From the NCBI GenBank assembly GCA_964354495.1, contig CAYHAA010000003.1, positions 28,606-60,605 on the forward strand: a DNA stretch of 32,000 nucleotides. Reading direction: 5' to 3'. Of this stretch, positions 1 through 32,000 are shown in pieces. A model generated the notes under the pieces. That model did not search any database. It was not told where the DNA came from and worked only from the letters and a program-made list of their open reading frames with translations. How positions within the stretch are numbered: position 1 is the stretch's first letter; every line of letters begins with the position of its first letter. The position numbers and the translations under genes were made by a program. Source of the stretch: an uncultured archaeon. Its GTDB lineage: Archaea; Asgardarchaeota; Thorarchaeia; Thorarchaeales; Thorarchaeaceae.

Positions 1-92
1 CGCTGCCTGTGGTGAGTAAGGGAAACAGACTAGTCGGTATAATCAGTGCAACTGACTTGACCCGCTTCGTGGCAAACAAGTTTAAGGTGTAG
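1..92 (+). CDS. CBS-domain protein, 3' end (partial)
   Basis: Frame starting at nt 3 reads LPVVSKGNRLVGIISATDLTRFVANKFKV* (TAG 90-92). LPVV...LVGIIS..DL is the CBS motif. Confidence 0.75.
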   Translation, partial: LPVVSKGNRLVGIISATDLTRFVANKFKV

Positions 93-161
93 AGTGCATC
101 TGAATAACGTTGTATATCGTCAGTAGCGAGAACGCACTGACAGAGCCCGCGTGGTCGTCAT

Positions 162-1484
162 ATGACTGTTGATCTGGTTCTCAAAGATGGCATTCTGATA
201 GTGAATGACAGAGAGTCAGTACGGTCTGTGGCGATTGATGAGGGCAAGATAGAGGGTTTCTATAAGCATGGCAAGGAGCCCAAGAGTAGAGTGACTCTTG
301 ACAGCAGAGGGCTCTACGTCCTTCCAGGGCTCATAGACATGCATGTTCACTTACGCGACTTAGATCAGTCAGACAAAGAGGACTACGAGTCAGGCACCAT
401 GGCAGCCGCCGCTGGCGGTGTCACGACAGTTGTCGACATGCCCAACTCGGTTCCTCCTGTTCTATCCAAAGATGTACTAGACAGGAAAATCGAGAGTGCT
501 CTGTCGAAGCGTTATGTGAATATTGGATTCTATGCAGGAATTCCAAAGGACATCAAGAGTTTCGATGCGGCGATGGCACCAGACATTCTTGGATTCAAGG
601 TCTATCCACATTCGCCGCTCACAAAAGGCACTGTCTATGATCGTAAGCGGATACAGGACTGTCTGAAACTTGCAAAGGGCCACAACCTCCCACTCCTCTT
701 TCATCCAGACTCATCGAACAGGGAAGATATCGCGAAGAGCCAAGAGGAGTACTTTCGAATACACAGTTGCGAGAGTGAGGTGAAGTCACTTCAGTCGTTC
801 CTAGACGCGAAGGTCGAATATGAGGCCAGACTGCATGTCTGCCATGTGAGCTGCGCTGCAACAGCCAGATTGATACTTGAGCATCGAGCTGAACAGACCT
901 TGACCGCAGAGGTCACCCCCCATCACATGTTCCTCTCAGGCGGTGACTTTGCACATGATGATGGCCGGGCCAAGATGCTCCCCCCTCTGCGTTCGCCCTA
1001 TGATGCCAAGATGCTCTCCCAAGCGCTCTGCACGAAATATGTGCTTGATTGCGTAGCATCAGACCATGCACCGCACACAGATGCAGAGAAGACAGCACCC
1101 TTCTTGGAGGCAGCAGCAGGCATCCCCGGACTTGAAACCACGTTGCCTCTTGTGCTGACAGAGGTCTTTGAGGGTAGAATGTCATGGATTGACTTCCTCA
1201 GATGTTGCTGTTCGGGACCTGCGGCGGTACTGGGTCTACCGAACAAAGGGATTCTGGCACAAGGATACGACGCAGATATCGTTCTTGTTCGCAGGCAGGA
1301 GTGGCATATCTCAGGGGCAGATTTCTATTCAAAAGCCAAGATCACTCCCTTCGAGGGCAGGCGAGTCCTTGCCCGGCCCGTTAGTACTATTGTTGGCGGA
1401 GAAATCGTCTATCAAGAGGAAGAATTCGTGGGCGGGCCCGGACTAGCAGGACAAGTGCCAGTGCGCAAACTCTATCAACTGTAA
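162..1484 (+). CDS. pyrC: Dihydroorotase (amidohydrolase superfamily, type I)
   Basis: PGLIDMHVHLR, AAAGGVTTVVDMPN, HVCHVS, EVTPHH, SDHAPH and GIPGLET motifs. An allantoinase-like paralog cannot be excluded. Confidence 0.8.
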   Translation: MTVDLVLKDGILIVNDRESVRSVAIDEGKIEGFYKHGKEPKSRVTLDSRGLYVLPGLIDMHVHLRDLDQSDKEDYESGTMAAAAGGVTTVVDMPNSVPPVLSKDVLDRKIESALSKRYVNIGFYAGIPKDIKSFDAAMAPDILGFKVYPHSPLTKGTVYDRKRIQDCLKLAKGHNLPLLFHPDSSNREDIAKSQEEYFRIHSCESEVKSLQSFLDAKVEYEARLHVCHVSCAATARLILEHRAEQTLTAEVTPHHMFLSGGDFAHDDGRAKMLPPLRSPYDAKMLSQALCTKYVLDCVASDHAPHTDAEKTAPFLEAAAGIPGLETTLPLVLTEVFEGRMSWIDFLRCCCSGPAAVLGLPNKGILAQGYDADIVLVRRQEWHISGADFYSKAKITPFEGRRVLARPVSTIVGGEIVYQEEEFVGGPGLAGQVPVRKLYQL

Positions 1485-1529
1485 GACAAATAACCGTGAA
1501 TCGTCCCAGATAACCGGGGCTGAACTCAA

Positions 1530-2159
1530 GTGTCGCATGTGTATTCTGATGAAAACGGTACATACCTCGTGAAGCTGGCAAGACAGACAGTAGATGGGTA
1601 TGTCACTAAGAAGATTAAACCGGAAGTTCCAGATGATGTGCCCAAAGCTCTCACAGCCAAATCGGGCGTGTTTGTGACTCTAAACTCGATCACTGGAGAG
1701 CATGTTGAACTCAGAGGGTGCATCGGGCGGCCCTACCCGACTCAACCACTCGTGGAGGCCACAATAGATTCAGCAGTAGACGCATCTACGAACGATCCCC
1801 GTTTTCCTCCCGTCACACAGAGGGAACTTGATAGCATCTTGGTAGAGCTGAGTATTCTCACCCCGCCGAAGAGGATCAATTGGTCAAAGCCCAAAGAACT
1901 CATGGACTCTGTGAAGATTGGACGTGATGGACTGATTGTATCAAGAGGAATGTGGCGTGGACTGCTACTGCCACAGGTGCCTGTGGAGTGGGGGTGGGAT
2001 ACAAAGCAGTTCCTAGAGCATACATGCAACAAGGCAGGCCTCCCTCTGGATGCTTGGAAGGATACAAAGACAGAGTTCATGTCCTTTCAAGCAGAGATCT
2101 TTGGTGAGGATACTCCCAAGGGAAGAATCCTGAGAGACCCCCAGCATCCGAGATGTTAG
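1530..2159 (+). CDS. AMMECR1-domain protein (TIGR00296-like)
   Basis: GVFVTL...LRGCIG, DPRFPPV...EL..I.VELSILT, GRDGLI, GLLLPQVPVEWGWD..FL...C.KAGL motifs. Confidence 0.92.
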   Translation: MSHVYSDENGTYLVKLARQTVDGYVTKKIKPEVPDDVPKALTAKSGVFVTLNSITGEHVELRGCIGRPYPTQPLVEATIDSAVDASTNDPRFPPVTQRELDSILVELSILTPPKRINWSKPKELMDSVKIGRDGLIVSRGMWRGLLLPQVPVEWGWDTKQFLEHTCNKAGLPLDAWKDTKTEFMSFQAEIFGEDTPKGRILRDPQHPRC

Positions 2160-2172
2160 TTGAGGCGAGTGT

Positions 2173-3030
2173 ATGAGTAGACTTCCTCCTGAGATTATTG
2201 AAACCCTGAAGAGGTATATTGCTGAAGATGTAAGGTCTGGTGATCTCACCACGGAACTGACAATCCCTGCGGACAAGACGGCAATAGCGACAATCTATGC
2301 CAGAGAGGATGCAGTACTGGCAGGAATTGAAGAGATAGCGGCTATTGCAGAGTTTTCGGGACTCACCTATGAGATTCTAGCGTTCGAGGGGAACTGGGTG
2401 AGCCCTCAAGACCCAGTGATGCGGCTCAAGGGAAAGGCCAGGACCCTTCTTACCATCGAACGAGTGTGCCTGAACATCATCCAGCGAATGAGTGGGATAG
2501 CAACAAAGACCTACAAGATGGTGAGCTCCGCGAGAGAGGTGAATCCAAGCATCAGGGTTGCATGCACTCGAAAGACCACCCCAGGATTCCGGTTCTTCGA
2601 AAAACGTGCTGTCATCGTTGGAGGTGGTGACCCGCATCGCTATGCGCTTGATGATATGATCCTCATCAAGAATAACCATATCACTATTGCCGGTGGTGTT
2701 CATGCTGCAGTGACGGCTGCAAGGGAGGCGGTCTCTTTCAGCAAGAAGATATCATGCGAAGCCCGGACCCTGCAGGAAGTGGAGGAGGCTATAGGTGCTG
2801 GTGCAGATATCATCCTCCTAGACAACTTCAAGCCAAAGGATATCGGAGGCGTCATCGAGGTCCTTGAGCACAAGGGGCTCCGTAAGAAGGTCATCCTTGA
2901 GGTCTCCGGTGGAGTCAATGAAGAGAATGTCCGTGATTACGCACGCTACAGAATAGATGTGATCTCTTCAGGCGCCCTCACTCACTCTTATAATGCTGCA
3001 GATTTCAACATGCGTCTGTCGCTGAATTGA
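2173..3030 (+). CDS. nadC: Nicotinate-nucleotide pyrophosphorylase (carboxylating)
   Basis: EDV..GDLTT, ERVCLN..QRMSGIAT, TRKTTPG, HR..L.D.ILIK.NH, ADIILLDNF, LEVSGG motifs. Confidence 0.96.
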   Translation: MSRLPPEIIETLKRYIAEDVRSGDLTTELTIPADKTAIATIYAREDAVLAGIEEIAAIAEFSGLTYEILAFEGNWVSPQDPVMRLKGKARTLLTIERVCLNIIQRMSGIATKTYKMVSSAREVNPSIRVACTRKTTPGFRFFEKRAVIVGGGDPHRYALDDMILIKNNHITIAGGVHAAVTAAREAVSFSKKISCEARTLQEVEEAIGAGADIILLDNFKPKDIGGVIEVLEHKGLRKKVILEVSGGVNEENVRDYARYRIDVISSGALTHSYNAADFNMRLSLN

Positions 3031-3050
3031 TGCTAGTGAAGTAGGAAGGA

Positions 3051-3157
3051 TGGTGCCCCGACCGGGAATTTCAGAGGAATGGTATTCATCGCCTCTTTCG
3101 AACCCGGGTCTCAGGGTCGAAAACCCTAGATGCTGGGCCGAGCTACACCATCGGGGC
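3051..3157 (-). tRNA. tRNA-Glu(TTC) with encoded CCA and a 29-nt intron at position 59/60 (3068-3096)
   Basis: Minus strand: GCCCCGA/TCGGGGC acceptor stem, TAGGG-TTTTCGA-CCCTG anticodon arm, CCGGG/CCCGG T stem. The T loop is interrupted by a strict BHB (central helix TTCG/TGAA, bulges AAA and ATT, outer helix GAGG/CCTC). Cutting at the standard bulge positions restores TTCGAAT. Confidence 0.93.
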
Positions 3158-3186
3158 CGTGTTTTCAGCGAGCTTGGTCATGCAGT

Positions 3187-3192
3187 TATTAA
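3187..3192 (-). promoter_or_regulatory. TATA-like box (TTAATA) of tRNA-Glu
   Basis: TTAATA on the minus strand, 30-35 nt upstream of the tRNA 5' end. The same hexamer lies upstream of the other two tRNAs. Confidence 0.5.
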
Positions 3193-3235
3193 GATTGTGC
3201 AGAGTGCTCTTGCAGCCTGTCCTCGATACTACTCT

Positions 3236-3586
3236 CTACATCGGTCGGGCAATCGCTTTCTCATCCGCCGGGCTCTCTCTCAGGCCTCGTGCCTCGCGTA
3301 GCACCGAACTGGGAGCGCCTCTCTCTGTTGTCGACTCTGTCGTGGGACTGACCTGAAGAAGAAACGACTTGAGATCAGAGTGTGTGGGGACTCCTGAGAT
3401 CTTCTGCATCCCTGCAACAAGAGTGGGGACGACCAGAATTCCGTATGCCTCTGCTATGTGGTGGTGCCTATCCACATCGACCTCGAATACTGTTTCAGGA
3501 ATGCCGAGCTCGCCTGATTCATTATCAAGCATCATCTTGAGAACGTCACACCATGCGCAGTGGTCAGAGGTGAACAACAGAATCAT
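3236..3586 (-). CDS. Thioredoxin-fold protein (CAWC)
   Basis: FTSDHCAWC...VDVD...AEAYGILVVPTLV (CxxC plus cis-Pro motif), with a ~35-aa C-terminal tail. Confidence 0.85.
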   Translation of the reverse strand: MILLFTSDHCAWCDVLKMMLDNESGELGIPETVFEVDVDRHHHIAEAYGILVVPTLVAGMQKISGVPTHSDLKSFLLQVSPTTESTTERGAPSSVLREARGLRESPADEKAIARPM

Positions 3587-3722
3587 AGGAGCAGGTCCCG
3601 GTTCTTTTCTCGTAGTTTCGGTGTATCAATTTAAAGTCGGAGAAATCCTGCATGGACAACGAAGAACAGGCGCACTTCTTAGAAGCGGGATACTCAATAC
3701 GAGAGATACAGAGTTTCTATTC

Positions 3723-3735
3723 GCAACGTTAATAT
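3723..3735 (+). promoter_or_regulatory. BRE/TATA-like element GCAACGTTAATAT upstream of tRNA-Ile2
   Basis: Identical 13-mer at 5648-5660 upstream of tRNA-Asn. Confidence 0.6.
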
Positions 3736-3773
3736 CTAGAATCTAAGGCACAGACATTGGCAAGCACATCCAA

Positions 3774-3879
3774 GGGCCCGTAGCTCAGCTTGGTAGAGCA
3801 GCCGTACATTCAGAACTCCTCTGGTGTGCTGACGCTCATAACCTGCGGGTCTCGAGTTCAAGTCTCGACGGGCCCACCA
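3774..3879 (+). tRNA. tRNA with CAT anticodon, probably tRNA-Ile2 (agmatidine type), with a 29-nt intron at position 30/31 (3805-3833)
   Basis: GGGCCCG/CGGGCCC acceptor stem, A73, CCA, loop CTCATAA. Strict BHB: h GAG/CTC, H CAGC/GCTG, bulges CGT and ACG, h' ACA/TGT. Mature length 77 nt. G1-C72 excludes initiator Met, and the GGGCCC acceptor stem matches archaeal Ile tRNAs. Confidence 0.88.
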
Positions 3880-3979
3880 TTCCATTCAACAGCCAGTTGT
3901 CAGTGACTTCTCCCTATTCACTGACAGCAACTTCCTTATACATCCGAAGAAGTCGAATTTCCCAATTGAGGAGTCGCAC

Positions 3980-4777
3980 ATGCAGCTGTTTTCCGATCCA
4001 ATATCAATGGGATTCATGGCAAGCCTCCTGGCCGGTGGGGCTACGGGTCTAGGAGCTCTACCCATCTTCGTGAAGAAAGACTTCAGTCGAAGAGCGCTTG
4101 ACCTAATGCTCGGCTTTGCTGGTGGAGTCATGCTTGCAGCCTCAGCATTCAGTCTGCTTGTTCCAGCCTTTGAAGACGCTGGAGTGGTAGCAACTGGTTG
4201 GGTCGGTGTGTTCTCTATCGTTGGTATGGGATTCTTGCTCGGAGCAGGATTCGTTCACCTCGCTGACAAGTACATGCCTCATGAGCATTTCAAGAGAGGG
4301 CATGAGGGGCCCTCGTCGAGGCTGGCCAGGGTCTGGCTTCTTGTGATTGCAATAACGATACACAATCTCCCTGAGGGGCTTGCCGTGGGTGTGTCCTTTG
4401 GAGGCGGGCACACAGCCATAGGCCTCTCTGTGGCTGTCGCCATAGGGTTACAGAACATCCCAGAGGGACTGGCTGTCGCTGCTCCGCTGGTCCGCGAGGG
4501 CTATTCGAGAAAGTATGCAGCTGCTCTTGCTCTTGCTACCGGCCTGGTAGAACCAATCGGCGGCCTGATTGGAATCTCCGTTGTGACATTTGCCTTGACC
4601 CTATTACCCTATGGACTCGCGTTCGCAGCTGGTGCAATGATATTCGTCGTCGGAGATGAGATGGTTCCGGAGAGCCATTCCGGTGGGAATGAACGGCTGG
4701 CTACGTGGGGACTGATAGCCGGGTTCATCGTCATGATGTCTCTTGATAATGTGTTCATATTCATCTTTGGGGGATAG
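3980..4777 (+). CDS. ZIP family metal transporter (ZupT/GufA-like)
   Basis: GFAGGVMLAAS.FSLL.PA, HNLPEGLAVGV, LQNIPEGLAVA, FAAGAMIFVV.DEM.PESH motifs. Confidence 0.95.
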   Translation: MQLFSDPISMGFMASLLAGGATGLGALPIFVKKDFSRRALDLMLGFAGGVMLAASAFSLLVPAFEDAGVVATGWVGVFSIVGMGFLLGAGFVHLADKYMPHEHFKRGHEGPSSRLARVWLLVIAITIHNLPEGLAVGVSFGGGHTAIGLSVAVAIGLQNIPEGLAVAAPLVREGYSRKYAAALALATGLVEPIGGLIGISVVTFALTLLPYGLAFAAGAMIFVVGDEMVPESHSGGNERLATWGLIAGFIVMMSLDNVFIFIFGG

Positions 4778-4828
4778 ACATCCACAGTCAGTAAGGCCGT
4801 TCTGGCTCTGATCTCGTGAAGAGAGCCC

Positions 4829-5569
4829 TCACGCCTTGTTCTGCATCTCGACTTCTTTTCTCCACGCCAGTCGTTTCCCGATGTGACTCCGTAGTCTCCA
4901 TTTCACGGACTTGGGATGGGATGCAATTGCCTCTCTTATCAGCATGAGTCTCTTTAGTACCTCTTGTGCGATCTCTTCTTTTAGATGATACTGTCTCATG
5001 AAATCTGCACAGGCATCAAGAGTTGTCATGGCGTCTTGATAGAGACCCCAACTCCTGGCGCACAACGCTCCAATATACCTGATATTGATGGTCTCTGGGG
5101 CATCCTCCTCTCCAAGAGGAAGGTCTTTCACGACTGTGATGATGTCTCTGTAGTCTTTCTCATTCATCTTCGTGATGATGAGCTTGGTCACCAGGATGTC
5201 ACTCACTGAAATTGTGTTCTTCTCGATATCAAGTCGGTCTCTCAGGTCAATATCGTGCTCCATTCGGAGGTGGTCCAGAAAGACATCAACATGGTCGTCT
5301 GAACCAGGCTTCTCAAATAGAAGGCGAGTCCCCCCAGAGGTGAATCTGAATTGTGTATTCTCACGATAGCCGAGGTCTTGGATGGTCTCGATTATGGCAG
5401 ATGATTGCTGTGAAAGACCCACACAATCAATGTCCCCATGGTCACGCTCACAGAACTCGAACTGCTTACAGTGTTGTCTGACTGCTAGGCCCCCTGCTAG
5501 CCTGAGCACGACTCCTCGCGCTCTCGCTTTGTCTATGATGCGCATGGACTCGACAACTGTGTTTTCCAT
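4829..5569 (-). CDS. Uncharacterised nucleotidyltransferase-fold protein
   Basis: RLAGGLAV...RDHGDIDCV (GG.A...D.D NTase signature), plus VDVFLD and KLII...NEKDYRDI. The start was moved to ATG 5569, which has GAGGCG upstream. Confidence 0.65.
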   Translation of the reverse strand: MENTVVESMRIIDKARARGVVLRLAGGLAVRQHCKQFEFCERDHGDIDCVGLSQQSSAIIETIQDLGYRENTQFRFTSGGTRLLFEKPGSDDHVDVFLDHLRMEHDIDLRDRLDIEKNTISVSDILVTKLIITKMNEKDYRDIITVVKDLPLGEEDAPETINIRYIGALCARSWGLYQDAMTTLDACADFMRQYHLKEEIAQEVLKRLMLIREAIASHPKSVKWRLRSHIGKRLAWRKEVEMQNKA

Positions 5570-5647
5570 CTGTTCGCCTCGAATATCAAATAGCAGCACG
5601 GCAACATATACACTTGGTAATGTGCATAGAGCCGGAACGGCAAGACA

Positions 5648-5660
5648 GCAACGTTAATAT
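5648..5660 (+). promoter_or_regulatory. BRE/TATA-like element GCAACGTTAATAT upstream of tRNA-Asn
   Basis: Ends 28 nt before the tRNA 5' end; identical to 3723-3735. Confidence 0.65.
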
Positions 5661-5687
5661 TGCTCTCACCGCCGACTCCCTACTCAA

Positions 5688-5908
5688 GCCATCGTGGCTC
5701 AGCTAGGTAGGCGACCTGCAGAGGTCGGCCTAAAGCGACAACATATTGGGCTTGTCCCAGTAGGTCGCTCCAGCCTGTTATCTTTCGATCAGGTGATCGG
5801 GAGCCAGACAGTTGTAATGCATCACGTTTCGTGGTGCGTGGCGAATGGTCGGAGGTTCGAGCGTTGACCTGCGTGCCAGGTCGACAGACAACCCTCCCGA
5901 TGGCGCCA
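5688..5908 (+). tRNA. tRNA-Asn(GTT) with five introns: 5711-5733 (22/23), 5740-5771 (28/29), 5781-5809 (37/38), 5816-5845 (43/44), 5862-5891 (59/60)
   Basis: Joined exons give GCCATCG TG GCTC AGCTAGGTA GAGC G ACAGC CTGTTAA GTTGT TGGTC GGAGG TTCGAGC CCTCC CGATGGC G CCA = 77 nt. All four stems pair, and the anticodon GTT and discriminator G73 fit Asn. Each removed segment is a hairpin with BHB spacing. Confidence 0.9.
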
Positions 5909-5934
5909 TTTGTATAAATGATTGTTTTACTAAA

Positions 5935-8673
5935 TCAATCGAACCAGTTAGACCATTCTTTCTTGTCTAGCCAGTTTTCGACGATTCCCCTCAGCCAATT
6001 CTCCACTTCATTTCGCTTCCGTTCATCATTGGGGGGACAAATAGTCCCCCATCGGATAGCATCATCCTTTCTGGCAGTGCCCGCGAGATTTCTCACTGAT
6101 ACTCTATCTGATTTTGGATAGTACCTGACCATAGTGGTTGACAATGATATTCTAATGCCTAGGCTCTCAGCAATCTTCTTTTCATCCTCAACGAGATTAT
6201 TCGGCGAGTCATGGATTGCCGCAATAAGATGTTTAGCTGCGTCCGCCTTCATAGAATCCTCACTGAACTGAAGCTTTTCCAGCTTGCCATAGGCTAGACT
6301 GTATTGCGGAACGAGGCCCTCTGTTTGCGTTCCTTCATCAATGATTAGATTGATCTCTGGTGTAGAAACGATTGACCTGAAATCGTGCTTACCACCTTCG
6401 TTGCCATCGTACAGTGCATGATTTCTGTTCCATGAGAAGCCTTTGCTTGTCGAGAAGTTGCCATCCTCCGGGATTAGTTCCTCCAGATACGCTCGTCGCG
6501 CCTCCTCAGACCAGTTCACGAATCCCTTAGGCAGACCGGGATTCTGTATAGATTTGCTCCCCGGTGTCATCCCTTCATGAATCATCATAAGACCGATCTG
6601 ATTCTGTATATGGACCTCATAGACACCCTTTCGGAACGGCCCCTCAAGTGTGATATCGCCAAAGTTACGGAGTATCTCTTGGACCTTTGCTATGCGCTCA
6701 AGACTTGCCTGATTGTACATGGTGTTCCCGGACTCCCCAAGGTAGCTGTCGCTGACAATGATGGCCGCAAGCCGTGCCTTGAGAACCTCTAGTTGTTTCC
6801 CTGACGGAAAACGCGGGTTGTCTATCCCGGCCTGCCCATTGATACCAGTGACCTTGTTCACACGACCCTCGAGGTCAGACAACCTACCATCCGTGCTGTC
6901 AAGATAGAGCCGAATGACCTTCCCCTCCAGCCGGGTGCTCTTCCGCTCTATGGGATGCGCTCGTGCAGCCGCTCCATCCCCTTCATCTGTCAGCTGCCGG
7001 ATGACTTCATTCAAGTGCCTCAGCGACTGAGACTTATCGCCCTCAGCCCCGAGTCTCCTGCCAAGGTCTTCAATGAAATTGGTGTATTCAAAACGATTGT
7101 TGAAGTAGTAGAACTGGTCCTCGTACACATCGACCAATTCATCCGTTCTTGATTTCGGAATCCATGTATAGACCCGACCGTTGACTGCTGCAACCCGGAG
7201 AGAATCTTCACCAATGCCAAGTCTCTCTGAGAGTGATCTCTCCAGCTCGCTTCTCTCTGTTCGAATGAGCCGCTCAATCGTCGCCATCGTTTCGCTGTGG
7301 ACTGCTGGTCTGAAGTCCGCGTATCGTACTCTCTTCGTTTCATCCAGCACGGTTCGATTGATGCCTTCCAGGGCGGCTGCGATATCATCAACAGAGATGT
7401 CCTTCCCATCTCTCAGGTGTTCGACAGCCCTTCGAATGACCTGCGAATCGATTTCATGAACTCCAGTTCTGTCTTCAGAACGCTCAGGTCGTGTTTTGAT
7501 TTCTTTCACTCTAAATTCTCTAAGAGCATCCTCACTAATCTGAGGACCCGACTCGTACCATTCTCTGAGCATCTTCTCCTCCTCGTGATGCCGAAGGTGC
7601 TTGATCAGCGTGGGCTCGACGCCTTTCCGCCACTCGCCTGCAATCCCGTGCCCAACATTGTATTTCTTGGCTTGTTCATCTCTCTTCAGTGAGAAGTCGC
7701 CTTTAATCTCGAAGTATATTCCACAATGACGATATCTTTCATCAAAATCAGGACTGTTTCGTTCCTGCTGATGCTTCTCAAGTAGACTATCTACATCCTT
7801 CATTGACTCAATCTTGAGTTCAGGAGGACCACCGTGGATAGTTTCGTACATGCGCCGAATCTCACGGTTCTCTACCTCTTTCACAAGCGATGGTTTGACT
7901 GAATTCCTGTCATCTGCAGAGTCAAAGTAAGATTTGACATCTTCAATCTGCAACTGATACGATCTTTTGTATTCCAGCTCCGGATAATGCTCACAGGCCT
8001 CTTTGAACTCCTCCCTCGTTCGTATCTCCCCAAAACGAGGCTTACTCTCCCGTAGGTCGTCAACTGGCGCGTTGCCCTCTCGATGTTCTCCAGATTTCAC
8101 AGGGTGCTCTCTTGGCACATCAGCATCAGCCCTCGCCAGTCCCTCCGACAGGGTCTCTCTGTTCCATTCCTTCTGGTCCCGCTCTGATAGAACTGACCTC
8201 ACCCGACCATCATTCAGCTCCTGAATCCTAATAGGCACCTCTCGGGCTGGCTCCCTCTCCTCAAGACTCTCCTGGATGTAGACCTTGGTCTTCTCTGCAC
8301 TATCTATTGCTACTGGTGCACTACGGGTAATCTCAGAAACCTCCGGACCCGAGCCACCCTCAACCTTCGTCTTCTCCGGATGGTCATCCCTGATGGACTC
8401 CAGCGCCTCTCTCAGCCTGCTCTCAGTGGACTCTCTCCGTTGCTCCATCCGCCCGAGGTCCTCAAGAGCCGCCGCCAACTTCTGCGCGATCCGCTCCTCC
8501 CTGCTTTCCCGCTGAGCCAGGTCTTCCAGTGCCTCCCGAAGGCGACCTTCCACAGGAGTCCGTGACTCGCCCGCCTCGTCGATGCGGGTCTCCCCCAGAT
8601 CCTCGGCCCCTCGGGGCAGGTCGTCCCCCTCACCTCGTCGTCCGCGCCGCTCGACCGACCGCCCCGCCATCAC
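5935..8673 (-). CDS. Large hypothetical protein (912 aa) with acidic coiled N-terminus, HTH-like segment and C-terminal double LAGLIDADG-like endonuclease domain
   Basis: LAAIIVSDS and LEELIPEDG motifs ~97 aa apart, the second preceded by K....GLPKGF..WSEEARRAYL as in intein-type DOD endonucleases. N-terminal repeats RLREALEDL/KLAAALEDL/RLREALESI. No intein splice residues seen. Confidence 0.6.
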   Translation of the reverse strand: MMAGRSVERRGRRGEGDDLPRGAEDLGETRIDEAGESRTPVEGRLREALEDLAQRESREERIAQKLAAALEDLGRMEQRRESTESRLREALESIRDDHPEKTKVEGGSGPEVSEITRSAPVAIDSAEKTKVYIQESLEEREPAREVPIRIQELNDGRVRSVLSERDQKEWNRETLSEGLARADADVPREHPVKSGEHREGNAPVDDLRESKPRFGEIRTREEFKEACEHYPELEYKRSYQLQIEDVKSYFDSADDRNSVKPSLVKEVENREIRRMYETIHGGPPELKIESMKDVDSLLEKHQQERNSPDFDERYRHCGIYFEIKGDFSLKRDEQAKKYNVGHGIAGEWRKGVEPTLIKHLRHHEEEKMLREWYESGPQISEDALREFRVKEIKTRPERSEDRTGVHEIDSQVIRRAVEHLRDGKDISVDDIAAALEGINRTVLDETKRVRYADFRPAVHSETMATIERLIRTERSELERSLSERLGIGEDSLRVAAVNGRVYTWIPKSRTDELVDVYEDQFYYFNNRFEYTNFIEDLGRRLGAEGDKSQSLRHLNEVIRQLTDEGDGAAARAHPIERKSTRLEGKVIRLYLDSTDGRLSDLEGRVNKVTGINGQAGIDNPRFPSGKQLEVLKARLAAIIVSDSYLGESGNTMYNQASLERIAKVQEILRNFGDITLEGPFRKGVYEVHIQNQIGLMMIHEGMTPGSKSIQNPGLPKGFVNWSEEARRAYLEELIPEDGNFSTSKGFSWNRNHALYDGNEGGKHDFRSIVSTPEINLIIDEGTQTEGLVPQYSLAYGKLEKLQFSEDSMKADAAKHLIAAIHDSPNNLVEDEKKIAESLGIRISLSTTMVRYYPKSDRVSVRNLAGTARKDDAIRWGTICPPNDERKRNEVENWLRGIVENWLDKKEWSNWFD

Positions 8674-8680
8674 GCACCCC

Positions 8681-11506
8681 TCACACGCTCACGCCCCGGA
8701 TGGCAACCAGTATCTCCGCCAGCACAGCGGTCTCCTTTGGCTCATGCAGGGCTCCGGCAGCGTGGAGCAGCAGCCGCTCGGCGAAGGACACCAGCTCCGA
8801 CCTCTCTGAACAGAACTGCTCAGCGACCGCCTTCAGCATCTGTGCCACCGGGACAACGTTGCCCGTACAGGCGGTCCGCACCCGTGGGAGGTACGCGTCA
8901 GTGAACATGGGCGACCTGACGATGTCGGAGATGTCGGTCTCCGGCTCCGCGGCGAGCGCTATCGCCCGGGGCGCCATGACAGGGGGTAGCATCGGCGACA
9001 CAGGCGGGGCGGTGACGGCGGAAGGAGGGCGGACACCCCTGAGGAGGTCCCTGAGCTCCGGCGGGAGCGGGTGGCTCTCCCTGAGCTCCGGGTGGGCGTC
9101 GAACTCCCTCTTCATCGCATCCCTGACCACGGTGTCGGTCCACTCGCGCCGGGGCAGGGGACTCTTGAGCAGGTGCTGGAGGGGCTCCACCTGGATGTTG
9201 CCAGGGACCCTCTGGACCTTGAACCGGACGACCGCTTCTCCCACGCTCATGCCGCCGATGTGTTCGACCTGGGCGTCCGTGCACAGGGCCTGCCTGCCGA
9301 CGAGCTGGCGCTCCTCAAGGTCGGTCAGGGTGTGGATGATCACATTGGCGGGGAGCTTGACGACCTCAGGGATGAGCATGCCCGGGAGCTGGTCGTTGAT
9401 GAGGATGGAGAGCCCTGTCCCCCGCAGGGTCCGGAGCATCTCGACCAGGTTGTCCTTCGCCTTCTGCGGGGAGGTGGGCTCGGCATACCCGGCAACGGCG
9501 GTCGCTCGCTTGAGCAGGTGGTGCGCCTCCTCGAGGACCAGCAGGTGGCTCACCTCCTTCCTCGGGTTCGCAACGAGGTACTCGCTGATGCCAGTGGTGA
9601 GGGCGCCCATGAGCAGGGCCCGGTCCTCGGGGGAGAGGTCACGGGTCTCGATGATGGTGGGGCGGGAGAGCAGCTCGGGGATGGTGAGCCCCTTAGGCGT
9701 GTTGAGCATGTCCACGAGGATGTCGTTCCGGAACATGCTCCGGAGACGCGCCTCAAGGGCACCGTAGAAGTCCTGGCTCATCTCCGCTCCGTAGGAGATG
9801 TGCGCGGTCGCCACCTCCTGGAACGCCTCGTAGAGGTCGACGAGCAGAATGGGGCGACCCCTGACATTGCCCATCCGTGTCCAGCCACAGGCGGTGTACA
9901 TGGTGTTGAAGATGTCATCAAAGTGCATGGAGAGGACCCCATCGTTCGGGAGCGTGGCAGCATAGACGTCGGCCATCCTGTCGATGTACTTTCCAACCGG
10001 GACGTTCGGGGGGACATCCCACATGTTGTACCGAAGAGGAGCGACATCGGGATTCCCTGCGGTGAAGATGCGGAACTCGGGAAAGACATCCTTGAGGACC
10101 CGCCAGTCACTGACATTTCCGGGGGTGATGATGACAGGGATGACGCCGTTCCGATAGGCCTGAGCTGCGATGTTCACGCAGGTGGTAGTCTTGCCAGAAC
10201 CAGTGTTCCCGTAGACCCCGATATGTGACTCAAGCAGCTTCCGGGTGAGACCGTAGGGCTGGTGCCTCTGGGGAGCGCCGTTTCGGATCGCATACCCGAG
10301 GAGGATGAGCTCCTTCACAGGCAATCGCCAGATGGTGCCCGACTCCTGTGGCGTAGATGGACTGTTGTGATGCCTGAGAACTTGATGGGACTGTGCATAC
10401 TCGACCATGGTCGTGGATTTGGGGGGCTCCTCTGCAGGCGTCACAGTCGCGGGAATGTCAACACTTGAGACCGCGAACTCCTCTCGCCGAGAGACCCTGA
10501 TGCCAAGGTCGCAACGCGGCAACCCGAAGAAAGTGACAGCCTCATCGGGGGTGAGGATGGTATGGTTTCCGAAGGGTAGACCCGCCAGCGCTCTCTCAAA
10601 GTCCTTCTTGCTCTTCTTGACCATGATCCTCATGTCCTCCTCCCTGTCAGCCGGGGTGATGCTGCTCAGAAGGATGGACATCACGCGCTTCGCCTGTTGC
10701 TCTGCCACCCTCTTGTCCTGATGCCAGTGGGTCGCACTGACCACGACCTTGCCCAGATAGCGACTGCTCATGCGTTTGATCTGCCTGTTGAGCCGCTCAG
10801 CCTCCCGAGAGGAACGCGCGCTCACTCTGGTGGTGGACTGCTGGGAGTCATGAGAGAAGAGGCTGGGTGACGACACGACCTGCTGGGACCGGGACACTGC
10901 CATCTCGTATGCATGTTCAAGACTCCTGACCTTTCGCCCACTGGAACTCTCAGGGGTGACAAAGACCTGAAAGAGGACATCGTCGAGACCCTGAATGACT
11001 TCGCCCACAGCATCGAGGGGATCCACACGCGATGGGAGGGAGGCGTTCTCATCCTCAACAAGGGGTTCGCCAGTCAGGCATGCCGAGACTCCCTCTCGTC
11101 CGGGATCTATCTGCAGACCCGAGAATGCGGAGCAGGCGCCCATCTTGAACTTTGGCAGGTGTGCACTCACCGTGGTGCTGAGCGAGGTGAGCCTGTGATA
11201 CAGACCGTCGGCATTTCGGTCCCATGTCAGAAAGAAGACCCGTGTCTTACCATGAGCACGTTCTAGTCGAAGACCCACTGGATGCTCTCCAAGGACCATC
11301 GCCCGAAGAATACCTCGGAAGGCAGACCTATGGGTGAAGTCCCTCTTGCCGACCTCAGACCGGGAGAGATAGTCCTCGGGTATCTCAAGCACCTCAATGG
11401 CTCCGACCGCGAGCGGACCTAGTAATGACTCAAACAATACTGGCACCTGTAGACTACTGCGCATAGAAGGTACCAAAACCCTTGGACGAGAGTAGAACTC
11501 CGTCAT
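8681..11506 (-). CDS. FtsK/HerA/VirB4-superfamily ATPase (DUF87-like) with a long N-terminal domain
   Basis: HIGVYGNTGSGKTT (Walker A), HLLVLEEAHHLL (Walker B), LRTLRGTGLSILINDQLP motif. Stop lies 7 nt before the next start, with GAGGGGTG between them. Confidence 0.85.
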   Translation of the reverse strand: MTEFYSRPRVLVPSMRSSLQVPVLFESLLGPLAVGAIEVLEIPEDYLSRSEVGKRDFTHRSAFRGILRAMVLGEHPVGLRLERAHGKTRVFFLTWDRNADGLYHRLTSLSTTVSAHLPKFKMGACSAFSGLQIDPGREGVSACLTGEPLVEDENASLPSRVDPLDAVGEVIQGLDDVLFQVFVTPESSSGRKVRSLEHAYEMAVSRSQQVVSSPSLFSHDSQQSTTRVSARSSREAERLNRQIKRMSSRYLGKVVVSATHWHQDKRVAEQQAKRVMSILLSSITPADREEDMRIMVKKSKKDFERALAGLPFGNHTILTPDEAVTFFGLPRCDLGIRVSRREEFAVSSVDIPATVTPAEEPPKSTTMVEYAQSHQVLRHHNSPSTPQESGTIWRLPVKELILLGYAIRNGAPQRHQPYGLTRKLLESHIGVYGNTGSGKTTTCVNIAAQAYRNGVIPVIITPGNVSDWRVLKDVFPEFRIFTAGNPDVAPLRYNMWDVPPNVPVGKYIDRMADVYAATLPNDGVLSMHFDDIFNTMYTACGWTRMGNVRGRPILLVDLYEAFQEVATAHISYGAEMSQDFYGALEARLRSMFRNDILVDMLNTPKGLTIPELLSRPTIIETRDLSPEDRALLMGALTTGISEYLVANPRKEVSHLLVLEEAHHLLKRATAVAGYAEPTSPQKAKDNLVEMLRTLRGTGLSILINDQLPGMLIPEVVKLPANVIIHTLTDLEERQLVGRQALCTDAQVEHIGGMSVGEAVVRFKVQRVPGNIQVEPLQHLLKSPLPRREWTDTVVRDAMKREFDAHPELRESHPLPPELRDLLRGVRPPSAVTAPPVSPMLPPVMAPRAIALAAEPETDISDIVRSPMFTDAYLPRVRTACTGNVVPVAQMLKAVAEQFCSERSELVSFAERLLLHAAGALHEPKETAVLAEILVAIRGVSV

Positions 11507-11680
11507 CGTTCCGTAGAAGACGAAGAAAAAGACAATGAGGGTCTGGGGCTGCCTAAATTGGCCTCTTGATTCTCAAGATGTCGTTTACGGGCACCATAGA
11601 AGATTTCATGGGGTCACGGAGGCTCATACTGCAAAATCCAATCAGTATCTTATGGCAAAACGAGACTCAGCGGGAAGGGA

Positions 11681-11896
11681 GTGCTGATGATTGCCACTCT
11701 TGCAGACCTGTTGATCTTGGACGTGCTCATTGTCGGCACGATGACTCCCTCATGGGTCATCATCCCCGGCACTGAGGACATGAAGGACACCGCCTACAAA
11801 GACTTCAGGAAAATGCACGCCATAGGACATATCTATGGTACTGTCGGTATGGCTGTGCTGAGTCTGATCATTGCCTCTGTTGCTGTATTCATCTAG
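11681..11896 (+). pseudogene. C-terminal fragment of a small membrane protein
   Basis: DLLILDVLIVGTMTPSWVIIPGTE....AYKDF..H resembles the C-terminal half of an uncharacterised membrane protein family (recognised from memory). The upstream frame is closed and shows no matching N-terminus. Confidence 0.45.
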
Positions 11897-12015
11897 GAAG
11901 AGGAGGACACGACGCTACCGTTGCGCCCAACCGCAGTCGGTTTTTGGATCATGCTTGCTCGATTGGTGTTGTCTAATAGGAAGTCCGGGTGCCAAATAGA
12001 ATGGGATGTGATTAC

Positions 12016-12492
12016 ATGGCGGAGACCAAGGTGACAGTCGAGGTCATCAACATTCTCGGAAACGGCAAGTGCTCGATAGGACAGAAGGTGGGTGATGTGT
12101 ACCGATATCCCGAGGATTTAGGGAAGATGTGCCCACACGCGTTCTATATTCTGTATCCTTGGATTATGGTCATGCAGTCTGGTGGCAGTTTTGAAACATC
12201 TGGCGATGGCCACGACTACATGACTGTTGGGTATACAACAGTTACAGGAATCTTAGACAGAGTTGGACATGTTTCGCTGGGACTTTATATGCTCGTGGGA
12301 CAGATAGTGATGTGAGGTTGACTAGACACAGATTCTGACCTCACAGAGTCGTTCCCAGTGCCGTTTCTGGGAGGGCAGCACTCTGGTGTCCAAGATTGTC
12401 CAACTAACAATGAACGGTGCAGTGATTACACACACCAAGTTGTGTACAGGATTTCACGCAAGAGCGTAGGAAACAGGGAGACTCGGCCGTAG
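12016..12492 (+). pseudogene. TIGR04076-like small Cys protein interrupted by a 186-bp insertion
   Basis: The 5' part MAETKVTVEV...GKCSIGQKVGD...MCPHAFYILYPW...YMTVG joins in frame to CSDYTHQVVYRISRK...* (12418-12492) when 186 bp are removed, giving 96 aa. Confidence 0.8.
12233..12418. mobile_element. MITE-like 186-bp insertion (boundaries slide over a GGT direct repeat)
   Basis: GGT at 12230-12232 and 12416-12418. Imperfect subterminal inverted repeats AATCTTAGACA (12249-12259) / TGTCCAAGATT (12387-12397) and AGTTGGACA (12261-12269) / TGTCCAACT (12397-12405). Internal hairpins GTGAGGT/ACCTCAC and CAGAGT..TTCCCAG/CTGGGAG..ACTCTG. No transposase. Confidence 0.65.
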
Positions 12493-12619
12493 AGTATGCA
12501 TCCTACGCTCTCTGCATCCGATTATGAGGATGACACAAAGAAGATAGTCTACTTAGAACGAACCCTGCTACTCCTCTGGACCCAATCTCACGAAACTATA
12601 ATACTTCTTCAGGTTCTAA

Positions 12620-13279
12620 TTGATAGGCAGGGACAGTAGCGTGAAAGTTGAAGTCGATGTATCTGAGTTAGAGTGGGGAAACTCCTACAAGGATGAGAAG
12701 TGCAGAGAGGTGGAGGGAATCCTTCAGGGAAGTCCACAATATGCAGAATGCGAGGTGAAACGCGCCCGCTATGAGGATAATCAGAGTGAAGACCCGTTCT
12801 ATGTGCTGGATGAGAAGGAGGAGGAGATTCTCATGCTCGAAAGATGGGAGGTGTACGCATTGAGCGGTTCCGAATTCCTATCCTACATCGGCGTCCAGAG
12901 GTGGCGGAGTCAGACATCGTTTAGGATGTTCTTTGCCTATGGTCCGCTTCTTCTTCCTGGCTTATTCGCGACAGGTTGCGCATTAGTTGCACCCTTCTTT
13001 CTATATATGGGTGAATATGAGTCGTTTTCATTCTCGATAGATTGGGCTGTGCGGAGCACCGCCATCTTGTTGTTTACGGGGCCACTCGCCTACCTGCTAT
13101 ACCGACACACAGAGTCGCGGAAGAAGAACATGGATCTGAGAACCGTAGAGAAGGACCCCTCATTTCTCAATGCGCTCCGGAGAGTCGCTGAGGCAGCCGA
13201 GGCTGACAGATACAGGAGAAAGGAGTTTGCTAAGAGGGTGAAGCATCTTGAAGATGCAGTGGCAGGTATCAATTCATGA
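12620..13279 (+). CDS. Hypothetical membrane protein (two predicted TM helices)
   Basis: 219-aa ORF with hydrophobic stretches FFAYGPLLLPGLFATGCALVAPFFLY and TAILLFTGPLAYLLY. Its 3' end is conserved in a paralogous remnant at 14237-14365. Confidence 0.7.
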   Translation: MIGRDSSVKVEVDVSELEWGNSYKDEKCREVEGILQGSPQYAECEVKRARYEDNQSEDPFYVLDEKEEEILMLERWEVYALSGSEFLSYIGVQRWRSQTSFRMFFAYGPLLLPGLFATGCALVAPFFLYMGEYESFSFSIDWAVRSTAILLFTGPLAYLLYRHTESRKKNMDLRTVEKDPSFLNALRRVAEAAEADRYRRKEFAKRVKHLEDAVAGINS

Positions 13280-13372
13280 GAGAGACGACTCTACAGATGC
13301 ACCATCTCTCCGCGCGTTATCTCTTATCTTCTTCAGACTTCTTTCTGAGGCCTGCTGGATACCAAAGTAGCT
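13151..13372. repeat. Imperfect direct repeat, copy A (tail-to-tail junction of two convergent genes)
   Basis: Aligns with 14237-14461 at an offset of 1086 bp; 65/74 identity over 13203-13276 vs 14289-14362. Confidence 0.88.
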
Positions 13373-14176
13373 TGCCTCAAAGACCTGAAAGCCACTGCCT
13401 GAATCGAATTCAAGCCCAGCCTTGGTCTATTCTAATATATCTACCAGTGGTTGCAGGCTGGGATCAGGATTTCTGCAGATGTAGGTCATGTTCATGCTGG
13501 AATCGAGAGGATCATGCTCAACGACCTTATCATCAAGATTCTTGATTCTCTGGCAGATGCCGATGACATAGTGCGGTTCTAGACCAAGTCTTTCTGCTAC
13601 CAGAGTCAAGTCAGTCCTGTGACGCTTCCTGACAATGTCCCTAACGAGTTGTTCCCAACGCGTCTTGAAGGACAATCGAAGACTTGACAATGCAACGAAA
13701 TCAAGTAGCCAAGTATTCGCGGGTTGCCCGATGGGGGTCTTTTCGCCATCTCGTTTTCCGTTCAGAGTAGGCAGCCGTACCTTTCGGGAGGCTCTAATCC
13801 CTGCCACGAATCCACCTGTTCCGGACATTTTGGCATACCAATCCGGGTCCCGAATTTGATGTGCACTGCTATCTATACCTAGGTAACCCTCGTCCTTCCA
13901 GAATGGTACTGAGAACTCGGCATCTTCCTTCCACCGTTCCCACTTGATATAGCGAGATTCGTCCAGATTTCGCATTCTCTCACGTGCTGTATCCGCATCG
14001 GATGCAAGTGATCCGTTTGATAGTCCGACAAGCAATCGCTCAACAATACCTTCCTTTCCTGACAGAAGCTCTTCCTCTGCCTTCTTCAGAGCACTCTCTG
14101 CTCTTCTAATGACATCAGGATAACCCATAGAGATCACCATCAACTCCATCCAAGTGATACGTATCCGGCTGACCAC
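13274..14176 (-). pseudogene. Hypothetical protein with an internal in-frame TAG (13427-13429); possible winged-helix/PCI-like segment
   Basis: The 249-aa ORF continues in frame after TAG for 50 codons (TKAGLEFDSGSGFQVFEASYFGIQQASERSLKKIRDNARRDGASVESSLS*). The extension is conserved, with synonymous changes, in repeat copy B. Confidence 0.6.
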
Positions 14177-14236
14177 ATAAGATTGGTGTTACTTCTCTAA
14201 GACAGGAATAATCACAAAGCAGAGGTCTATCCAAGA

Positions 14237-14461
14237 AATGAACGCTCATTTCTTGACATGTTACAGAAACTCACTGATGCACCCGAAACTGACAGATACA
14301 GGAGAAAGGAGCTTGCGAAGAGGGTAAAGAATCTTGAAGATGCATTAGCAGGTAATGATTCATAAGAAGACACGACGTTACGGATGCATCCCTCTCTCTG
14401 CGCGTAGTTTCTTATCTTCTTATTACTTCTTTCTGAATCTCTGCCTAATATTGAAGTAGCT
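14237..14461. repeat. Imperfect direct repeat, copy B (remnant 3' ends of two paralogous genes)
   Basis: The plus frame reads NERSFLDMLQKLTDAPETDRYRRKELAKRVKNLEDALAGNDS* (paralog of the 12620-13279 C-terminus). The minus strand reads SYFNIRQ-(frameshift)-SERSNKKIRNYAQREG. Confidence 0.85.
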
Positions 14462-14475
14462 AGGTGTTGCGGCGT

Positions 14476-16410
14476 TCATACGATTCCCGTAATCAAGAGA
14501 ATTCGCTGTAGGATGCCACCCAGTACCACTGCCAGGGTGATCTCGACAACGCAGATCAGTGCGGTTCTCCTGTATCCGACCTCCTTGCCTAAGGCGGCGA
14601 GGGTAGCCAGACAGGGAATGTACACCATCACAACGAAAGCGAAGACTATCATCTGTACGGGAGTCAAGACCAAGGCAAAGTTGGTCGTGCCCATCAGTGC
14701 TGCCAGCATTATCAGAGTCAGCTCCTTCCGAAGGACACCAAAGATGAGAACAACTCCAGTGGCTGCAGGCAGACCCAGCCAGATCACTGTCACCGGGCTA
14801 ATCGATGACTCAATGACCGTCAACAGGCCAGCTGCATCTATCAACTGGATGACTAGGTTGCCGACAATGATTATTGGGAATGCAGTGAAGACGAATTCCC
14901 TCAGGTTCGTCCATGCCTTACGGAGTGTGGCGACGACAGTTGGCCTGCGATAGCTTGGCATGTCCATTATCAGTCCCGAAGTCTCTCCGGGAAGTAGCCT
15001 GAATGCCACCCGACCCAGAGCTAGCACCAAGGCGATGTCAATCAGATAGAGGAGAATGGCCCATCCGAATCCAACGTAGACCGCGACGAGACCCATGATG
15101 ACGATGCTTCGAGCGGTACAAGGAACCAGACTGGCAGAGAACGCACAGATTAGCCTCTCACGCTTGGTTTCCAATATGCGGCAGCCAAGACATCCTGGCA
15201 CGTTGCACCCAAATCCCAGCATGAGCGGAATGAATCCCTTCCCATGCATTCCTATCTTGTGCATCGATGTGTCCATCAGGAAAGCGATTCTCGACAGGTA
15301 GCCGGTGTCCTCGAGCAACGATAGTGCAATGTAGAACGGGGCAATGTAGGGTAATGCAACCGTCGCCCCCGCCACAACTCCTTCAACCAGACCGAGCCAG
15401 ACGAATGCAGCAACATCACCTGTGAACGCAAGATCGTACCACGTCTTCAGGACTGAGAACGAACCCCCAAGCACCCCGGAAAGGAAGTCGCCGAGCATGA
15501 ACACTGAATAGAACATGAGCAGCAGCGTGGCAGCCATTAGCAGATAGCCGAACACCGGATGGAGCGCGAGTCGGTCTACATCTCTCCGCGGCGAGGCTGC
15601 ATCGTCATTCAAGGTGGTGAACGTGGAAGCGAGTTCTGCAGCGACTCTGAAGCGTTCTGTTGTGAGTACAGCTGATGAGTCTTGCCCGTAGATCCGTTGA
15701 ATCTCAGCCTTAATTCTCTCTACGACGGGTTCGACTGCCTGCTTCTTCTCATGCACCATCTGCGTCACGTACGGGTCGTCCTCGAGCAACATGAGGGCCA
15801 TCCATCGCTTCGGATGAGGAAAATCAACATCGTCAAGCAATGCGACCAGCTCGCCGATTCTGTTCTCAATCTCGGTGCTGTACTTCACAGTCACTGGCGA
15901 TTTGGAGCCCGCATGCCGCACACGAATTGCTTCTCGAACAAGAGCAAGCAGACCCATGTTCCTTGTTCCGATAGTTGGAATCACAGGCACTCCAAGACGC
16001 CTTGAGAGTCCGGCCGCATCCACACGTAGACCCTTCCTTTCGGCCAGGTCTACTTGATTGAGCCCAATGACCATCACTTGTTGAAGTTCAAGAAGCTGTA
16101 TTGTCAGAGAGAGGCTCCTCTCAAGAGAGGATGCATCTACAACGTTTATCACAACCTCTGTCTGTCCGGATATGATGTGTTCTCTTGTTATGGATTCTTC
16201 AAGAGCCTTGGACGTGAGACCGTACGTCCCAGGGAGATCCACCACGTCAATAGTTTCCCCTCCAAGATGAAGTGTTCCTTCCGCTCTCTCGACAGTCTTG
16301 CCCGGCCAGTTGCTCACATGTTGGTGTAGCCCAGTCAGCTCGTTGAATATCGTGCTCTTGCCGACATTCGGATTCCCTGCCAGTCCCACTCTTATCGGAT
16401 GAGTGCTCAC
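14476..16410 (-). CDS. feoB: Ferrous iron transport protein B
   Basis: GNPNVGKST, NWPGKTVE, DLPGTY, VVDAS.LER G-domain motifs; LEDTGYLSRIAFLMD, LGFGCNVP, VPCTAR, FVVMVYIPCLAT membrane motifs. Confidence 0.97.
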   Translation of the reverse strand: MSTHPIRVGLAGNPNVGKSTIFNELTGLHQHVSNWPGKTVERAEGTLHLGGETIDVVDLPGTYGLTSKALEESITREHIISGQTEVVINVVDASSLERSLSLTIQLLELQQVMVIGLNQVDLAERKGLRVDAAGLSRRLGVPVIPTIGTRNMGLLALVREAIRVRHAGSKSPVTVKYSTEIENRIGELVALLDDVDFPHPKRWMALMLLEDDPYVTQMVHEKKQAVEPVVERIKAEIQRIYGQDSSAVLTTERFRVAAELASTFTTLNDDAASPRRDVDRLALHPVFGYLLMAATLLLMFYSVFMLGDFLSGVLGGSFSVLKTWYDLAFTGDVAAFVWLGLVEGVVAGATVALPYIAPFYIALSLLEDTGYLSRIAFLMDTSMHKIGMHGKGFIPLMLGFGCNVPGCLGCRILETKRERLICAFSASLVPCTARSIVIMGLVAVYVGFGWAILLYLIDIALVLALGRVAFRLLPGETSGLIMDMPSYRRPTVVATLRKAWTNLREFVFTAFPIIIVGNLVIQLIDAAGLLTVIESSISPVTVIWLGLPAATGVVLIFGVLRKELTLIMLAALMGTTNFALVLTPVQMIVFAFVVMVYIPCLATLAALGKEVGYRRTALICVVEITLAVVLGGILQRILLITGIV

Positions 16411-17177
16411 CCTCTGCTCCCCCGTCTTCTGCGACGACTATGCGGACCCGGCTGAGAGGGGTGTTGACAGGTGCCCAGATCCTCTATCTCAACAAAGACT
16501 GATTCGGCTTGGCTTCTCCCTAATGCAATCGTGGAGCCCCGCAGCGCGATCTCGATGGGCCCCCTGAGCGGAGCAGCGTTGGCGACTCTGATGTGCGTAC
16601 CGGGTGTGATTCCAACAGATAGGAGCCGTTCGCACACTCCCTTGCCGCCCCTGACGAATGCGATGTCAGCTTCGTCCCCGACCCGCAGATTTGAGAGCTG
16701 AGTGACGAGTCTAGGGTTCTTTGTTTCTTCTAATCTAGCCTTCGTGCACTGTCCGCAGTCTTCCACGTCCAGATTACATGGTGGAATCGGGTTATTGTCA
16801 TCAGGGCATGTGTCAGGTTGGTCAAGTGCCCTGCACAACGCGTTGGCAACATCGTCTGATAGAGCATGTTCGAGTCTGCATGCTTCGTCATGTACATTCT
16901 CTGTTTTCAGCTTGAGCACGTCGTGAAGGAAGCGTTCAAGGAGCCGGTGCTTCCTGACGATCTTCTGAGCGTCTACCATACCTCTTGCGGTGAGCCTTGC
17001 TCCCTTGTATGGCTCGTATTCAAGCAGTCCCTCTGCAGCCAGCTTCTGGATCATCTCGGTCACGCTTGCAGGTGCTACTCCTAGTACCTCGGCAAGCTCT
17101 TTGGTCTTAGCAGGCTCACCGCCCTCGTTGAACCTGTAGACCGCCTCAAGATACTCTTCAACGCTCTGGCTACTCAT
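16407..17177 (-). CDS. DtxR/MntR-family metal-dependent regulator fused to a complete FeoA domain
   Basis: EEYLEAVY...LAEVLGVAPASVTEMIQKLA..GL..YEPYKG..LT, RKHRLLERFL, EACRLEH; C-terminal RLLSVGITPGT.IRV...APLRGPIEI..RGS.IALGR. Overlaps the feoB start by 4 nt (GTGA). Confidence 0.92.
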   Translation of the reverse strand: MSSQSVEEYLEAVYRFNEGGEPAKTKELAEVLGVAPASVTEMIQKLAAEGLLEYEPYKGARLTARGMVDAQKIVRKHRLLERFLHDVLKLKTENVHDEACRLEHALSDDVANALCRALDQPDTCPDDNNPIPPCNLDVEDCGQCTKARLEETKNPRLVTQLSNLRVGDEADIAFVRGGKGVCERLLSVGITPGTHIRVANAAPLRGPIEIALRGSTIALGRSQAESVFVEIEDLGTCQHPSQPGPHSRRRRRGSRG

Positions 17178-17189
17178 AGTTATAGTGAT

Positions 17190-17231
17190 TTAGGACAACC
17201 TAACTATTTATAGATGTTTAGGTCAGCCTAA
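17190..17231. promoter_or_regulatory. Two DtxR/IdeR-type operators flanking the TATA box of the dtxR-feoA/feoB operon
   Basis: TTAGGACAACCTAA (17190-17203) and TTAGGTCAGCCTAA (17218-17231). TATAAATA on the minus strand at 17205-17212, 28-35 nt upstream of ATG 17177. Confidence 0.85.
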
Positions 17232-17356
17232 TTCTTGACCGGTACCAGCCGGTCGAGTACAGCCTTAATCTGTGCAGTCAAGTAGCCCCAGAAACAAGTC
17301 GTCATAACAATACTCAGACAAGCAATACTGAAAACCAAGGAGTGCAAACTACAAAC

Positions 17357-17965
17357 ATGGTATCCAGCAAGTCAGACCACGTTTCAATGGCTGTCTGGTG
17401 TGCGCTCATTCCACCAGACGAGCTAGAACGATTCTCCGAGCATGAGGATGACCTGCGGAGTGTGAGTGACGCATATGAGGACTGGCTGGTATCTATGAGG
17501 GGAAAGTCCTCTGTTGGTGCGGACGTGGGTATGTTGCTGGATCGGATTCGTATTCTGATGATTGACATTGGAATAGCCTGTGCGATGAACCGTGCTCTGG
17601 CTGAAGAGGTGCAGGCAGTCGTTGCGGAGTATCTACGAAGAGGAGCTCTCATGATGGTTGACCAACTTCCCAGTGACTCCGTGGAGAGAACAGCTGTCAG
17701 AAAGACCTTGACAGCATTCTTCAGCGGTCTAAAGTTCACGAGAGATATATTCCCCGAGGAGGATGTGAAGGGTGTCATTCCCACGAAGGTGTCCGTGCCA
17801 GCGGGCTCATCAAAGGGCAGCAAAGGTCGGCGCGTTAAGGCAAAATCAAAGACCAGCAAAGTAGACAATGAGCAGACCCTACAGACAGCCCTCTTGGAGA
17901 GTTCCAACATTCTGAAGAGACTCTACATGCGTCTTCTGAGCCCGGACCCGTGGGGGACGTACTAG
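17357..17965 (+). CDS. Hypothetical protein
   Basis: Long ORF with helical composition and a Lys/Ser-rich linker. First ATG at 17357 (the ORF track starts at GTG 17342). No family recognised. Confidence 0.6.
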   Translation: MVSSKSDHVSMAVWCALIPPDELERFSEHEDDLRSVSDAYEDWLVSMRGKSSVGADVGMLLDRIRILMIDIGIACAMNRALAEEVQAVVAEYLRRGALMMVDQLPSDSVERTAVRKTLTAFFSGLKFTRDIFPEEDVKGVIPTKVSVPAGSSKGSKGRRVKAKSKTSKVDNEQTLQTALLESSNILKRLYMRLLSPDPWGTY

Positions 17966-17987
17966 GACCGTGAGCGTCACAAGGGAC

Positions 17988-18566
17988 TCAGGCAACTCGT
18001 ACAATTCGCCCCTCATGTTTCTGAAACTGTACCTCTGTTCTCTTCACAACACGCCAGTCTGTAATATGCAGAACCACGTGCATCTGGTCCTCATTCACAG
18101 CAATCTCGATGAAGCTTGCATCAGTTCTGCCACCCCAGCCTCCTGTTGCACCGCTGATCGTTCCTGGATTGAGGAAGAGCCGGTCTCTATGGAGGTCGAT
18201 GGCGGCCTTGTGAGTATGCCCATGAACAGCAACATCGCCACCAATCTGCTGCAGGACCTCCCAGAGTTGTTCGAGATTCCCTCGTGGGCTAAGCTGTGTG
18301 CCATGGATGAGAAGGACATTGAAGTCGTCTAGTTGTATCTTCTCGTGGAAGTTGTATGCGCTATTGTAGTCCATATTCCCTGTGACAATGAAACTTCTGG
18401 GAAGGGGTGGCAAGGCAGCCCTCATATCAGACTCCTTCACCAGGTCTCCAGTAATCAGGGTCATGTCGTAATCTGTGTTCTTGATGTGCTCGTAGAACTC
18501 ACAGGGGACTGCGTCTCTTCGCGAAGGAATATGCGCATCCCCGAACACTAACACTCTGTAGGTCAT
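17988..18566 (-). CDS. Metallophosphoesterase-fold protein, Vps29/MJ0936 family
   Basis: VFGDAHIPSR, ITGDL, VTGNMD, IHGTQLSPRGN, HGHTH, FLNPGTISGA, ASF align colinearly with eukaryotic Vps29 (LGDLHIPHR, HGHQVIPWGD, SGHTH, YINPGSATGA, PSF). Confidence 0.85.
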   Translation of the reverse strand: MTYRVLVFGDAHIPSRRDAVPCEFYEHIKNTDYDMTLITGDLVKESDMRAALPPLPRSFIVTGNMDYNSAYNFHEKIQLDDFNVLLIHGTQLSPRGNLEQLWEVLQQIGGDVAVHGHTHKAAIDLHRDRLFLNPGTISGATGGWGGRTDASFIEIAVNEDQMHVVLHITDWRVVKRTEVQFQKHEGRIVRVA

Positions 18567-20851
18567 CGGCCTCGTGCTCTGTTGAGGTTCTCCAAGATCT
18601 TTTCGTAGATTGCCTTCTTAGGGCCTTTGGTCAGTTTCGAGAGTCGCTCCACTATGAGTTCTGGAGTACTTCGAGCTACTTTGCCGAATCGCGGTGTTCG
18701 GTCCACAATCAGATCCAGATTCTCGTCAAGACCACGTGCCTCAATCCCATCTATCCTGATGGGCACTGGAGTCACCTCTTGAATCTCCCTCGCCAAGTGA
18801 GTGCATATTACCGTTGAAGTCTTGGGGTCACTCTGAAGAATCTCAATCAGACCGGCTATGACATTCGCTGCACTACCAGGCTCTGTTATCGCTTCTATTT
18901 CATCAAAGAGAGCCAGTTTTGACTTGTTTGACACAACAATCTCTGCAAACTGTTTGAGCGTTGTTTCGAATGCGCCAGCGTTGATCATCCCGCGACTCTT
19001 GTAGAAGAAATAGAGCTCCTCAAAGACTGGAATGTATGCCTGTTTTGCAGGTACAGGGAAACCGGACTGCCCCATCGTGACTATCTGGGCTAGCGTCTGA
19101 ATTGTCGTGGTCTTCCCACCGCTGTTTGCCCCTGAGAGAAGTGCGCAGTTCTCACCCTTTGTCCCAGCAGGTTGGAAGGGTGTCTTACCAATACTGTAGT
19201 CGATTGGCTGCACCTTCCCGTGTTTGCCCTTCAGGTAGGCCTCGGTAAGAAAGAGGTTAGTTGCTCCCTGAACTCCGACTCCAGTGTATTCCAGAGATAT
19301 CTTTGGAATATTTAATTCATAGTCATGAGCGAACAGACCCACGGCAAGGAACAGGTCGAACTCAAGAAGGGTCTGAACAGCATTCGTGACTGCATCTCGC
19401 ATCTTATCAAGGTCGTTAGCTATCTTCTTGATTAGACTGAACTGCTTTTCTGCAAAGACACGCCTCAGCTTGTCTTCAAGGTCGTTAATCTGCGTCGTGA
19501 CCATCTTGACTGGAAGAGAGATCTCTTCACTGATTATTCCCGCCACCCAATCAGCCTCACGGGCTGTGAGACCTAGCATCTGCGCAAGTTTGTCCTCTGC
19601 TTCCTGAGTGGTGGCTGTGAAGGTCTCGACAACCTCAGCAGGCAGCATGTTTCTGAGCGAACTCCCCTCAGCACCCTCCATGTCTGCTGATTGAAGGATA
19701 CTGATTATCTGTTGGCCGCCGAGAGTCACATGACTCTTGGAGATTCGTGAGGTGATCTCTTCATTCAACCATGCCTCTGTTTCTGCGGTTGCAGTGGGAA
19801 ATGCCTTCACTGCCTTGCGATACCTGTCTATCTCCGGGTCTATCCCCTGTGCCAGATCACCATTCTCATCCAAGTTCTTGAGAAGCTCACCAACTCTGCT
19901 GAGGCCCTCGAAGTCGAGTCCCGATGAGAAGCTTTCCATCGAGATGTTCGTAGGAAGACTACCAAATAGCCCAGCCAGCTTGCATGATGCATCGATGACA
20001 CGATAGTTACGAGCATAGAAGCTTATGGTCAGCTCGGGCAACACATCCTCTATGGACCAGTCCTTACCAAGAATCTCAACGTTGTCGAGCATGTCCATGG
20101 ACTCGTCATAGGCGCCAAGCGGTGAGATGAAGAGGACAAGGTCGTACCCCTGTGCATAGTCTGCCCCACCTTCACCCTCTGATAAAACATAGACGGGGCA
20201 CCATTTGTCGACGCCCTCATTCACCAGTCTGTCAAAGGCTTTGGCATCATTTGTGATTATGACGCGACCTTCAATCCGGCGAGACTTTGCTCGTCTATAG
20301 AGACCCCGAACTTGCGATAGGAGCTCCTTCAGTGTCGCACGTTGCTCAGGGGTCAGGCCACGTGCAGTGGCCGTAGCGTCAGCAAAATACTTCTGGCGTT
20401 CGAGGATTGTATCCAGTTTATCGGGAGGCAATGGAAAATAGAGGAACAACTTGTCCTTTCCATAGTTTGTGTTGGCGTAACCCTGCATAATCTCAAGTAT
20501 GCTCTCGAAAATCTTACGAATGTCTGCACTTCGCAACAGCATATTGGAGTTGACGCCAAACTGCTGCTCAAAGGCGCCCTTTACAATGTTGACAGCCTGC
20601 TTAGACCCAATGCCGGGCACTGCAGCCACCAAGTCGACACGGGAGTCACGTATCACTTTGAGGGCAACTGCTTCGCTCCCGAAGTGTTCAATCAGTGCCT
20701 TCTGGACTTTCTCACCAACACCGGGTATCTGTGAAAGGCTCTCTTTGGTCAATTCGTCAGCCCCCGAATCAGGACTATCTGATTTGCGATGATTGTAACT
20801 CTCTTTAAAGTCTTGACTCTCCGGCTCAATGAGACTTACTATACGTTCCAT
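18563..20851 (-). CDS. Archaeal MutS-like ATPase (MutS domain V) with N-terminal helix-hairpin-helix
   Basis: IPGVGEKV and VPGIGSKQA HhH motifs; LLSGANSGGKTT, AGAFETTL, LFDEIEAITEPG, CTHL. No MutS1 mismatch-binding domain recognised. Confidence 0.85.
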   Translation of the reverse strand: MERIVSLIEPESQDFKESYNHRKSDSPDSGADELTKESLSQIPGVGEKVQKALIEHFGSEAVALKVIRDSRVDLVAAVPGIGSKQAVNIVKGAFEQQFGVNSNMLLRSADIRKIFESILEIMQGYANTNYGKDKLFLYFPLPPDKLDTILERQKYFADATATARGLTPEQRATLKELLSQVRGLYRRAKSRRIEGRVIITNDAKAFDRLVNEGVDKWCPVYVLSEGEGGADYAQGYDLVLFISPLGAYDESMDMLDNVEILGKDWSIEDVLPELTISFYARNYRVIDASCKLAGLFGSLPTNISMESFSSGLDFEGLSRVGELLKNLDENGDLAQGIDPEIDRYRKAVKAFPTATAETEAWLNEEITSRISKSHVTLGGQQIISILQSADMEGAEGSSLRNMLPAEVVETFTATTQEAEDKLAQMLGLTAREADWVAGIISEEISLPVKMVTTQINDLEDKLRRVFAEKQFSLIKKIANDLDKMRDAVTNAVQTLLEFDLFLAVGLFAHDYELNIPKISLEYTGVGVQGATNLFLTEAYLKGKHGKVQPIDYSIGKTPFQPAGTKGENCALLSGANSGGKTTTIQTLAQIVTMGQSGFPVPAKQAYIPVFEELYFFYKSRGMINAGAFETTLKQFAEIVVSNKSKLALFDEIEAITEPGSAANVIAGLIEILQSDPKTSTVICTHLAREIQEVTPVPIRIDGIEARGLDENLDLIVDRTPRFGKVARSTPELIVERLSKLTKGPKKAIYEKILENLNRARGR

Positions 20852-21003
20852 GAGATATTGCTCCTGTATACAGTCTGAATGGGCAAGAGCATTGAAGTAC
20901 TCCTATTTTTTGCTCTTCAGGTGTGAATTGATGATGAAGAGAAGCCAAACAGTACTGATTTGAGCTGATGAAGCACAAAACACTGGCAAGATGCTCAATA
21001 TGC

Positions 21004-21885
21004 TCAATATCTGGCTGCGGTCTGAACGGATAGTTCGGTTTCAGGGTCTATATGGACTGTCAGGTGGATATAGGCGGCTTCCTTCTTCAAATCATCTTCC
21101 ACGCGATTTATGATGTCATGAGCTGCTCTGACACTCATAGAGTCATTGACTGTTAGATGAATATCAGCAAGTACGTAGTTGCCTTGCCTGCGGGTCTTCA
21201 AATCATGGAATTCGATGATTCCAGATTTTTGCCTCTCTAACGCTGCTATTATCTTCGCCTCTTCTTCGGTGCACGAGTGATCCATTAGACGCTGTATAGA
21301 CCGAAGCACCAATCCGACACCCATTCGTGCTATCAGCACTGCGACAGCAAGCGCAAGAAAGGCGTCCATGAATTGCCAGCCAGTCACCTCTGCTACAACG
21401 AGACCTATCCATACCCCGACGGTCGAAACTACATCAGAGAGGAGATGTTTTGCATCCCCTTCTAGTGCCATAGAGCCACTCGACTTTGCAGTACGTTTCA
21501 ACAACAGGGATATGATTAGGTTCACTCCTGTGGCGACTACGGATATGAGAATACCAAGATTGATCTCTAGAAGCTCAACATAGACTAGGAGCCTCCCTGC
21601 TGCAGCATAGATGATGAGAAGAGCGGCTGCAATAATAAGGACCCCTTCGAATGCACTTGATACATCCTCGATTTTCTGATGACCGTATTCGTGCGTATCG
21701 TCTGAGGGTTTTTCTGATATGGCGATTGAAAAGAACATAATTCCGGATGCGAGGATATTGACCACTGACTCAAGAGCATCTGACAGCAAAGCTACTGAAT
21801 TTGATACAAAATATGCAATGAGCTTGATACCAAACACAATCAAGCCGCCTAATATGGCGATTAGGGCAGCAGTATTCTTTTTCAT
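21004..21885 (-). CDS. Cation diffusion facilitator family transporter (FieF-like)
   Basis: SVALLSDALES, KPSDDTHEYGHQKIE, ALEGDAKHLLSDV, HDLKTR, H.IINRVE, TVHIDP. The ATG at 21885 has GAGGT upstream. Confidence 0.93.
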   Translation of the reverse strand: MKKNTAALIAILGGLIVFGIKLIAYFVSNSVALLSDALESVVNILASGIMFFSIAISEKPSDDTHEYGHQKIEDVSSAFEGVLIIAAALLIIYAAAGRLLVYVELLEINLGILISVVATGVNLIISLLLKRTAKSSGSMALEGDAKHLLSDVVSTVGVWIGLVVAEVTGWQFMDAFLALAVAVLIARMGVGLVLRSIQRLMDHSCTEEEAKIIAALERQKSGIIEFHDLKTRRQGNYVLADIHLTVNDSMSVRAAHDIINRVEDDLKKEAAYIHLTVHIDPETELSVQTAARY

Positions 21886-21971
21886 ACCTCGACATCGTTC
21901 CAAGCGGTTTTTTTCGTGCTTTTAGGGATTGTTACGTGACCTTGTCAAGATTCGATTGTTATCAAAGACCT

Positions 21972-22985
21972 TCAATAACCACGAGTGAGACCCACAATAT
22001 TGAGAGGAGATTCACCACGGATAAAACGGAGTATGTTCTCGCCTGCAAACTGGAAATACTCATGCTCTGTGGTTTCGGAATAACCTGCTCGATGAGGAGA
22101 AACAACCACGTTATCAAGGTCCTGAAAGGGAATATCTGACGGAGGAGTCGCCTTTCCGCGCCATTTCGGAGGGTACCTCCACCATACATCGAGACCGGCC
22201 CCACGAATTCGATTCTGCTTCAGAGCATCAAACAGGGCCCTCTCGTTGATGATAGGACCTCGTGAGATGTTCACAATGATTGAAGTCGGTTTCATCCAAG
22301 AGATGAAAGTACTGTCAACAAGCCCCTCTGATTCATGAGTGAGAGGCAAGGAGAGAATGATAAAATCTGAAGACTCCACAAGAGGGCGCACCTTGTCAAT
22401 CTGTACTAGTCTATCAACTAATCCAGCATGCTGAGAGACCCCGCTTCTTGTCGCTGCGTAGATCTCCACATCGAATGCTCTCAGTCGTCTTGCGATTTCA
22501 GCACCAATACTACCAAGGCCGATTATGAGACAGGTCTTGCGGCGAATCTCGATATTTGGATTAGGACCGCCAAAGGCATACACCCAGTCGCCCTTTCGAA
22601 GCTCTCTATCATTTGGAATGATGTTCTTGGCGACTGCAAGCAGTAGTGTGATGGCATACTCGGCCACCTCTGCCGCATTGATATGTGAGTTGCAGAGAAT
22701 AATACCTCCATGCGACTTGACTGCCTCGAGGTCAATTTTCTCGATGCCCGTGGAAAATGTCTGTATCATTCTGAGTCTGGAGGCTGCCTCTATGTACTCA
22801 CGTGAGACACGATTTGATGCGAGAATGTCCGCATCTCTTCCCACCTTCAACATGGACTCTAGTGTCCCATCAGTCGGGACAACTTCTGCAACATCATGTA
22901 GGAGATTGCGGAGTATCTGGATGTTTTCATGACTCGAAGAGACTAGAACCTTCAACACATACACATCCAAAGAAATGATTCCCAA
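21972..22985 (-). CDS. D-isomer-specific 2-hydroxyacid dehydrogenase
   Basis: IIGLGSIGAEIA, LSLPLTHESEGLV, IVNISRGPIINERALFDAL, AGLDVW, VSPHRAG. Exact start uncertain. Confidence 0.92.
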   Translation of the reverse strand: MGIISLDVYVLKVLVSSSHENIQILRNLLHDVAEVVPTDGTLESMLKVGRDADILASNRVSREYIEAASRLRMIQTFSTGIEKIDLEAVKSHGGIILCNSHINAAEVAEYAITLLLAVAKNIIPNDRELRKGDWVYAFGGPNPNIEIRRKTCLIIGLGSIGAEIARRLRAFDVEIYAATRSGVSQHAGLVDRLVQIDKVRPLVESSDFIILSLPLTHESEGLVDSTFISWMKPTSIIVNISRGPIINERALFDALKQNRIRGAGLDVWWRYPPKWRGKATPPSDIPFQDLDNVVVSPHRAGYSETTEHEYFQFAGENILRFIRGESPLNIVGLTRGY

Positions 22986-23024
22986 GAGCTCTCTTGAGCT
23001 CTTGGGTCTATAGCAATCAGTCGC

Positions 23025-24503
23025 TCAGTAGGACCGTGCTATGTAGACAACCGCGGTCGCCATCTTGCCACAGACTGGACATACTCCTGCAGGTTGTTCA
23101 TCAGTATCAATCCGGGTGCCACGGACCTCACCGCCCGTCCGATCCTTAATCTCGTCGGCACAGGGCTGACCTTCCATCTCAGTCGTACAGAAGGGGGTGC
23201 GAGCGATCTTACCCTTGTCTAATGCATCTTCAATGGTACCGATGGTGCCCGCATCAACTACGAGACCCACAAATTTCGATTCTGCCTCTGCTCGGAGATT
23301 CGCATCAATCTCTTTGCCCAGTGCAGACACTCTCTTCTTCAGGTCCTTGATTTCTACGGTCTCACGCTTCATCCAATCCCTGCGGAACACGACTGCCTTG
23401 TTCTCCTTAATATCACGAGGGCCTATCTCGACCCTGATTGGGACTCCCTTCATCTCCCAGAAGTTGTACTTCCAGCCGGGCGTATTATCAGTATTGTCTA
23501 GGTAGACTCTGAAACCAGCCTTCCGAAGTTCCTTCTGGATCTTTCTGCCGTATTCCTGTACCATCTCGGCATCCTTGCCCCTGTAGATAGGAATCACCAC
23601 AACCTGGTAGGGTGCAATCTTGAATGGGAGGCGGAGACCCTTGTTATCGCCATGGACTGATATCAGGGCGCCGAAGATTCTGGAGATTGCAGGCCCGTAG
23701 CATGTCTGCCATGCGTACACGGTCTCATTGTTCTCATTCAGGAACCTTATGTCAAATGCCTTGGCAAAGTTGTCACCTAGGTCGTGCGTCGAGGGAAGCT
23801 GAATCACCTTACCATCGGGCATGAGGGTATCCGCAGCGTATGTGTTCAGACCTCCCGGGAACTTATCCCACTGTGTTCTACGAAAGACCATCGCAGGAAT
23901 TCCAAAGTTTTCGGTCACGACTTCCTTTGTGGTTTCAAGGTCCTCCTGTACCTGAGCCATTACTTCATCATGAGTTGCAAAGACATTGTGGCTCTCTATC
24001 CACAGGAACTCTCTTCCTCTCAGGAAGGGGCGCGTGCTCTTGACCTCCGACCTGAAGACGGAACATCGTTGATATCGTTTAAGAGGCAGGTCACGCCAGC
24101 TCCTGACCCAGAGTGCATACATTGGATAGATCGCGGTCTCACTGGTGGGTCGGAGGGCTAGCCGTTCTTCGAGTTTTCCATCCTCGCCAGTATCCTGAAT
24201 CCAGAAGACCTGGGGAACAAATCCCGCCACATGGTGGGCCTCCTTTGTCAGGTTGCTCTCAGGAATGACAGTAGGAAATAGCATGGGCAAGTGGTCCTTG
24301 CGTTGGAGGACTTCCTCCAAGATGTCGAACATGTTGTTCATCGCCATCAGGCTCCATGGAAGAAATGGTGTGAACCCCTTCACGCCATACCTGATGTCGG
24401 CAAGCTCTGCAACCCTGCATATCTCGCCGTACCAATCGGGAAAGCTCTTCTCCTTGTCAATGTCAAAGATGGCACTCTTTGGTTGTTCATCTCTTGCGCT
24501 CAT
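23025..24503 (-). CDS. proS: Proline--tRNA ligase, archaeal/eukaryotic type
   Basis: LALRPTSET, RPFLRGREFLW.E.H, LGDNFAKAF, TCYGPAISRIFGALI..HGD.KGL, PGWKYNFWEMKGVPIR.EIGPRD, C-terminal CxxC and ARSY. The ATG at 24503 has GAGGAG upstream (alternative start 24530). Confidence 0.97.
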   Translation of the reverse strand: MSARDEQPKSAIFDIDKEKSFPDWYGEICRVAELADIRYGVKGFTPFLPWSLMAMNNMFDILEEVLQRKDHLPMLFPTVIPESNLTKEAHHVAGFVPQVFWIQDTGEDGKLEERLALRPTSETAIYPMYALWVRSWRDLPLKRYQRCSVFRSEVKSTRPFLRGREFLWIESHNVFATHDEVMAQVQEDLETTKEVVTENFGIPAMVFRRTQWDKFPGGLNTYAADTLMPDGKVIQLPSTHDLGDNFAKAFDIRFLNENNETVYAWQTCYGPAISRIFGALISVHGDNKGLRLPFKIAPYQVVVIPIYRGKDAEMVQEYGRKIQKELRKAGFRVYLDNTDNTPGWKYNFWEMKGVPIRVEIGPRDIKENKAVVFRRDWMKRETVEIKDLKKRVSALGKEIDANLRAEAESKFVGLVVDAGTIGTIEDALDKGKIARTPFCTTEMEGQPCADEIKDRTGGEVRGTRIDTDEQPAGVCPVCGKMATAVVYIARSY

Positions 24504-24654
24504 GATATTCTCCTCTGTTCTGAAGTTCATGGTATTGGCTAGGATATAGAATTAGCTGTCTATTGATGATATGGAACGCGTTCACCTAGCATTGTACGTT
24601 CACCAAAACTTTGTCTGTAATGTTCTTATTTAAAGGCTACCGTTGAGCCCGTCA

Positions 24655-25179
24655 CTATTGCTTGGTTGTTACATCGCCAATCTCTTGGACTCGTGTGTCA
24701 AGATTGTATTTCTTGATTAGTTCTACCACACCTGGTGGTACGAGCTTCTCCCACTCGCTGTTTTTCCAACGGATTAGGTCGCGGACGTGCTTTCCGGTAT
24801 ATGTTGATCTCTCTAGCAGTTTGGTGGAGTCGGTCACAACGCCTCCGTCCTCAAGAAGTCTTTTGACAAGGGGATTGTGGCTGTATGCCTTATCGAAATA
24901 GGGAACATACGACCGGATGTGACTCACCCAAAGGGGATGTATGTTGATGTCAGTGATTGGTACTATGTCAATTCGTTCGAGAGGTAGATTCTCATCAATA
25001 AGGGCGCGTTTGATGAACATGACCCTCTCGCCGCCCGAGAATGGATTATCTGGAGTGTGGGAGTACTGCGCGCTTCCGACAACAATGATGATGTCCTCAT
25101 CTTTTCCGAGAATCTGCTTGATTGTGTGAATGTGACCCTTGTGTATTGGTTGAAAACGCCCTATGAACAACGACTTCAT
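24655..25179 (-). CDS. nadM: Nicotinamide-nucleotide adenylyltransferase
   Basis: FIGRFQPIHKGH, VGSAQYSHT.DNPFSGGER, NPLVKRL, WEKLVP motifs. Confidence 0.95.
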   Translation of the reverse strand: MKSLFIGRFQPIHKGHIHTIKQILGKDEDIIIVVGSAQYSHTPDNPFSGGERVMFIKRALIDENLPLERIDIVPITDINIHPLWVSHIRSYVPYFDKAYSHNPLVKRLLEDGGVVTDSTKLLERSTYTGKHVRDLIRWKNSEWEKLVPPGVVELIKKYNLDTRVQEIGDVTTKQ

Positions 25180-25279
25180 TGTGACCAGCCTCTTTTGTTG
25201 CTCTACTTGTCAAATAAGGATATTGAGGAACGGCCAAGTTCTTAACAAGATTGAGGTGTGTAACTAGTAGGTAGTGTGC

Positions 25280-26341
25280 ATGATAGAGATTGACGGGTCC
25301 TATGGAGAAGGCGGAGGACAAATTCTACGTACAGCCATCTCGTTGTCCGCTCTCACACTGAGACCTGTTCGAATAACGAATATCCGTGCGAATAGACCTC
25401 AACCAGGGCTCAAGAAACAACATCTTGGCGGAGTCGAGCTGACAGCGATGTTGGTGGATGCGAGTGTCCAAGGCCTCCAAGTGGGCAGTACTGAGGTCGT
25501 ATTCCAGCCTAAGGAGCGACGCGGAGGTAATTTCAGTCTAGATGTGGGTACAGCTGGTTCAATCTCGCTCCTTCTTCAAGCAGCACTGCTTCCTGCGGTA
25601 CTCGCCCCCGAAGCAGTTGCTTTCAAATTACATGGAGGAACTGATGTCAGGTGGAGTCCTCCTATTGACTACCTCCGGGATGTGTTTGCAAAGATAGTGA
25701 CCAGACTGGGTCCATCCATAGAAATCAGGCAAGTACGGCGCGGTCACTATCCACGAGGCGGGGGTGAAGTGCTATGCCGAGTATCGCCAGTTCGGAATCT
25801 GAATAGCATCGAATTGGTTGAGTTCGGAGAGATGAAGGAGATATCAGGAGTTTCGCATTGCGTGCGTCTGCCAGCGCACGTGGCACAACGGCAAGCAGTA
25901 TCGGCGAGTGATGTGATTCGTGAGAAACTCGGTATTGAAGCATCAATTCAGATTGAATCGTATCCCAAAGACAATGACCCTCATCACGGCCCTGGGAGTG
26001 GTATCGTCATATGGGCTACATCAGAAACCGGAGCTGTCTTGGGAGCTGATAGCCTCGGTGAGAAGGGAGAGAGAGCTGAAGAAGTAGGAGGCCGAGCGGC
26101 ACAGCGTCTTGTCAAGGAGATCTCAACCGGAAAGGCAATAGACTCCCATCTCTGCGACATGTTGGTACCGTATCTTGCGATTGCTAGTGGAGTGAGCGAG
26201 GTGGGTGTGACAGAGATCACCTCGCATCTGGTCACTAATATTTGGGTTCTTGAGAGAATCCTTGGGACGAAAATGGAGCTTGAAGGCGCCGTAGGAGAGT
26301 CTGGAATCTTGAGAGTCCATGGACACGAACTACTCTCGTGA
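25280..26341 (+). CDS. rtcA: RNA 3'-terminal phosphate cyclase
   Basis: IEIDGSYGEGGGQILRTA, IRANRPQPGL..QH, GGTDV.WSPPID, RGHYPRGGG, D.HLCDML. Confidence 0.96.
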   Translation: MIEIDGSYGEGGGQILRTAISLSALTLRPVRITNIRANRPQPGLKKQHLGGVELTAMLVDASVQGLQVGSTEVVFQPKERRGGNFSLDVGTAGSISLLLQAALLPAVLAPEAVAFKLHGGTDVRWSPPIDYLRDVFAKIVTRLGPSIEIRQVRRGHYPRGGGEVLCRVSPVRNLNSIELVEFGEMKEISGVSHCVRLPAHVAQRQAVSASDVIREKLGIEASIQIESYPKDNDPHHGPGSGIVIWATSETGAVLGADSLGEKGERAEEVGGRAAQRLVKEISTGKAIDSHLCDMLVPYLAIASGVSEVGVTEITSHLVTNIWVLERILGTKMELEGAVGESGILRVHGHELLS

Positions 26342-27385
26342 GAGGGACTTCACATACTCATCAATCGATTCCTGCATTGGTTTCAGGTCAACCTCCTCAA
26401 GGGCATCCTGGAGAAGCTGATCTATACCAATCCGATTGACAGCTACAATCTCGTAGGCATTTGGAAGCCGCGCTCTCGCCACCTCAAGTTGGCTCTGAGG
26501 GGTGATGTCAATCTTGTTGAGAGCTATGAGGATAGGGTTCAGTGGAAACATCCGTTGAACCTCATTGAGTAGATTCATCTGCTGCTCGAACGACCACCCG
26601 CATGCCTCAGATGGATCGATCATGAAGATAATCACATTTGCGAGATATTTCAGGGCAGCAATAGCTTGGCGCTCAATATCATTCCGTTCACTCATAGGTC
26701 TATCCAGAATTCCAGGTGTGTCCACTATCTGGACAGTCTGATTAGCGACCTTGAGATGGCCCATGATCAATTTGCGTGTGGTGAATGGGTAGTATGCAAT
26801 CTCAGGCTCGGCCGTGGAGACCATCTTTACAAGTGTCGATTTGCCAACATTCGGAAATCCAGCACATACAATGGAGGGAATATTGGGTGCGACTCCAGGA
26901 AGCTTTGAAAGGACCTTCTTGGCTTCTATGATAAAATCCAGATTCGGTGCTGTTGCCCGCAGAATCGATGAGATTCTACCCTTCGCAGCACTACGGGTCT
27001 TCTTCATTTGACGAAAGTCAGTGCTCAGCTTCAGTGCCTCGGTGTGCTTGAATGTGATCTCATCAATTGCAGGAAGGCAATTGTAGACAGCGCCAAGAGC
27101 CTGCTTGAGTCTGTCTGTTCCAATGAGAATCTCAGTGAGCTCTAGATAGAATGGACTGAGTCTATCAATAGAGGGAAACTCCTCGACAACCTCGGTGATC
27201 TTTTCCTTCACTTGTTTTGTGAACTCTTGGAGCCTTGTGATTTCGCGTATCCTGGAACGGGCTTCTCGACTCATACGAAGCGAACTCTTCATACTCATTC
27301 GCATGGACCTATTATGCGCAACCTCGATGATCTCCTCTGCAGTCAGAATGGTAGGGACATCTGCAAATGGATTCAATCGAGTCAC
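26330..27385 (-). CDS. NOG1-family GTP-binding protein
   Basis: FPSIDRLSPFY.EL, AGFPNVGKST, PEIAYYPFTT, DTPGILDRPMSERNDIE.QAI.AL, NKID. Confidence 0.93.
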   Translation of the reverse strand: MTRLNPFADVPTILTAEEIIEVAHNRSMRMSMKSSLRMSREARSRIREITRLQEFTKQVKEKITEVVEEFPSIDRLSPFYLELTEILIGTDRLKQALGAVYNCLPAIDEITFKHTEALKLSTDFRQMKKTRSAAKGRISSILRATAPNLDFIIEAKKVLSKLPGVAPNIPSIVCAGFPNVGKSTLVKMVSTAEPEIAYYPFTTRKLIMGHLKVANQTVQIVDTPGILDRPMSERNDIERQAIAALKYLANVIIFMIDPSEACGWSFEQQMNLLNEVQRMFPLNPILIALNKIDITPQSQLEVARARLPNAYEIVAVNRIGIDQLLQDALEEVDLKPMQESIDEYVKSLSRE

Positions 27386-27488
27386 TTCAGGCAGCTCCGA
27401 AATCTATGATTACAGACAGTTCGCAAGAGTTTTAAAACGAGTGGACGTGACCAAGTCAGACGGACTCTCCTTCGGAGGCGCGTTTACT

Positions 27489-28079
27489 ATGTCATTTCCT
27501 ACTGGTGCCACTGTTGTTGGAATAAAATGCACTGATGGCGTTGTAGTCGCTACAGACACGTTGATTAGCTGGGGAACACTTATCCTCAGTGAGAAAGGAG
27601 TCAAGGCCTTCAAGCTGACAGACTCGATTGTATTGGCCTCGGCTGGACTGGTATCGGACTATCAGATGCTAGTGAATAGGCTCCAAGCGCAAATCAAACT
27701 GTACGAGCTCAACCAAAAGAAGCCTATCACTGTCAAGGCGCTTGCCAAGATGCTTGCAAACACACTCTATTCTATCAGAATGACGCCTCTCTATGTTCAG
27801 ACTGTTGTTATTGGAGTGGACTCCGGAGGCCCGCAGATGTACACATTGGACATGGGTGGGTCGCTCATCCCAGAGGACGTCACAGCCACTGGTACAGGTG
27901 ATAGGACCGCCTATGGTGTTCTTGAGAACTATTACAAGCCTGGGATCACAGTCAAAGAGGCTGAAGAAATAGCAATATCGGCTGTAAGAGCTGGTATCGC
28001 AAGAGACATCCAGTCAGGTGGCGATATCAGAATCATGACGGTGACCAAAGATGGGGTCACAGAACGCGTCATCAGTTGA
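27489..28079 (+). CDS. psmB: Proteasome subunit beta (lacks catalytic Thr1)
   Basis: TGATVVGIKCTDGVVVATD, AGLVSDYQML, ATGTG, RDIQSGG. The start was set at ATG 27489 after GGAGG; the longer ORF-track start overlaps nog1 antisense. Confidence 0.93.
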   Translation: MSFPTGATVVGIKCTDGVVVATDTLISWGTLILSEKGVKAFKLTDSIVLASAGLVSDYQMLVNRLQAQIKLYELNQKKPITVKALAKMLANTLYSIRMTPLYVQTVVIGVDSGGPQMYTLDMGGSLIPEDVTATGTGDRTAYGVLENYYKPGITVKEAEEIAISAVRAGIARDIQSGGDIRIMTVTKDGVTERVIS

Positions 28080-29368
28080 AGCGTGTGCATCAGGTGTGTC
28101 CACAGTCTATCTTCTTTAGAGCACATCCATCTTCACGGTATAGTATAGCCGCACTCATCGGATCTCTTGAGGCAGATCATCGACTCAGAGATCTTGAGAT
28201 TAGGGCACCAATCACTCTCAAGATGCAAGCTGTTCAGGAGAGTGTCGAGAGGGGCATGACTGTTGTTGCTCATTCTGTCATGAGTACGCAGGCCAAGAGA
28301 GTCTATGAAGAAGTCAGACGTATGAAAGAGATGTTTGGGGAGAAGGTCATCATAGTTGGAGGAGGACCACATGCCAGCGCCCGACCAAGAGACCTGCTAT
28401 CAAGTGGCTTTGACTATGTCGTGATCGGAGAGGGAGAACATGCATTTCCCGAGTTAATGGAGAGTCTAATGACCGGAAAAGATTCCTCAGGAATTCCTGG
28501 AGTTGTTGGAAGAGATACTGAAGTCTTGCCACAGCCACGAGACCTCCCCATCGTGAACTTGAACGATTATCCTCCGTTTGCCCTCGGTATGAACGTTGTT
28601 GGTCCCATTGAGGTCACGAGGGGGTGCCCATTCCAATGCAAGTTCTGTTGCACACCATTTCTAACAGGATGCAGAGTGAGGCATAGGTCTGTTGACTCCG
28701 TCACCAAATGGCTCACCCTGGCCGTGAAGAGGAGCGGATTCACGCGAGCATGGTTCCTGTCCCCTAACGCGCTCTCCTATGGAGGCACAGGGATGAAACC
28801 TGAACCGACGAAATTAGAGACCCTTCTGAGAGAGAGCACCAAGGTGGAGGGACTTGAAGAGGTGTATTTTGGCTCATTTCCATCCGAGGTCAGACCGGAG
28901 TTTGTGACCCGACCGATTCTAGAGATGTTGAGAGGCTACGTTGCCAACACATCAGTTCAGATTGGACTGCAATCGAGTAGTGACAGAGTCCTATCCAATG
29001 CCAATAGACACCATACAGTAGAGCAGGGAATGAGAGCTGTCGAGGTAGCACTCGACACGGGCTTCATCCCGCATGTCGATATGATATTCGGGCTTCCTGG
29101 AGAAACCGAGAAGGAGTTGCACGACAGTGTCGAGCTCTGTTATACGCTGGTCAATATGGGTGCAAAGATGCATGGGCATGTGTTCATGCCCCTGCCAGGA
29201 AGCACCTTCGAGAGCATGCCTCCAGGACGACTGAATCCTGAGAGTAGAAGACTGCTCGGTGAGCTCTCACGGCGAAAGGACATGACAGGTTCGTGGAGTG
29301 CTCAAGAGAATCTGGCTGAAGAACTCTGGTCGCAAAACAGAGAGCCTGAAGGCAGTCAGTCAAAATGA
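28076..29368 (+). CDS. B12-binding domain/radical SAM protein (TIGR04013-like)
   Basis: GGGPHASARP, DYVVIGEGE, EVTRGCPFQCKFC, GSFPSEVRPE, FMPLPGS. TTG start overlaps the psmB stop. Confidence 0.88.
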   Translation: MKRVHQVCPQSIFFRAHPSSRYSIAALIGSLEADHRLRDLEIRAPITLKMQAVQESVERGMTVVAHSVMSTQAKRVYEEVRRMKEMFGEKVIIVGGGPHASARPRDLLSSGFDYVVIGEGEHAFPELMESLMTGKDSSGIPGVVGRDTEVLPQPRDLPIVNLNDYPPFALGMNVVGPIEVTRGCPFQCKFCCTPFLTGCRVRHRSVDSVTKWLTLAVKRSGFTRAWFLSPNALSYGGTGMKPEPTKLETLLRESTKVEGLEEVYFGSFPSEVRPEFVTRPILEMLRGYVANTSVQIGLQSSSDRVLSNANRHHTVEQGMRAVEVALDTGFIPHVDMIFGLPGETEKELHDSVELCYTLVNMGAKMHGHVFMPLPGSTFESMPPGRLNPESRRLLGELSRRKDMTGSWSAQENLAEELWSQNREPEGSQSK

Positions 29369-29436
29369 TCATGGACCTTGCCAAATGCTGATAAGACAAC
29401 TGACAAAACAGACGTTGAATCGCATTGAGTCACGAC

Positions 29437-30384
29437 ATGCCTATGGAACTGAGAGCAAAGCTCGAAAGACAGGGGTATCACCTGTTCGGTAAGAGAGGCG
29501 CATACAAGGCATGCCAATGGCAGAAGAAGGCTCTGTTGCATGGCGATGTCTGCTATAAGGAGAAGTTCTATGGCATTGAGTCGCATCGTTGTGTTCAGAT
29601 GACTCCAGTGGTAGATAAGTGCACCCAGAGTTGCCACTTCTGCTGGCGTGTCACACCAGAGGATATCGGGGTCTCATGGGACCAGGTACATGTTTCAAAG
29701 GAAGATGTGGTTCCTGCCGATGAGTTGATGGATGCTGTTCTCATGGCAAATATACGGTCCTTGGGAGGGTACAATCCCAACGCAGGAGCAGATGTGCCCA
29801 TCAAGAAGTACCTAGAGGCAAGAGAACCAAAGCATGTGGCCATCTCTCTTGCCGGTGAGCCCACACTTTACCCATATATCAGCGAGTTGATTGATGAGGT
29901 AAAAGACAGGAGTATGACATCCTTTCTGGTCACTAATGGTACACGTCCTGACATTCTTCGAAAGATGTCGGAACCTACCCAGCTCTACGTGACACTTGCG
30001 GCCCCCAACGAGGAGACCTACAAGAGGCTGTGTCTACCGGGAGTACAGAGAGGATGGCAAAACATTCTCGAGAGTCAAGAGTCCCTGCAATCACTCAGCT
30101 GCAGGACTGTGAACAGATTGACAATGGTAGCAGACCAGAATATGCTGGACCCACGTGCCTATTCAGAATTGATCATGACAGGAGAGCCTGATTTTGTTGA
30201 GGTCAAGGGGTACATGTTCCTTGGTTCATCCAGACACCGCCTCGGAAGAGACAATGCCCCCTCTCACAGAGAGATACGAGCCTTCTCCAAGAAGCTGACA
30301 GACCTGACAGGTTATTACCTTGTAGACGAACAGACTGAGAGCAGGGTAGTACTTTTGTCCCAGAATAGACACATAAAGAAGTAG
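29437..30384 (+). CDS. taw1: 4-demethylwyosine synthase TYW1
   Basis: KACQW..KAL....CYK.KFYGI.SHRCVQMTP....CTQSCHFCWR, HVAISLAGEPTLYP, PDFVEVKGYMFLG.SR.RL. The ORF track starts at TTG 29425. Confidence 0.95.
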   Translation: MPMELRAKLERQGYHLFGKRGAYKACQWQKKALLHGDVCYKEKFYGIESHRCVQMTPVVDKCTQSCHFCWRVTPEDIGVSWDQVHVSKEDVVPADELMDAVLMANIRSLGGYNPNAGADVPIKKYLEAREPKHVAISLAGEPTLYPYISELIDEVKDRSMTSFLVTNGTRPDILRKMSEPTQLYVTLAAPNEETYKRLCLPGVQRGWQNILESQESLQSLSCRTVNRLTMVADQNMLDPRAYSELIMTGEPDFVEVKGYMFLGSSRHRLGRDNAPSHREIRAFSKKLTDLTGYYLVDEQTESRVVLLSQNRHIKK

Positions 30385-30408
30385 CAGCTAGATTGAGAGT
30401 GATCAGAT

Positions 30409-31044
30409 ATGGAGTTTTCAGCTATTCTTCAAGGTTTGAGAGACGAAATCGATGCAGATGATACGGTCCGAGAGAAGATACTGCCTTCCAGTAGGGAGGC
30501 AGTAAGAAAATGTAGTGAGTCTATCAAGAAGACGCACAAAGGAATGTATGCTGAAGCACGTGCCCTGATCACTGAAGTACATCAGATTATCGTGGATGCT
30601 GAGCATGACATGAATGATAGTGAATTCATATTGAAATCGAAGCCCTTGGACGTTGCGTATCAGGAACTAGCGGAGGCTGTCAATCTCCTATCGCTCATAG
30701 AACATGGCAAATTCACTGCACCTCAAGAGTACGGAATACCTTCAAGGCCATACCTTACTGGTCTTGCAGATGCTATTGGAGAACTTAGAAGAGCCGCCTT
30801 AGACTTCCTGCGACAGGATGATGTGGATAGAGCTGAGAGCCTTCTAGGCTTCATGGATGAGATACTCGAAGGGCTCCAGACATTTGACTACCCGAATGCA
30901 CTGGTACCGGATCTCAGAAGAAAGTGCGATGTGGGGAGATCTCTGATTGAGCGTACACGAGGTGACTTGACAAGAGCAGTCGGACAGAAACGGCTTGTGA
31001 AGGAGCTTTCGAGTTTTGAAAAACGATTGAAGAGCAGTCGATGA
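30409..31044 (+). CDS. Translin/TRAX-family protein (archaeal C3PO-like)
   Basis: AYQELAEA, YLTGLADAIGELRR, DYPNALVPDLRRKCDV.R.LIERT. Confidence 0.9.
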   Translation: MEFSAILQGLRDEIDADDTVREKILPSSREAVRKCSESIKKTHKGMYAEARALITEVHQIIVDAEHDMNDSEFILKSKPLDVAYQELAEAVNLLSLIEHGKFTAPQEYGIPSRPYLTGLADAIGELRRAALDFLRQDDVDRAESLLGFMDEILEGLQTFDYPNALVPDLRRKCDVGRSLIERTRGDLTRAVGQKRLVKELSSFEKRLKSSR

Positions 31045-31068
31045 GAGGAGTGTTCGCCAAGAGGAATA

Positions 31069-31752
31069 ATGATGATTACACCAGACATGTGGTTTACCCT
31101 GTATGCCCTTGCTAACAAGGGCGCGATTCATAGTAACACTGCCCTTACAACAGGTGATCTAGGAAATCTGATGAACGTCAGTCAGCAGACAGCCTCGAGG
31201 CGTATTGCACTCTGTGTAGAGGAGGGGTATCTGCAAAGGATACACACAGTAGATGGCATGCTTCTTCAGATTACTGACAAGGGAAGAGACGAGCTCCTTC
31301 GTGTTTTCTCGAGTCTTGAAGTGGCGTTTACACCGGTACAGGACAACATAGTCATAGAGGGACGCCTTGTCACGGGACTGGGAGAGGGTGCTTACTATGT
31401 GGACGCGTACGCCTCAAAACTCAGAGAGGCTCTTGGTTTCAAACCTTACTTGGGCACTCTAAATGTCAAGGTGACAGACGAGGACTCCCGAAGGGCTATT
31501 GGTAGAATGAAGAATACACCACCACTTGTCCTGAGTGGATTCCATCATGAGGGGCGCACCTTTGGAGATGTCATCTGCTATAGAGTCAAGGTGAACAACG
31601 AGATTGAAGCGGCAGTGGTAATGGCTCAGCGGACCCATCATAGCGAGGACATTCTTGAGGTTGTAGCTCCGGTGGACATCAGAAAGACGTTGAACATCGA
31701 TGATGATGCCAAGGTGACGCTGACCGTGATGCCACTGCATATGGCCACATAA
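31069..31752 (+). CDS. ribK: CTP-dependent riboflavin kinase with N-terminal HTH (RbkR type)
   Basis: HTH LGNLMNVSQQTASRRI..., then G.LVTGLGEGAYYV, LGFKPYLGTLNV, RTHHSEDILEVVAP. Confidence 0.94.
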   Translation: MMITPDMWFTLYALANKGAIHSNTALTTGDLGNLMNVSQQTASRRIALCVEEGYLQRIHTVDGMLLQITDKGRDELLRVFSSLEVAFTPVQDNIVIEGRLVTGLGEGAYYVDAYASKLREALGFKPYLGTLNVKVTDEDSRRAIGRMKNTPPLVLSGFHHEGRTFGDVICYRVKVNNEIEAAVVMAQRTHHSEDILEVVAPVDIRKTLNIDDDAKVTLTVMPLHMAT

Positions 31753-31764
31753 TGATAGGGAAAT

Positions 31765-32000
31765 CTAGGAGCCGAATCCGTACTTGCCAGTCAATGGAAC
31801 GAACGCGACGCCACCCCAATTTCGCTGAGATATTCTGCCATCATCATCTTTCTCAATCATCAGCAGGTCTTGAAAGAAACCTCGACTTCCTATGGGAATG
31901 AGCATTATGCCTCCAGGAGCTAACTGGTCCATTAGAGGTTCAGGTACTCTTGGAGCAGCGGCTGCAACAAGAATCCGATTAAAGGGGGCATGGTCAGGGA
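31765..32000 (-). CDS. pcm: Protein-L-isoaspartate O-methyltransferase, 3' end (partial)
   Basis: Minus frame reads HAPFNRILVAAAAPRVPEPLMDQLAPGGIMLIPIG...VAFVPLTGKYGFGS* (TAG 31765-31767). Confidence 0.92.
   Translation of the reverse strand, partial: PDHAPFNRILVAAAAPRVPEPLMDQLAPGGIMLIPIGSRGFFQDLLMIEKDDDGRISQRNWGGVAFVPLTGKYGFGS

Follow-up and report, generated by a model that had tools for sequence, protein, structure and literature searches.

A tRNA-Asn(GUU) gene interrupted by five introns in a Thorarchaeota archaeon

How does an archaeon manage without a recognizable gene for tRNA-Asn? The question is raised by a Thorarchaeota genome (3.3 Mb, 47.7% GC) in which no tRNA-Asn at all is picked up by ARAGORN, whether or not its intron mode is switched on, or by the Rfam tRNA model. 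The answer lies in the window, the whole stretch of 32,000 nucleotides of DNA analysed here. A 221-nt segment of its plus strand (positions 5688-5908) corresponds to a tRNA-Asn(GUU) gene made of six exons and five introns of 23, 32, 29, 30 and 30 nt, the introns accounting for 65% of the gene. In its unspliced form the segment goes unnoticed: ARAGORN reports no tRNA whatsoever when run on the window and Rfam returns nothing at gathering thresholds. A preliminary description of this DNA had proposed the six-exon, five-intron structure with these sizes, and had anticipated that standard finders would probably overlook the gene, so that the genome might seem to be without tRNA-Asn. Both proposals held up. 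The coordinates are exact, and ARAGORN recognizes the 77-mer obtained by joining the six exons as tRNA-Asn(gtt); its four stems are all paired and its CCA is encoded. The structure of the gene explains why an essential tRNA appears to be absent from this genome, and from those of its relatives, when standard tools are used. Very probably, this Thorarchaeota archaeon has here its sole tRNA-Asn(GUU) gene, a functional one whose transcript is processed by EndA and RtcB.

The locus begins with GCCATCG and ends with CGATGGC-G-CCA. Exon 1 (23 nt, 5688-5710) carries the 5′ strand of the acceptor stem, U8, the 5′ strand of the D-stem, the D-loop and G22, and is identical or nearly so in orthologues. 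Intron 1 (23 nt, 5711-5733) interrupts the D-stem between positions 22 and 23 (22/23 in standard tRNA numbering, used hereafter). Exon 2 measures 6 nt (AGCGAC, 5734-5739; positions 23-28) and is invariant wherever orthologues have the flanking introns. Intron 2 (32 nt, 5740-5771) splits the anticodon stem at 28/29, and is followed by exon 3 (9 nt, AGCCTGTTA, 5772-5780; positions 29-37), which contains the anticodon GTT. Intron 3 (29 nt, 5781-5809) occupies the canonical 37/38 site and is separated by a second 6-nt exon, exon 4 (AGTTGT, 5810-5815; positions 38-43), from intron 4 (30 nt, 5816-5845), located where the anticodon stem meets the variable loop (43/44). Exon 5 (16 nt, 5846-5861) comprises the variable loop, the 5′ strand of the T-stem and T-loop positions 54-59; intron 5 (30 nt, 5862-5891) opens the T-loop at 59/60; and exon 6 (17 nt, 5892-5908) supplies C60, the 3′ strands of the T-stem and acceptor stem, the discriminator G73 and the encoded CCA, the latter shared by most tRNA genes of the same genome. 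The spliced 77-mer contains U8, A14, G18G19, U33, G53-C61 and a TTCGA T-loop.

On the same strand, the segment preceding exon 1 (promoter and leader, 5645-5687) includes a TATA-like box, TTAATATT, at 5654-5661, about 30 nt 5′ of the tRNA start, which presumably functions as promoter. A AACGTTAATAT motif in this leader recurs upstream of the neighbouring tRNA at 3774. In comparisons across relatives, leader and exon 1 are the portion of the query that is kept (query positions 46-111). At the other end, the CCA is followed on this strand by a T-rich tail (5909-5930) that, judging from its sequence, is likely an archaeal terminator. The six exons follow one another in order over 221 nt, behind one putative promoter, which distinguishes the gene from split or permuted tRNA genes.

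The splice sites follow a single rule. In every intron, the inner hairpin starts 1 nt past the 5′ cut and is separated by 6 nt from the 3′ cut; this spacing, that of BHB motifs, is exact in all five introns and the same across orthologues. The inner hairpins of introns 1 to 5 measure 6, 9 (with one mismatch), 10, 10 and 9 bp, respectively. The central helices, in the same order, are AGGT/GCCT (4/4 positions paired, including one G-U), AGCG/CGCT (4/4), CTGT/CCAG (3/4), AGTT/GGCG (3/4, including two G-U) and TTCG/AGAC (2/4). Cut geometry and central helices had all been listed in the preliminary description, and all were reproduced. An outer exon helix is present in introns 3 (the anticodon stem) and 5 (the T-stem), introns 1, 2 and 4 conforming to the relaxed HBh′ type. 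In intron 5, exactly 7 nt per strand separate the T-stem from the 9-bp inner hairpin; its central helix, with two of four pairs here, has three or four in most orthologues. Each of the two 6-nt exons consists of the 4 nt that enter the central helix of the next intron plus 2 nt of that intron's bulge, and its first nucleotide doubles as the third bulge nucleotide of the preceding intron. Six nucleotides is thus the minimum spacing that allows two adjacent BHB motifs, and exons at this geometric limit are well suited to testing how the splicing endonuclease handles neighbouring motifs.

The genome was searched with a motif-driven de novo solver. It considers each 7-bp acceptor pairing followed by N-CCA, nominates candidate introns by BHB geometry alone and looks for subsets of introns whose removal gives a legal cloverleaf, with a T-arm-first filter. 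Run genome-wide, it recovered the tRNA-Asn locus, dividing it at the same five introns and giving it 19, the maximum score. The solver relies on the CCA being encoded and on the acceptor being uninterrupted. It missed about ten expected isoacceptors, so that the intron census given next is a lower bound. Other tRNA genes of this genome mostly have 0, 1 or 2 introns (credible solver results together with intron-less ARAGORN genes), and tRNA-Val(CAC), at C18:38527-38724, has 3. The genome is moderately intron-rich and tRNA-Asn is an outlier within it. Copies of the five introns were not found elsewhere in the genome by blastn-short.

The solver also produced parses with 5 to 7 introns spread over more than 300 nt, which were set aside as noise. 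That such spurious "tRNAs" emerge from random stretches means that, under loose criteria, a five-intron parse can arise by chance, and one might ask whether the tRNA-Asn locus is itself a chance resemblance, or an artefact of assembly. The spurious parses score 15 to 17, combine introns of 14 to 97 nt and mostly fail to elicit an ARAGORN call; the tRNA-Asn locus scores 19 and has introns of uniform size (23-32 nt). Furthermore, the locus is reproduced in independent assemblies and in public contigs. The orthologues described below refute chance or artefact for practical purposes, leaving it a vanishingly small probability.

ARAGORN, the Rfam model, the de novo solver and blastn-short (queried with the mature sequence) detected no second tRNA-Asn in the 97.7%-complete assembly. 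A search for another tRNA-Asn(GTT) was one of the checks put forward in the preliminary description, and all four methods give the same negative answer. Since none of them uncovers a second copy, the gene at 5688-5908 should be essential. This conclusion would be wrong if the locus were a silent or decaying pseudogene, with the working copy hidden in the 2-3% of the genome that is unassembled, or too disrupted for our searches. The assembly, in 51 contigs, is not closed; the solver is blind to genes lacking an encoded CCA or an intact acceptor, and about ten expected isoacceptors escaped it; and orthologues have a stronger central helix in intron 5. Against a pseudogene, the exons are intact and show tRNA-type purifying selection and compensatory changes in 32 genomes. 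The promoter region is conserved as well, the single-copy architecture recurs in most relatives, and blastn-short detects no second copy of the mature sequence. We thus regard a pseudogene as highly improbable and treat the locus as the working tRNA-Asn gene.

The splice junctions can be compared among relatives. The family comprises 86 species-level genomes in 16 genera; a pattern running from exon 3 through the canonical intron to exon 4 has matches in 46 of the 86, and the complete tRNA-Asn gene could be resolved in 32 by spliced alignment and the solver. These genes carry one intron (3 genomes), two (8), three (9), four (10) or five (2), the last two genomes being the window's own (G000) and G002. 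Together these genes contain 96 introns, every one of them at one of six sites: a (22/23, in 16/32 genomes), b (28/29, 16/32), c (37/38, 32/32), d (43/44, 6/32), e (50/51, 6/32) and f (59/60, 20/32). The two five-intron genes share a, b, c and d and differ in the fifth intron, which lies at f in the window's genome and at e in G002. Where a site is free of intron, the exons abut precisely at the predicted junction, as do exons 5 and 6 in G005 and G024, and near-identical strains show single-intron differences in this gene. This is the pattern of presence and absence, exact to the junction, that the preliminary description had predicted for related genomes. The same comparison disposes of the alternative position, 44/45, that it had allowed for the fourth intron. 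Orthologues without this intron read AGTTGT-TGGTC contiguously, which fixes the intron at 5816-5845 (43/44) and also rules out a further candidate placement at 5819-5849. One gene with six sites, holding 1 to 5 introns in 32 related genomes, constitutes a natural series suited to dating intron gains and losses.

The orthologues also bear on whether the number of introns could be smaller than five, either because one insert is retained in the mature molecule or because introns 1 and 2 are removed together with exon 2 as one unit of about 61 nt. Some of our own analyses made the latter choice: a naive spliced alignment (L001) treated exon 2 and both its flanking introns as a single 56-nt gap, the solver made the same merge for G002 and G055, and the minimum free energy (MFE) structure of the precursor pairs intron 1 with intron 2. 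The merged parse, on the other hand, breaks the D-stem, leaving GCTC without its GAGC partner, and scores 17 instead of 19. Moreover, site a is occupied without site b in G066, G054 and G068, and b without a in G005, G014 and G008. Relatives having one or the other alone indicate that these are separate introns flanking the invariant AGCGAC, and the single-intron parse was rejected. As for retention, inserts within the stems or the T-loop would be incompatible with a working tRNA. Fewer than five introns therefore seems most unlikely, and the five-intron structure is adopted in what follows.

Exons and introns of the gene have evolved in very different ways. Mature tRNA-Asn is 92.8% identical across the 32 genomes, the variation being confined to compensatory pairs (4-69, 5-68, 49-65 and 50-64) and loop positions, while identity within intron classes a, b, c and f is 53-62%. 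In spite of this divergence, the inner helices, when anchored at the cut sites, are maintained at every site other than b: pairing is mostly 70-100%, and as many as 6 pair types occur at one position. Covariation is apparent at sites a, c and f, with 2 to 6 pair types per inner-helix position, mostly 75-100% paired. At site c, for example, the introns comprise 28 distinct sequences, and inner-helix positions are 82-100% paired with 2 to 4 pair types each. Sliding the partner strand by 1 or 2 nt, as a control, causes pairing to drop to roughly 0-50%. Site b behaves differently: its inner stem is looser and its central helix is kept, each of the four positions being paired in 15 or 16 of the 16 introns. 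One exon change is offset inside the intron. Between G000 and G002, an A to C change in the D-loop is accompanied by a change in the intron strand of the central helix of intron 1, AGGT/GCCT becoming CGGT/ATCG. At 30 nt each, the 43/44 and 50/51 introns have an identity of 68% to each other, as compared to 49-55% between other classes. They are probably paralogous, and their resemblance suggests local copying.

Two of the junctions can also be seen in public metagenome contigs. Logan contigs from runs X26 and X28 match the locus with 95-100% identity through introns 1-3, then join position 5815 directly to TGGTCGG, with an insert following at 50/51. In a contig from run X25, a metatranscriptome library, position 5710 is joined directly to AGCGAC. 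The origin of this library could make the contig pass for a transcript; this was ruled out, as the contig spans the TATA region and non-matching sequence further upstream and represents the DNA-like locus of a relative. These public contigs are relatives' DNA-like sequences and not spliced RNA; they confirm the exon 1/exon 2 and exon 4/exon 5 junctions outside the genome collection. Searches of public runs yielded neither spliced nor precursor RNA, exons of 6-23 nt being too short to have indexable words in common with a mature tRNA, and RNA run X20 gave no contig over the locus.

The genome encodes homologues of the enzymes that processing of such a precursor would call for. There are two EndA paralogues (PF01974), of 188 and 212 amino acids (C7:64663-65229 and C6:24412-25050). 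The 188-aa protein is closest to the catalytic subunits of A. pernix, S. tokodaii and P. aerophilum. Its alignment with the alpha subunit of A. pernix is free of gaps (E = 1e-42), and it keeps the catalytic Tyr, His and Lys, as well as a specificity-loop Lys aligned with A. pernix K44. The 212-aa protein does not have the catalytic His and looks like a structural (beta-like) subunit. RtcB is present (C1:152240-153550; 588 bits). Homology thus points to a host equipped with alpha-like and beta-like EndA and with RtcB. Kaneta et al. (2018) assigned an (alpha-beta)2 EndA with an L1 loop to Asgard archaea and linked it to cleavage of relaxed motifs (PMC5829648); by its sequence, the EndA pair of this genome matches that type.

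From the anatomy of the locus, its BHB geometry, the conservation and covariation across relatives and the presence of the enzymes, we infer transcription, cleavage and ligation, and their order, as follows. A TATA-type promoter would direct synthesis of a precursor, about 221 nt in length, with the 3′ CCA in place from the start. Each intron would form its own hairpin, and the 4 intron nucleotides past the hairpin would pair with the 4 exon nucleotides lying 2 nt upstream of the 5′ splice site. Such pairing would put each splice site in a 3-nt bulge, generating a BHB or relaxed HBh′ motif. [quoted passage not shown] The lack of an outer exon helix in introns 1, 2 and 4 implies reliance on a broad-specificity enzyme, an activity that we attribute to this EndA by homology. 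The central helix of intron 5, with its two pairs out of four, is a counterpoint to this scheme, as is the predicted energy of the conformer with all five motifs formed (see below).

Folding predictions have a bearing on the order of events. The precursor folds more stably than dinucleotide shuffles of its sequence (z = -4.68). A conformer displaying all five motifs at once is legal and has a predicted energy of -81 to -83 kcal/mol, to be compared with -100.4 kcal/mol for the MFE fold, in which a repeated AGGTCG within intron 2 is the pairing partner of intron 1's 5′ arm. The lower stability of the all-motif conformer, along with the minimum spacing of the 6-nt exons, makes it likely that the introns do not all leave at once: splicing is probably stepwise, with ligation between cuts, or co-transcriptional. 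Stepwise removal has a precedent in the red alga Cyanidioschyzon merolae, where RT-PCR revealed an ordered loss of introns (PMC3728597) that can serve as a model for processing of the five-intron precursor. There, a single gene holds up to three BHB-type introns, in its D-stem, at 37/38 and in its T-loop, places that are also interrupted in the present gene. The C. merolae genes differ in being located in a eukaryotic nucleus and handled by a Sen complex, in having fewer introns and in that their splicing was demonstrated experimentally, that of tRNA-Asn being predicted from sequence.

How unusual is a tRNA gene with five introns? The preliminary description, taking three as the highest count, had suggested that this gene might exceed the described maximum. 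Three is indeed the limit given for archaeal tRNA genes in the tRNAscan-SE 2.0 paper (PMC8450103). Higher numbers are on record for Asgard archaea, and the suggestion can no longer be maintained. Valentin-Alvarado et al. (2024) found introns in 92-95% of the tRNA genes of Atabeyarchaeia and Freyarchaeia (PMC11291895), and their Supplementary Data 4 tabulates up to 4 introns per gene, tRNA-Asn having 2. A preprint of October 2026 describes a motif-free census of 90 Asgard genomes and, in its main text, states "up to five" per gene in Freyrarchaeaceae, Jordiarchaeaceae and Atabeyarchaeaceae and lower burdens in other Asgard families (bioRxiv 10.64898/2026.10.13.758758). Relative to that text, the present gene is a tie with the highest reported count, not a record. 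The main text of the preprint makes no mention of Thorarchaeota, and the gene described here is the first five-intron tRNA case that we could find for this lineage. Extreme interruption of a tRNA gene is thereby extended to a group that had not been highlighted for the trait. New, too, are the two 6-nt exons at minimum BHB spacing, the probable paralogy of the 43/44 and 50/51 introns and the conserved, putatively LAGLIDADG-fold gene 26 nt downstream (see below).

With five introns, those at 22/23 and 59/60 among them, and having been missed by ARAGORN and Rfam, the gene belongs with the multi-intron tRNAs of Asgard archaea. It shares with those of Atabeyarchaeia, Freyarchaeia and the families of the preprint an Asgard host and short (about 20-30 nt), BHB-associated introns at canonical and non-canonical positions, including the D-arm and T-arm; in all of them standard annotators miss the genes, and related genomes differ by gain or loss of introns. 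Going by the main text of the preprint, the maximum of five per gene is common to both, the differences being that our lineage is labelled Thorarchaeota and falls outside the focal families. As for Atabeyarchaeia and Freyarchaeia, their tRNA-Asn has 2 introns, to be compared with 5 in the Thorarchaeota gene, and their tabulated maximum is 4. Multi-intron tRNAs are also found in Thermoproteales (Pyrobaculum, Thermofilum and Caldivirga; Sugahara et al., 2008, as cited in PMC8450103 and PMC4090602). According to these secondary accounts, they too have BHB or relaxed introns at many positions, with closely spaced neighbours, in a host with (alpha-beta)2 EndA and a specificity loop. They differ from the present case in the maximum of three per gene stated for them (PMC8450103) and in belonging to another phylum; our lineage comes from metagenomes of apparently mesophilic, wetland or sediment type (a weak habitat reading, based on small word shares of wetland, soil and sediment labels), and its five introns have no copies in other genes of the same genome.

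On the far side of the tRNA gene lies a convergent open reading frame (ORF) of 912 amino acids (5935-8673, minus strand), which ends 26 nt past the CCA of tRNA-Asn. Its nearest named relatives are in Candidatus Thorarchaeota metagenome-assembled genomes, and it adjoins tRNA-Asn in at least 13 genomes of the family and in at least 4 genera. Sequence searches yielded no meaningful match to Pfam (E up to 5) or to PDB. The C-terminal 320 or so residues (5938-6903, minus strand) are predicted to adopt a LAGLIDADG homing-endonuclease-like fold. The AF2 model has a pLDDT of only 73.6, and the top 50 Foldseek matches in PDB are all LAGLIDADG proteins (I-Tsp061I being the best, E = 1e-5; also PI-SceI, I-DmoI and WhiA; TM to target about 0.5). 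Comparison of ESM features with LAGLIDADG_3 clusters gave a value of 0.91, with 172 of 256 features shared. The C-terminal domain has two conserved LAGLIDADG-like motifs (ARLAA..SD and AYLE.LIPEDG), which have an invariant Asp. The ORF is unnecessary for reading the adjacent locus as a tRNA gene; it may, though, be relevant to the history of the introns.

One could envisage that the tRNA-Asn locus of Thorarchaeota is a hotspot of intron accumulation coupled to this free-standing LAGLIDADG-fold gene. Introns would interrupt the DNA target that the endonuclease, or an element carrying it, has within the tRNA gene, and repair and co-conversion would then establish or propagate them, much as free-standing endonucleases and introns cooperate in collaborative homing. 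Local copying, for instance between 43/44 and 50/51, could give rise to further introns. If true, this would offer a concrete route for the arrival of archaeal tRNA introns, a matter that the main text of the above preprint leaves open (bioRxiv 10.64898/2026.10.13.758758). We rate the proposal as unlikely. A hand tally gave a mean of about 3.3 introns in 13 genomes with the ORF and about 2.8 in 19 genomes without it, figures that come from non-independent genomes and from loci cut by contig ends and give no support either way. Even so, the similarity between the 43/44 and 50/51 introns and the linkage to a gene of predicted LAGLIDADG fold provide testable leads on intron origin, a question open in the literature. 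Paralogues of the ORF are found elsewhere in the genome. Beside those on contigs C14, C36 and C23 no tRNA gene was found; the paralogue on contig C18 adjoins a tRNA-Phe gene that has two introns.

Convergent with the tRNA-Asn gene lies a 912-aa open reading frame (window 5935-8673, minus strand), which adjoins this tRNA gene in at least 13 genomes from four genera. A Pfam search with the ORF returned no match. In the predicted structure, the C-terminal ~320 amino acids have a LAGLIDADG homing endonuclease-like fold: the best Foldseek match of this domain is I-Tsp061I (E = 1e-5), and all of its top matches are LAGLIDADG proteins. In two orthologues the reading frame is interrupted by stop codons close to the C-terminus: the relative G001 (locus L053, 1631-2587) has two and G054 (locus L031, 1674-2585) has one; decay, sequencing error or some other cause may account for them.

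Paralogues of the LAGLIDADG-like domain (28-34% identity) are found on contigs C14 (16612-17466), C36 (169-768), C23 (9-716) and C18 (5260-6180, minus strand) of the genome that carries the window. The flanks of the first three were examined for tRNA genes and none was found. The C18 paralogue sits beside, and is convergent with, a tRNA-Phe(GAA) gene containing two introns (C18:5058-5196, plus strand). Like the 912-aa ORF at tRNA-Asn, it points toward an intron-bearing tRNA gene.

Among the tRNA-Asn genes of the family (locus L045 of G002, L049 of G017 and others), introns at site 43/44 have the same length, 30 nt, as those at 50/51, and the two classes have a CAC-N-TTCG-TG-GTG hairpin core in common. 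Their mean identity to each other is 68%, against a background of 49-55% for comparisons among the other intron classes. The two look like paralogues lying 7 nt apart within one gene. A second, truncated tRNA-Asn copy in the relative G015 (locus L018; C205:66398-66574) retains introns at 22/23, 28/29 and 37/38, after which the sequence diverges inside the T-arm. One possible reading of this copy is a duplicated gene fragment lying where a rearrangement or integration has its border.

Folding predictions for the precursor give CGACCT, in the 5′ arm of intron 1, two alternative partners: the AGGTCG of intron 1 itself and another AGGTCG(C) within intron 2 (window 5711-5771). The predicted minimum free energy structure adopts the pairing between introns 1 and 2, with a stability advantage of about 18 kcal/mol over the conformer with all five BHB motifs.

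Other tRNA genes of this genome are interrupted as well. One with anticodon CAT (window 3774-3879, plus strand) has a 29-nt non-canonical intron in the anticodon stem (3805-3833). ARAGORN in intron mode imposes a canonical intron here and arrives at an erroneous tRNA-Glu(ttc) call, which has A at position 33. A tRNA-Glu(TTC) gene with a 29-nt T-loop intron occupies window 3051-3157 (minus strand), where ARAGORN, intron mode included, did not find it. The second most interrupted among the tRNA genes recovered in the genome is tRNA-Val(CAC) (C18:38527-38724, plus strand), which contains three introns of 29, 64 and 30 nt.

Follow-up and report, generated by a model that had tools for sequence, protein, structure and literature searches.

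A VirB4-like ATPase and a predicted LAGLIDADG endonuclease at a Thorarchaeota tRNA-Asn gene: a candidate integrase-free homing cassette

The window that we analysed, a 32,000-nucleotide stretch of archaeal DNA, carries two co-oriented genes on its minus strand. Gene 1 (8681..11506) encodes a 941-aa VirB4-like P-loop ATPase (Pfam DUF87, E 7e-6), for which the database call is shorter (927 aa, from the second Met), and gene 2 (5935..8673) encodes a 912-aa protein, hereafter the giant. They are separated by 7 nt (8674..8680, minus strand), and the SD-like sequence GAGGGGTG overlaps the ATPase stop codon immediately 5' of the giant's GTG/ATG start. The giant runs head-on into a plus-strand tRNA-Asn(GTT) gene (5688..5908), with 26 nt between its stop codon and the A of the encoded CCA. 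Both the spacing of the two genes and this distance had been given in an earlier note on this DNA and proved correct. The tRNA went undetected by ARAGORN and Rfam because it carries five introns, and its six exon blocks were resolved by alignment to an intron-less relative. The promoter motif CAGCAACGTTAATAT (5646..5661, plus strand) is conserved at Thorarchaeota tRNA-Asn genes and also precedes broken tRNA-Asn copies in relatives. A ZIP zinc-transporter gene (3980..4777, plus strand; identified with Pfam), which lies outside the element, served as a fixed landmark for orienting the tRNA-Asn locus. Finally, the module is a mosaic in GC3, which is 0.72–0.80 in both the ATPase gene and the giant's first ~100 codons (8370..8673, minus strand) and 0.42–0.66 in the rest of the giant; across loci, these first ~100 codons track the ATPase.

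The ATPase has an intact FtsK-HerA-type P-loop domain with a Walker A motif (GNTGSGKT, residues 433–440; 10187..10210, minus strand) and a Walker B region (LEEAH, residues 658–662; 9521..9535, minus strand). About 430 residues precede the P-loop, in agreement with the size that the earlier note had assigned to the N-terminal domain. That note had likened this domain to DUF87 and coupling-protein-like ATPases; the DUF87 match stands, and the predicted fold narrows the resemblance to VirB4. Indeed, when the model of the domain (10454..11422, minus strand; pLDDT 87, pTM 0.83) was submitted to Foldseek, the best 10 matches were R388 TrwK/VirB4 entries (E 2e-7 to 6e-6), and in the comparison labelled VIA the domain aligned with VirB4 at Z 15.3 (273 aligned, rmsd 5.4), with the next match at Z 9.4. 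According to this model, the N-terminal domain is of VirB4-like fold, not HerA, and contains a helix-hairpin-helix arm, the hairpin being rich in Ser/Thr and hydrophobic at its tip. The curated VirB4 models (CagE/TrbE/VirB4) in Pfam and NCBIfam gave no match to the ATPase, which hit only DUF87, CedD and TraD weakly; its NCBIfam matches (CedD, HerA, TraD) are all far under the cut-off, for example 36 bits against 600 for CedD. The window ATPase has no hydrophobic helix and belongs to a subfamily without N-terminal membrane helices, which most relatives do carry, the longer ones mostly four.

The giant consists of an acidic N-terminus with long helices, largely modelled at low confidence, a helical HTH-like middle, an alpha/beta domain and a C-terminal LAGLIDADG part. 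Structural matches are confined to residues ~510–905, and structure comparison places a two-domain monomeric LAGLIDADG endonuclease fold at 5962..6807 (minus strand). The LAGLIDADG-like character suggested by the earlier note was thereby borne out, with Z scores of 17.9 for the TliVMA intein endonuclease, 16.4 for PI-PfuI, 15.5 for I-Tsp061I and 15.0 for both WhiA and I-DmoI, even though the giant matched no Pfam, NCBIfam or PADLOC family. A PDB sequence search with the giant profile returned nothing below E 0.1 (I-Tsp061I at E 1.6). Both acidic motifs of these proteins are present. In the numbering of the 911-aa protein, Asp641 (codon 6748–6750, minus strand) is kept in 206 of 208 homologues and position 736 (Asp736 in the window, codon 6463–6465, minus strand) is Asp or Glu in 208 of 208; a basic residue, Lys885, is conserved in 203 of 208. 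WhiA is catalytically dead; unlike WhiA, the giant family has near-invariant acidic residues, and the giant likely ends in a homing endonuclease of the active type, as predicted from fold and residues. It also departs from the archaeal monomeric LAGLIDADG enzymes in being a free-standing ORF outside any intron or intein (Pfam finds no intein in it) and in carrying about 620 extra N-terminal residues. A complex prediction for giant residues 37–904 with the ATPase tail (826–927) returned 'no answer' (score 0.09), which is uninformative either way.

Giants ended head-on at a tRNA in 21 of 67 cases, compared with 12 of 688 control genes, once a false detector match at L118 had been dropped from an initial count of 22. 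The other 46 had no head-on tRNA according to a detector that is blind to tRNAs starting with A, such as the tRNA-Met at L074, and Hermodarchaeota-type giants adjoin other genes. Intact ATPase–giant pairs lie at the 3' ends of several kinds of tRNA, and the unnamed pairing pointed out in the earlier note is a conserved one. Within the window's own nuclease clade (at least 48% identity), nine of ten members, the window included, sit at tRNA-Asn, and the remaining one lies at the edge of its contig. The nuclease goes with the site at the tRNA rather than with the ATPase, a relationship newly found here.

A pattern search for tRNA-Asn gave matches in 60 of 86 genomes. The set used here comprises 57 full Thorarchaeota tRNA-Asn genes (59 minus L201 and L222, at contig edges), 23 of which have a head-on giant, a remnant of one or a small follower gene. 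Stubs were distinguished from intact tRNAs by a four-motif test, with L211 assigned by hand to the intact and L196 to the stub class. Carriers show broken second tRNA copies and inversions: a 5' stub of tRNA-Asn occurs in 11 of 23 carrier genomes versus 3 of 34 giant-free ones, and the orientation of the intact tRNA-Asn with respect to ZIP is reversed in 8 of 10 carriers versus 6 of 24, with p-values that overstate these differences because related genomes are not independent. In G267 the promoter spacer of the stub is 97% like that of G215, a giant-free genome of the same genus, whereas the spacer of the intact tRNA is 84–88% like that of another genus and 43% like that of the stub; a weaker form of this pattern is seen in G093. 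In G245 the stub and the intact tRNA have identical promoters, and in G134 and G158 the two are 81–85% alike, so a foreign tRNA is not required. The window locus itself is in the ancestral orientation and shows neither a tRNA stub nor, with up to 3 mismatches allowed, an att-type repeat of the tRNA end. Direct repeats of the tRNA 3' end occur beside giant remnants at L040 and L195. Arrays of 12–15 nt 3'-end repeats are also found at giant-free tRNA-Asn loci, three of which have 5' stubs, and thus another process also acts at tRNA-Asn. As to the introns, the 37/38 intron is weakly enriched (22 of 23 carriers versus 25 of 34), the 59/60 intron shows no significant enrichment (p 0.26), and a role of the D-loop intron in immunity was rejected (9 of 23 versus 14 of 34). 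Likewise, the motif ATAGTTAA 3' of the tRNA was discarded as the element end (7 of 23 versus 4 of 34, missing in the window).

We propose that the pair is a selfish homing cassette that works without an integrase: it would cut tRNA-Asn, carry a replacement tRNA and rely on a VirB4-like motor to pass between cells. We judge the prospects of this reading to be evenly balanced. The LAGLIDADG end of the giant would cleave tRNA-Asn in a recipient chromosome, and repair of the break would insert the cassette along with the tRNA-Asn copy that it carries, tRNA-Asn being both the putative target site and a co-travelling part of the element. Repair by homologous exchange would leave a clean locus in ancestral orientation, as in the window, while end joining would place the promoter with a 5' tRNA stub at one flank and an intact tRNA, now inverted, at the opposite flank. 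The ATPase would serve as the motor that takes cassette DNA or the nuclease from cell to cell, coupled to the giant perhaps through the latter's acidic N-terminus, and may become dispensable once the element has arrived. Nuclease ends would be exchanged by recombination within the giant gene, and we count the GC3 mosaic in favour of the homing cassette.

How closely the two genes belong together bears on this proposal. All 38 ATPase loci examined have a large co-oriented gene downstream, acidic in 37, and this slot holds nucleases of four kinds: the window family, canonical LAGLIDADG, NUMOD3-HNH and HTH arrays, the last ending in an HNH-like Cys/His motif identified by eye. The pattern across ATPase loci is an acidic N-terminus of constant type joined to an interchangeable C-terminal nuclease, and several ATPase paralogues per genome each have their own nuclease partner. 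Conserved linkage, raised in the earlier note, thus holds for the ATPases but only in part for the giants, since 36 of 77 have no ATPase beside them; the motor is therefore not needed for keeping the nuclease gene. Across 22 pairs there is almost no correlation between ATPase identity and nuclease identity (Mantel rho 0.14, p 0.055), and between L058 and L059 the ATPases are 95% and the nucleases 47% identical. The module is not a fixed two-gene unit, and nuclease ends have switched from one ATPase to another. These mismatches and the solitary giants, as well as four distant ATPase loci whose acidic partners contain no recognised nuclease, would fit an alternative in which ATPase and acidic partner form a membrane transport system, to whose 3' end homing-endonuclease genes have been fused repeatedly. 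The nuclease would then spread at tRNA genes through the host's DNA exchange, with the ATPase not serving it. Four unrelated nuclease types in one slot, all in frame with the acidic N-terminus, suggest selection for a nuclease there, and together with the intact pairs at several kinds of tRNA 3' end they make this explanation rather unlikely in our view, though the strongest of the alternatives.

Alternatively, the ATPase could secrete the giant into neighbouring cells as a polymorphic nuclease toxin that cuts an essential single-copy gene, with a small downstream gene conferring immunity. The module shares with polymorphic toxin systems the constant-type acidic N-terminus and swappable C-terminal effector, and FtsK-related pumps of type VII and type IV systems export toxins (PMC3482391). 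A gene of ~200 aa overlaps the giant's stop in 17 of 77 cases and occurs as orphan copies at L053 and L061; its product has no Pfam match and is unrelated to the ATPase. This follower is missing from the window, where the tRNA comes 26 nt after the giant without an immunity gene directly 3', and from 60 of 77 giants. Moreover, the doubled and inverted tRNA is unexplained by a pure toxin, and LAGLIDADG goes without mention in the available part of PMC3482391. We thus consider this reading improbable. We found no published description of the pair; archaeal polymorphic-toxin work (Makarova et al. 2019) could bear on its novelty.

Still less likely, the nuclease could substitute for a relaxase by cutting the donor near its own tRNA, which would act as transfer origin, while the ATPase pumps DNA out. 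The proposed precedent for such donation is Tth111II with TdtA in Thermus (PMC5365140), and a motor of the FtsK-HerA superfamily with an endonuclease at a tRNA 3' end, in an element described without a relaxase, is the layout of ICEth1 of Thermus thermophilus (PMC5365140). Only ICEth1, as far as the available text of that source goes, has an integrase, 47-bp att repeats, NurA, a methylase and the HerA-like TdtA; the module has none of them. The earlier note's statement that no integrase, relaxase or att duplication is visible withstood a Pfam scan of the 27 window ORFs, in which neither integrase nor relaxase was found, and the window repeat search. Of the criteria for an ICE, an integrase of its own is absent from both window and genome: tyrosine integrase PF00589 had no match in the 97.7% complete genome, with 14 of 14 controls positive. 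Relaxases are also reported to be unrecognisable in archaeal transfer systems, within the available sections of PMC9905601, and truncations of the element lie on the side away from the tRNA, both as expected if the nuclease stood in for a relaxase. It is, however, the resident tRNA copy that is broken, which is what cutting in the recipient would produce. In addition, the element ends at varying positions on the tRNA side, and in Ced it is import, and not export, that requires the VirB4-like ATPases (PMC11868833).

Of the two functions that the earlier note had considered, DNA transfer or secretion fits best, given the VirB4 fold and the membrane helices of most relatives, and a defence complex of the HerA–nuclease type (Sir2-HerA, DUF4297-HerA) is not supported. 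Although the ATPase domain weakly matches PADLOC mad8 (E 2e-12), PADLOC HerA (E 5e-11) and PDB HerA entries (E 4e-10), and tRNA ends are island hot spots, a single cytoplasmic complex destroying invading or host DNA is highly improbable, as the N-terminal domain is VirB4-like with no HAS barrel in the confident model, every NCBIfam score is far under its cut-off, the giant has no PADLOC match, the partner is not NurA, Sir2 or DUF4297, and the nuclease belongs to the long-site homing type and is frequently found alone.

The proposed homing cassette has a parallel in the mobile endonuclease ORFs (mORFs) of fungal mitochondria, in which an endonuclease gene moves along with part of the gene that it targets, and the resident part is displaced. 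Here the target would instead be a tRNA gene, which appears to move whole and with its promoter, and the cassette includes a motor ATPase. SegB of phage T4, a free-standing homing endonuclease of a tRNA gene cluster whose recognition site is a tRNA-gene motif and which propagates itself together with the adjacent tRNA genes (PMC2330249), is likewise a stand-alone endonuclease adjoining tRNA genes. SegB is, however, a phage GIY-YIG enzyme that meets its target by co-infection (PMC2330249), whereas the giant belongs to the LAGLIDADG type, is 912 aa long and is encoded by a cellular chromosome alongside a VirB4-like ATPase. The ATPase shares the VirB4-type N-terminal and P-loop domains with TrwK/VirB4 and CedB/CedD/TedB, and many of its relatives are membrane-anchored, as are CedB and CedD (PMC11868833, PMC9905601). 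Unlike type IV secretion, Ced and Ted systems, the module has no linked pilin, VirB6/CedA channel or coupling protein, and its paralogues have their own nucleases. Indeed, no partner of the VirB2, VirB6 or relaxase kind could be identified, the window ORFs include no gene for a pilin or a VirB6/CedA channel, none recurs as a constant neighbour, and PF04956 had no match in the genome. Two two-helix proteins of 82–84 aa look pilin-like by eye, but no PDB or NCBIfam match supports this assignment. As for extrachromosomal carriers, none of 60 pattern matches in IMG/VR contigs proved to be the giant and annotated phages had none, the ATPase had only distant IMG/VR matches (3 of 244), and none of its 39 plasmid records exceeded 80% coverage. 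Contigs of four sequencing runs contained no piece spanning the locus.

More tentatively, and with rather more doubt than the homing cassette itself, the pair could represent a mobile element of a new class, a homing drive of archaeal chromosomes that transmits itself without integrase, transposase or relaxase. Its VirB4-type motor would deliver a tRNA-targeting meganuclease and the DNA of the element between cells, the nuclease would destroy the resident tRNA gene, and the element would install its own tRNA allele. Homing needs two alleles in one cell, and for this reason free-standing homing endonucleases are, to our knowledge, known mainly from phages and organelles. A cassette with its own type IV-like motor would, if real, show how homing can work between prokaryotic chromosomes, and such a drive would also disseminate intron-rich tRNA alleles among Thorarchaeota. 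It bears on relaxase-free DNA movement in archaea, which the available text of PMC9905601 leaves as an open question, and offers a testable cause for doubled, inverted and intron-rich tRNA genes in the closest relatives of eukaryotes. Finally, the giant profile matches 564 clusters at 50% identity, hundreds of new predicted meganucleases whose likely target may be readable from the adjacent tRNA.

The ATPase and the giant form a real, conserved and unnamed module. In the window, the ATPase gene (8681-11506, minus strand) and the gene of the 912-aa giant (5935-8673, minus strand) share one orientation and are separated by a 7-nt gap with an SD-like sequence, as the earlier note had described and as ORF and sequence inspection confirmed; alignment of the tRNA likewise placed the encoded CCA of tRNA-Asn 26 nt from the module's end. 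This tRNA gene (5688-5908), missed by both ARAGORN and Rfam, was resolved into six exon blocks by alignment to an intron-less relative. Housekeeping genes flank the module, and the named homologues of its proteins are Thorarchaeota proteins. Between the zinc-transporter gene ZIP (3980-4777, plus strand) and the tRNA lies a 256-aa gene (4829-5599) with a nucleotidyltransferase-like motif by eye and without Pfam or NCBIfam matches.

The model of the giant (pLDDT 77) runs from a disordered acidic start and long helices through a helical middle and an alpha/beta domain to a C-terminal two-domain LAGLIDADG fold. The LAGLIDADG-like end proposed from sequence was thus borne out by structural matches, the best being endonucleases of archaeal inteins and introns (Z 17.9, 16.4 and 15.5), with WhiA also among them (Z 15.0). 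Asp641 is conserved in 206 of the 208 homologues covering the domain, Asp/Glu736 in all 208 and Lys885 in 203, and from this near-invariance we infer that the domain is an active nuclease and not a binder of the WhiA type. Matches to the giant family were found in 57 of 251 genomes and in 564 clusters at 50% identity.

The tRNA adjacency pointed out in the earlier note holds for part of the family: 21 of the 67 giants with room end head-on at most 130 nt from a tRNA 3' end (Asn, Ser, Ala and others), versus 12 of 688 other ORFs in the same loci. Within the window's nuclease clade, nine of ten members sit at tRNA-Asn (the label at locus L045 being assigned by hand from a partial tRNA) and the tenth lies at a contig edge. 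Searching from the tRNA side with a promoter plus 5'-end pattern, which recovered tRNA-Asn in 60 of 86 family genomes, we found a giant, a remnant or the ~200-aa follower gene head-on at 23 of 57 intact tRNA-Asn genes with room. The tRNA-Asn gene itself measured 76 to 228 nt (0 to 5 introns) over 59 loci, varying even inside one genus, which points to rapid gain or exchange of its introns.

An additional promoter with nothing but the beginning of tRNA-Asn behind it, here called a stub, was present in 11 of these 23 carrier genomes versus 3 of 34 others. Fifteen of 20 stubs, on our reading, terminate at nt 17-23, the search pattern requiring the first 15 nt so that shorter stubs were invisible. 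In loci L038, L040, L072, L073, L190, L196, L200 and L224, the stub shares the strand of the ATPase or giant and is located upstream of it. Short inverted 3'-end repeats directly precede the promoter of the intact tRNA in L075, L202 and L218. With ZIP as the reference, 8 of 10 carriers have the intact tRNA in inverted orientation, versus 6 of 24 others, a count that may be biased by the longer regions fetched for some carriers. In genome G267, the spacer of the stub's promoter is 97% like that of a giant-free congener, and the spacer of the intact tRNA is 84-88% like that of another genus; genome G093 gave 93-97% and 68-72%. The simplest reading would be that module and tRNA arrived jointly, splitting the resident gene. 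Counter to joint arrival, the stub and intact spacers of genome G245 are identical, tandem 12-15 nt tRNA-Asn 3'-end repeats surround small genes in giant-free loci, and the window carries no scar and, as in the earlier note, no att duplication, its tRNA being in ancestral orientation and its spacer most similar (74%) to those of giant-free members of its genus. In the giant-free loci L186, L187, L197, L199, L207 and L208, 3'-end repeats are spaced 0.4-2.5 kb apart in an integron-like array. A search of the window's genome yielded no tyrosine integrase.

An integrase-free homing cassette is a plausible mechanism, in which we place about half of our confidence; the observations behind it are the folds and catalytic residues, the order of the genes, their fidelity to the site and the scars. 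The nuclease would cut tRNA-Asn, repair from incoming DNA would install module and tRNA, and the ATPase would power transfer. The module resembles T4 SegB (PMC2330249) in target logic and ICEth1 (PMC5365140) in layout, but it appears to lie outside the ICEs and the Ced, Ted and T4SS systems. Full-text searches of openly available main texts did not find it in print, nor does it occur in the term-matched parts of PMC11529989, PMC13700489, PMC6393860, PMC4158269 and PMC3482391.

The linkage of the two genes holds from the ATPase side. At each of the 38 ATPase loci (34 from 73 ATPase rows, picked for downstream room, three own-genome paralogues and the window), a large gene of the same orientation follows no more than about 300 nt away, past a split ATPase in the case of L062, and its start is acidic in 37. 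In most loci the partner ends in the window's LAGLIDADG family. Its C-terminus is a canonical LAGLIDADG in L001, L042 and L050, combines NUMOD3 repeats with HNH in L002 and consists of HTH arrays bearing an HNH-like motif in L069; four distant loci have a partner whose C-terminus was not recognised. From giant to ATPase the link is loose: 25 of 77 distinct giants have an ATPase upstream and 36 have none, the remainder being at contig edges; a follower comes after 17 of the 77 and is absent from the window.

The window's genome holds four intact family ATPases, all of them paired with a giant, besides one remnant of an ATPase and additional nucleases that stand alone. On its contig C4 (L159), a family ATPase (9580-10368) is reduced to its C-terminal tail upstream of an acidic, 1268-aa LAGLIDADG giant (5769-9575). 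On C3 (L161:2485-6171), a 1228-aa protein without Pfam match, which begins much as the lone giants do, is possibly a further effector type. Two-helix membrane proteins of 82-84 aa, pilin-like by eye only (L155:7225-7473, L156:6151-6405), are related to proteins encoded close to the ATPase loci L048 and L054. Another type of DUF87 ATPase carries fused winged helices (L157:5712-8135, L004:7712-9448); it is intact on C15 and broken on C18 beside a tRNA-Ser giant.

There is hardly any correlation between ATPase identity and nuclease identity (22 pairs; rho 0.14, p 0.055). The partner's first 110 residues do track the ATPase (33 pairs; rho 0.35, p 0.0007), a result that physical closeness alone could cause; all p-values overstate because kin are non-independent. 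In the window, GC3 is 0.67-0.92 across most of the ATPase, 0.72-0.80 in the giant's first 100 codons, 0.42-0.66 afterwards and 0.51-0.60 in six flanking genes. Of the paired nucleases, the two closest to the window's (51% and 49%) are both at tRNA-Asn and partner unrelated, membrane-anchored ATPases. A nuclease hitchhiking on an independent ATPase system is unlikely, though the foremost rival to the homing cassette.

Sequence models gave only weak P-loop matches for the ATPase (DUF87, E 7e-6), with CedD, HerA and TraD far under cut-off. Its N-terminal domain was folded alone from a 31-row alignment (pLDDT 87); the top ten Foldseek rows were all TrwK/VirB4 of plasmid R388, and an independent VIA search gave Z 15.3 over 273 residues (runner-up 9.4). 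These matches argue that the predicted domain is VirB4-like and without a HAS barrel. By hydropathy scan, most ~1020-1090 aa relatives have three or four helices at the N-terminus and the window's ~910 aa subfamily has none. Family matches occur in 39 of 251 Asgard genomes and 32 of 59 in the window's taxonomic family; the Atlas clusters nearest to an ATPase homologue hold unnamed DUF87 ATPases of ~900 aa from Bacillota and Actinomycetota. A conserved helix-hairpin-helix arm (10769-10940), its hairpin Ser/Thr-rich and its tip hydrophobic, could form a channel or a membrane contact within a ring; in L078, a distant relative from bacteria, the N-terminal part contains an extended Ser/Thr-rich stretch. 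That the giant, with its predicted nuclease end, is an exported toxin of this VirB4-like ATPase is less probable again. Neither integrase nor relaxase, of which the earlier note had also seen none, appeared among the window's 27 scanned ORFs. We consider a donor-side substitute for a relaxase improbable. HerA-type defence is the most remote reading, the module falling outside the HerA defence systems and the earlier HerA/VirB4-like label keeping its VirB4 half and losing HerA for want of a HAS barrel.

Beyond the module, a ~85-bp non-coding repeat with a hairpin fold (12334-12423; 27 genome matches, 76-89% identity; no Rfam match at gathering score) is possibly a MITE-like or regulatory element. 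The 3' end of a 219-aa membrane-protein gene (12620-13279) is directly duplicated (13151-13348 and 14237-14436, 79-83%), tRNA 3'-end repeats flank a relative of this gene in L038, and on a relative's contig such a repeat stands immediately ahead of 12574; the island may therefore reach about 14440.
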